From: an uncultured Chitinophagaceae bacterium
Lineage (GTDB): Bacteria > Bacteroidota > Bacteroidia > Chitinophagales > Chitinophagaceae
Direction: 5' to 3'
Assembly (NCBI GenBank): GCA_966076165.1
Contig: CBHRAM010000001.1
Span: 1-47,536 of the forward strand
Length of the DNA stretch: 47,536 nt
The position numbers and the translations under genes are program-made. Below the pieces are notes generated by a model. The model saw nothing but the letters and a program-made list of their open reading frames with translations, was not told where the DNA came from and searched no databases. Positions 1-47,536 of the stretch are shown one piece after another. Position 1 is the first letter of the stretch. Each line of letters opens with the position of its first letter.

Positions 1-24
1 TCGTCGTTCCTCCTCGCAATGACG
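1..24. repeat. Right arm of a GTCATTGCGAGG...CCTCGCAATGAC inverted-repeat element, truncated by the window edge
   Basis: CCTCGCAATGACG at 12-24 is the reverse complement of the arm at 38170-38182. Confidence 0.6.
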
Positions 25-62
25 TAGCCGAACAAAGAACAAAAGTTGATTCAATAAAAATT

Positions 63-97
63 CCATGAACCATAGACTATGGACCATGGACTATAAA
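63..97. repeat. Heptamer tandem array CYATRRA x5
   Basis: CCATGAA CCATAGA CTATGGA CCATGGA CTATAAA, ending 9 nt before the likely actC start. Confidence 0.75.
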
Positions 98-106
98 CAA
101 GACCAG

Positions 107-1579
107 ATGCATTTAAAGTACGAATCACAGCTTAGGGAACCATTGGTGAATGGTAACAAAACCTATCACCAGGTAACAGAAGATATCGTTCGCCCGATTG
201 AAGCAAAACCCAGCCGTTTATGGTATGTAGGGTTTTACATCGCGGTGGCGTTATTGTTATTTGGAGTGTACTCTATTTACAGGGATGTTACCTATGGTAT
301 CGGCCAGTGGAACCTGAATAAGACCGTTGGTTGGGGTTGGGATATCACCAACTTCGTGTGGTGGGTAGGTATCGGTCACGCAGGTACCCTGATCTCTGCG
401 ATCCTGTTACTGTTCCGCCAGGGATGGAGAACAGGTGTGAACCGTGCGGCTGAAGCGATGACGATCTTTGCGGTAATGTGTGCGGGCCAGTTCCCGATCT
501 GGCACATGGGTCGTGTGTGGATGGCATTCTTTGTATTACCTTATCCCAATACACGTGGTCCGTTATGGGTGAACTTTAACTCACCATTGTTATGGGACGT
601 ATTTGCGATCTCTACTTATTTCACTGTATCTCTTTTATTCTGGTATAGCGGTCTGTTACCTGACTTGGCTACCGTTCGTGACCGGGCTTTCACCAAACTG
701 CGTAAGCGTTTATATGGTGTAGCTTCTTTCGGATGGAACGGTTCTACCAAACACTGGCAGCGTCACGAGAGCCTTTCACTGGTTCTGGCCGGTTTGAGTA
801 CACCACTGGTATTGTCTGTACACACGATCGTATCCTTTGACTTCGCCACATCCGTTATTCCGGGTTGGCATACAACCATCTTCCCTCCCTACTTCGTTGC
901 CGGTGCGATCTTCTCTGGTTTTGCCATGGTGCAGACCCTGATGGTGATCATCCGCAAAGTATTTGAAATGGAAGATTATATCACCCTCGGCCACATTGAG
1001 GCGATGAATAAAGTAATTGTATTGACCGGTTCTATCGTAGGTATCGCCTACTTAACAGAGCTGTTCATGGGTTGGTATAGCCAGAACAAATTTGAAGGGT
1101 ACACATTCTGGTACAGCCGTGCTTACCTGTTCAGTCCTTATGGATGGAGCTACTGGGGTATGATGGCCTGTAACGTATTAAGCCCGCAGATCTTCTGGTT
1201 CCGTAAGATGAGAAGGAACTTATTTGTGACCTTCTTCATGAGTATCATCGTGAACATTGGTATGTGGTTCGAGCGTTTTGTGATCATCGTTACTTCACTG
1301 TACCGCGATTACCTGCCATCAAGCTGGTCTGTTTACTACAGCCCAACCATCTGGGAGATCGGTTTCTACGCCGGTACCTTCGGATTGTTCTTTACCTGCT
1401 TCTTCCTGTTTGCTAAATACTTCCCTGTGATCGCTATTGCAGAGATCAAATATGTATTGAAAACAACAGGTGAAAGTTATAAAGACAAGATGGGGCATCT
1501 GGAGCATGCAGCACCGGAAGTATTTGCACATAGTGGTCATGGACACACTACCGTACAGAACGATGCCGCATCACATTAA
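107..1579 (+). CDS. actC: Alternative complex III subunit ActC (NrfD/PsrC family quinol-binding membrane subunit)
   Basis: WGWDITNFVWWVGIGHAGTLISA, RAAEAMT, NFNSPLLWDVFAI, SVHTIVSFDF motifs; upstream of actD/E/F. Start placed at ATG 107 because 65-97 is a repeat array. Confidence 0.95.
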   Translation: MHLKYESQLREPLVNGNKTYHQVTEDIVRPIEAKPSRLWYVGFYIAVALLLFGVYSIYRDVTYGIGQWNLNKTVGWGWDITNFVWWVGIGHAGTLISAILLLFRQGWRTGVNRAAEAMTIFAVMCAGQFPIWHMGRVWMAFFVLPYPNTRGPLWVNFNSPLLWDVFAISTYFTVSLLFWYSGLLPDLATVRDRAFTKLRKRLYGVASFGWNGSTKHWQRHESLSLVLAGLSTPLVLSVHTIVSFDFATSVIPGWHTTIFPPYFVAGAIFSGFAMVQTLMVIIRKVFEMEDYITLGHIEAMNKVIVLTGSIVGIAYLTELFMGWYSQNKFEGYTFWYSRAYLFSPYGWSYWGMMACNVLSPQIFWFRKMRRNLFVTFFMSIIVNIGMWFERFVIIVTSLYRDYLPSSWSVYYSPTIWEIGFYAGTFGLFFTCFFLFAKYFPVIAIAEIKYVLKTTGESYKDKMGHLEHAAPEVFAHSGHGHTTVQNDAASH

Positions 1580-1629
1580 TAAAAGGAAGATCATTTTTTA
1601 ACAATAAATTCCTGAAAGGGAAGTTTTGT

Positions 1630-2220
1630 ATGGCAAAAAAGAAATTCGTAGTTGGCTGTTTTGATGATGAGGAAGTGTTGTTTCCTGCAGTGTCAAAAGT
1701 GCGCAAAGCAGGTTACAAGATCCATGATGTGTATACGCCGTTTGCGGTACACGGACTGGACCATGCACTGGGCCTCAGAGAAACCAGTCTGCATACTGCC
1801 GGCTTTATTTACGGTATTACCGGAACCTCTACAGCATTGGGCTGTATCAGCTGGATATTGGCAAAAGACTGGCCGTTGAACTTTGGTGGTAAACCACACT
1901 TTGCCTTACCGGCCTGGATACCCATCACTTTCGAGTTAACGGTATTGTTTGCTGCGGTAGGTATGGTATTGACCTTTTGTTATCTCTGTCAGATGGCACC
2001 ATTTGTAAAGAAGCATCATTTCCATGCACGTGCAACCGATGATCTGTTTGTAATGGTGATCGAGTGTACTGAAAAGACCAATGCAGAAGATCTGAAAGCA
2101 TTCCTGGCAAGCAATGGTGCTGTTGAAACCGATATACAGGTAGCAGAAGAAGGCTGGTGGTTAGGACGTTACGACCAGGATGAATTACCTTTTGAAAACA
2201 AGCAAACTGTAGCTGCTTAA
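1630..2220 (+). CDS. actD: Alternative complex III subunit ActD (DUF3341)
   Basis: VYTPFAVHGLD, DWPLNFGGKP, PITFELTVLFAA motifs; two TM helices; operon position. Confidence 0.92.
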   Translation: MAKKKFVVGCFDDEEVLFPAVSKVRKAGYKIHDVYTPFAVHGLDHALGLRETSLHTAGFIYGITGTSTALGCISWILAKDWPLNFGGKPHFALPAWIPITFELTVLFAAVGMVLTFCYLCQMAPFVKKHHFHARATDDLFVMVIECTEKTNAEDLKAFLASNGAVETDIQVAEEGWWLGRYDQDELPFENKQTVAA

Positions 2221-2239
2221 TTATTATTAGAATAGACTC

Positions 2240-2872
2240 ATGATGAATAAATTAGCAATCATAACTGTTTTGTCTGCCGCAGCAGTGATCGTTAGCTGCA
2301 GCGATGTAAAACGCAAGCCGGGTAGTATTTACATGCCGGATATGGCTTACAGCCGCGCTTACGAAACATATGCCGACCACAGCAACCTGAAAGAAGCAGG
2401 CATCAATTATACCAATATGCCTGTTGCCGGCACTATTTCACGCGAAGAGGAAATGCCTTTTCCGCTGGAGAAAGACAAAGCCGGTGATACCACGAATTAT
2501 TTTGCTTCCAGGCAGGTGAAAAGCCCGATCGATTCTTTATCAACCAAAGATGAAGCAGAAGCCGAGCGTTTATACCTGATCAATTGCGGTATCTGTCATG
2601 GTGCTAAACTGAATGGTAATGGTCCTCTTTACAAAGACGGAACCGGTCCTTACCCTGTTGCACCTAAGAACCTGATAGCTGATCCGTTGGTGTCTGTTAT
2701 GCCAGAAGGACAAATGTTCTACTCAGTAGCTTATGGTAAGAACCTGATGGGTTCTTATGCATCACAACTGAGCCGTAAACAGCGCTGGATGGTGATCCGT
2801 TACATCAAGAACCAGCAACAAAAAGCAAAAGCATCTGCAGCACCTGCTACGGCAGCGCCTGCAGCTAAATAA
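2240..2872 (+). CDS. actE: Alternative complex III monoheme cytochrome c lipoprotein ActE
   Basis: Lipobox IVSC, YMPDMAYS motif, heme motif CGICH, axial Met in GKNLMGSYA. Confidence 0.92.
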   Translation: MMNKLAIITVLSAAAVIVSCSDVKRKPGSIYMPDMAYSRAYETYADHSNLKEAGINYTNMPVAGTISREEEMPFPLEKDKAGDTTNYFASRQVKSPIDSLSTKDEAEAERLYLINCGICHGAKLNGNGPLYKDGTGPYPVAPKNLIADPLVSVMPEGQMFYSVAYGKNLMGSYASQLSRKQRWMVIRYIKNQQQKAKASAAPATAAPAAK

Positions 2873-2942
2873 AATAATTTAATTTTTCTCTGCCGGCTGG
2901 CAGAGAGGGAGATAGTAATAACTGATATAAAAGAGATTAACA

Positions 2943-4172
2943 ATGGCATCTATCAGAGAGCAATTTGAGATTCCCGGAAAGATGAAGACCTGGTCACTGG
3001 CCTTGATCGGCGTGGGTTTGGCCGCATTTGCAATTGGCCTTTTTACCAAAGGTTTCAGTTCCGATGAGCACGAACAGGCACATTTTTGGGGAACACTCAT
3101 GTACAATACGATCTTCTGGACATTGATCTGTAATGCCAGTATGTTCTTTATCTGTGTTACTACATTGGCCATGGGTGGATGGCAGCAGTCGTTCCGCCGT
3201 ATCCCGGAAGCCATTTCTGCGATGGTGCCTATTTTTGGTGCTATCACTTTCGTTGTATTGATCTATGTAGTGGTTAGCGATAAACATTTTATCTACCATT
3301 GGCTGGATACAGAAGCTGTGGCAAAAGACCCGATCCTTTCCGGTAAATCAGGATTCTTAAATGCAAAATTCTTTATCATCTGGACAACCCTGGCTATCGG
3401 CCTCTGGAGCCTCTTGGGCTGGAGAATGCGCCAGATCAGCAAGGAAGCAGATGAAGAAGCAATGGATCATGAAACAGGCGCAAGATTTATCTTGCGTAAT
3501 ACCGTACGTGCGGCTTTATTCACTGTATGGTTTGGTTTAACCGTAGGTTCTACTATCCCATGGTTATGGATGATGAGTATTGATGCACACTGGTATTCTA
3601 CCATGTACAGCTGGTACACATTTGCAAGCTCATTTGTATCAGGTATGTCATTGATCGCTTTATGGGTGATCTACCTCAAGAACAAAGGCTACCTGGAATA
3701 TACCAACCAGGAACACTTACAGGATATCGGTAAATTCATGTTTGCCTTCTCTATCTTCTGGACCTATTTATGGTTCTCCCAGTTCATGTTGATCTGGTAT
3801 GCCAACATTCCGGAAGAAACCGTTTATTTCAAACACAGGGTGCAGGGGCCTTACAAAGGCATTTTCTTCCTGAACCTGATCATCAACTTTGTTTGTCCTT
3901 TATTGATCCTGATGAAGCGTTCAACAAAGAGGAATTATACAATGGTTACTTTCATGGCGGTACTGATCCTTTTCGGACACTGGATCGATTTCTACCAGAT
4001 GGTAATGGGAAGTTTGTCAAAAGACCATGTAACCCTTGGCTGGCTTGATTTCGGTATCCTCAGCCTGTTTGTGGGACTGATGATCCTGTTCGTAGGACGT
4101 TCACTGGCAAGCAAACCACTGATCGTTAAGCATCATCCGTTCCTGAAAGAAAGTATCATACACCAGGTATAG
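2943..4172 (+). CDS. actF: Alternative complex III membrane subunit ActF
   Basis: Polytopic; WMMSIDAHWYST and WTYLWFSQFMLIWYANIPEET motifs; operon position. Confidence 0.92.
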   Translation: MASIREQFEIPGKMKTWSLALIGVGLAAFAIGLFTKGFSSDEHEQAHFWGTLMYNTIFWTLICNASMFFICVTTLAMGGWQQSFRRIPEAISAMVPIFGAITFVVLIYVVVSDKHFIYHWLDTEAVAKDPILSGKSGFLNAKFFIIWTTLAIGLWSLLGWRMRQISKEADEEAMDHETGARFILRNTVRAALFTVWFGLTVGSTIPWLWMMSIDAHWYSTMYSWYTFASSFVSGMSLIALWVIYLKNKGYLEYTNQEHLQDIGKFMFAFSIFWTYLWFSQFMLIWYANIPEETVYFKHRVQGPYKGIFFLNLIINFVCPLLILMKRSTKRNYTMVTFMAVLILFGHWIDFYQMVMGSLSKDHVTLGWLDFGILSLFVGLMILFVGRSLASKPLIVKHHPFLKESIIHQV

Positions 4173-4177
4173 AATAA

Positions 4178-4249
4178 GCAAGATGCTTGATGCAAAACGT
4201 ATAACGCTGATTTTAGCGTTCCGCGTTCGGCCTTTAGCGTTCAGCGTTT
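4178..4249. repeat. Inverted heptamer array (ACGCTRA-like arm, then TYAGCGT x5)
   Basis: Degenerate left units at 4178, 4185, 4192, 4199, 4206; right arm TTAGCGT TCCGCGT TCGGCCT TTAGCGT TCAGCGT at 4213-4247; between actF and coxB. Confidence 0.65.
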
Positions 4250-4274
4250 AAAAAAAGATAATATTGATAGCGTT

Positions 4275-5348
4275 ATGACAATGTTTTTAACCATAGCCGT
4301 AGTTGTGCTGATCTTCTTGGTGATCTTCCAGATCGCTAAAGCCAGTGAATATGTATCCGTTCTCAAAGGAGAAGATGTAAGCCGCAGACAGAATAACAAA
4401 GTGAACGGTTTTCTGATGGTTGCCTTCCTGGTACTCGGAATGATCGGTGTTTGGTATTGTAACAAACTCTACTTTCCTAAAACACTGCTGGCGGTTGATG
4501 CTGCAAGTGTAGAAGGGGCGCGTGTAGATTCTATGTTATGGATCACAATTGCTGTAACCGGATCTGTGTTTTTAGCTACACAGGCCATCCTGTTCTGGTT
4601 TGCTTATAAATACCAGGAGAAAGAAAACCGTAAAGTTTTCTATTTCGCACACAGCAATAAACTGGAAGCCTTATGGACCATCGTTCCGGCTATCGTGTTA
4701 ACCGTGCTGGTAATTGTGGGTCTGCGTAACTGGTTCCTGTTTACAGGTGAGCCTCCCAAAGATGCCATGGTAGTGGAAGTAACCGGAAAACAATTTGGCT
4801 GGATTTTCCGTTACCCCGGTAAAGACGGCGCTTTCGGTAAAAAATATTACAAGAATATTGACCCTGCATCCAATACACTGGGTATGTTATGGGACGATCA
4901 GTTAGGACATGATGATGTGGTTACCGAACAAACCGTTTACCTCGTAAAAGGCAAGCCGGTAAAACTGATCATCGGTTCAAGGGATGTGATACATGATGTG
5001 GGCCTTTCTCATTTCCGTTTAAAGATGGATGCCGTTCCGGGTATTCCAACTACTCTTTGGTTTACACCTAAGTACACTACCAAAGAAATGAAGGAAATGA
5101 CCAATAACCCGAATTTCGTGTACGAGATCAGTTGCGACCAGATGTGTGGTAACGGTCACTATTCTATGAAAGGAATTATTGAAGTGGTAGAACAGGAAGA
5201 ATACGATATGTGGATGGCGAAACAGAAACCACAGTACCTGGTAGCTTTCCCTGATAAGGATCCTTCCAATGCAAAAGCAGCAGACACCACCAAAGCAGCA
5301 GCAAAAGTGATAGATGCCGCAGCAACAAAAACAGTAGCAAAATTGTAA
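4275..5348 (+). CDS. coxB: Cytochrome c oxidase subunit II (CuA)
   Basis: LEALWTIVP, QFGWIFRYPG, DVIH and CDQMCGNGHYSM CuA ligands. Confidence 0.95.
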   Translation: MTMFLTIAVVVLIFLVIFQIAKASEYVSVLKGEDVSRRQNNKVNGFLMVAFLVLGMIGVWYCNKLYFPKTLLAVDAASVEGARVDSMLWITIAVTGSVFLATQAILFWFAYKYQEKENRKVFYFAHSNKLEALWTIVPAIVLTVLVIVGLRNWFLFTGEPPKDAMVVEVTGKQFGWIFRYPGKDGAFGKKYYKNIDPASNTLGMLWDDQLGHDDVVTEQTVYLVKGKPVKLIIGSRDVIHDVGLSHFRLKMDAVPGIPTTLWFTPKYTTKEMKEMTNNPNFVYEISCDQMCGNGHYSMKGIIEVVEQEEYDMWMAKQKPQYLVAFPDKDPSNAKAADTTKAAAKVIDAAATKTVAKL

Positions 5349-5412
5349 ATAATTTTCTTCCGGCTATTTCGGAAGATGATACGTTGAAAAGAACTAATTA
5401 AAGAAACAGAGT

Positions 5413-7227
5413 ATGAGTAACGAAGCTGTTTTGCACGCACACTCAGGAGCGGCAACGCATGAAGGACACGGTGATCATCATGAACACCACCATCATGAAA
5501 CATTCATCACCAAATACGTGTTTAGCCAGGATCATAAAATGATCGCTAAACAGTTCCTGATCACAGGTATGTTCTGGGCCGTATTGGGTGGCTTGATGAG
5601 CGTGTTTTTCCGTTTACAGTTGGGGTATCCCGATTCCACTTTCCCATGGCTGGAAAGCCTGTTGGGTAAATGGGCCAAAGGTGGCCATATTACCCCCGAA
5701 GCGTATTATGCGCTGGTAACCACACACGGAACCGTACTGGTATTCTTTGTATTAACAGCGGGCCTCAGCGGTACTTTCGCCAACTTCCTGATTCCATTGC
5801 AGATCGGTGCACGCGATATGGCGTCTCCTTTCCTGAATATGCTTAGCTACTGGTTCTTCTTTGCAGCCGGTGTGGTTATGTTATCTTCTATGTTTGTGGA
5901 AACAGGTCCATTCAGCGGTGGTTGGACGGCTTATCCTCCTTTAAGTGCTTTGGGTGATGCTTCTCCGGGTTCTAAAACCGGTATGGATCTCTGGATCGTT
6001 TCCATGGCCTTATTCGTTGTGTCTTCTCTGTTAGGTGGTTTGAACTATATCGCTACTATCCTGAACATGCGTACCAAGGGTATGAGCATGACACGTTTAC
6101 CGTTAACTATCTGGGCATTGTTCTTTACAGCTGTTTTGGGTGTATTGTCTTTCCCTGTATTGTTCTCAGGCTTTATCTTATTGATCTTCGACAGAAACTT
6201 CGGAACCAGTTTCTATTTATCAGACATATTTGTGAACGGCGTTGGTGCATTGCCTAATGAAGGTGGTAGCGCTATTCTCTATCAACACTTATTCTGGTTC
6301 TTAGGTCACCCGGAAGTATATATCATTCTCTTACCTGCCATGGGTATGGTATCAGAGATCTTATCTGTGAATTCGCGCAAACCGATCTTCGGTTATATGG
6401 CCATGATCGGCTCTTTGTTCGCGATCGCTATCCTCGCCTTCCTGGTATGGGCGCACCACATGTTTGTAACGGGATTGAATCCATTCCTTGGATCGATCTT
6501 CGTATTGCTGACTTTGTTGATCGCCGTTCCATCTGCTATTAAAGTGTTTAACTGGTTAACCACTTTATGGAGGGGTAATATCCGTTTCACACCGGGTATG
6601 ATGTTCGCCATTGGTTTTGTAAGCTTATTTATCTCGGGTGGATTAACCGGTATCTGGTTAGGAAACTCTGCATTGGATATTCACCTGCACGATACCTATT
6701 TCGTAATTGCCCACTTCCACATTGTAATGGGTGTGGCATCTATGTTCGGTATGTTCGCAGGTATCTACCACTGGTTCCCTAAAATGTATGGCAAGTATCT
6801 GAATAACACTTTAGGCTATATCCACTTCTGGGTAACCATCGCCGGTGCGTACATGATCTTCTGGCCAATGCACTATGAAGGTCTGGCCGGTATGCCACGT
6901 CGTTACTACGATTACAGCATCTGGGAAAGCTTCAAACAGTTTGTTGAGCTGAACCGTTTCATCAGCACGGTTGCTATGATCGTGTTTGCTGTACAGTTGT
7001 TATTCCTGTTCAACTTCTTCTATTCTATTTTCAAAGGAAGAAAACTGACTTCATTAAACCCATGGGGTGCGAATACTTTGGAATGGACCACACCGATCCG
7101 TCCCGGTCACGGAAACTGGCCTGGTGAGATCCCTGAAGTACACCGTTGGGCATATGATTATGGTAAGGATGGACATGAATTCATTCCTCAAACCACACCG
7201 GTTGGAGCAGACGAGAGTCATCACTAG
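5413..7227 (+). CDS. ctaD: Cytochrome c oxidase subunit I, A1 type
   Basis: DHKMI (D-channel), GWTAYPPL, WFLGHPEVY, WAHHM, HDTYFVIAHFH, GMPRRY. Confidence 0.97.
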   Translation: MSNEAVLHAHSGAATHEGHGDHHEHHHHETFITKYVFSQDHKMIAKQFLITGMFWAVLGGLMSVFFRLQLGYPDSTFPWLESLLGKWAKGGHITPEAYYALVTTHGTVLVFFVLTAGLSGTFANFLIPLQIGARDMASPFLNMLSYWFFFAAGVVMLSSMFVETGPFSGGWTAYPPLSALGDASPGSKTGMDLWIVSMALFVVSSLLGGLNYIATILNMRTKGMSMTRLPLTIWALFFTAVLGVLSFPVLFSGFILLIFDRNFGTSFYLSDIFVNGVGALPNEGGSAILYQHLFWFLGHPEVYIILLPAMGMVSEILSVNSRKPIFGYMAMIGSLFAIAILAFLVWAHHMFVTGLNPFLGSIFVLLTLLIAVPSAIKVFNWLTTLWRGNIRFTPGMMFAIGFVSLFISGGLTGIWLGNSALDIHLHDTYFVIAHFHIVMGVASMFGMFAGIYHWFPKMYGKYLNNTLGYIHFWVTIAGAYMIFWPMHYEGLAGMPRRYYDYSIWESFKQFVELNRFISTVAMIVFAVQLLFLFNFFYSIFKGRKLTSLNPWGANTLEWTTPIRPGHGNWPGEIPEVHRWAYDYGKDGHEFIPQTTPVGADESHH

Positions 7228-7276
7228 AATAGTTACGGGTAACGAGTAAATATTACCCGGTTATCAATAGATTATT

Positions 7277-7309
7277 CAATGCTCCCGATACATCGGGAGC
7301 ATTGTTTTT
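7277..7309 (+). terminator. Intrinsic terminator after subunit I
   Basis: CAATGCTCCCGAT / ATCGGGAGCATTG stem followed by TTTTT. Confidence 0.75.
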
Positions 7310-7375
7310 ACATCGCAGATTAAAAGAAAGAAAACCGGATAAATTGTATCCGTGTTTTTTAAGCGGGACAAGAAA

Positions 7376-8344
7376 ATGACAAGCGAGAACAACACACAAG
7401 GTTCCACCACGTTTACCATAGCGTCCAAAGTGAAGGACTATTTCCAATTGATCAAGTTCACTTTGAGCTTTACCGTTGTGTTTTCCTGTGTGATCTGTTA
7501 TTTGCTGGCACCCAATGTAGTTGGGTACAACTGGCTGATGATCTTACTGCTTTTTATTGCCGGTATGCTGGTAACAGGAAGTGCCAACGCGATCAACCAG
7601 GCAGTAGAAAAAGATACGGATGCGGTTATGAAACGCACCAAGGGCAGGCCCGTAGCCGATGGAAGAATGAGTGCAGGCGAAGCTTACACTTTTGCAGCCA
7701 TCAGTGGATTATTGGGTGTGTGGATGATGGGATGGTTCTTTAAAGCAGATGATAATAGTTTTAACTGGGATGCGGCCTTGCTATCGGCGTTCAGTCTTTT
7801 TTTATACGCGTTCATTTATACGCCCTTAAAAAAGATCAACTCGATAGCGGTGCTGATCGGAGCTTTTCCGGGTGCATTACCCTGTTTGATAGGCTGGGTG
7901 GCAGCAACGAATATGATCAATCCCATCGGAACGATCGTAGTGGATGGAAAAGAGTTCTCTAACTCAGGCGGCTGGATCTTGTTTGCGATACAGTTTCTCT
8001 GGCAGTTCCCGCATTTCTGGGCAATAGCCTGGGTGGCACACGGAGATTACAGTAAAGCAGGGTTTAAACTGTTACCGGCAGATAAAGGGCCCACAAAGTT
8101 CACGGCAATCCAGGGCATCATGTACTCGGTATTGATGATACCGGTTGGCATACTGCCTTACTATTTTGGAATGGCCGGACAAGTGAGTATGTGGATCCTG
8201 GTGGTGTGTAACCTGTTCATGGTAGTACAGAGCATCCGTTTATACAATGAGATGGATGTGAAAGCAGCAAGAAGGGTAATGTTCAGCAGCTATATTTATC
8301 TGCCGATCGTTTTACTGGCTTTGCTTGCTGATAAGATCAGATAA
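7376..8344 (+). CDS. cyoE: Protoheme IX farnesyltransferase (heme o synthase)
   Basis: UbiA family NQAVEKDTDAVMKRTKGRP, YTPLKK, WQFPHFWAI; inside the cox cluster. ATG 7376 preferred over GTG 7352. Confidence 0.95.
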   Translation: MTSENNTQGSTTFTIASKVKDYFQLIKFTLSFTVVFSCVICYLLAPNVVGYNWLMILLLFIAGMLVTGSANAINQAVEKDTDAVMKRTKGRPVADGRMSAGEAYTFAAISGLLGVWMMGWFFKADDNSFNWDAALLSAFSLFLYAFIYTPLKKINSIAVLIGAFPGALPCLIGWVAATNMINPIGTIVVDGKEFSNSGGWILFAIQFLWQFPHFWAIAWVAHGDYSKAGFKLLPADKGPTKFTAIQGIMYSVLMIPVGILPYYFGMAGQVSMWILVVCNLFMVVQSIRLYNEMDVKAARRVMFSSYIYLPIVLLALLADKIR

Positions 8345-8487
8345 TTAGTAATTAATAGTTAGTAATTAGTAATTATCTATTAATAAGTATCAAACAGGAG
8401 CTACAGTGGGCATTAGCATAAAGAGGAAGAAAGCGCAGAACCTCTAAACACAAAAATTACTAATTACTAATTTCTAATTATTAATTA
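8342..8487. repeat. Inverted TAATTAG/CTAATTA heptamer arrays around a ~78-nt spacer
   Basis: Five units at 8342-8376, the first containing the cyoE stop TAA, and the complementary array at 8454-8487. Confidence 0.85.
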
Positions 8488-8493
8488 AAAATA

Positions 8494-9072
8494 ATGATGA
8501 CAACCGTGCAGACCAGAGAGCCCCAAAAGATTCACCCGCACAAGTTTACCCTGTGGGTGGGGATGGGTAGTATTGTGATGATGTTTGCGGCGTTTACGAG
8601 CGCCTATATTGTAAAAAAGAACCAGAGCAGCTGGCTGGAATTTGAATTACCGAGGATCTTTTGGTATTCTACGTTTGTGATACTGGCAAGCAGTGTAACC
8701 ATGCAACTGGCCATCAAGGCTTTTAAAGCAAGGGAAATGAGCCGTTACCGTAACCTGGTTACGATCACAGCCATACTGGGTGTGCTGTTTTTGGTAATGC
8801 AGGGCCTGGGCTTTCAAAGCCTGGAACTGAAGAATATAGCCTTAACGGGTGCCAAGAGTAATTCGGCAGCTTCTTTCCTGTTTGTGATCACCGGTCTGCA
8901 CATGTTGCATGTACTGGGTGGCGTGATCGCTTTGCTGGTCATCTTCTTCAAGGCATACAGGCAAAAAGTGAAGAACTACAGCGCTTTGCCAATTGAACTG
9001 GCGGGAACATATTGGCATTTTGTAGATGCGATCTGGATCTATTTATTCATCTTTTATAACTGGATAGGTTAG
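8494..9072 (+). CDS. ctaE: Cytochrome c oxidase subunit III family protein (first)
   Basis: MMFAAFTSAY, ITGLHMLHV, YWHFVDAIW. Confidence 0.9.
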   Translation: MMTTVQTREPQKIHPHKFTLWVGMGSIVMMFAAFTSAYIVKKNQSSWLEFELPRIFWYSTFVILASSVTMQLAIKAFKAREMSRYRNLVTITAILGVLFLVMQGLGFQSLELKNIALTGAKSNSAASFLFVITGLHMLHVLGGVIALLVIFFKAYRQKVKNYSALPIELAGTYWHFVDAIWIYLFIFYNWIG

Positions 9073-9150
9073 TTGAAGAAAAAGTTGAGGTTTATTCACC
9101 TTTTTTGAACGGTAGCCAATATTTTTGTAACGAAACTTTAGACTTAGAAC

Positions 9151-9831
9151 ATGTCAACATCAACTACGGTTACACCAACCAAACTGTGGAGCGGCGGAAA
9201 AAGCCCTTTCAACGTAGAATACGGCAAATTGATGATGTGGTACTTCCTGATGAGTGATGCTTTCACATTTGGCGCATTCCTGATCTCTTATGGTACCATT
9301 CGTTTTTCAACCAATGGCTGGCCTGACCCGAATGAAGTGTTTAAAAGCTTCCCATTTGCACCGGAAGGGGTACATGCACCCCTCGTGTTTGTGAGTATCA
9401 TGACCTTTATCCTGATCATCAGTTCAGTAACCATGGTATTGGCGGTACATGCCGGTCATAATATGGATAAGAAAGGCGTGGTGAAAAACCTGATCTGGAC
9501 CATTATAGGCGGGGTTGCGTTCTTAAGCTGCCAGGCATGGGAGTGGAACCACCTGCATGCAGAAGGAGCCTGGTGGGGAAGCAATCCTTTCCTGAACCAT
9601 GACGGAACGGCTTCATCAACCAATTTTACCAATTACTTCTTTACCATCACCGGGTTCCACGGATTCCACGTGTTCTCTGGTGTGATCATTAATATCATTA
9701 TGCTCATCATGACCTTAATGGACAAGTTTGAAAAACGCGGCCATTACCTGATGATCGAAAAAGCCGGTTTGTACTGGCACTTTGTAGACCTGGTATGGGT
9801 ATTTGTATTTACCTGTTTCTACCTGATCTAA
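9151..9831 (+). CDS. ctaE: Cytochrome c oxidase subunit III family protein (second)
   Basis: GKLMMWYFLMSD, ITGFHGFHV, GLYWHFVDLVWVFVF. Confidence 0.92.
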   Translation: MSTSTTVTPTKLWSGGKSPFNVEYGKLMMWYFLMSDAFTFGAFLISYGTIRFSTNGWPDPNEVFKSFPFAPEGVHAPLVFVSIMTFILIISSVTMVLAVHAGHNMDKKGVVKNLIWTIIGGVAFLSCQAWEWNHLHAEGAWWGSNPFLNHDGTASSTNFTNYFFTITGFHGFHVFSGVIINIIMLIMTLMDKFEKRGHYLMIEKAGLYWHFVDLVWVFVFTCFYLI

Positions 9832-9839
9832 GATCAAGA

Positions 9840-9860
9840 CCATGGTCCATGGTCTATGGA
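9840..9860. repeat. Short heptamer array CYATGGW x3
   Basis: CCATGGT CCATGGT CTATGGA, same family as 63-97. Confidence 0.55.
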
Positions 9861-9896
9861 CGGATTTTTTAAATGATAATTTTATAAAAAGATATT

Positions 9897-10352
9897 ATGG
9901 AACATACAGCAGCACACGAAGAACATAGCGGCGGCGGAGTAAAAGAGATCGTTAAAGTAACGGTTATCCTTTCTGTCTTAACCATCATTGAACTGGCATT
10001 AGGTTTCTGGATGATGGGCATGCCGCTGGAAAGTGGTTTACGCCTGGCTGTAAAAGGAACCATCATTATCCTGATGCTGGCCAAAGCCTTTTACATTGTA
10101 GGTTATTTTATGCACCTGAAACATGAGATCAAGAACCTGATCATGACGATTGTGGTTCCCCTGGCATTGTTTGTATGGTTCATTATTGCATTCCTGTATG
10201 ATGGAAATTCATTCCGTCACCTGAGGAACACCTACGATCCACACTTTAAGGAACAAAGCACCATTAAAGTGGAGAAGAAAGAAGAAAGCAAACACGAAGA
10301 GAAGAAAGAAGAAGCGAAACCTGCAGAGGAAGAGAAAAAAGTGGTGGAATAA
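9897..10352 (+). CDS. Cytochrome c oxidase subunit IV family protein
   Basis: KAFYIVGYFMHLKHE motif, 3 TM helices, charged K/E tail. Confidence 0.88.
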   Translation: MEHTAAHEEHSGGGVKEIVKVTVILSVLTIIELALGFWMMGMPLESGLRLAVKGTIIILMLAKAFYIVGYFMHLKHEIKNLIMTIVVPLALFVWFIIAFLYDGNSFRHLRNTYDPHFKEQSTIKVEKKEESKHEEKKEEAKPAEEEKKVVE

Positions 10353-10383
10353 GAATCGTTTGGCATCTTTTCAAATAATTATT

Positions 10384-10414
10384 AAACCATCGCTTTTATG
10401 GCGATGGTTTTTTT
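10384..10414 (+). terminator. Intrinsic terminator
   Basis: AAACCATCGC / GCGATGGTTT stem plus T run. Confidence 0.75.
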
Positions 10415-10427
10415 ATAGATATCCAAT

Positions 10428-11240
10428 ATGAATAAGAAAGCGTTGATGGGCCTGTCGGTAGCCGTATTGCTGCCCGTGTTCTGTTACCTGGTATTGAAAT
10501 ATGCCAGTGAAAGGGCAGTAGATATGCCGCGGAAATACTTTTACGACACGGTGGTAAGCCGTGTTGATAAAGGCAAGATGATCTCTGATACCATCTGGCA
10601 TCAAACAGCGAATATCCATTTACAGAACCAACTGGGTGATACCGTAAGCCTGTATGATAAACCCGGAAAGATCATTGTGGCTGATTTCTTTTTTACAAGA
10701 TGCGGCAGTATCTGTCCGAGGTTAACCACCAATATGGCTAAACTGCAGCAATCTTTTATCCGCGGCGGTGATACCAGGAATAAGATCGATACATCGATCG
10801 TACAGTTCATTTCTTTCTCCATAGACCCGGAGAGGGATAGTGTTGCTGTTTTGAAAAACTATGCCGACCGCTATCATGTAAACCACGACAACTGGTGGAT
10901 GCTTACCGGCAGCAAAGACTCGATTTACAAGTTTGCTTTCGAAGAAATGAAAGTAGACAAGTACAGCGATGAGCCCATCAGTCCTGATTTTGTGCATACC
11001 AGCCGTTTTGTATTGATCGATAAAGCCTACCGCGTACGTGGATATTATAACGGGTTGGATTCTTCTTCTATTTCCAAACTCGCACGTGATATCGGCGTAC
11101 TGATGCTGGAAAAGGACAAAACACAAAAGAGTGAAGTATTCGCCGAGATCCTTAACCTGAGCTGGCTATGGCTGATCATTGTTTGCGCCGTGATCTTTTT
11201 TGTGGTGTATATGCGCGGCCGGAGAAAACTAAACGGATAG
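10428..11240 (+). CDS. SCO1/SenC copper chaperone
   Basis: FFTRCGSICP (CxxxC), SIDPERDS, distal His in DFVHTS. Confidence 0.92.
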   Translation: MNKKALMGLSVAVLLPVFCYLVLKYASERAVDMPRKYFYDTVVSRVDKGKMISDTIWHQTANIHLQNQLGDTVSLYDKPGKIIVADFFFTRCGSICPRLTTNMAKLQQSFIRGGDTRNKIDTSIVQFISFSIDPERDSVAVLKNYADRYHVNHDNWWMLTGSKDSIYKFAFEEMKVDKYSDEPISPDFVHTSRFVLIDKAYRVRGYYNGLDSSSISKLARDIGVLMLEKDKTQKSEVFAEILNLSWLWLIIVCAVIFFVVYMRGRRKLNG

Positions 11241-11246
11241 TCTTTT

Positions 11247-11333
11247 GTTTATTAGTTTATTGGTTTACCCGTTTACTGGTAAGCCATGAAAACCAATAAA
11301 CCAATAAACGAGTAAACCAATCAACCAATCAAC
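11247..11333. repeat. Inverted octamer arrays GTTTATTG / CAATAAAC
   Basis: Units at 11247, 11255, 11263, 11271 and complementary units at 11294-11333, ending 5 nt before the next ATG. Confidence 0.85.
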
Positions 11334-11338
11334 TCACC

Positions 11339-11923
11339 ATGTTAGAGGCATCGATTTCAAAGAATGATAAAAAAGCCGCCTGGCTGATAGGGATTTTTTC
11401 AGTGGTGGTATTCAGTGTAGTGGTATTGCTCGGGCGGTTCAAACTGAATGTGGACCTCGGGTTTAATGTGCACATATTTGCCACCATCAATGCCGTGATC
11501 AATTCTATCGTTGCCGTATTGCTGGTTGCTGCCTTACTGGTGGTAAAGAACGGGAAATACAAATTGCATAAGCAATTGATGATGACGGCACTGATCCTGT
11601 CGGTTATCTTCCTTGTTTCCTATATCGCCCACCGCTTATTTGCCGGTGAAGCAAGATTTGGCGATAGTAACCTGGATGGTATTTTATCAGAAGAAGAAAA
11701 ACAACAGGCAGGTGCGATGCGTTACGGTTATTATTTTATTCTCGGTACCCATATTTTTCTCGCAGCGATCATTCTTCCTTTTATTTTATTCACTGCATAC
11801 AGAGGTCTCACCGCCGAATTCCCCCTGCACAGAAAACTGGCCAAGATTACCTGGCCCTTATGGTTCTATGTAGCGGTTACAGGGCCGGTGGTGTATTTGT
11901 TGATCAGCCCGTATTATAGGTAG
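11339..11923 (+). CDS. DUF420 (CtaM-like) oxidase assembly membrane protein
   Basis: NAVINS, HKQLM, YYFILGTHIFL, HRKLAKITWPLWFYVAVTG; follows SCO. Confidence 0.88.
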   Translation: MLEASISKNDKKAAWLIGIFSVVVFSVVVLLGRFKLNVDLGFNVHIFATINAVINSIVAVLLVAALLVVKNGKYKLHKQLMMTALILSVIFLVSYIAHRLFAGEARFGDSNLDGILSEEEKQQAGAMRYGYYFILGTHIFLAAIILPFILFTAYRGLTAEFPLHRKLAKITWPLWFYVAVTGPVVYLLISPYYR

Positions 11924-11926
11924 TTA

Positions 11927-12017
11927 GTGAAATGGTTAAAGAGGTTAAAATAGTTAAAATGGGAAGCAAACTAATTTAACTATTTTAACCTCTTTAACTA
12001 TTCTACCCATTTTAACC
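11927..12017. repeat. Inverted nonamer arrays (GTTAAA period 9) between convergent genes
   Basis: 11932-11958 is 26/27 complementary to 11975-12001; likely also a bidirectional terminator. Confidence 0.85.
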
Positions 12018-12022
12018 GATTA

Positions 12023-12406
12023 CTACAAGGCCAGCTCCACTACCGGATCCCAAAACTTTTTCTCAAAGTCTACGATCACATCGTCTACTACTTTTATTTT
12101 TTCTTTCTTCAGCAGCTCTTCCATCCTTGTGGGTGTTGAGAAATGCATTTTGCCGGAGAGCATGCCTTTGCGGTTTACTACGCGGTGGGCGGGGATATCT
12201 TTCATGAGGTGTGCACCATTCATGGCCCAACCTACCATACGGGCACTCATTCTGGTGCCGAGATAGGCGGCAATAGCACCGTAGGAAGTGACCCGGCCTT
12301 TGGGGATCTGGCGGGCTACATCATATACCTGTTCAAAAAAGGAACTGTCTTTTTTACCGCTGGGTAAAACGGATTTTAATTTTTCGGATGATTTTTTTGC
12401 TGCCAA
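12023..12406 (-). CDS. Alkyltransferase-like protein (ATL/YbaZ, MGMT family)
   Basis: IPKGRVTSYGAIA, ARMVGWAM, PAHRVV (catalytic Cys replaced by Ala); TTG start. Confidence 0.88.
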   Translation of the reverse strand: MAAKKSSEKLKSVLPSGKKDSSFFEQVYDVARQIPKGRVTSYGAIAAYLGTRMSARMVGWAMNGAHLMKDIPAHRVVNRKGMLSGKMHFSTPTRMEELLKKEKIKVVDDVIVDFEKKFWDPVVELAL

Positions 12407-12510
12407 GGGTTGGGGTTTGTTATGGCAATTTACCTAATTAAGAGAGTTCCTGCGTTGGTTGAACTACAAATCAGCTTTCTCATTTTCAGGGTGCTTAAGA
12501 GCTTTAGTGG

Positions 12511-12732
12511 TTATTGTTGTGGGGACACAACAATGGCGGCGGCGGCGGCCGCATTCTTTTGTTCCAGCAGTTCCGAACGGCGGGGTTCAGGTACGGAATC
12601 GTATTGGTAAGGGCAATGACGGCAACCATGCCCGCAGCAATGGCCCTTGCTCAGATGGTAGTGTTCGGTAAAGACCACGTAACCGTGTTCATCGTGGTAA
12701 AAATCAATTCCTTCAGTCAATGTCTGGCTCAC
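12511..12732 (-). CDS. Small Cys-rich protein (DUF5522-like)
   Basis: EGIDFY...VFTEHYHLSKGHCCGHGCRHCPY; overlaps the trmB stop. Confidence 0.8.
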   Translation of the reverse strand: MSQTLTEGIDFYHDEHGYVVFTEHYHLSKGHCCGHGCRHCPYQYDSVPEPRRSELLEQKNAAAAAAIVVSPQQ

Positions 12733-13417
12733 TCAGTAATTGTTTTAATACTTCATCTTTTTCTACAGGAAGGTCTTTATTGATGCGGAAGCAGATATAG
12801 TGAATGGTATTGCTTTGCGCTATATCCAGGCCTTCGTAATGGGTTTTGATCATCAGTTCCGGTTTGATAACCTCCTGTTTGTAAACCTGGTCCGTATGTT
12901 CCAACAATTCCAGCTCAAATAAGTTGATCACGGCCAAAGTAAAATGATAGAGATCGGGGCTGTCTGTTTTCAGGTTCACCAACCCGCCTTCTTTCAGGAT
13001 CTTTTTATACAGGCGAAGAAAACGGGGATGGGTAAGTCTTTTCTTAGCCCTTGAGCCGCGCAATTGGGGGTCGGGGAAAGTGATCCATATTTCAGCTACT
13101 TCACCAGGGGTGAAATAATCGGTAACCTTATCAATATGTGAGCGAACAAAAGCCACATTGCCCAATCCCTCATCCAGAGCTGTTTTGGCACCCCGCCAGA
13201 TCCGGTTGCCCTTGATATCAATACCGATAAAATTCCGTTCAGGGTGCATCCTGCCCAATCCAACCGCATATTCACCCTTGCCACAGGCCAGTTCCAGCGT
13301 AATAGCTCCGTCATTCTTAAAAAAAGCATTCCATTTACCCGGCATATCCTGCGGGTATTCCAGCACATTATCAAAATGCTTAATGGCTTCAAAACGGATG
13401 AGTTTCTTTTGTCCCAT
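12713..13417 (-). CDS. trmB: tRNA (guanine-N7)-methyltransferase
   Basis: LELACGKGEY, GIDIKGNRIW, IWITFPDPQ, KKRLTHPRF, LKTDS. Confidence 0.95.
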   Translation of the reverse strand: MGQKKLIRFEAIKHFDNVLEYPQDMPGKWNAFFKNDGAITLELACGKGEYAVGLGRMHPERNFIGIDIKGNRIWRGAKTALDEGLGNVAFVRSHIDKVTDYFTPGEVAEIWITFPDPQLRGSRAKKRLTHPRFLRLYKKILKEGGLVNLKTDSPDLYHFTLAVINLFELELLEHTDQVYKQEVIKPELMIKTHYEGLDIAQSNTIHYICFRINKDLPVEKDEVLKQLLSEPDID

Positions 13418-13424
13418 GAGGTTG

Positions 13425-13432
13425 CAAATGTA
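13425..13432 (-). promoter_or_regulatory. Bacteroidota sigma-70 -7 element for trmB
   Basis: TACATTTG on the minus strand matches TAnnTTTG, 7 nt before the ATG. Confidence 0.6.
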
Positions 13433-13564
13433 AAATCTTAGCAGCTATCCCGTTCTTTAATTTTCTAGCCTGAACTACGCCTTTAGGTACAATTTCTTTT
13501 GTGTAACTTTAACACATTAATCACCCCGGACCATCCCCGGTCCCTGTATCCAAAACGCTGCCAT

Positions 13565-15682
13565 ATGTCTCCCAAAAAAGCCATGATCATCCTGATCTCC
13601 GTCCTTTCTATACAAACCATGTTTGCCCAGGAAACCAAAGTATCGGCAATTGCGATGGAAAATATCCAACTGGATGTTTCCCTGAACGCTGCCGGTGTTC
13701 CTGTGTATGCTGTGTCTTATAAGAACAAACCGGTGATCGCGCCTTCTGAGATGGGGTTTGTATTGATGGACGCAAAGAACCTGCACAGCAATTTTGTATT
13801 GCTGAATATGGAAACAAAATCGGTTGATGAAACCTGGCAGCCGGTTTGGGGAGAGGTAAAAAATATCCGGAACCATTACCAGCAGCTGACGGTTCACCTG
13901 AAACAGAAAACAACCAATCTGCTGCTCAATATTGTTTTTAAAGTGTTTGCAGATGGGGTAGGCTTTCGTTATGAATTTCCTTTGCAACCCGGCTTGAAAT
14001 ATTTTATTGTGGCCAATGAACTGACACAGTTCAATCTTACAGGCGATCATAAAACATTCTGGATTCCGGGCGATTATGATTCGAATGAATATCCTTATTC
14101 CACCACCAAACTGAGCGAGATCGATAATGCAGCGATGGTGGCTAAAAGCACTTCCATTTCTACCCGTGTTGCACCGGACAATAAAGCGGTGCAAACGCCT
14201 TTAATGATGAAGTCTGCGGAAGGACTATACATTAATATTCACGAAGCCGCTTTGTTGAATTATCCTGCGATGCAGTTGCATGTAAATACCAGCAATTATC
14301 ATTTAACCAGCAGCCTGGTGCCTGATGCGTATGGTAACAAAGCTTACCTGCATGCACCATCACATACACCCTGGAGAACGATCCTGGTGAGTGATCAGGC
14401 AACGGATATCCTGGCTTCTAAAACGATCCTGAATCTGAATGATCCCGCTAAAACAAAGAATACTTCCTGGATCAAGCCGATGAAGTTTGTGGGTGTGTGG
14501 TGGGAAATGCAGGTGGGTATGGGTGGATGGAATTATTCTGATTTTCCGGATAGTTTGGGTAAGGATGGTAAACTCATTCCGAATGGTAAACACAGTGCCA
14601 ATACGGCCAACGTAAAAAAATATATTGATTTTGCTGCAGCCAGTAATATCAAAGGGGTTTTGGTAGAAGGGTGGAATACAGGCTGGGAGGACTGGTTTGG
14701 GAACTGGAAGGAAAATGTATTTGATTTTGTAACGCCTTATCCTGATTACGATGTGAAAGAAATTGTACGCTATGCAAAATCAAAAGGGGTTTCTATGATC
14801 ATGCATAATGAAACTTCAGGTTCAGCTACCAATTATGAAAGACAACTGGATACCGCTTATAAATTCATGAATCAATTTGGATTTCCTGCTGTGAAAACGG
14901 GTTATGTAGGAAAGATCATACCGCGTGGCGAACACCACGATGGACAATGGATGGTAAGCCATTACGAACGCGTGGCACAGAAAGCACTCGATCATAAAGT
15001 GATGGTGGATATGCATGAGCCGGTAAGGCCCACAGGCTTGCAACGTACTTATCCCAACTGGATGGCCAACGAAGCTGCAAGAGGCAATGAATTCAATGCT
15101 TTCAGCGATGATGGCAACCCCGCAGAACATGAAACGATCCTGCCTTTTACCCGCTTAATGGGCGGGCCGATGGATTATACACCGGGCATCTTTAAATTGA
15201 AAGGATATGCATCTTATGCACCCGAAAGACAATTGCATACAACACTGGCCAAACAACTGGCTTTGTATGTTACGCTATATAGTCCGGTGCAGATGGCTGC
15301 TGATCTTCCGAAAAATTATTTAGCTAAAGCAGATGCTTTTCAATTCATCAAAGATGTGGCGGTTGATTGGGATGATACCAAGATACTGGAAGCAGAGCCC
15401 GGCGATTACCTCACCATTGCCCGTAAAGAAAAAGGAAAAGACAACTGGTTTCTCGGCGGAATCACGGATGAACAGGGAAGGACTACGGATATCCCTTTAA
15501 GCTTCCTTGATAAAGGAAAAAAATATACAGCCATCATTTATGCAGATGCCCCTGACGCCGATTTCCAAAAGAATCCTGAAGCATACAGGATAACCAAACA
15601 GACCGTAGATGCCAACAGCAGCCTGCACCTGGTATTGGCCAATGGGGGTGGGGTTGCCGTAAGTTTTGTTCCTGTGAAATAA
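13565..15682 (+). CDS. Glycoside hydrolase family 97 (SusB-like alpha-glucosidase), secreted
   Basis: Signal peptide; HEAAL, SWIKPMKFVGVWWEM, GVLVEGWN, MHNETS, ARGNEF, GPMDYTPG. Start at ATG 13565. Confidence 0.93.
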   Translation: MSPKKAMIILISVLSIQTMFAQETKVSAIAMENIQLDVSLNAAGVPVYAVSYKNKPVIAPSEMGFVLMDAKNLHSNFVLLNMETKSVDETWQPVWGEVKNIRNHYQQLTVHLKQKTTNLLLNIVFKVFADGVGFRYEFPLQPGLKYFIVANELTQFNLTGDHKTFWIPGDYDSNEYPYSTTKLSEIDNAAMVAKSTSISTRVAPDNKAVQTPLMMKSAEGLYINIHEAALLNYPAMQLHVNTSNYHLTSSLVPDAYGNKAYLHAPSHTPWRTILVSDQATDILASKTILNLNDPAKTKNTSWIKPMKFVGVWWEMQVGMGGWNYSDFPDSLGKDGKLIPNGKHSANTANVKKYIDFAAASNIKGVLVEGWNTGWEDWFGNWKENVFDFVTPYPDYDVKEIVRYAKSKGVSMIMHNETSGSATNYERQLDTAYKFMNQFGFPAVKTGYVGKIIPRGEHHDGQWMVSHYERVAQKALDHKVMVDMHEPVRPTGLQRTYPNWMANEAARGNEFNAFSDDGNPAEHETILPFTRLMGGPMDYTPGIFKLKGYASYAPERQLHTTLAKQLALYVTLYSPVQMAADLPKNYLAKADAFQFIKDVAVDWDDTKILEAEPGDYLTIARKEKGKDNWFLGGITDEQGRTTDIPLSFLDKGKKYTAIIYADAPDADFQKNPEAYRITKQTVDANSSLHLVLANGGGVAVSFVPVK

Positions 15683-15697
15683 TCAATCTACTCATAC

Positions 15698-15739
15698 AAA
15701 GAAGCCACAAACGATTATCTTGTTTGTGGCTTCTTTTTT
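15698..15739 (+). terminator. Intrinsic terminator after GH97
   Basis: AAAGAAGCCACAAAC / GTTTGTGGCTTCTTT plus T run. Confidence 0.8.
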
Positions 15740-15767
15740 GGCATTTGCAAATCTTAGCAAGTTTCGG

Positions 15768-15799
15768 GTTGTGGTTGTTTTTAGGGGTATCTACATTTG
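15768..15799 (+). promoter_or_regulatory. Sigma-70 promoter for ada
   Basis: GTTG-N20-TACATTTG matches the Bacteroidota -33/-7 layout. Confidence 0.55.
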
Positions 15800-15818
15800 T
15801 ATTGTTAAACTGAAAACA

Positions 15819-16658
15819 ATGAATGAACAGGCATATATCAATTATCACCGTATAGCTGAAGCGATCGATTATATCAAAGCTCATTTTAATGAGCAGCCCA
15901 ATCTTGATGAAGTAGCGGAGAAAGTCAATATCAGCCCTTTTCATTTTCAACGCCTGTTTACAGACTGGGCAGGTGTTAGCCCTAAAAAATTTCTGCAATA
16001 CATCAGCGTGGAACATGCAAAAGGAATACTGAAAGAGAAGAAAGCCAGTTTATCGGATGTGGCGTATGAAACCGGTTTATCCGGCACGGGAAGACTGCAT
16101 GATCTGTTTGTAAATATTGAAGGCATGACCCCGGGTGAATTTAAGAACGGAGGAGAAGCACTTGTGATCAATTATAGTTATGCCGAAAGCCCTTTTGGAA
16201 ATATACTCGTTGCTTCTACGCCCAAAGGCATTTGCCATATGGCTTTTGCAGATGATGAAAGAGAAGCTATCAAGGATCTCCATCATCGTTTTCCCAATGC
16301 GGCTTTTAAACAGGTGGTTGACCTGATCCAGCAGAATGCACTGTATATATTTACGCAGGACTGGACAAAACTCAAAGAGATCAAACTGCATTTAAAAGGA
16401 ACGGGCTTTCAGCTAAAAGTCTGGGAAACGCTGCTGAAAGTGCCCATGGGTGGCCTGGCAACTTATGGAGAGATTGCCGCATCTATTGATCAGCCAACTG
16501 CCTCAAGAGCCGTGGGCACGGCTATAGGCGATAACCCGGTGGCTTTTCTGATCCCTTGTCACAGGGTAATTAAATCAACTGGTTCCATCGGCCAGTATCA
16601 TTGGGGAAGCACGCGTAAAACAGCCATCATTGGCTGGGAAGCGGCACATACCCGTTAA
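15819..16658 (+). CDS. ada: Bifunctional AraC-HTH / O6-methylguanine-DNA methyltransferase (Ada-like, no N-terminal Zn domain)
   Basis: SPFHFQRLFTDWAGVSPK HTH; GTGFQLKVW, RAVGTAIGDNP, active site PCHRV. Confidence 0.9.
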   Translation: MNEQAYINYHRIAEAIDYIKAHFNEQPNLDEVAEKVNISPFHFQRLFTDWAGVSPKKFLQYISVEHAKGILKEKKASLSDVAYETGLSGTGRLHDLFVNIEGMTPGEFKNGGEALVINYSYAESPFGNILVASTPKGICHMAFADDEREAIKDLHHRFPNAAFKQVVDLIQQNALYIFTQDWTKLKEIKLHLKGTGFQLKVWETLLKVPMGGLATYGEIAASIDQPTASRAVGTAIGDNPVAFLIPCHRVIKSTGSIGQYHWGSTRKTAIIGWEAAHTR

Positions 16659-16748
16659 CCATCCTCTTATACGATCAATGCAATTTGTTCCGGGTAACCG
16701 GACAGGGAAATTATTGTCTCAATATTTCATCAATATAAAACACAAACA

Positions 16749-17474
16749 ATGAAAACATTTGTCCTCATTCACGGTTCCTGGCATAGTGCATGGAACTGGC
16801 ACAAAGTGGTGCCACTTTTAGAACAGGCCGGGCATACGGCCATTGCCATTGATCTTCCCGGTATGGGAAGAGATAAAACACCCATACAGGATGTAAAAAT
16901 GGAATCAACGGTTCAAAAAATCTGTAAACTGATCGACGGCATTGAAGGAAAAGTGATTCTGGTGGGCCATAGTAAGAACGGGATCATGATCTCACAAGTG
17001 GCAGAATACCGCCCTGATAAAATTGAGAAACTGATCTATCTCGCAGCTTATCTCGTGCCCAATGGCAAAACACAAAGAGAATATTCTGTGCGGGACACCG
17101 GCGGATGGTTAAAATCGTATGTGACTCAACACCCCGAAACGCAATCGCATACTTTACAACCGGCTATTTATAAAGAAGGGCTGTATCATGACTGTGAAGA
17201 TGATATGGCAGCAATGGCACAATATATTTTAAGCAATGAACCTGTTGAATCGGGTATAGCCACCTTACAATTAACGGAAGAGAATTTTGGATCGGTACCC
17301 CGGTATTATATTGAATGCACTGATGACAGAGCGGTAACACCATTTATTCAAAAGGAAATGTATACCGAAACGGTTTGCCGAAAAGTATATAGCCTGCATA
17401 CCAGTCATTCACCATTTTTCAGTAAACCCAAAGAGTTGGTGGATCTGTTTTGTGAGATAGGAGAAGAGGGATAG
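16749..17474 (+). CDS. Alpha/beta hydrolase, methylesterase (SABP2)-like
   Basis: FVLIHGSWH, DLPGMG, GHSKNG nucleophile, TDDRAV Asp, TSHSPF His. Confidence 0.85.
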   Translation: MKTFVLIHGSWHSAWNWHKVVPLLEQAGHTAIAIDLPGMGRDKTPIQDVKMESTVQKICKLIDGIEGKVILVGHSKNGIMISQVAEYRPDKIEKLIYLAAYLVPNGKTQREYSVRDTGGWLKSYVTQHPETQSHTLQPAIYKEGLYHDCEDDMAAMAQYILSNEPVESGIATLQLTEENFGSVPRYYIECTDDRAVTPFIQKEMYTETVCRKVYSLHTSHSPFFSKPKELVDLFCEIGEEG

Positions 17475-17573
17475 AACAGAGGAACAGATGAGCAAGGAAC
17501 AGATGAACAGACGAACGGGGGCAGGTTTGCAGGAATGAAGGCTTTCATTCAACATTTATCTGTTCTATTATTC
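17474..17573. repeat. Degenerate GAACAGAT array with a partial complementary arm
   Basis: GAACAGAG GAACAGAT GAGCAAG GAACAGAT GAACAGAC, then ATCTGTTC near 17558-17565. Confidence 0.5.
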
Positions 17574-17593
17574 AAACCGGCAGAGCACAAAAT

Positions 17594-17630
17594 AAAAAGC
17601 CGCAACTGATGTTTCAGTTGCGGCTTTTTT
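17594..17630. terminator. Bidirectional intrinsic terminator directly after the tRNA-like RNA
   Basis: Perfect 16-bp stem AAAAAGCCGCAACTGA-tgtt-TCAGTTGCGGCTTTTT. Confidence 0.9.
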
Positions 17631-17805
17631 GCTGTAGGGGGAGGGATCGAACCTCCACGAGGCAGTTAGCTGTAGTACAAAGTTCGGTGGTCGACCCCGG
17701 TCACCTGAATATTGCTATTCAAATGGCTCTATGCTACGTTTATCCTGTTATCCTCACCCCCGAGACAAGAGGGCATGTCTGCCAAAAATTTCATCACCCC
17801 ACAGT
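17630..17805 (-). ncRNA. tRNA-like RNA with GUC (Asp) anticodon, 8-bp acceptor stem and a 100-nt structured variable-arm domain
   Basis: Minus strand: CTGTGGGG/CCCTACAG acceptor; ATG/CAT D-stem with GG in the loop; CCCTC-TTGTCTC-GGGGG anticodon arm; GGAGG-TTCGATC-CCTCC T arm; 100-nt insert at 17756-17657 folding into several helices; followed by a terminator. No CCA encoded. Confidence 0.8.
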
Positions 17806-17839
17806 ATATAAGAACGCTGTCAATGTTTGTTTGACAAGA

Positions 17840-17872
17840 CAATATTAGCACATATTCCCCATTTGTTGTAAA
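17840..17872 (-). promoter_or_regulatory. Putative promoter of the tRNA-like RNA
   Basis: TTTA-N21-TAATATTG on the minus strand, one mismatch in each box versus TTTG/TAnnTTTG. Confidence 0.45.
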
Positions 17873-17885
17873 TAATTCAATAAAT

Positions 17886-17927
17886 TATTTGATAATATAG
17901 AAATCGTTCAATATATTTGATAATATA
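17886..17927 (+). promoter_or_regulatory. asnC promoter with a 14-bp direct repeat (candidate AsnC operator)
   Basis: TTTG(17888)-N20-TATATTTG(17912) is a consensus promoter; TATTTGATAATATA occurs at 17886 and 17914. Confidence 0.6.
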
Positions 17928-17955
17928 CTGAAAATTATCTAAAAATCAAACTAAA

Positions 17956-18432
17956 ATGTCCGCTAAATTAAATCTTGACAAATTGGATCTGCAGATCATC
18001 CAGGAAATGATGGAGGATGCTGAGATCTCCTATGCTGATTTAGGCAAGAAACTCTTTGTTTCCGGTGGTACCATCCATGTAAGGATCAAGAAACTGGAAG
18101 AGCTAAAGGTAGTGAAAGGTAAAAAATTATCGGTAGATCTCAAATCTTTGGGATACGACGTGATCGCTTTTATCGGAATCTATCTCGAAAAGAGTTCTAT
18201 GTACGATAGCGTGGCCAAAGACCTGAAACGGATCCCGCAGATCGTTCGGCTTAATTATACCACGGGTAATTACAGCATGTTTGCAGAGATCATTTGTAAA
18301 GACATCCAGCAACTTCGTTTTGTATTGCATGATGAGCTGCAGAAGATCAAAGGGATCGAACGCACAGAAACCTTTATTTCTCTTGAAGAAAGCCTTGTTC
18401 GCAATGTGGTGGTAGCGCCACAGGCGGGATAG
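17956..18432 (+). CDS. asnC: Lrp/AsnC family regulator, AsnC-like
   Basis: LDKLDLQII, VSGGTIHVRIKKL, LGYDVIAFIGI, YTTGNYSMF, TETFISL closely follow E. coli AsnC motifs. Confidence 0.88.
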   Translation: MSAKLNLDKLDLQIIQEMMEDAEISYADLGKKLFVSGGTIHVRIKKLEELKVVKGKKLSVDLKSLGYDVIAFIGIYLEKSSMYDSVAKDLKRIPQIVRLNYTTGNYSMFAEIICKDIQQLRFVLHDELQKIKGIERTETFISLEESLVRNVVVAPQAG

Positions 18433-18457
18433 GGAATAAATTGTATTTTCATTGTCT

Positions 18458-19321
18458 ATGGCAAACGATTCTTTTAACCTGGTGGATACGGTGGCGGTTT
18501 TGCAAAAACGCTGGAAGACCATCCTGTGGTTTGTGGTGGCAACCGTTGTCGCAGCAACCATTGCTGTTTTTGTGGTGCCGCAATATTATAAATCAACCAG
18601 CCTGCTCGTGTCTGCTAATCCTGCATTGGCAGATAAAGCGAGAATGTTCAATAACCAGATACAAGGATTGTATTCTTATTTTGGTTCGGGTGATGACCTT
18701 GACCGTATCAATGGTGTGGCCGATATGGACACCACTTATAAGCAACTGGTGGATGAGTTTGCATTGATAGATTATTACAAGCTGAAAGATGACAGCCTTC
18801 CCTTACTGAGAAGAAATGCTGTGCTGCACCTGAGAAAGGACCTTACACTTCAAAAAACAGAACAGGCGCAGTTAAAGATCATTTGCTGGACAAAAGACAA
18901 AGAACTCTCTGCCAAACTGGTTAACCGTATGGTGGCCATTATACAGGAAACGGAAACGGCTATCTGGCAAAAAAATTACCAGCAATCACTTGAGCAGTTG
19001 AATAGTTGCGTTGCCAATATGGAACAGCAATACCAGGTATTGAGTGATAGTGTTTCCAAAACCAGTGGCGGCAAACATGAATTGGGTATGGCCAAACTGC
19101 AAACGCTGCTGGAACAGATCAAACAATACCGTAAAACGGCCGATGAATTTTCGTTGGCTGCGGCTACACGTCCTGCTGCATTCTATGTGATGGAAACAGC
19201 CACCCCTACAGCCAAGGCAGATCGCCCGGATAAGTTGGGAATCATTTTGGCATCTATGATCGTGGGATTTGTTTTCAGTTGCTTATTGGTATTGGTGAGC
19301 GATAGAAATAACAGGGCCTGA
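18458..19321 (+). CDS. Wzz/polysaccharide co-polymerase-like protein
   Basis: N-terminal TM then PQYYKS, coiled-coil periplasmic part, ATPTAKADRPDK before a C-terminal TM. Confidence 0.75.
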   Translation: MANDSFNLVDTVAVLQKRWKTILWFVVATVVAATIAVFVVPQYYKSTSLLVSANPALADKARMFNNQIQGLYSYFGSGDDLDRINGVADMDTTYKQLVDEFALIDYYKLKDDSLPLLRRNAVLHLRKDLTLQKTEQAQLKIICWTKDKELSAKLVNRMVAIIQETETAIWQKNYQQSLEQLNSCVANMEQQYQVLSDSVSKTSGGKHELGMAKLQTLLEQIKQYRKTADEFSLAAATRPAAFYVMETATPTAKADRPDKLGIILASMIVGFVFSCLLVLVSDRNNRA

Positions 19322-19322
19322 T

Positions 19323-20774
19323 ATGTTTGCGGAGACCCGGCCATATCAATACAAACTCTTTACATCATTCGGCATTTTCCTGGTAAGCGGTGTTACGGCT
19401 ATTGTGTTACAGGAACCACTTTTATTAGTGATTCCGTTTGCCTGGATCTTACTGCCTGTTATTTTTCAATTTGCTGTTTCCAGAACGGAGCATTTGTTTT
19501 GGCTGTTATTGGTATTACTGCCCTTATCAACAGAGTTAAATATCACTCCGCAGCTCGGACTTGATTTTCCGGATGAATTATTATTGATGCTCTTAACCGG
19601 TATCACTATCACAAAGATCATTCATCAGCCGAAATGGTTCCCTGTCTCCCTTTCAAAACACCCTTTGTTTTTTATATTGATCATCGACCTGCTCTGGTTA
19701 TTGATCACCTGTATCTATGCATCGGAACCTGCACTGGCTATTAAATATGTATTGGCTAAAACCTGGTATATCATTCCATTGGTAGTGTTGCCGCAGATCC
19801 TGTTGCATTCAAGGGAAAGGGTTGGTAAACTGGCCATCTGTTTGTTACTGCCCATGTTATTTGTGGTGATACAATCTTTGCTCCGCCATGCTTACTATGG
19901 TTTTTCTTTTAAAGATGTGCAGCAGGTGCTGTTTCCTTTTTTCAGAAACCATGTGAACTATTCTTCCATGCTGGTTTGTTTATTGCCGGTTGCCTGGTGT
20001 ATCTGGAAATTAACACCGGCAGAAAATTCAAAACGAAAATGGATCGGGTATGGAATAGGGATCGGGCTGATAGGGTTATTGTTCACCTATTCAAGAGGAG
20101 CCTGGATCGCTTTGCTGGCGGGCATTCTGGCCGTATGGGTTATCCGGAAAAAGGGGATGGGTGTATGTATGATGCTGGCGATTTTAGCCGTGATCATCTC
20201 CTCGGCCTGGCTGATCACGGATAAGAACTTTATGCGTTTTGCACCTGATCACGACCGTACGGTTTTTCATACAGACTTCAGCGAGCATATGCTGGCCACA
20301 GTTGAAATGAAAGATGTATCCACTGCAGAACGTTTTTACCGATGGGTGGCCGGAGCAAGAATGCTGGCAGAGAAACCCATTACCGGTTTTGGGCCCAATG
20401 CTTTTTATCCGCATTACCGTCCGTATACTGTAAAACGTTTTGAAACCTGGGTCAGTGATAACAAAGAACATTCGACCGTACATAATTATTATTTACTCAC
20501 CGCCCTGGAACAGGGTATCATTGGATTGATCCTGTTCTGCGCTTTATATTTTGGAATGCTATTGCATGTACAAAGACTCTATCATCAATTTCAAAGCAGG
20601 TTTTACAGAAATGTTGCATTAACAACAGGTATGGTATTGGTCATGATCGGTGTGATCAACAGTATGAGTGACATGATCGAAACCGATAAGATCGGCGCTT
20701 TGTTCTGGTTGTGTTTGGGGATGGTGGTTTTATTGGATAGCAAGAGCAAGGAAGAGAGAGAAGTACTCGCTTGA
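19323..20774 (+). CDS. O-antigen ligase/polymerase (Wzy_C) family membrane protein
   Basis: Many TM helices; TYSRGAW, ERFYRW, PITGFG, HNYYL...EQGIIG. Confidence 0.85.
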   Translation: MFAETRPYQYKLFTSFGIFLVSGVTAIVLQEPLLLVIPFAWILLPVIFQFAVSRTEHLFWLLLVLLPLSTELNITPQLGLDFPDELLLMLLTGITITKIIHQPKWFPVSLSKHPLFFILIIDLLWLLITCIYASEPALAIKYVLAKTWYIIPLVVLPQILLHSRERVGKLAICLLLPMLFVVIQSLLRHAYYGFSFKDVQQVLFPFFRNHVNYSSMLVCLLPVAWCIWKLTPAENSKRKWIGYGIGIGLIGLLFTYSRGAWIALLAGILAVWVIRKKGMGVCMMLAILAVIISSAWLITDKNFMRFAPDHDRTVFHTDFSEHMLATVEMKDVSTAERFYRWVAGARMLAEKPITGFGPNAFYPHYRPYTVKRFETWVSDNKEHSTVHNYYLLTALEQGIIGLILFCALYFGMLLHVQRLYHQFQSRFYRNVALTTGMVLVMIGVINSMSDMIETDKIGALFWLCLGMVVLLDSKSKEEREVLA

Positions 20775-20791
20775 AAATGATTACTGAGTAA

Positions 20792-20894
20792 TCGTGAGTC
20801 GTGAGACGTCAGTCGTGAGTAAGAAAACATTCATCACCCACGACTCACGATTCCACTTCAACATTCAAAATTCCTTGCTCAACATTCAATATTC
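20792..20894. repeat. TCGTGAG heptamer hairpin followed by a TTCAAYA heptamer array
   Basis: TCGTGAG TCGTGAG ACGTCAG TCGTGAG (20792-20819), complementary CCCACGA CTCACGA (20837-20850), then a second family at period 7 from 20857. Confidence 0.8.
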
Positions 20895-20895
20895 C

Positions 20896-21978
20896 CTAAA
20901 TCTTGCTTCGTACATTCAACGCATCTCTCAACCCATTTCCCAGTAAATTAAAAGCAAGTACCAATAACATGATGGCAATACCCGGTGCCAATGCAAGCAT
21001 GGGGTTATGGGTGATGATGAAATTGTAATTTTCTTTGATCATCAATCCCCAGCTGGGTTGCGGGGGTTGTACACCCACACCGAGAAAACTTAATCCCGCT
21101 TCGATCACAATGGCGGATGCAAAATTTCCGGCAGCGATCACCATTACGGGACCTAGTATATTGGGGAGTATATGTTTGATGATGATCCGCAGGTCCGAAT
21201 AACCTAATGCCCTGGCTGCTTCTACATATTCCAGTTCGCGCACGGCCAATACCTGTCCTCTTACCAGCCTGGCCACATTCACCCACATGGTCAATCCCAC
21301 GGCAATGAATACCTGCCAGAATCCTTTGCCTAAAGCAAGTGTGATCGCAAATACCAATAACAGGGTAGGGATACTCCATACAACATTGATGAACCACATG
21401 ATCACATCATCTATCCATCCCCTGAAATAACCGGCCAGCGCACCCAGCAGGATACCGATGGTTAAGGAAATAAGCACTGCGATCAATCCTACACTTAAAC
21501 TAACCCTTACGCCAATCAGTAAGCGGCTTAAAATATCACGGCCGAACTTATCAGTGCCTAACCAATAGGTGGTTTTTATTATTGCGGGGGTTCCTGTTAA
21601 TGAATTGTGAATGGATCTTCTTTCGGTAATGCCCTCATCAATATATTTCTGATAAATAATACTGTCACCCTTCGTTTCATAAGCCGTGACCGGAACATAT
21701 TGAAAAGCCTCTTCTGTTCCGTTGAGTAAACGGCTGAAGATATTGGATGATGGAATGGCCTTATCTCTTTTGATACGCAACAGCAGCGTAGAGAACCCCG
21801 GTTTTTTGCTTCCGATCTCGGGGATCATACGGTTGGCATTGGGTGAGGGGTCCGGTGCAATAAAATAACATAGCAGCGCAAGCAGCAAACTCACAAAAAT
21901 CAGTATCAATCCAAAGGAAGCGCCTTTGTTGGCCAATAAACGTCGTGTAAAAGCTGATGTGTGTAGGGATTGTACCAC
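20896..21978 (-). CDS. Peptide ABC transporter permease (OppC/DppC)
   Basis: WLGTDKFGRDILSRL, EYVEAARALG (EAA loop), HILPN, LSFLGVG. Confidence 0.93.
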   Translation of the reverse strand: MVQSLHTSAFTRRLLANKGASFGLILIFVSLLLALLCYFIAPDPSPNANRMIPEIGSKKPGFSTLLLRIKRDKAIPSSNIFSRLLNGTEEAFQYVPVTAYETKGDSIIYQKYIDEGITERRSIHNSLTGTPAIIKTTYWLGTDKFGRDILSRLLIGVRVSLSVGLIAVLISLTIGILLGALAGYFRGWIDDVIMWFINVVWSIPTLLLVFAITLALGKGFWQVFIAVGLTMWVNVARLVRGQVLAVRELEYVEAARALGYSDLRIIIKHILPNILGPVMVIAAGNFASAIVIEAGLSFLGVGVQPPQPSWGLMIKENYNFIITHNPMLALAPGIAIMLLVLAFNLLGNGLRDALNVRSKI

Positions 21979-22093
21979 GGCTGAAATTAAGAAATAATCG
22001 GGTTACCGATAAGAAATGAGGATTTGCCGAAAAAGCGGTTATTCCGTTAAACGTTTATAGAAAAATATTGTCTACTACTTAAATCGACCTTTT

Positions 22094-22186
22094 ATGAAAA
22101 GGACATTCTACTTTTTACTGTCACTTGTTGCGATGATCCCCCTCATCATTTATGCATGGTGGCCCGGAACTGAGGATATACGTTAA
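22094..22186 (+). CDS. Putative 30-aa single-TM small protein
   Basis: MKRTFYFLLSLVAMIPLIIYAWWPGTEDIR*; fills an otherwise empty gap; below the ORF-track cutoff. Confidence 0.4.
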   Translation: MKRTFYFLLSLVAMIPLIIYAWWPGTEDIR

Positions 22187-22196
22187 CCTCGTTTCA

Positions 22197-23345
22197 CTAT
22201 TTTACAGTTCTCCCCTTCCATTGGTAGGATCCGAATTTACCCAGCCAGCCGGCAATTACTGTGTACAGTATATGAAACGGCTGCATGAGCGGAAACCATA
22301 CTAATACATTTAGCTGCTCGTAAAAACGGGCGGCGGGTATCATCAGGCCCAGTTCTATCAATGTTTTTGCAGCGATCAGCAACAGCCAGTTACTCAAGCC
22401 GTTTTCGATGAACGGACCGGTCAATAACAGTAGTAATAAAAAAAGATTTACTGCATATACCAGTGCCAGGGTCCAGAAAATACTTTTATCATGGTACTTG
22501 TCTGCCTTACTGGCCCAGCGGATACGTTGGTTTAAAAAGCTTTTCCAATCAGGCATCGGAGCCGTGGTAACGATCGATTCACGGCAAAAAAGATAACCCA
22601 GTCCTGATGGGTATTTCTCTTTGATCTTATGCATCAACAGCATATCGTCGCCACTGGCGATCTGGTCGATGCCTTTGAATTGCCCTACCTCATCAAACAC
22701 ATCTTTACGATAAGCAAGATTGGCGCCATTGCACATGGTATGATAACCCGCAGAAACCGCAGCAGCAGTAATTCCCTGCAGGCTGATAAAATCCAGTAAC
22801 TGAAATACAGAAAGAAATGAATGATCATTGGTAAGCATGACGGGTGACGCCACAAAAACAGGTTGCTCTTTTTGTATATACGCGTCGAGTGTTGCCAGCC
22901 ATTGATTGGAAACCATACAATCGGCATCGGTTGTTACGATCCATTGGCCTTTGCTTTGACTGATCGCGATCTCAATGGCTTTTTTCTTATAGGCGTTGAT
23001 GGTATTGCCCTGCAGGTGATCAGTTAAATTGAGTAATTGCAGATTGTTGAATGACTGCTGCAGGGTACGGATAATATTTTCTGTCTGGTCGGTAGAATGA
23101 TCATTGATCACGATCACTTCAAAAAGAGCCGTGGGGTATTGTTGTTCCAAAACCGTTCTCAGGCATTTTTCAATGGTAGCTTCTTCATCTCGTGCAGGAA
23201 TAATAACGGAAAACAAGGTTTGCGGAAGGGTGGTTGCTGGCCTGGTAAATAAGGGCAGGCGCAGGAACCATTGCCTGTACATGAGTATCAACAGACAATA
23301 CACCGATAAGATCACAGCCGTAAACAGGATGGCTATCCAATACAT
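22197..23345 (-). CDS. Glycosyltransferase family 2, membrane-bound
   Basis: SVIIPARDE, NDHSTD, TTDADC, SGDD, QRIRW. Confidence 0.92.
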   Translation of the reverse strand: MYWIAILFTAVILSVYCLLILMYRQWFLRLPLFTRPATTLPQTLFSVIIPARDEEATIEKCLRTVLEQQYPTALFEVIVINDHSTDQTENIIRTLQQSFNNLQLLNLTDHLQGNTINAYKKKAIEIAISQSKGQWIVTTDADCMVSNQWLATLDAYIQKEQPVFVASPVMLTNDHSFLSVFQLLDFISLQGITAAAVSAGYHTMCNGANLAYRKDVFDEVGQFKGIDQIASGDDMLLMHKIKEKYPSGLGYLFCRESIVTTAPMPDWKSFLNQRIRWASKADKYHDKSIFWTLALVYAVNLFLLLLLLTGPFIENGLSNWLLLIAAKTLIELGLMIPAARFYEQLNVLVWFPLMQPFHILYTVIAGWLGKFGSYQWKGRTVK

Positions 23346-23365
23346 GTGGACAAAGAAAGCTAATA

Positions 23366-24169
23366 TTATTCAATGAAGAGTGCGGCAATGGTGGCAGCGT
23401 GTTTTTCTTTCAGTAACTGGTGGCCCGCTTCGATTTCTTTTATCATTACATATTCTTTCACCTGTTCGCTGAAATGCTTTCCATGTTTGGTGAGGATCAC
23501 ATTATCATATTTGCCAAACAACATCCTTACCGGTATCCGGTATTGTATGATCGAAGCCTGTAATGCCGGCAGATCGGGCCTGAGTCTGCCAAGGGTGGTC
23601 CAGCGCTGGTATAATGCAGCTCTTTGTTCTTTACCATTCAGGTAATGCAACACAAATTTGAACATCCGCTGGTCAATGATCCCCAGCCAACGGCCCAGGT
23701 GTATCAACCGGAGCATCCCGTATGGGTTGCGCATGCAGTAGTCGAAAAGTTTATTGCCAGGCTTTGTCTGGGTAGAAAGCCATTGCCATTTGTTCTTATG
23801 CAATCCGTCGGGTGCCACTACTACAGTGCGGTTGACCTGTTGAGGGATCGTTTCTGTTAAACGCAAAGCGATCCTGCCACCCATACTATAACCAAGCAGG
23901 CTAAAGCGTTTCTTTACGGGATTGATAAGGTTGATTATCTCAATCAGGTCTTCTGTTGAAAAAACAAGCCCTTCCTGCCAATCTGTTTTGCCATGAAAAG
24001 GCATATCCAGGGCAAATACCGTAAAACGGTCTTTTAGCCAAGGTTCAAGCATGTCAAATGATGCCGCATCTTCCCCATACCCATGGAAACAGAACAGCCA
24101 CTCGGCCCCATGGCCAAAGCGTTTGTAGTGAAGGGTTGAGCTGCGCCAGCTGATAAAATGCGATTCCAC
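23366..24169 (-). CDS. Alpha/beta hydrolase
   Basis: FHGYGE, DMPFHG, GYSMGG, GKYD, AGH. Confidence 0.85.
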   Translation of the reverse strand: MESHFISWRSSTLHYKRFGHGAEWLFCFHGYGEDAASFDMLEPWLKDRFTVFALDMPFHGKTDWQEGLVFSTEDLIEIINLINPVKKRFSLLGYSMGGRIALRLTETIPQQVNRTVVVAPDGLHKNKWQWLSTQTKPGNKLFDYCMRNPYGMLRLIHLGRWLGIIDQRMFKFVLHYLNGKEQRAALYQRWTTLGRLRPDLPALQASIIQYRIPVRMLFGKYDNVILTKHGKHFSEQVKEYVMIKEIEAGHQLLKEKHAATIAALFIE

Positions 24170-24234
24170 AGGGTATTCTTAAATTTTAAGGGTTTATTCT
24201 TGGCAATGTCAAAGAAACGAACTTATTTTGAAAT

Positions 24235-24252
24235 TAGTTGCATAACTAACTA
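24235..24252. promoter_or_regulatory. Palindromic MarR-type operator
   Basis: TAGTT-N8-AACTA immediately before the marR ATG. Confidence 0.6.
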
Positions 24253-24253
24253 T

Positions 24254-24694
24254 ATGCCAAACAACCAATTTAAACGCGGAGAATTATACAGTGTGATCAA
24301 TGGCATGGCTTCTACGGCTGTGGCAAGGAGATTGCAGAAGAATTTCAGACAGGCCGGACTGGAGATCACCATCGAACAATGGAGCGTTCTGTACCATTTA
24401 TGGAAAGAAGATTGTTTGAGCCAGCAGGAACTCTGCAACCGCACTTTCCGGGATAAGCCGAGTATTACGCGTTTGATCGATAACCTGGAAAAACAAAAAC
24501 TGGTAAAACGTACCGCTTCCAAAACAGACAGAAGGATCAACCAGGTTTGTTTAACAGATGCGGCCAAAGAACTACAGGACCAAACGATCGCCCTCGCCAA
24601 TCAAACCATGAATGAAGCATTGATAGGCGTGAATAAGGAAGAGATCGAAACGGTGAAGCAGGTGTTTCAGAAAGTGTATGATAATCTGACGTGA
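24254..24694 (+). CDS. MarR family regulator
   Basis: ITIEQWSVL, SQQEL, DKPSITRLIDNLEK, DRR; start at ATG 24254. Confidence 0.92.
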   Translation: MPNNQFKRGELYSVINGMASTAVARRLQKNFRQAGLEITIEQWSVLYHLWKEDCLSQQELCNRTFRDKPSITRLIDNLEKQKLVKRTASKTDRRINQVCLTDAAKELQDQTIALANQTMNEALIGVNKEEIETVKQVFQKVYDNLT

Positions 24695-24700
24695 GGGGTA

Positions 24701-24793
24701 TCGTGAGTCGTGAGTGGTGAGTCGTCAGTGAAGAAGCAATAAAATCCGTGAATGATATTACCGGTAAACGAATAAACTAATAAACCAATAAAC
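24701..24793. repeat. Hybrid array: TCGTGAG heptamers plus CAATAAAC octamers
   Basis: Four heptamers at 24701-24728 and four octamers at 24762-24793; the arms are not complementary to each other. Confidence 0.8.
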
Positions 24794-24802
24794 TTTCCTA
24801 CC

Positions 24803-26593
24803 ATGGAAACAACCCAACAAACCACAGCGCTGCAGGGCGGCGAATGGTTGATCAAAGAAAGCAATCCGTTTGATACATTTATTCCTGAAGACTTTAATGA
24901 GGAGCAGACCATGGTAATGGATATGTGCTCTCAGTTTCTGGATACAGAGATCCTGCCGGTGATCGACCGGATCGATAAACTGGAGCCGGGGTTGATGCCG
25001 TCTTTGTTACAGAAAGCAGGTGAGCAGGGCTTATTGTCCACTTCCTTCCCTGAGCAATATGGCGGGTTGGGTAAGGATTTTATCACATCTTCCATTGTGA
25101 ATGAAGGATTGGGTGGAGGTTATTCTTTTTCTGTTGCCGTTGCGGCGCATACGGGTATTGGTTCCTTGCCGATCCTTTATTTTGGTACGGATGCACAGAA
25201 AGAAAAATACATTCCCAAATTAGCTACCGGTGAATGGAAGGGAGCTTATGGTTTAACAGAACCTAACAGCGGCAGCGATGCCCTGGGTGCCAAGAGCACA
25301 GCCAAGCTGAGCGATGACGGGAAATATTATATCCTTAACGGACAAAAATGCTGGATTACCAATGGTGGTTTTGCAGATGTATATACGGTGTTTGCCAAGA
25401 TAGATGGTGACAAGTTCACCGGCTTTATTATTGAAAGAGGGTTTGAAGGTTTTACACAGGGCCCCGAAGAACACAAGATGGGTATCAAAGGGTCATCTAC
25501 GGTTCAGTTGTATTTCCAGGATTGTAAAGTGCCGGTTGAGAATGTATTGGGAGAAATTGGTAAGGGCCATCTGATCGCCTTCAATATCCTGAACATTGGC
25601 CGTTTGAAATTATGTGCAGCGGCTTTGGGCGGATCTAAGCGTGCGGCTACTACTTCTATTCAATATGCAAAAACAAGGGAACAGTTCAAATTACCGATCG
25701 CTAAGTTTGGAGCCATCAGGCATAAGATGGCGGAAATGGCCATCCGCATGTGGGTTTGCGAAACCGCTTTGTACCGTACAGCCAAATGGGTTGATAATAA
25801 AGAGCACGAATTACAGGCCAGCGGTAAATCCTTTGCAGAAGCTTTGCTGGGCGGTGCGGAAGAATATGCGATCGAGTGTACCATGTTAAAAGTATTTGGT
25901 AGCGAGGTATTGGATTTTGTAGTGGATGAAGGGGTACAGATCCATGGCGGTAACGGGTTTAGTGATGAGTACCTGATCTCAAAAGCTTATCGCGACAGTC
26001 GGATCAACCGGATCTATGAGGGCACCAATGAAATTAACCGCCTGCTTACAGTTGATATGATGCTGAAACGTGCGATGAAGGGCAAACTTGACCTGATGAG
26101 TCCGGCCATGGCCGTTCAAAAAGAATTGATGAGTATTCCTGATTTTGGTTCTGAAGAGGAAGGTGCATTTGCGAAAGAACTGAAATACATCGCCAACTTC
26201 AAAAAAGCCATCCTGATGGTGGCCGGTGCCGCGGTGCAGAAGCTGATGATGCAGCTGGACAAAGAGCAGGAAGTATTGATGAATATTGCCGATATGGCGA
26301 TTGAGGTATACCATGCAGAAAGCGCCCTGTTACGGGTCATCAAACTGGTAAATGCCAAGGGTGAAGCTGCCGTTGGGGTTCAGACTGATATGATGCGGAC
26401 CTACCTGTATGATGCTGCCGACCGGATCAATAAAGCAGGAAAAGATGCCCTGAACAGTTTTTCAGACGGCGACGAGCTGAAAATGATGCATATCGGGCTT
26501 AAACGATTTACCAAAGTAGAACCCTTTAATACCAAAGATGCCCGCAGACGGATCTCAGACCGCCTGGTGGCTGACGACGGGTATCATTTATAA
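24803..26593 (+). CDS. Acyl-CoA dehydrogenase (long form)
   Basis: AYGLTEPNSGSDA, LNGQKCWITNGG, KMGIKGS, QIHGGNGF, RIYEGTNEI. Confidence 0.95.
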   Translation: METTQQTTALQGGEWLIKESNPFDTFIPEDFNEEQTMVMDMCSQFLDTEILPVIDRIDKLEPGLMPSLLQKAGEQGLLSTSFPEQYGGLGKDFITSSIVNEGLGGGYSFSVAVAAHTGIGSLPILYFGTDAQKEKYIPKLATGEWKGAYGLTEPNSGSDALGAKSTAKLSDDGKYYILNGQKCWITNGGFADVYTVFAKIDGDKFTGFIIERGFEGFTQGPEEHKMGIKGSSTVQLYFQDCKVPVENVLGEIGKGHLIAFNILNIGRLKLCAAALGGSKRAATTSIQYAKTREQFKLPIAKFGAIRHKMAEMAIRMWVCETALYRTAKWVDNKEHELQASGKSFAEALLGGAEEYAIECTMLKVFGSEVLDFVVDEGVQIHGGNGFSDEYLISKAYRDSRINRIYEGTNEINRLLTVDMMLKRAMKGKLDLMSPAMAVQKELMSIPDFGSEEEGAFAKELKYIANFKKAILMVAGAAVQKLMMQLDKEQEVLMNIADMAIEVYHAESALLRVIKLVNAKGEAAVGVQTDMMRTYLYDAADRINKAGKDALNSFSDGDELKMMHIGLKRFTKVEPFNTKDARRRISDRLVADDGYHL

Positions 26594-26670
26594 AAAAGCT
26601 GAAAAAAATTATTAACTTTCACAAAGTTTTTTAATATTTGGTTTTTGTTTTACGGTTGCTTGCTAAAAAC

Positions 26671-26707
26671 AAAGCCTCATCGCTGTAACAGGTGATGAGG
26701 TTTTTTT
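26671..26707 (+). terminator. Intrinsic terminator
   Basis: GCCTCATCGC / GTGATGAGGT stem plus T run. Confidence 0.8.
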
Positions 26708-26723
26708 ATTTCCGGAACCGGCA

Positions 26724-26752
26724 ACTCACCCATTTTCTCCCGCCACTTACCC
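26724..26752 (+). promoter_or_regulatory. LytTR-type direct repeat with 21-bp period upstream of the lytTR gene
   Basis: ACTCACCC at 26724 and ACTTACCC at 26745. Confidence 0.5.
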
Positions 26753-26921
26753 GGTTTTTTTAAAACCGCTGCACAGAAAATTGTTAATCCCGTTAACGTT
26801 TTTCCCGTTTACCGATTAATAAGTTCGATTCATGCGTTTTAACATTCGCTTATTTGTATTCTGCGGGAATTTGCGGTCTTATTAAAACCGGGTCTAAGGA
26901 AAATTTCTACAACTGCATAAC

Positions 26922-27614
26922 ATGAGAAAAGCGATTATCATTCATGATAATAATAAAGAGGTTGTTCTATTGCAGGACTACCTCAAGATGGTCCCCGGAA
27001 TTTTGGTCGCAGGCATTTTTGCCAATCTGGATGATTCTACACTGGATGCCATTCAGGAACTGGATTGTGATATGATTTTTTCTTCCCTCTCTGTTCTGAT
27101 CAAACTGATCAATAGCCAAGGGGACTTTCCTTTATTGATTTGCATGGGCCCGAATGAAGAAATGCTTTCTGCGGCCATCAGCAAAAACATCTTTGCTTTT
27201 TTGAATACCCCGTTCAGTTATGAACGCCTGCTCTCTTTGATACAAACAGCCGAAACCTATATGCTCCAATCATCTGCTATCTCCACAATTAAACGTGACT
27301 ATGTCTTCGTAAAATCAGACTATAAACTGATCAGGGTCAACCTGCCGGATATCCTGTTCCTGTCGGGCTTGCGGGATTATACCCAGATCTTTTTGAAAGG
27401 CAAAACATCGCCGCTAACCACGCTTCAGAATCTGAAAGAGTTTGAGAGTAAGTTGCCGGAAACAACTTTTGTACGGGTACACAGGTCTTATATTATTTCT
27501 TTAAGCCAGGTAGACTCTATCAGCCGAAATGAGATCAGTATTGGTACACATACCATTCCAATCGGCAATGCTTACCGGCAATTGCTGGATGATATGATCA
27601 CAAAGAATTCGTAA
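26922..27614 (+). CDS. LytTR family regulator with degenerate receiver domain
   Basis: C-terminal FVKSDYKL...FVRVHRSYII LytTR domain; receiver phosphorylation residues missing. Confidence 0.9.
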   Translation: MRKAIIIHDNNKEVVLLQDYLKMVPGILVAGIFANLDDSTLDAIQELDCDMIFSSLSVLIKLINSQGDFPLLICMGPNEEMLSAAISKNIFAFLNTPFSYERLLSLIQTAETYMLQSSAISTIKRDYVFVKSDYKLIRVNLPDILFLSGLRDYTQIFLKGKTSPLTTLQNLKEFESKLPETTFVRVHRSYIISLSQVDSISRNEISIGTHTIPIGNAYRQLLDDMITKNS

Positions 27615-27619
27615 TCATA

Positions 27620-27662
27620 AAACTGCGCCTTTGCGAGAATTTTTCACGCAGAGGCGCAGTTT
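27620..27662. repeat. CACGCAGAGGCGCAG-family hairpin, likely bidirectional terminator
   Basis: AAACTGCGCCTTTGCGAGAA / TTCACGCAGAGGCGCAGTTT between convergent genes; related to 39913-39996 and 47492-47536. Confidence 0.7.
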
Positions 27663-27664
27663 AT

Positions 27665-28000
27665 TTACCGGGTAATTCGACAGCTGTCTATTTCTGCCAA
27701 TGTGATCACCGGAAGTTTACTGTACTTCAGTTTTGCGATCGCGAGCTGGCCGATCTTAACAGCTTCCTCTTTTGTAGCAAAACCTTTTCTGCCTTCTGCA
27801 GCCGGGATAAATTCCTGGTGGATATACAGGGTATCATTGGTGTAGATATCATATCCCCAACCGCCATTGCTTTGGAAAGTTTGTAAAGAGAGTTGTATTT
27901 CTTTGTTACGGTCGTGTTCATCCTTTCCGGTGAACCTGCTTACTGCAAACAGGATCACCGAAAAGCCGAACAGGATATAGACCCAGTTTTTTCTAATCAT
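27665..28000 (-). CDS. DUF4907-like protein
   Basis: N-terminal TM; GWGYDI...IHQEFIPA...GF..KEEA motif. Confidence 0.75.
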   Translation of the reverse strand: MIRKNWVYILFGFSVILFAVSRFTGKDEHDRNKEIQLSLQTFQSNGGWGYDIYTNDTLYIHQEFIPAAEGRKGFATKEEAVKIGQLAIAKLKYSKLPVITLAEIDSCRITR

Positions 28001-29030
28001 TGGAATTATAAGTTACATCGGGTTGAAATTCATCAATATCATCCCAGTAATACGTACTGTTTCTGCCGGTGGCAATAAAGGATCTTCCTTTTACGGTAAA
28101 ACCAACGGCACCGGTTCTTTCGGAACGTTCATAGGTGGTTTTCCTTGTCCAGCTATCACTCGCAAAATCATATTCCCAGGTTTTTTTGGTATAGGATCCG
28201 TTTTCTCCCACACTAACATACCCCTTGGTGCCGAGTACAAAACCCACGGCATTGCTTCTGATGATATCGGAATAATCATCGTCATAAGTGTCTGTGCTGG
28301 TATTGGAGATATCCCTGAGCTGGGTCCAGGTACCACCCGAAACTGCCGGATCGAATACCCAGAAATCACTCACCGTATTTCCATTGTTGATACCGGTGAG
28401 TACATACGCTTTATTGTTATATACCCAGGCAATGGCGCCCGAACGTTTGCTTCCGCCCAGACTTGTTTTCTGTGCCCATACGCCCGCGTTATTGGTGCCG
28501 CCGGTGGGTGTGAATTCCCAAAGGTCTTTTGTGTAACCGCCATCAAATCCTGTAGTAATATAGCCCTTGTCGTTAATGCCAAATCCAACAGCATCATATC
28601 TGGCAGTGCCGGCAAAATCTGCTTTTTGCACCCAGCTATTGGTGGCGGGGTTATATTCCCATGTATCGCTTAACCTATTTAATCCATCATAACCTGTGGT
28701 TACATAACCCTTTGTACCTACGGTAAAACCAGTAGCAGAATTTCTTGCCTTACCGGGAAACTGTGCCCTTTGTAACCAGAAATTCTTTACAGGATCGTAT
28801 GCCCAGAAATCGGTGTAACGGTTGGTGCCATCGAAACCGGTGCCAATATATGCTGTATCGCCTATGGTAAAAGAAACAGCTTCTGTGCGGCCGTTGCCTT
28901 CAAATTCAGAGCGTTTTACCCAGTTACCGCTGCTGCTGGTAGGGTCAGTAGTGGTACTGCTTTTGGCGCAGGATATCAAAATCAGAACAAGACTTGCCGG
29001 TAAAAAGAAATAGTACTTTAATCGATTCAT
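27993..29030 (-). CDS. Kelch-repeat beta-propeller lipoprotein
   Basis: Lipobox LISC; about six repeats of R..AVGF.I..KGYI.TG...DFWEYDP..N.W. Confidence 0.9.
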   Translation of the reverse strand: MNRLKYYFFLPASLVLILISCAKSSTTTDPTSSSGNWVKRSEFEGNGRTEAVSFTIGDTAYIGTGFDGTNRYTDFWAYDPVKNFWLQRAQFPGKARNSATGFTVGTKGYVTTGYDGLNRLSDTWEYNPATNSWVQKADFAGTARYDAVGFGINDKGYITTGFDGGYTKDLWEFTPTGGTNNAGVWAQKTSLGGSKRSGAIAWVYNNKAYVLTGINNGNTVSDFWVFDPAVSGGTWTQLRDISNTSTDTYDDDYSDIIRSNAVGFVLGTKGYVSVGENGSYTKKTWEYDFASDSWTRKTTYERSERTGAVGFTVKGRSFIATGRNSTYYWDDIDEFQPDVTYNSND

Positions 29031-29106
29031 GTGTAAAATTTTGGCTGAAATTATCTTCCCGCGCTTTCGCTAAATCGTTAAAATGGATTTTCGATAAGGA
29101 ATCAAA

Positions 29107-29247
29107 GACGAATGTGCGTTTTTTATCTGCGAAAGTTTTTTGTGAGTAGTGAGTGGTGAGTTGTGAGAAAAAATAAATGAAAAATCACTCACAACTGACG
29201 ACTCACTACTCACGATCCCTTTCGCAGATAAATTCATTTCGCTCATC
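29107..29247. promoter_or_regulatory. Symmetric LytTR-type boxes facing both divergent promoters
   Basis: Perfect 14-bp inverted repeat TTTATCTGCGAAAG (29122) / CTTTCGCAGATAAA (29219); each TTCG half has a partner YTCRTC 21 bp further out (29112 minus, 29242 plus). Confidence 0.55.
29140..29215. repeat. Inverted TNGTGAG / CTCACNA heptamer arrays
   Basis: Four units at 29140-29167 and four complementary units at 29188-29215. Confidence 0.85.
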
Positions 29248-29358
29248 GTTACAAACGGTTCATTAATCCATACTAACAATTCTGTAACAGGCTCCCTGTC
29301 TATTATTGTGGCCGTTCTGCAAAGAATTTTTGTTTTGACGTATTACAAACAAGCACTG

Positions 29359-30681
29359 ATGCCCCAAAAAATAAAACCCTGGTTGATCCTGTTTTTTTCT
29401 GTTGTATGCTTCGCCTGTAAAAAGGTGGATATACAGTTTGGCGACCAGTTTCTTGACAATGGCTATACGCAGGTGATCAAGGTAGATTCTTTTTCAGTAG
29501 ATGTTTCTACGGTGTATGTGGATTCGTTTATCACTTCAGCCAAAGGGGTTACCCTGGTTGGTTCACATAATGACCCGGCATTCGGACAGATCACGATCAA
29601 TAATTTTCTGGAAGTAACCCCACCCGCTTATGTAGATTCTTTTGCAGGAACCAGCTATGATTCACTCACACTGGTTCTCAGGCCCAACAAATCTTATTAT
29701 GGTGACAGCACTAAACCGGTGCATATTGAGGTGAACCGTTTGGGCGAATCGATCGTTGGGTATGATGATAACCTGTTGAATATTTATAACACAAGACAGT
29801 TTGCGGTGCTGCCTACACCCATCGGCTCTACTGATGTGATGGTGCGACCTAACCAGACCGATTCGATCACGATCCGTTTGAATGATAACCTCGGAAGAGA
29901 ATTACTGAAAAAATTACAGGATCCCAATGATGCGGATATGCAGACCAGTAATGCATTTCTGCAATATTTTTATGGGCTGCGTATCAGTTCGGGTACCCGG
30001 AGTTCGATGATCTTTGGTTGTAAGGACAGTGTGATCATGCGCCTTCATTACAAACAGCCCGGTTTGTATTCGCAGAACAAAACATGGGATTTTTACCTCG
30101 CCAATAAGAACCATCATTTTAATAATATTAATGTAGACAGATCGGCTACTCCTTTAAAAGACCTGGCTACATTGAAACAGATCAACAGCACGGCCACGGC
30201 AAATACAGCTTACACCATGTATGCGGCGGGTGCCATGGCCAAACTCCGTTTTCCTACGATCAGGGACCTGCTGAAACTACCCAATTTTGCCAAGATCTTA
30301 AAAGCCACATTGGTGATAAGGCCCGTGCGAGGATCGTATGGCCCCTTCTATTTTTTGCCGCCAACTTTGCGTTTGGCAACCACCACACAACTGAACCAGA
30401 TAGGTGCTGATATTGTGACTGTGAGCAGTACTGGTACTGCTACCACACAAACCGGCGACCTGCAGGTAGATTATTTATACGGGGAGACCACCAATTACGC
30501 ATATGACCTCACCAGGTTCTTCAAAGGAACGATCACAGATGGAACTATTAATCAAAATGGCTTATTGCTGATACCGAGCAGTCCGGAACTGGAAACAGGA
30601 TTCGGAAGATTAACTATGGGCAACGGGTTAAACACAAATGGTAAAATGGAATTACTGATCGTGTACGCTGCTGTACAATAA
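29359..30681 (+). CDS. DUF4270-like surface lipoprotein
   Basis: Lipobox CFAC; LVGSHNDPAFG, YDSLTL.L...YYGDST, FLQYFYGL. Start at ATG 29359. Confidence 0.75.
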   Translation: MPQKIKPWLILFFSVVCFACKKVDIQFGDQFLDNGYTQVIKVDSFSVDVSTVYVDSFITSAKGVTLVGSHNDPAFGQITINNFLEVTPPAYVDSFAGTSYDSLTLVLRPNKSYYGDSTKPVHIEVNRLGESIVGYDDNLLNIYNTRQFAVLPTPIGSTDVMVRPNQTDSITIRLNDNLGRELLKKLQDPNDADMQTSNAFLQYFYGLRISSGTRSSMIFGCKDSVIMRLHYKQPGLYSQNKTWDFYLANKNHHFNNINVDRSATPLKDLATLKQINSTATANTAYTMYAAGAMAKLRFPTIRDLLKLPNFAKILKATLVIRPVRGSYGPFYFLPPTLRLATTTQLNQIGADIVTVSSTGTATTQTGDLQVDYLYGETTNYAYDLTRFFKGTITDGTINQNGLLLIPSSPELETGFGRLTMGNGLNTNGKMELLIVYAAVQ

Positions 30682-30682
30682 A

Positions 30683-31948
30683 ATGAACAAGATGAAACCG
30701 TATTATACTTTACTGATCTTTTTTGCCGGGTTATTGTCGCAGGTGCATGCACAGAACAATACTTCACCTTATTCCATTATTGGTATTGGTGATATTGAGA
30801 AAAGCAGTTTCGACCGAACCTCGGGTATGGGGCATGCGGGATTGGCTTTATCATCCAGCCGTTATCTCTACCAGGCCAATCCAGCATCGTACAGCGGACT
30901 GGATGAGCATTTCTTTTATTTTGAAGTGGCCAACCGGTATAAATCTGTAAACTATATCGGCAAGCCGATCACGGATCCTACCCAGAGCCAATCGTCGGAT
31001 ATACAGTTTAAGAAAGCTACATTGGCGATTAAGATAAGACCGCGCTGGGCTTTAAGTGTTGGATTGACACCGTATAGTACGGCCAACTATTCGTTCAATG
31101 CTACCAAGACCATACAGGGCAGTAATTTAACAACAGATGCCTATTACGAGGGATCGGGCAGTGTTAACCAGTTTTATGTGGCCAACAGTTTTGCCATCAG
31201 TAAAAATTTATCGGTAGGCGTACAGGCATCTTATCTCTTTGGACAGTTACAGGAGAAAGAAACGATCTCTTCAGATATCGCAGATAGTGTGCTCACCACT
31301 ACCAGGAATATTTTCCTGGGCAATGTTCAGTTTAAACTGGGTATGCAGTATAAAACCAAACTGAGTAAAAAATTGAGTATTGCCATCGGTGCCACTGTCT
31401 CCAATAAAACAAAACTGACTGCGGATTATGGGTTATTGGTAACCGATGGCAGTACGGTAGTGATCAATAACGAATACTACAAATCGAATTATTTTACCAT
31501 CCCTCTTACCTATAGCGGAGGGATAGCAGCTATCCTGGATGATACCTACACATTTGCCGCCGATTATCATTATGAAGGATGGAGCAATCAGAATTACAAA
31601 GGAATCAATTACTCATTAGTAAACAGCCAGCGTTTCAGTGCCGGTGCCGAGTACTCAAAAAAACTGCATTATATCAACGGGTCGGTTGAAAAATATTTTT
31701 TTCAGGGAGGCGTATTCTACAGCGATTCTTATTTGAAGATAGCCGGGCAACAGTTAAGTGATTACGGACTCACATTTGGAGCGGGTGTACAACTGGCCAG
31801 AAGCGGGTTTGGATTACAGGGGGCATTGGAATTGGGTACCCGTGGCACAACGAACAACAGCCTGATCAAAGAAAATTACACACAGTTCAACCTTACACTC
31901 AGTTATCGCGATTTCTGGATCTCGCGTAAGATGAAAAAATATGATTGA
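30683..31948 (+). CDS. Outer-membrane beta-barrel protein (FadL/OmpP1-like)
   Basis: Signal peptide, SPYSIIGIGD, GMG, NPASY, alternating beta strands. Confidence 0.8.
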   Translation: MNKMKPYYTLLIFFAGLLSQVHAQNNTSPYSIIGIGDIEKSSFDRTSGMGHAGLALSSSRYLYQANPASYSGLDEHFFYFEVANRYKSVNYIGKPITDPTQSQSSDIQFKKATLAIKIRPRWALSVGLTPYSTANYSFNATKTIQGSNLTTDAYYEGSGSVNQFYVANSFAISKNLSVGVQASYLFGQLQEKETISSDIADSVLTTTRNIFLGNVQFKLGMQYKTKLSKKLSIAIGATVSNKTKLTADYGLLVTDGSTVVINNEYYKSNYFTIPLTYSGGIAAILDDTYTFAADYHYEGWSNQNYKGINYSLVNSQRFSAGAEYSKKLHYINGSVEKYFFQGGVFYSDSYLKIAGQQLSDYGLTFGAGVQLARSGFGLQGALELGTRGTTNNSLIKENYTQFNLTLSYRDFWISRKMKKYD

Positions 31949-32014
31949 TCCCGGCGGCAACATGAATGCTGGCTCGCTTAACGCGAACGGGCATTTTAGA
32001 TTAACTAAGGGAGC

Positions 32015-32045
32015 GGGGAAGTATTCTTACTTCCCCAATTTTTTT
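32015..32045 (+). terminator. Probable intrinsic terminator
   Basis: GGGGAAGTA-ttct-TACTTCCCC followed by a T run. Confidence 0.6.
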
Positions 32046-32089
32046 GAACGAATAGCCGGGTATCGCTTTTATCTTTTTATCTTCAGGGG

Positions 32090-33259
32090 ATGAAATCCCC
32101 CTTATTTATCTGCCTGGTGCTGATGACTGCTCTGGCTTCTGCACAAAACACCAACCCGCATTATGTGTTAACCCGTTCAACCGGTAAACTGCCTGCATTG
32201 GCCTATGGCCTGGGTGAGGACCGTTTGGGTGGTGCCAAGATGGGTTATATCGATACCAATATTTTATTGCGGGTAATCGATTCTACAAAGGATATGTATA
32301 GTGTGCAGTTGTCAAAATACCATACGGCTTTTATTGATAAAGCCTATATCAAACCGGATAGTGCACAAAAAGACAAGCCCTTCTACCTCACCAATTCATT
32401 CAGCGTAAAAGGTGATTCTGCTTTTGATTATGTGGGCATCAGCATGGAAGAGCATCTGCCATATAAAAGTTATATGGAAGTAAATCCATCCAAGATCATT
32501 GTGGAGATCTTTGGGGTGCAGAGCAATACGAATTGGATCACACAGTTAAAGTCGTTAAAGGAGGTTAAAAACGTTTATTATAACCAGATAGAAGATGATG
32601 TAGTACGCGTAACAATTGAGCTGCAGCATCGCCAGCATTGGGGATACAGCATCGGTTATAAAGGAAGAAACCTGGTTGTGAAAATTAAACGCCAACCTGA
32701 AAAATTAGAGTTCAAAAATCTGACTATCGCCATAGACGCAGGCCACGGAGGAACCAATGCCGGAACGGGTGGTATACATGCTAAATATGAAGAAAAATAT
32801 TACACCTTACTTTTTGCGAAAGCATTGGAAAAAGCACTGAAAAAGAAAGGCGTGAAAAAAGTGATCATGACGCGTACCAGCGACACTACATTCGATAATA
32901 AGGACCGCATTTTATTCCTGCAACAGCAAAACCCTGATTTTTCGATCAGCCTGCACCTGAACTCGAGTAATAATGCACAGGTAAAAGGAGTGAGCACCTA
33001 TTACAAACATATCGGCTTCCGCCCCTTAACACAGGCGATTCTGAGCAGAATACTGGAATTAAAGCTGGAAGAATTCGGGAACGTAGGCAATTTCAATTTT
33101 GCTTTGAATGCCCCTACAGATTTTCCGAACAGTTTATTGGAGATCGCTTTCCTGAGTAATGAAGATGATGAGAAGAAGATCATCAAAACACAGTTCCAGG
33201 AAGATGTGGCGAAGAAAGTGGTGTTAGCGATAACTGATTGGCTGAAAGGGGTGAAATAG
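32090..33259 (+). CDS. N-acetylmuramoyl-L-alanine amidase (Amidase_3)
   Basis: Signal peptide; IAIDAGHGG, EK, ISLHLN, LLEIAFLSN zinc/catalytic motifs. Confidence 0.92.
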   Translation: MKSPLFICLVLMTALASAQNTNPHYVLTRSTGKLPALAYGLGEDRLGGAKMGYIDTNILLRVIDSTKDMYSVQLSKYHTAFIDKAYIKPDSAQKDKPFYLTNSFSVKGDSAFDYVGISMEEHLPYKSYMEVNPSKIIVEIFGVQSNTNWITQLKSLKEVKNVYYNQIEDDVVRVTIELQHRQHWGYSIGYKGRNLVVKIKRQPEKLEFKNLTIAIDAGHGGTNAGTGGIHAKYEEKYYTLLFAKALEKALKKKGVKKVIMTRTSDTTFDNKDRILFLQQQNPDFSISLHLNSSNNAQVKGVSTYYKHIGFRPLTQAILSRILELKLEEFGNVGNFNFALNAPTDFPNSLLEIAFLSNEDDEKKIIKTQFQEDVAKKVVLAITDWLKGVK

Positions 33260-33260
33260 G

Positions 33261-33343
33261 ATTGGGAAATTTTGGAATTGGGAAATTGGGAAATTGAAAT
33301 AAAGCCGCAGATTAGCGAATTTCAATCTGCGAATCTGCGGCTT
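33261..33343. repeat. ATTGGGAA octamer array plus hairpin terminator
   Basis: Four octamers at 33261-33292, then AAGCCGCAGATT / AATCTGCGGCTT stem between convergent genes. Confidence 0.75.
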
Positions 33344-33348
33344 ATGTT

Positions 33349-35496
33349 TTAATGTTTGATGAAGCGTTCAAAGAACTCAATCGTACGCAACATTTGATCG
33401 ATACGCTGACGATTGTTTCCGCTTCTGGTTAATTCGTGTGTGCCGCCTGGGTGACGAACATACTCCACCGTTCTTCCCAATACTTTTAAACTACGGTATA
33501 ACATTTCTCCCTGTATCACACCGGTTCTCAGATCATTTTCTCCGTGGAAGATGATATAGGGGGTGTGGATATTGTTTACATAGGTAATGGGCGATTCTCT
33601 TTCCAGGATGGCTTTGGTTGCGGTTTCCCAGGGATAGCCGCCAAAATAGTTAGGTACCAGGCGCCATGCATTTCCTTCTCCAAAGAAAGTTCCCAGATCA
33701 TATACACCGCGCTGTGAGCAGGCGGCTTTAAAACGCTGATCGTGGCCTACGATCCAGGCTACTAAATAGCCGGCGTAAGATCCACCCGTAACGGCAAGTT
33801 TGGATGTGTCGATAAAACCATCGGCTCCTGCTTTATCTAAATACGTTAATACATCATAGGTGGGGCCTGTTCCCCAATCATTCACATTGGCCCTTAAGAA
33901 TTCTGAACCGTAACCGCCGGAACCGCGTGGATTACCGTATACCACAACATATCCTTTGGCGGCGTAATACTGGAACTCATGCCACATAGATGTTTCACCC
34001 GGTCCCCACATAGCGCTGGGCCCGCCATGGATATCGAGAATGGTTGGATATTTTTTGCCGGCTTCAAAATTGGCAGGCTTCATGATCCAATATTCAACGG
34101 TTAATCCTTTCTCATTCACAAAACTTCTTTTCTCCGGGAAACTCAGTTTTTTATTTTTTACCCAATCATAGTTAAAACTGCTGATGCGTTTTGCATTCTT
34201 TAAAGAAGCATCGCTGGTGTATAATTCAAAAGGATTGGCTACTTCCGATTTTACAAAAACGATGGTATTGTTTTTCAGATCAAAACTTACAATGCCCGAA
34301 TTCACATCACTCAAAGCTTCAACCTGTTTGGTTTTCACATCAGCACGGTAAACGGGTTGTCCGCCATTACTCTGAGCTGAGAAATAAATATATTTCTCAT
34401 CATTGCTCCAGGTAATATTTCCTTTATTTCTATCAAAAGGAATGGTAATCATGTCTTTACTGCTTCCGTTTAAAGGCATAATAGCCATTGCGGGAACATC
34501 CACAAAAGAAGTGTTGCCATATTGGAACGCCAGCCATTTACCGGAAGGTGAAAGTTTTGCGCTGTTATACGTCTTTCCTTCCGCACCCAATATCATTCGC
34601 ATATTTCCTCCATCGGCATCAGTAATAAATATTTCACTTTCGAGGGAGCGGTCAGGATGTTGTTTATCATCCACATCTCCGGTAATGATCAATTGTTTTC
34701 CATCGGGTGTAAACTCAATGCCGTTAAAACGATAGAAACCATGCGTAAGCGCAACGGGTTGTGTACCGGATTCAAGGCCTGTTACAAAAAAATGGTTGAA
34801 AGAAATCTCTGAGCTGGTGGTAGACTCTTCCTGGAAATTCAGCTTGGTGATCACTTTGGCTTTTTTGTCGTTGGCGTTGTTCTCCAGGTAAGCACGAACC
34901 TCATCCCAGTTACCATCGGGATCTGCTTTGGCGGCACTGGCTTTTAATTGGCTGTTATCATCAAAGCCCGGTTTTTCATAAGGCCATTTGGGTACTTCTT
35001 TTTTAGGGTTGAGTTCGGTATCTTTTAATAACTCCTTTAAAGTAATGCTTGACGAGAAAACGATCTTTTTACCATCGGGGCTCCATTTGGGAGAACCGGC
35101 ACCGTATTTAAATTTGGTCAGCTGCATGGGTTCGCCGCCATCGAAGGACAAAAGAAAGACCTGTGGTTTTCCGTCAACGGCCCTTACAAAAGCGAGTTGT
35201 TTACCATCCGGGCTCCATGCCGGCTGCGAAGCACCTTCTTTGGCGGTTAGGGGTTTGGGAGCGGATGAACCATCGGTTGCCACCACATAAAGCTGGTTCA
35301 GGTACTTGTATTCCAGTTTGCTGTCGCCATCGGGTTCAATATTGTTGACCACAAATGCGGCTTTGCTGCCGTCGGGACTGATGGCTACACCACTCAATGC
35401 CTTGATCTTGAGCATATCAGTTACTTTGATCAGATCCGATTGAGCGAACAGGAGCTGAGCTGTGCAAAGGGCCAGCAAAAGGAATAATTTCTTCAT
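33349..35496 (-). CDS. S9 family peptidase (acylaminoacyl/dipeptidyl peptidase) with beta-propeller
   Basis: WSPDGK repeats, IHGGP, NPRGSGGYG, GGSYAG, HGENDLR, GGTH. Confidence 0.93.
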   Translation of the reverse strand: MKKLFLLLALCTAQLLFAQSDLIKVTDMLKIKALSGVAISPDGSKAAFVVNNIEPDGDSKLEYKYLNQLYVVATDGSSAPKPLTAKEGASQPAWSPDGKQLAFVRAVDGKPQVFLLSFDGGEPMQLTKFKYGAGSPKWSPDGKKIVFSSSITLKELLKDTELNPKKEVPKWPYEKPGFDDNSQLKASAAKADPDGNWDEVRAYLENNANDKKAKVITKLNFQEESTTSSEISFNHFFVTGLESGTQPVALTHGFYRFNGIEFTPDGKQLIITGDVDDKQHPDRSLESEIFITDADGGNMRMILGAEGKTYNSAKLSPSGKWLAFQYGNTSFVDVPAMAIMPLNGSSKDMITIPFDRNKGNITWSNDEKYIYFSAQSNGGQPVYRADVKTKQVEALSDVNSGIVSFDLKNNTIVFVKSEVANPFELYTSDASLKNAKRISSFNYDWVKNKKLSFPEKRSFVNEKGLTVEYWIMKPANFEAGKKYPTILDIHGGPSAMWGPGETSMWHEFQYYAAKGYVVVYGNPRGSGGYGSEFLRANVNDWGTGPTYDVLTYLDKAGADGFIDTSKLAVTGGSYAGYLVAWIVGHDQRFKAACSQRGVYDLGTFFGEGNAWRLVPNYFGGYPWETATKAILERESPITYVNNIHTPYIIFHGENDLRTGVIQGEMLYRSLKVLGRTVEYVRHPGGTHELTRSGNNRQRIDQMLRTIEFFERFIKH

Positions 35497-35543
35497 AAGT
35501 ATGAGTTTGGACAGTCAAAATACAAAGAAATGCCGTGCGCACA

Positions 35544-35647
35544 CGGGACTAAAGTCCCGAAAGGGAAATTTTTTATGTTTTGCCTTCTGCTCTTTAGAGC
35601 AGGAATTGAGGGATCTACCGGATACTCCTTGGGGGACTTTAGTTCCG
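35544..35647. repeat. REP/REPIN-like pair of inverted palindromes
   Basis: CGGGACTAAAGTCCC (35544-35558) and GGGACTTTAGTTCCG (35633-35647), 14/15 complementary; each is a small hairpin. Confidence 0.6.
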
Positions 35648-35690
35648 GGTCTACGCTTATTTGTACTTTTACCCCCTAAATTTTTCATAT

Positions 35691-36038
35691 ATGAGCCAAT
35701 TAGTGAAAGAATTCAATGAATACCGCGAAAAAATGAACGAAGTGATCCTGAGCAAGGACAACCTGGTAATGAAGCGCCTCTGGAATCTCGACACCAATAC
35801 CTATGCCGAGGGGGCCCTCGATAAAAAGACCAAGGAAATGCTGGGACTGGTAGCCAGTATGGTTTTGCGCTGTGATGACTGTATCAAGTACCATCTGGGC
35901 AAGAGCCATGAACTGGGGGTGAATACCGAGGAGATGTATGAGATCTTTGCCGTGGCCAATATTGTGGGTGGAACCATTGTGATACCCCATACCCGCAGGG
36001 CGGCCGAATATTGGGAAGAACTTATGGGGAATTCATAA
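35691..36038 (+). CDS. Carboxymuconolactone decarboxylase/AhpD family protein
   Basis: GALDKKTKEMLGL...RCDDCIKYH CxxC motif. Confidence 0.9.
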   Translation: MSQLVKEFNEYREKMNEVILSKDNLVMKRLWNLDTNTYAEGALDKKTKEMLGLVASMVLRCDDCIKYHLGKSHELGVNTEEMYEIFAVANIVGGTIVIPHTRRAAEYWEELMGNS

Positions 36039-36126
36039 TTAGTCGTTAGTAATTAGTAATTAATTAGGATATTTGCTACCGATTTAGATAGTTCAATTAT
36101 TAATTATTAACTATTAATTACTAATT
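36036..36126. repeat. Inverted TAATTAG heptamer arrays, same family as 8342-8487
   Basis: TAATTAG TCGTTAG TAATTAG TAATTAA starting at the stop codon; complementary arm at 36094-36126. Confidence 0.85.
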
Positions 36127-36141
36127 TTTTAGCCTTTCGCC

Positions 36142-37182
36142 ATGTCAGAAACACTAACACAAGCGGCACCTGTTTTAACTGCTAAGGATTTTGCAACAGA
36201 TCAGGAAGTGCGCTGGTGCCCGGGTTGTGGGGATTATTCTATTCTTGCACAGGTTCAGAAAGTGATGCCGAGCATCGGTATCCCGAAAGAAAATATCGTG
36301 ATCATCAGCGGTATCGGTTGCAGCAGCCGTTTTCCGTATTATATGAACACCTACGGTATGCACTCGATCCATGGCCGCGCAACTGCGATCGCCAGTGGTT
36401 TGAAAGCTGCCCGTCCGGAACTCAGTGTCTGGATCGTTTCTGGTGATGGAGATAGTTTAAGCATTGGTGGTAACCATACCATCCATTTGCTCAGAAGAAA
36501 TTTTGATGTGAATATGCTGGTGTTCAATAATCAGATCTATGGTCTTACCAAAGGACAATATTCACCTACTTCAGAAGTACATAAGGTAACCAAGAGTACC
36601 CCTTTCGGAAGTATCGATCACCCGTTCAATCCACTGGCATTGGCCATGGGTGCTGATGCAAGCTTTATTGCACGCAGTATGGACCGTGATCCGAAACATC
36701 TGCAGAGCATGCTTACCCGTTCTTATCAGCATAAAGGCTCTTCTTTCTTAGAGATCTACCAGAACTGTAACATCTTTAATGATGGTGCATTTGAGATCTT
36801 TACTGAGAAAGGAACCAAACAGGAAGAGACCTTATTCCTGGAGCAGGGTAAACCATTGATCTTTGGTGCCAACCAGAACAAGGGTATTAAAATCGACGGA
36901 CTGAAACCTGTGGTGGTTGAACTGGGCAATGGTGTAAGTGCAGATGACCTGTGGATCCACGATGAAAAAGATTTTTATAAAGCACAGATATTGATCCGCT
37001 TATTTGATGATCCAACCAAACCTGATGGACATTTCCCACGTCCGTTTGGTGTATTCTTTGAAACAGACAGGCCTTGTTATGAAGATATCATGACCTTACA
37101 GATCGAAGAAACCATTGCAAGTAAGGGCAAGGGTGATCTGGATAAACTGCTCCGTGGTAAAGAAGTTTGGGAGATCATGTAA
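36142..37182 (+). CDS. korB: 2-oxoacid:ferredoxin oxidoreductase beta subunit
   Basis: WCPGCGD, SGIGCSSR, HGRA, GDGD TPP motif, NNQIYGLTKGQYSPT. Confidence 0.93.
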   Translation: MSETLTQAAPVLTAKDFATDQEVRWCPGCGDYSILAQVQKVMPSIGIPKENIVIISGIGCSSRFPYYMNTYGMHSIHGRATAIASGLKAARPELSVWIVSGDGDSLSIGGNHTIHLLRRNFDVNMLVFNNQIYGLTKGQYSPTSEVHKVTKSTPFGSIDHPFNPLALAMGADASFIARSMDRDPKHLQSMLTRSYQHKGSSFLEIYQNCNIFNDGAFEIFTEKGTKQEETLFLEQGKPLIFGANQNKGIKIDGLKPVVVELGNGVSADDLWIHDEKDFYKAQILIRLFDDPTKPDGHFPRPFGVFFETDRPCYEDIMTLQIEETIASKGKGDLDKLLRGKEVWEIM

Positions 37183-37206
37183 TGGAGAGATAAACACATT
37201 CTATAC

Positions 37207-37235
37207 AAAAGCCCCTGCGATCGCAGGGGCTTTTT
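37207..37235. terminator. Bidirectional terminator
   Basis: AAAAGCCCCTGCGATCGCAGGGGCTTTT perfect palindrome between convergent genes. Confidence 0.85.
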
Positions 37236-37243
37236 ATTTGTAC

Positions 37244-37897
37244 TCATATTTTAGCGATCTCATTTCTCAGTGCAAACAATACCAGCCCGATCCGCGAAGC
37301 CACTTTTAATTTTTCGAATAGCATATCCCGGTATCCATCAACGGTTCTGGGACTGAGGTACATAGCAGCTGCAATTTCTTTATACGATTTATCGGTACAG
37401 AGCCAGCGGAGGAATTCTTTTTCCCGGTCGCCCAGTTCATTCAGGATGGCCTGCTCTCCCTGTTCATTGGGTTGCGCCCCCTGCAATGAGCCTACAATAT
37501 GTTTGTACAAAAGTGTATTGATATAAATACCCTTGCTCATCACATCCTGCAAAGCCTGTCTGAAATCGAGGAGTTCAGAATCTTTTAATAAATAACCTCT
37601 TGCACCGTTGCGCAGCATTTTAATGATGGAGCGCTCATCGTTCAGCATACTGATGGCGATGAATTTTAATTTGGGGTAATTAGCTGTGATCCACTGTGCC
37701 GTTTCATGGCCGTTCATAATAGGCATATTGATATCCATCAATACCAGGTCCGGCAGGTCATTGGGATCCAGCCATTTGGTGAATTCCATGCCATTATTGG
37801 CTTCATAGATCACTTTGAATCCGGGAATGGCATTTACTACAGAAGCGAGGCTTTGCCTCATCAGGATATGATCATCGATCATGGCAACCCTAAACAT
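37244..37897 (-). CDS. NarL/LuxR family response regulator
   Basis: IDDH, LVLMDINMP, GYLLK, SYKEIA...LSPRTV HTH. Confidence 0.93.
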   Translation of the reverse strand: MFRVAMIDDHILMRQSLASVVNAIPGFKVIYEANNGMEFTKWLDPNDLPDLVLMDINMPIMNGHETAQWITANYPKLKFIAISMLNDERSIIKMLRNGARGYLLKDSELLDFRQALQDVMSKGIYINTLLYKHIVGSLQGAQPNEQGEQAILNELGDREKEFLRWLCTDKSYKEIAAAMYLSPRTVDGYRDMLFEKLKVASRIGLVLFALRNEIAKI

Positions 37898-38168
37898 ATT
37901 GTACGTTTTAGTTTGAGAGAATAAGCGAATACACCCGGTGGTGCAGGAGGACTAATTTCAGCTTTATTGCCATGCCAAGATCGGGTGTTAGTACGTAAAA
38001 AAATACCGTTAAAACACCCAGTTTTTTGCGTAGAAGCCGTCTTGCGGAGTAGGGAGGGGTCATCTATTTTTACCCCGGATGAGAGCAGTTGGACTAGCTG
38101 TTCTATCCATTCAGTTTTCACAGGGGGTTACAAACAAACAGAGGCGGCACAAGGCCGCCTTTTTGTTA

Positions 38169-38293
38169 CCGTCATTGCGAGGAACGAAGCAATCTGTGCT
38201 TCGGATAATAGAGTGTTACAATTTTGAATTGTCTTTGAATAGCTTTTTATTGCAAGGTGTTAACTCAGGCTGCTTCGTTCCTCGCAGTGACGG
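38169..38293. repeat. Inverted-repeat element GTCATTGCGAGG...CCTCGCAGTGAC
   Basis: 27-nt arms (38169-38195 and 38267-38293), 24/27 complementary, 71-nt spacer. Confidence 0.85.
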
Positions 38294-38299
38294 GCATTG

Positions 38300-39184
38300 T
38301 TATGTTTCCTGCAAAGCCTTATCAGCCATTTCAAAAACCCGTTTTCTTTTCCAGTCGTACCAGGGTTTTGGGGCTGTCTTTTTCATGAGGGTATCAATAC
38401 TTCTCATCCCGAATAAATTCCATACGCCGGTTAATTTGCCGGAGAGAGAGGGTTGCAGGGCACGGAGGCTCATAGCAAAGCCGCTGTCGAGGTATTCCAT
38501 GTGGTGCCAGTAGCCAGCGGGCATAAATAAGGTATCACCATGATCCAGTATCACTTCATAGCCTTTTGCCTTGGCCAACGCTGGAAACTGTTGGTAATCC
38601 AGCTTGCTGTTCTGTTTATCATAATAATTACTGAAATCTGCCAGGCTTAATACTTCAAAGGGTTTTCGGTAAAGTTTATGCTGTTCTTCGTGTGGGAAAA
38701 GCAAGACCCTTTTTCTTCCGGCAAATTGGGTGTGCAGGATATGGCTCACATCAATATCAAAATGCATGTGGGTGATCGATGTTTGTCCGCCGGTAAACAG
38801 CATCGGGTATTTTTTTACAAACCCCTTCATCAAATGTTCGGGCCAGGTAAAATCTTTGGTCAGCTCGGGAGCATGGTCAAAAATATTGAAGAGAAAGATC
38901 CGCCAGCCCGCCGGGCCTTTGCTGATCATATCAATGTATTCACCAAAGGTCTTGTAATCGTCTGCCGTATTAATGGGTGTGTACGCATCGCTTTTTACAT
39001 TATTGTATAAAGCCACTTCCTGTTTGCCTACCAGTTCTTTAAAATATGCCCAGTTCCATTTTTCATAAGCGGGCCAGCTTTTGGCCAGGTTTTTAATGAC
39101 CAGGGGCTGTTGCGGGAAATAATATTGCTGTTTAAAGTCTGAGGGGCTGATATCATCTACCACCGGAACGGGTTGAAGTTGCAT
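38300..39184 (-). CDS. JmjC/cupin-8 Fe(II)/2-oxoglutarate oxygenase
   Basis: PLVIKNLAKSWPA, THMHFD (HxD), GDTLFMPAGYWHH. Start at ATG 39184. Confidence 0.88.
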   Translation of the reverse strand: MQLQPVPVVDDISPSDFKQQYYFPQQPLVIKNLAKSWPAYEKWNWAYFKELVGKQEVALYNNVKSDAYTPINTADDYKTFGEYIDMISKGPAGWRIFLFNIFDHAPELTKDFTWPEHLMKGFVKKYPMLFTGGQTSITHMHFDIDVSHILHTQFAGRKRVLLFPHEEQHKLYRKPFEVLSLADFSNYYDKQNSKLDYQQFPALAKAKGYEVILDHGDTLFMPAGYWHHMEYLDSGFAMSLRALQPSLSGKLTGVWNLFGMRSIDTLMKKTAPKPWYDWKRKRVFEMADKALQET

Positions 39185-39201
39185 GGTTGATTGATTTTGT
39201 G

Positions 39202-39209
39202 CAAAAATA
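39202..39209 (-). promoter_or_regulatory. -7 element for the JmjC gene
   Basis: TATTTTTG on the minus strand, upstream of ATG 39184. Confidence 0.5.
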
Positions 39210-39290
39210 CAATGTGTAAGGATTTTTTCAAAAGTCCTAAAGGTTAAAGGCTTCTTAAGGTAAGCTTGTACATTGTTCGTAAATTGCAGT

Positions 39291-39899
39291 ATGTTATTAA
39301 CGATACACCCCGATAATCCCAATGCAAGGCATATCAAAACCGTGATCGAATGTTTACTCGACGGAGGGGTGATCATTTACCCAACCGATACGATCTATGG
39401 TCTTGGCTGTGATATCTTTCAACCCAAAGCGATTGAAAGGATCGCGAGGATCAAGAATATCGATCCGGCCAAAGCACAACTGAGCTTTGTATGTTATGAC
39501 CTCAGCGATCTGAGTAAATACACCAAAAGTATTTCCACGCCCTTATATCGTTTACTGAAAAATTATTTACCCGGGCCTTATACATTTATCTTACCGGCAA
39601 GTAAGGAAGTGCCTAAGATCCTGCACAGCAAAAAAAATACCATCGGCCTTCGTGTGCCGGATAATAATATTGCCCGCACCATTGTTCATGAACTCTCACA
39701 TCCCTTGCTTTCCGCTTCATTACCCGGTGAAATGGTGGAAGAATATACCGATCCGGAACTGATGCATGCCAATTTTGAAAAACTGGTGGATATTGTCATT
39801 GATGGCGGCATTGGGGGAATGATCCCTTCAACGATTGTAGACTGTACGAAAGATGAGTATGAAGTGATCAGGGAAGGGGCGGGAGTTTGGGAAGAATAA
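39291..39899 (+). CDS. Sua5/YciO/YrdC family (threonylcarbamoyl-AMP synthase-like)
   Basis: IHPDNP, YPTDTIYGLGC, LPGPYTFIL, IGLRVP, PSTIVD, REGAG. Confidence 0.92.
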   Translation: MLLTIHPDNPNARHIKTVIECLLDGGVIIYPTDTIYGLGCDIFQPKAIERIARIKNIDPAKAQLSFVCYDLSDLSKYTKSISTPLYRLLKNYLPGPYTFILPASKEVPKILHSKKNTIGLRVPDNNIARTIVHELSHPLLSASLPGEMVEEYTDPELMHANFEKLVDIVIDGGIGGMIPSTIVDCTKDEYEVIREGAGVWEE

Positions 39900-39912
39900 A
39901 ATCAGGTCTATT

Positions 39913-39996
39913 CCTTGCGTAACCTTGTTCCTTTGCGTCTTTGCGGTTAATCCTTCTTCTCACCGCAAAGACGCAAAGGAACAAGGGTTCGCAAGG
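39913..39996. repeat. Long CGCAAAG-family hairpin between convergent genes
   Basis: 35-nt arms 33/35 complementary, 14-nt loop. Confidence 0.85.
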
Positions 39997-40006
39997 TTAA
40001 ATCACT

Positions 40007-40609
40007 TTAGCGAAACCCCAGCTCCGACTGCAACGGCAGAATATTATAGCTCTTCCGGTGATATTTACACAAACCAAATTGCTCAATCGCCTTTCTGTGT
40101 TGTAAAGTTCCATACCCTTTATTCTTATCCCAGCCATACTGCGGAAATTCTTCGTGCAGCTGTTTCATATAAGTATCACGGAATGTTTTGGCAAGGATGC
40201 TGGCGGCGGCTATATTGGCATATTTGCCATCGCCTTTGATGATGCAGTGATGCGGCGTTTTTTTATAAGGAACGAAACGGTTCCCGTCTATCAATAATAA
40301 TTGCGGTTTGGGTTTTAACTGGTCAATGGCCAGGTGCATGGCTTTAAAAGAAGCTTTGAGGATATTGATCTTATCAATTTCTTCATTGTCAATACTGGCC
40401 ACGGCCCAGCTGATGGCAGCAGATTGGATAATTTCTTTCAGGAGATCCCTGTCTTTTTCAGCCACCTGTTTACTGTCGTTGAGCAGGGGATGATAAAAAT
40501 CAACCGGCAGGATCACGGCAGCGGCGAATACCGGCCCGGCATAGCAGCCCCGTCCGGCTTCATCGGCACCGGCTTCTCTCCATTCGGTTTGGTAACAGGG
40601 TTCTAACAC
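40007..40609 (-). CDS. rnhB: Ribonuclease HII
   Basis: GADEAGRG, LNDSK, INIL, IDGN, KGD, IAAASILAK, NKGYGT. GTG 40609 chosen; ATG 40627 or TTG 40645 are alternatives. Confidence 0.95.
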   Translation of the reverse strand: MLEPCYQTEWREAGADEAGRGCYAGPVFAAAVILPVDFYHPLLNDSKQVAEKDRDLLKEIIQSAAISWAVASIDNEEIDKINILKASFKAMHLAIDQLKPKPQLLLIDGNRFVPYKKTPHHCIIKGDGKYANIAAASILAKTFRDTYMKQLHEEFPQYGWDKNKGYGTLQHRKAIEQFGLCKYHRKSYNILPLQSELGFR

Positions 40610-40684
40610 CCGGTAAAGTTGAAACATCGCGGGTATATTTTCCAAATTGATTTGGCAAAATTCAGGCGAGGAAACTTATATCGG

Positions 40685-40692
40685 TAACTTTG
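40685..40692 (+). promoter_or_regulatory. -7 element for ctaA
   Basis: TAACTTTG upstream of ATG 40716. Confidence 0.55.
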
Positions 40693-40715
40693 GCCCGTTC
40701 AGAAACCGGAACTTT

Positions 40716-41771
40716 ATGCAAACAACAGAACGTTCTTCCCGGCTGGTGGCCACCTGGTTATTGATAGGGGTGGGTATGACGGTGATCCAGATAGCTTTAG
40801 GCGGCATCACCCGTTTAACCGGCAGCGGTCTTTCCATTACACAATGGGATGTGATCACCGGCTCGCTGCCTCCTTTGAATGAACAGCAATGGATGGCTGA
40901 GTTTGAAAAATACCGCCAAACCCCGCAGTTTCATTTACTCAATTTTGATTTTACGCTCTCCGATTTCAAATTCATCTTTTTCTGGGAATGGTTTCACCGT
41001 TTATGGGCAAGAACCATTGGCATGATATTCCTGATCGGGTTTGTGTGGTTCCTGGTAAAAAGACATTTTAAGAAAGAAATGGTACAGCCCTTACTGGCTT
41101 TGTTTTTCTTAGGGGCTTTACAGGGCGCTATTGGCTGGATCATGGTAGCCAGCGGACTCACCGGCGATGCCGTTTATGTACAACCCACCAAACTGGCACT
41201 GCATTTTATTTTTGCGCTGGGATTATTGTCTTATACATTCTGGTTTGCCCTGCAATTATTAGTACCGGATGCACAAAGAATACAAAACAGCTCACTCAGA
41301 AACTGGAACATCGGTATTTTGATGTTATTGGTGATCCAATTATTATATGGTGCCTTAATGGCCGGACATAAAGCTGCAACGGTAGCACCCACCTGGCCCA
41401 CGATTAATGGACAATGGGTGCCGGATAGATTAGCCACTGATCAATCATTTGGATTGAACCTGGTTAACAATACGATCCTGATCCATTTTATTCACCGCGG
41501 ACTGGCTTATCTGCTCTGCGTATTGATTGTAGTGTGGTCAATAAAATTATTTAAAACGAATGGCCCGGTTTTGTTTCAAAAAACCCGCCGTTTGCCATTG
41601 CTGATTGTATTGGTGCAAATTATATTAGGCATCGGCAGTGTACTAACGAGTACCGGTATCATACCTGGCCATTGGGGAGCATTTGAATGGATGGCGCAAT
41701 TGCACCAGTTAACGGGGATGCTTTTGTTATTGTCGTTGGTTACAACCCTTTTTATCATTCGTAAGAATTGA
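40716..41771 (+). CDS. ctaA: Heme A synthase (COX15/CtaA, type 2)
   Basis: GGITRLTGSGLSITQW, EWFHRLWAR, GWIMVASGL, LALH, HFIHR, QLHQ. Confidence 0.93.
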   Translation: MQTTERSSRLVATWLLIGVGMTVIQIALGGITRLTGSGLSITQWDVITGSLPPLNEQQWMAEFEKYRQTPQFHLLNFDFTLSDFKFIFFWEWFHRLWARTIGMIFLIGFVWFLVKRHFKKEMVQPLLALFFLGALQGAIGWIMVASGLTGDAVYVQPTKLALHFIFALGLLSYTFWFALQLLVPDAQRIQNSSLRNWNIGILMLLVIQLLYGALMAGHKAATVAPTWPTINGQWVPDRLATDQSFGLNLVNNTILIHFIHRGLAYLLCVLIVVWSIKLFKTNGPVLFQKTRRLPLLIVLVQIILGIGSVLTSTGIIPGHWGAFEWMAQLHQLTGMLLLLSLVTTLFIIRKN

Positions 41772-41837
41772 TTGACGAATTAGCGGATTGCGGATTCGCG
41801 AATTACAATCCGTTAATCCACCAATCCGATAATCTGC
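41770..41837. repeat. Inverted octamer arrays GATTNGCG / AATCCGNN
   Basis: GATTGACG AATTAGCG GATTGCG GATTCGCG, then AATCCGTT AATCCACC AATCCGAT AATCTGC. Confidence 0.7.
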
Positions 41838-41879
41838 AAGCACATGCAGCAAAGATTTTGAAATAGTACTCTTATTTAT

Positions 41880-44102
41880 ATGAAGCAATACCTGATTGGT
41901 TTCTGGCGGTCCTTGCCTGTGCAGCTATTTCTGTTGCACTTTCGCCGTTACCAGGTATTTCTGGTGCTTTGGTATATCCTGTTTGCTACCGTAGCCGGAA
42001 ACTTCATGTTCACTTTTGGTGCCAACTCCCTTTTTCTGGCACCGGAATATTTTGGTGATGTAACGGCACTCAGTACTGCTATCGTAGGGTTTGCCATTGG
42101 TATCTTTTTTATGAGCTGGAATATCACCACGTTTATCCTGCATAGTAAAAATGTTTTATTTCTCGCAACCACCGAACAGCCATTTCTTAAATACTGTATC
42201 AATAATGCGATCATACCGCTGGCCTTTCTTTTCTTTTACCTGATCAAAGCGGTTGATTATGCCCGTTACCAGGAATTGTTTCATGGTATCAAGATCCTTG
42301 GATTGGTTGGTGGGTTTACCGGCGGGATCATTCTTTCTGTGGCTATTTCCTTTATTTATTTTTTCGGTGCCGATAAGACGATCTATTATACCATGGGGGC
42401 GGTAATGAACAAAGCCAACCTGGAATATGAGCTGGCCATTAAAAAAACAACCCTGCCCGAACAGAAAACAGAACTGCAGGTTGACTGGTTTTTAAGTGCC
42501 GGTTTCCGCCTGAGAAAACCAAGGGATATCAGGCATTACAGCGATGATTTTCTGAATGCGGTCTTCAAACACCATCATGTAGCAGCCGTGATCGCTATTA
42601 CTTTCTCTTTTATTTTTTTGATACTGGTGGGCTATTCTTCTGATGCGAGATTGTTTCAACTGCCGGCTGCCGCAAGTATCACAATTCTGTTTGCCATCCT
42701 GATGGCAGTGGCCGGGGCGATCTCTTTGTTTTTGCGTACATGGAGTATCCCCGTGATAGTTGTACTCTACATCATCCTCAATATTCTTTATCAAAAAGAG
42801 ATCATTGACCCGCGCAGTAAAGCTTTTGGCCTGAACTACAGTAACCGGAATGAAAGGCCTGTTTATAGCCGCGAAGCCATCAGCGAGCTGGCCAGTAAAA
42901 AAAATATCGAAGCGGATAAAAAATATTTCATCAATCTGTTAGATAAATGGAAAGCCAGGCAGAAAGAAGACCTGCCGGTTTTATACATCATTAATACAAG
43001 CGGTGGCGGATCAAGGAGTGCAGCTTTTACGATGAATACTTTGCAAAGACTGGATAGCGTTTTAGGCGGACAATTAATGCGCCAGACATTTCTGATCAAC
43101 GGTGCTTCGGGTGGTATGCTGGGTGCGGCTTATTTCCGTGAATTGTATTACCGTAAAATGAAAGGAGAGAAGATCAACCTGCAGGATAAACAGTATACAG
43201 CCAATATTTCGCATGATCTGTTAAGCCCGCTGTTCTCCTCTTTTGTATCCAGGGACCTGATCGGGCCGGTGCAGAAATTTACCGTGAATGGTTTTGACTA
43301 TGCCAAAGACAGGGGCTACGCGTTTGAGCAGAAACTGGATGAGAACACACAAGGTGTATTGGCCAAACCATTAAAAGAGTATGCTGCGCCGGAAGCCAAT
43401 GCAGAAATACCCACCATGCTGTTCAATTCGGTGATCACACGTGATGGAAGAAAAATGGTGATTGGTACACACCCGGTTCGGTTTTTAATGCGGCCGGATG
43501 CAGATAGCAGCAAGATCATGTCGGTTGACCCGGATGCGGTTGATTTTAATTCCTTCTTCAGCAAGCAGGATCCTTTGCAGGTGAATATTTTATCTGCCCT
43601 GCGCATGAATGCTACCTTCCCTTATGTATTACCCAATGTGTGGTTGCCTACTAACCCCGGCATTGATGTAATGGATGCGGGGCTGCGCGATAATTTCGGA
43701 CAGGAATCCTGTCTGCGTTTTATCAATGTATTCAGGGAATGGCTGGAAATGAATACGAGCAAAGTGGTTTTACTGCAGATCCGCGACAGGAGCCTGGGTG
43801 ATTGGGATAAACCTTATGAAAGCAATAATCTCATCAGCCTGATGACAAAACCGTTTTTATTATTGCAGAATAACTGGTTTAAGATCCAGGATTATTATCA
43901 GCACGATCAACTGGAATACCTGGCCAATTCTTATGGCCCTGAATTTTACCGGGTATGTTTTCAATATGTGCCATCTAAAAATGATGCACCGGCAAGTTTG
44001 AGTTTTCACTTAACGGCTGCAGAGAAAAGGGATATTGCGCAGGCATTGGATAATGCTGCCAATAAGGAACAAATGGAACGGCTGAAAAAACTTGTACACT
44101 AA
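41880..44102 (+). CDS. Multi-TM membrane protein with C-terminal patatin-like phospholipase domain
   Basis: About 7 N-terminal TM segments; SGGGSRS oxyanion loop, GASGG nucleophile, MDAG catalytic Asp. Confidence 0.8.
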   Translation: MKQYLIGFWRSLPVQLFLLHFRRYQVFLVLWYILFATVAGNFMFTFGANSLFLAPEYFGDVTALSTAIVGFAIGIFFMSWNITTFILHSKNVLFLATTEQPFLKYCINNAIIPLAFLFFYLIKAVDYARYQELFHGIKILGLVGGFTGGIILSVAISFIYFFGADKTIYYTMGAVMNKANLEYELAIKKTTLPEQKTELQVDWFLSAGFRLRKPRDIRHYSDDFLNAVFKHHHVAAVIAITFSFIFLILVGYSSDARLFQLPAAASITILFAILMAVAGAISLFLRTWSIPVIVVLYIILNILYQKEIIDPRSKAFGLNYSNRNERPVYSREAISELASKKNIEADKKYFINLLDKWKARQKEDLPVLYIINTSGGGSRSAAFTMNTLQRLDSVLGGQLMRQTFLINGASGGMLGAAYFRELYYRKMKGEKINLQDKQYTANISHDLLSPLFSSFVSRDLIGPVQKFTVNGFDYAKDRGYAFEQKLDENTQGVLAKPLKEYAAPEANAEIPTMLFNSVITRDGRKMVIGTHPVRFLMRPDADSSKIMSVDPDAVDFNSFFSKQDPLQVNILSALRMNATFPYVLPNVWLPTNPGIDVMDAGLRDNFGQESCLRFINVFREWLEMNTSKVVLLQIRDRSLGDWDKPYESNNLISLMTKPFLLLQNNWFKIQDYYQHDQLEYLANSYGPEFYRVCFQYVPSKNDAPASLSFHLTAAEKRDIAQALDNAANKEQMERLKKLVH

Positions 44103-44134
44103 CTTTTGGAAAGGTGAAAACTTTCCAAAAGGTT
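44101..44134. terminator. Hairpin between convergent genes (REP-like or terminator)
   Basis: CTTTTGGAAAG / CTTTCCAAAAG. Confidence 0.6.
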
Positions 44135-44137
44135 GTT

Positions 44138-45040
44138 TTAAGCCTGTATCAGATCAAAACAGTCTTTCAAAATCTCGATCTCAAATTCTTCTGAAGTCTC
44201 CCTGGGTTCTCCGTCAATATGCAAGGGTGCATATTTCAGATTTTTGATCGTAAGCGAAGTGGTTTGAAAATAGAGGATATTCTTCTCACTCATCGATTCT
44301 ACCAGCTCCTGCAGTTTATTATTACTGCGGATATGTTTCAGCATCACAAAAGGCAGTTTAGCTTTGTTCATTTTCTGAACGATCACAATATCCAGTAAAC
44401 CATCATGCAGATTAGCCTGCGGGGCAATGGTAAAATTATTGCCAAACTGGTTGCTGTTGGCTATGCTGATAAAAAAAGCATCGGTAAAAAAAGAAAAACC
44501 GTCAATCACCACTTCAAACTGGTAAGGATGTGCTTTAAAAAAGTTGACAATACTCTGTTGCGTATAGGTAAGTAAACCACGCGAAGCTTTTGTTGCAAAA
44601 TCATGTGCCACCTGTGCATCAAAACCAATACCGCTAAGCATACAGGCATATTGGTTATTGATCAGGAATGCATCTACTTTCTTTGACCTGCCTGTAAAGA
44701 TCATGGCCAGTGCCTGTTGTGGCTTGGTAGGGATACCTGCACAACGGGCCAGTCCATTGCCAGAACCCATCGGTATGATGCCAAACCTCACATTCACACC
44801 CCGTAAAGCGCCGGTAACCTGGTTAACCGTGCCATCGCCACCGGTCATTACAACGTCGGTAATTTTTTCGCGGATGATCTTATCTTTCAACCAGTCATAA
44901 TCACCGTCTGCATTGGTATGCGTTATTTCAAAAGCAATACCCTGGGCTGTGGTCTCTCTTTCGATCAGTTTCTTGATCGCTTCTTTTTTAGAAGTACCCG
45001 ATATAGGATTAACGAGATAAATTATTTTTCTGTCACTCAT
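44138..45040 (-). CDS. Diacylglycerol/lipid kinase (YegS/BmrU family)
   Basis: NPISG, GGDGT, IPMGSGNGLAR, GIGFDA, DGLLD, HIDGE. Confidence 0.92.
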   Translation of the reverse strand: MSDRKIIYLVNPISGTSKKEAIKKLIERETTAQGIAFEITHTNADGDYDWLKDKIIREKITDVVMTGGDGTVNQVTGALRGVNVRFGIIPMGSGNGLARCAGIPTKPQQALAMIFTGRSKKVDAFLINNQYACMLSGIGFDAQVAHDFATKASRGLLTYTQQSIVNFFKAHPYQFEVVIDGFSFFTDAFFISIANSNQFGNNFTIAPQANLHDGLLDIVIVQKMNKAKLPFVMLKHIRSNNKLQELVESMSEKNILYFQTTSLTIKNLKYAPLHIDGEPRETSEEFEIEILKDCFDLIQA

Positions 45041-45060
45041 CACTATAATATTCTTAGATA

Positions 45061-45130
45061 TGGTGTAGTCACCAACATCATTTTATTTTATTAAAATCCT
45101 TTCTGTTGCTGCTGATAACACCAGCAACGG
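45061..45130. repeat. Degenerate REP-like palindromes
   Basis: TGGTGTAGTCACCAACA and CTGTTGCTGCTGATAACACCAGCAACGG in inverted arrangement. Confidence 0.4.
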
Positions 45131-45226
45131 CAGAACAACCGCTTGTTTAAGAAAGCGGGCAAGTTACTGTTTTATCATTCATCAAAAATCATAAAACTAT
45201 CCTACAAAAATCTGGGAAACCGGCGG

Positions 45227-46276
45227 TCACCATTTGATCAGAGCACTGGCCCAGGTAAAACCACTGCCAAAAGCTGCCAGGCAAACCAGGTCGCCCTGTT
45301 TGATCTTACCCTTCTCCCAGGCCTCACACAAAGCTATGGGAACAGAAGCTGCGGTAGTGTTACCGTATTGTTGAATATTGTTATATACCTGATCATCGCT
45401 CAGCTTTAATTTGTGCTGTACAAACTGGCTGATCCGCAGATTGGCCTGGTGAGGGATCAGCATACTGATGTCGGAACTTTGATATCCATTGGCTTCCAAA
45501 GCTTCCTGGATCACTTCGGGGAACTTAACTACGGCTTTTTTGAAAACCGATTGCCCATCCATATAAGGGAAGTTCTGGGCATTGTCGATCATAGCATGAC
45601 TCATGAACATATTGGCAATCGGTGCATCATCAAAATCGGCATAGTTATGGGTGCCCCAGTGATTGGCATGTGTGCCGGGGTTATACATGGCCAGTATCTC
45701 GGCCGATTCTCCATCACTATGTAAATGGGTGCTTAATATACCCTGGTTCTCATCTTCGGTAGGCTGCAATACAACGGCGCCTGAGCCATCACCAAAGATC
45801 ACGGAGATATTTCTGCCCCTAGTGGTAAAATCCAGACCAAAAGAATGTTTCTCACTACCTACCACCAGGATATTCTTATACATACCTGTTTTAATGAACT
45901 GATCAGCCACACTCAATGCATATAAAAAACCACTGCACTGGTTACGTACATCCAACGCACCTACTTCTTTCATTTTCAGCGCACGTTGTAACATAACACC
46001 ACAACCGGGAAAATAGTAGTCAGGCGATAGAGTGGCAAATACAATAAAGTCAATATCCTGCGGTGTGGTTCCTGCCCGTTCAATCGCTATTTTGGCCGAT
46101 TCAACAGCCATGGTGGTAGTGGTTTCTTCTGTGCGGTGGGCGTAACGGCGCTCTTTGATACCGGTTCTTTCCTGTATCCACTCATCATTGGTATCCATGT
46201 ACTGGGTAAGATCCTGGTTGGTGACTACGTTCTTGGGTACATACATCCCAATACCGGCAATTTTACTGCGGCGCAT
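45227..46276 (-). CDS. fabH: 3-oxoacyl-ACP synthase III
   Basis: WIQERTGIKERR, NQCSGF (Cys), FGDG, PHQANLRI (His), YGNTTAAS (Asn), AFGSGFTW. Start at ATG 46276. Confidence 0.93.
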   Translation of the reverse strand: MRRSKIAGIGMYVPKNVVTNQDLTQYMDTNDEWIQERTGIKERRYAHRTEETTTTMAVESAKIAIERAGTTPQDIDFIVFATLSPDYYFPGCGVMLQRALKMKEVGALDVRNQCSGFLYALSVADQFIKTGMYKNILVVGSEKHSFGLDFTTRGRNISVIFGDGSGAVVLQPTEDENQGILSTHLHSDGESAEILAMYNPGTHANHWGTHNYADFDDAPIANMFMSHAMIDNAQNFPYMDGQSVFKKAVVKFPEVIQEALEANGYQSSDISMLIPHQANLRISQFVQHKLKLSDDQVYNNIQQYGNTTAASVPIALCEAWEKGKIKQGDLVCLAAFGSGFTWASALIKW

Positions 46277-46317
46277 AGGCAAGCGTTTTAGTGTTAGAGT
46301 GGAGTGAAGATAGCAAA

Positions 46318-46393
46318 GTTTGTGGTTTGTGGTCTCAGGTCTGTTGTTTTCAGAAAAACCACAACTAAAGACCACAAACCACAAACTACAGAC
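46318..46393. repeat. Inverted GTTTGTG / CACAAAC heptamer arrays
   Basis: GTTTGTG GTTTGTG GTCTCAG GTCTGTT, then TAAAGAC CACAAAC CACAAAC TACAGAC. Confidence 0.8.
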
Positions 46394-46400
46394 TGGAAAA

Positions 46401-47402
46401 TCAGTGCCCTGTAGCTGTCATATGAAGCGTTTCTTTCATGAATAGGGCTGCTTCTTTTTCTACCGTAATAATATCTTTCGATTGAATAGGTGAACCCAAT
46501 ACATGGTTGCCAGCTTCGGGTATGGGGATCATTTTTTTCTGCGTTTCTGCTGTGCCTAAATGTGCAAACATTTCTTTCATGGCAGATACTTTCACAACAG
46601 GATCCTGGTGCTGTTCGTCTTTATAATAATATAAGACGAGGGTGGGTTGTTTGATTTTGGAAAAATTAGCATCCGTCATGGTGGTCTCTAATAATTCTTC
46701 CAGTTCTACCGTAGCTTCCAGACGATATCGATCGTTCCAGTATTTTTTGTACTCGGGATTATCTTTATGGATGATATTGAATTTAGATCCTTTCACCAGT
46801 CTTGCGATCTGTAACCCCCATGGATTATTCAATAACCATGCATTGGGATCATTGATAGCAATATTGGGAGAGAGTAGAACCAATCCGGCTACTTCCGGAT
46901 AAGCAGCCGCCAGTTGTAAAGCCAGCGTACCACCGGTAGAAGTGCCCATCAGGATCACTTTGTTGCCTAATTGTTTGCCGATAGCGTAAGCTTCTTTGGC
47001 GGATTCCCAGAGGTTATCTGCGGTCATGTTTGCTAAAGCATCTGATGTGTCAATCCCATGTTGTGATAATCTTGACAGATAAAGATTGCATCCAAATTCT
47101 TTGGCGAGATTTCTGTGTACAGGATCGCCTTCTTCCTGGGAGGCACTAAACCCATGCAGGTACACAATGGCGTATTCTGTTTTTTGTTTGAGAGAATCAT
47201 TGGCCCAAACGATCCGGGCTTCATTATCTGGTTTGATCTTGTGTTTTGATTCCTGATCAGCTATATATTTTTCCAGGCTGACCGCCGCTGCAGGAACGGT
47301 TGGAACAGCTAGATCATACACTGGTGTAGCAGGGTGAGAGCCAAACAGGTAAACAATGACCAATACAAGTAATACGGCAAACAATCTTGTGAGAAAACGC
47401 AT
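46401..47402 (-). CDS. Membrane-anchored alpha/beta hydrolase (carboxylesterase/lipase-like)
   Basis: N-terminal TM, YLHGFSAS, GTSTGG, QDPVV Asp, GNHV His. Confidence 0.85.
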   Translation of the reverse strand: MRFLTRLFAVLLVLVIVYLFGSHPATPVYDLAVPTVPAAAVSLEKYIADQESKHKIKPDNEARIVWANDSLKQKTEYAIVYLHGFSASQEEGDPVHRNLAKEFGCNLYLSRLSQHGIDTSDALANMTADNLWESAKEAYAIGKQLGNKVILMGTSTGGTLALQLAAAYPEVAGLVLLSPNIAINDPNAWLLNNPWGLQIARLVKGSKFNIIHKDNPEYKKYWNDRYRLEATVELEELLETTMTDANFSKIKQPTLVLYYYKDEQHQDPVVKVSAMKEMFAHLGTAETQKKMIPIPEAGNHVLGSPIQSKDIITVEKEAALFMKETLHMTATGH

Positions 47403-47491
47403 GGCTGAAGCTTTGTTTAAAACTACTGATTATTTTCAGGGATTGCTTGCCGTCCCTGTAAATCCCTGTTTTTTTTAATGATAGATTAAGG

Positions 47492-47536
47492 TTCACGCAG
47501 AGGCGCAAAGGCGCAGTTTGTTTTACCGCGCCTTTG
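47492..47536. repeat. CACGCAGAGGCGCAAAG-family repeat, truncated by the window edge
   Basis: TTCACGCAGAGGCGCAAAGGCGCAG...GCGCCTTTG, same family as 27620-27662. Confidence 0.65.

Follow-up and report, generated by a model that had tools for sequence, protein, structure and literature searches.

What function might be served by an apparent tRNA with an aspartate anticodon whose variable arm has been expanded into a folded domain of 100 nt, and which is encoded divergently from a gene for an AsnC-type regulator? This question is posed by a locus on the minus strand of a 47,536-nucleotide stretch of DNA from an uncultured Chitinophagaceae bacterium (contig CBHRAM010000001.1, positions 1 to 47,536), which was analysed as a whole and is referred to below as the window. 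The elements of the RNA, in order from its 5' end, are:

17631..17803, minus strand: mature tRNA-like RNA, from U1 to C74, scoring 136 bits with the covariance model
17797..17803, minus strand: 5' strand of the acceptor stem, U1 pairing with A72 (17633)
17775..17794, minus strand: D arm of class II type, with 3 bp, A15, and GG followed by an extra nucleotide, 20a
17757..17773, minus strand: anticodon arm, with the loop U32 U33 G34 U35 C36 U37 C38 (UUGUCUC)
17657..17756, minus strand: variable-arm domain of 100 nt, with covariation among homologs
17640..17656, minus strand: T arm, with G49-C65 and A51-U63
17639-17633, minus strand: 3' strand of the acceptor stem
17632, minus strand: discriminator G73, a G in 178/178 distinct copies

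The first-pass annotation of this locus had listed U8-G9, which follows the acceptor 5' strand, a 3-bp D stem with GG, the anticodon arm, the 100-nt insert and the T arm, and all of these are confirmed in the sequence. It had also proposed an 8+5 geometry like that of tRNA-Sec with a C or A as discriminator, and on both counts comparison with homologs led us to a different conclusion. The base at position -1 varies: among 150 cellular copies it is C in 85, T in 48 and A in 17, and among 28 viral copies T in 16, A in 11 and C in 1. It is unable to pair with G73 in 16/149 cellular and 11/28 viral copies, and U1-A72 is found in 149/150 and 26/28 of them, respectively (counts over 150 cellular copies include one mis-parsed copy, L031, which counts over 149 leave out). 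Based on the variable -1 base, the invariant G73 and an RNA contig that begins at 17803, we read the acceptor-T branch as 7+5 and the discriminator as G73, which is the canonical one for Asp. Several identities were rejected in the process: tRNA-Sec, because the anticodon is GUC rather than UCA and there is no 8/5 branch; tmRNA, in view of U3-A70 in place of G3-U70, an intact anticodon arm and the lack of an ARAGORN or Rfam call; and tRNA-Asn, whose anticodon would be GUU.

In the core, A15 occurs with U48 in 144/149 cellular copies, in 148/149 copies four bases separate the GG of the D loop from the D stem, and the T-stem pairs G49-C65 and A51-U63 are present in 148/149 and 143/149 cellular copies. 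A 3-bp D stem, A15-U48, the D loop GG-C-A-G and a single unpaired base 3' of the arm are likewise features of class II tRNA-Leu, and the covariance model scores ordinary tRNAs of 83-88 nt up to 63 bits. As judged from these shared features, in particular the 3-bp D stem and A15 with U48, the core appears to be of the class II, Leu-like type, and class II tRNA-Leu is its likely origin. Unlike tRNA-Leu, the RNA has G73, which is an anti-determinant for LeuRS (PMC9976931), an Asp anticodon, and a several-fold longer arm with conserved internal motifs. Charging by SerRS, which G73 and the long arm might bring to mind, is less likely as C72, C11-G24 and G30-C40 are missing. Allo-tRNAs and tRNA-Sec are also long-armed non-canonical tRNAs, and GUC is a common allo-tRNA anticodon (PMC5389517), but they display 8/4, 9/3 and 8/5 branches and varied anticodons, whereas here the branch is 7/5 and GUC is fixed in the comparison. 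The allo-tRNA branches (8/5, 8/4, 9/3) were rejected on the basis of the variable -1 base and the contig start at U1; the accessible text of PMC5389517 makes no mention of Bacteroidetes.

The single-sequence fold of the RNA is unremarkable (z -1.42, not significant alone), and the case for it therefore rests on its homologs. Their arms, which range from 39 to 137 nt in cellular copies, share a layout of a basal helix, a bulge, a short helix, an internal loop of the form RAYAAA/CUAA, a long helix, an optional hairpin and a GG-UNGA-CC hairpin. The basal helices are conserved, the internal loop is present in 141/149 and the distal GG-UNGA-CC hairpin in 115/149 cellular copies. In an alignment of 70 diverse homologs two-sided changes were observed at 31/40 named pairs, and 93.7% of the paired cells can pair, as against 80.3% when shuffled and 46-55% when slid. 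These observations speak for a folded domain that is conserved, rather than for an intron, as had been surmised earlier; an intron-containing tRNA was rejected because the insert lies in the variable arm, not the anticodon loop, and because a full-length contig exists. Two viral loci (L042:500-590 and L069:2039-2129) code for a short version with an arm of 21 nt, called as tRNA-Asp by ARAGORN, which could be either the ancestral or a reduced form. Long variable arms also occur in the 88-nt tRNA-Asn and tRNA-Thr genes of a 288-kb viral contig (L079:2243-2423).

That the RNA is transcribed is seen in metatranscriptome contigs, which pile up on 17630-17803 and fall off at its edges in 7/8 runs, the eighth having two low-depth contigs only. 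Only some 10% of the query words occur in any of the runs, and no habitat or strain was deduced from them; the contigs derive from relatives, and their depth is unfit for ranking expression. In four runs there are contigs that run into adapter sequence at 17630-17632; one contig, a thin support for the 5' end, begins precisely at 17803 and is flanked there by adapter; and a 185-nt contig covers the entire insert. Two contigs from one run have an extra C that might stem from CCA addition, although CCA is encoded in 18/150 genomes; here the genome continues with A after C74, and a CCA end would need enzymatic addition. Splicing of the arm was rejected, as the joints among the contigs vary in size and fit homologs with different arms.

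These data bear on whether the RNA, with its complete cloverleaf, GUC and G73, could be an unusual tRNA-Asp that still serves in elongation, or else a precursor from which the arm is cut out. Among 40 covariance-model matches the anticodon is GUC in 38 and C38 is present in 40, but position 37 is U in 32, G in 5 and C in 3, never A, and position 33 is C or G in 8. The T stem, moreover, has pairs predicted to act against EF-Tu, normal tRNA-Asp genes exist, and among the RNA contigs, which drop rare forms, no clean arm-excision joint was found and one spans the arm. We accordingly hold an elongator or its precursor to be very improbable; the earlier view that this is no ordinary decoding tRNA is supported by the absence of A at position 37, the variation at position 33 and the pairs of the T stem. 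U33, which that annotation had pointed out, is not invariant, with U in 32/40 matches, and the suggested role as a ligand of tRNA-guanine transglycosylase is unlikely given C or G in place of U33 in 8/40. The two copies in one genome (G171, L224:1501-1611 and 1723-1832) carry UUC, an anticodon for Glu, together with U1-A72 and G73, through either a switch of identity or drift.

Searches with blastn recovered homologs in 22/24 genomes of the same genus and 5/16 genomes of other families, and a pattern scan of 4/64 parts of the genome collection yielded 121 loci, from which about 2,100 genome stretches are estimated overall. The titles of 120/121 loci are Bacteroidota lineages, and the exception has the 5' half only; Chitinophaga pinensis and a Dyadobacter, which are cultured and non-pathogenic, are represented among the carriers. 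ARAGORN makes no call anywhere within the window, and in Rfam 15 there was no match near the gathering score, E values up to 5 giving terminator-driven chance matches only; nor did any of four loci, whose arms are long, of medium size or 21 nt in length, reach the gathering threshold of an Rfam 15 family. A full-text literature search, most subscription papers and supplements lying outside its scope, returned no description of such an RNA. The checks proposed at the outset, against Rfam and ARAGORN and for covarying homologs in Bacteroidota, thus found no described family, found homologs, and found that the insert covaries: the family is real, conserved, transcribed and uncatalogued.

Some cells have tandem arrays of 3-5 copies with arms that sometimes differ (L149:2400-3230 of Persicobacter, L114, L131, L167). 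At a contig end in one genome a copy with a foreign 5' end lies beside a degenerate duplicate (L225:1501-1832, G096), and at L176:296-340 the 5' half of the RNA gives way to unrelated DNA; both are possibly integration sites or assembly artefacts. The pattern used on the genomes, in which the anticodon loop is fixed, detected 47 viral loci, and a rescan with an anticodon-free 3'-end pattern detected 76, with 52 distinct complete copies; in this set the anticodon is GUC in 52/52 and the loop has GUCUC in 51/52. The one phage copy queried against a cultured-phage collection had no match there, and the phage neighbors include terminase, exonuclease, PhoH and HNH genes but no shared partner protein. 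The presence of the RNA on phage contigs, in some cases inside tRNA arrays, and its tandem copies in some cells might point to a decoy against anticodon nucleases or another RNA deployed in phage conflict. Yet it is mostly a single copy next to a metabolic regulator, it tracks GatB and asnC, and with U37 and a variable position 33 it would be a poor mimic of the tRNA-Asp loop; we therefore give such a role very little credence.

We then turned to the gene neighborhood, whose elements in the window are:

17956..18432, plus strand: asnC-type gene for an Lrp/AsnC regulator, divergent from the tRNA-like RNA
17866..17941, minus strand: three palindrome-like sites (at 17941, 17911 and 17880) with a 30-31 bp period, a predicted AsnC operator array
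17840..17872, minus strand: promoter-like boxes, -33-like at 17872-17869 and -7-like at 17847-17840
17594..17629, minus strand: intrinsic terminator with a 16-bp stem, directly 3' of the RNA

The protein product of the asnC-type gene has E. coli AsnC (2CG4) as its best PDB match (E 3.5e-30) and scores 152.5 bits against the NCBIfam AsnC model, under its cut-off of 227. Such a gene is the first or second one upstream of the RNA in 73/91 loci with enough DNA, those without it being mostly from Saprospiraceae; it is the sole broadly conserved neighbor, and the cassette of RNA and asnC recurs in a genome of another class (G160). The neighbor tabulation that had been suggested, with AsnC, Ro60 and RtcB in mind, thus bears out AsnC; the 40 largest neighbor clusters hold neither Ro60 nor RtcB, which, with the lack of an Rfam match, makes a scaffold comparable to Y RNAs unlikely. 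Across 57 intergenic regions, 79 pairs of sites were observed at 30-32 bp spacing as opposed to a mean of 11.5 and a maximum of 23 in shuffled sequences, and a 30-31 bp periodicity has been described for Lrp/AsnC targets (PMC8707732). A relaxed -7-like box is found within 80 nt in 54/57 intergenic regions, a count made without a shuffle control. The boxes in the window resemble those of the Bacteroidota-type promoter. The terminator stands at 17629-17594, right at the 3' end of the RNA as first noted, and probably serves the convergent hydrolase gene too, i.e. is bidirectional; terminator-like stems occur within 60 nt of the RNA in 86/148 cellular copies. Between the RNA and trmB the window has, at 15720-17474, genes for an Ada-like methyltransferase and for an alpha/beta hydrolase; 8 other loci also have trmB downstream of the RNA.

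No diverged version of the RNA was detected beside the asnC-type genes at 20 loci, comprising 16 from RNA-negative genomes, 3 from carriers with asnC elsewhere and 1 second paralog. One AsnA-positive genome without the RNA (G266, L268:1750-2161) has a spacer of 410 bp upstream of its asnC, in which there are hairpin-like stretches rich in G+C and to which the covariance model gave no match. In another genome (G143) asnB is divergent from an asnC-type gene, in the slot elsewhere held by the RNA.

The aspartate-specific and asparagine-specific marks of the RNA are more directly informative as to its partners. The five strong Asp identity determinants, G34, U35, C36, C38 and G73 (PMC9976931), are all present, and AspRS, already named as a potential ligand, is a likely partner. 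Three things had escaped the first-pass annotation: the U1-A72 pair, the signature in the T stem, and the connection that gene content makes with GatCAB and asparagine synthesis. U1-A72 is a determinant for GatCAB, to which the anticodon is irrelevant (PMC1635274, PMC2811023), and an Asp tRNA given U1-A72 and deprived of U20A is amidated nearly like tRNA-Asn (PMC1635274). G49-C65 and A51-U63, the pairs typical of tRNA-Asn, block EF-Tu binding of aspartylated tRNA (PMC1904265). Two marks point the other way: the extra D-loop base 20a, which is retained, is an anti-determinant for GatCAB (PMC1635274) that may or may not act as such in a class II core, and G1-C72, which helps E. coli AspRS (PMC9976931), is lost. 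Compared with elongator tRNA-Asp(GUC), the RNA shares G34, U35, C36, C38, G73 and G2-C71 but differs in U1-A72, the lack of A37, the weak-binding T stem, the giant arm and the 3-bp D stem; the ordinary tRNA-Asp genes of three carrier genomes have G1-C72, A37, G49-U65 and G51-C63.

A T stem that would exclude EF-Tu is also known from the non-proteinogenic tRNA-Gly of staphylococci (PMC1904265; see also PMC7826273), which is likewise kept out of translation but is of normal size and gives glycine to the cell wall, whereas the predicted product here is a free amino acid. By analogy, aspartate or asparagine on the RNA might feed a transferase acting on lipid, cell wall or protein N-termini, and a short-pattern check did find an ordinary tRNA-Asp alongside the RNA in 3/5 carrier genomes. 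However, no transferase recurs among the neighbors, and such a donor function does not predict the links to asnC and GatB or the absence of AsnA and AsnB in carriers; we regard it as improbable.

The gene content of carriers and non-carriers provides a further line of evidence. The genome from which the window derives is 89% complete, and in it we found GatA, GatB, GlnRS, AsnRS and one AspRS but neither AsnA nor AsnB. In this assembly (G000) ARAGORN reported neither a tmRNA nor plain genes for tRNA-Asp and tRNA-Asn, all of them probably unassembled. In a sample of 150 genomes from the class, the RNA was called in 26 by the covariance model on 20 candidates per genome, such that absences may be under-called. 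GatB and AsnRS are present in 26/26 carriers and the RNA in 0/39 GatB-less genomes. E. coli-type AsnB was found in 19/150 genomes and AsnA in 5/150, with no carriers among them, using NF006949 for AsnB since TIGR01536 is too broad (135/150 genomes); longer AsnB-like paralogs detected by TIGR01536 occur in 23/26 carriers. AsnB was absent from 10/10 further carriers checked and equally from five RNA-negative genomes. The 57 genomes with GlnRS are informative because GatCAB is not needed there for Gln: the RNA is in 14/19 of those with GatB and 0/38 of those without. GatB is also present in 16/16 carriers of a phylum-wide sample, which overlaps that of the class, and in the order of the source organism in 13/13 carriers and 0/3 non-carriers. 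An asnC ortholog was found in 32 genomes: every one of the 26 carriers has it, and so do 6 RNA-less genomes, among them 4 with AsnA or AsnB.

Of the five RNA-less genomes with both GlnRS and GatB, four (G218, G252, G281, G308) have a frame of 1,110-1,120 aa in which GatB is fused to AspRS, with a fusion of 1,105 aa. The two fusions inspected (L492:3407-8124 of G218 and L493:3676-8390 of G252) both lie behind a gatA-like gene, with which they would constitute a one-chain transamidosome, and carry the non-discriminating AspRS signature, which is missing from all 25 carrier AspRSs examined (of 26). For this we take H31/G83 to be the discrimination signature, known to be imperfect, for which we found no literature source and which is backed here by alignment to PDB chains labelled as Asp/Asn ligases. 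As a separator of carriers from non-carriers the signature fails, all housekeeping copies being alike, and the fusion genomes also hold a normal AspRS, GlnRS and AsnRS. GatB is no guarantee of the RNA, which is lacking from 85/111 GatB-positive genomes. One GatB-positive genome without the RNA, G261, is flagged as unpublished; it is a single row of the class tallies, and none of the conclusions depends on it by itself. Of the 80 GatB-positive non-carriers in which GlnRS is missing too, 76 encode neither AsnA nor an E. coli-type AsnB and have an AspRS of similar type. These 76 might be auxotrophs, use other enzymes or possess a relaxed AspRS, which would render the RNA unnecessary. As related genomes are not independent, we also counted independent pairs on a FastTree AspRS tree of 98/150 genomes, excluding two fused AspRSs and one 0.5-Mb genome. 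The link between the RNA and asnC is significant (p about 0.002), that with GatB is borderline (5.3 pairs in the same direction, 0 opposite, median p 0.06), and that with the lack of AsnA/B is not significant (3.1 pairs in the same direction, 0 opposite, p 0.25).

Based on the fold, transcription, identity marks, linkage to asnC and gene-content pattern, we propose that the RNA is probably a dedicated off-ribosome carrier for asparagine synthesis by AspRS and GatCAB, the enzymatic steps of which we infer throughout. Its ends would be matured by RNase P and the CCA-adding enzyme, and the housekeeping AspRS would charge it via G34, U35, C36, C38 and G73. The resulting Asp-RNA would be kept off EF-Tu by G49-C65 with A51-U63, and GatCAB would read U1-A72 and amidate it to Asn-RNA. 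The lack of a purine at 37 in most copies, the variable position 33 and the giant arm would prevent Asp codons from being misread by Asn-RNA; in addition, the arm may dock AspRS or GatCAB. Asparagine would then be freed by spontaneous or assisted hydrolysis and become available to AsnRS. Free Asn-tRNA has a half-life of 7 min (PMC1904265), making spontaneous release plausible; such release would favor many copies of the RNA, which the tandem arrays of up to five fit.

The main rival to such a carrier is an RNA that binds AspRS and/or GatCAB under AsnC control, bridging the two, relaxing AspRS towards tRNA-Asn or titrating them, with no turnover of Asp to Asn on the RNA itself. A scaffold or regulator of this kind would account for the same gene-content pattern, and for the conserved arm motifs, the large contig depth on the RNA and the retention of the 20a anti-determinant. 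Against it, the RNA has retained G73 and C74, a fully paired acceptor stem and the pairs that would exclude EF-Tu, features of consequence chiefly for an aminoacylated RNA; we consider the rival a possible but distinctly less probable explanation than the carrier.

The proposed carrier has parallels in two known systems. In E. coli, AsnC activates asnA at low asparagine (PMC8707732), and there too an AsnC-type regulator and periodic operator-like sites adjoin a gene of asparagine supply, as is predicted here; the difference is that the regulated gene is an RNA and not an enzyme. AsnC would turn on the RNA gene at low asparagine, and the task of asnA in E. coli would here fall to the RNA. In the indirect pathway, tRNA-Asn shares U1-A72, G73 and G49-C65/A51-U63 with this RNA, and GatCAB, AsnRS and GlnRS co-occur in genomes without Asn synthetase (PMC1635274, PMC4206432). 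Bacteroidetes figure among the groups with AsnRS, GlnRS and GatCAB but no Asn synthetase in PMC4206432, which proposes tRNA-Asn as the carrier, invoking a possibly non-discriminating AspRS, and in its accessible text mentions no RNA of the present kind. Unlike tRNA-Asn, the RNA has GUC, U37, a class-II-type D arm, an arm of 39-137 nt and an AsnC-linked gene, and is predicted to be non-decoding; with its GUC anticodon a discriminating AspRS would suffice, as against the non-discriminating AspRS of the indirect tRNA-Asn pathway.

Even if this mechanism were to fail, there would still be a widespread, expressed and uncatalogued tRNA-derived family that ARAGORN and Rfam miss. Taking the proposal further, we consider it somewhat better than an even prospect that in many free-living Bacteroidota asparagine synthetase has been replaced by an AsnC-controlled, non-decoding tRNA chimera, working with a discriminating AspRS and GatCAB, whose arm scaffolds the enzymes or blocks the ribosome and which phages carry as an RNA-only auxiliary metabolic gene. 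If true, this would add an RNA-only metabolic gene to those of phages, alter the predicted auxotrophies of genomes among the estimated 2,100 or so stretches, and explain why GatCAB is retained in Bacteroidota that have both AsnRS and GlnRS. It would also constitute a new route of asparagine biosynthesis, in which a tRNA has evolved purely as a reusable metabolic carrier.
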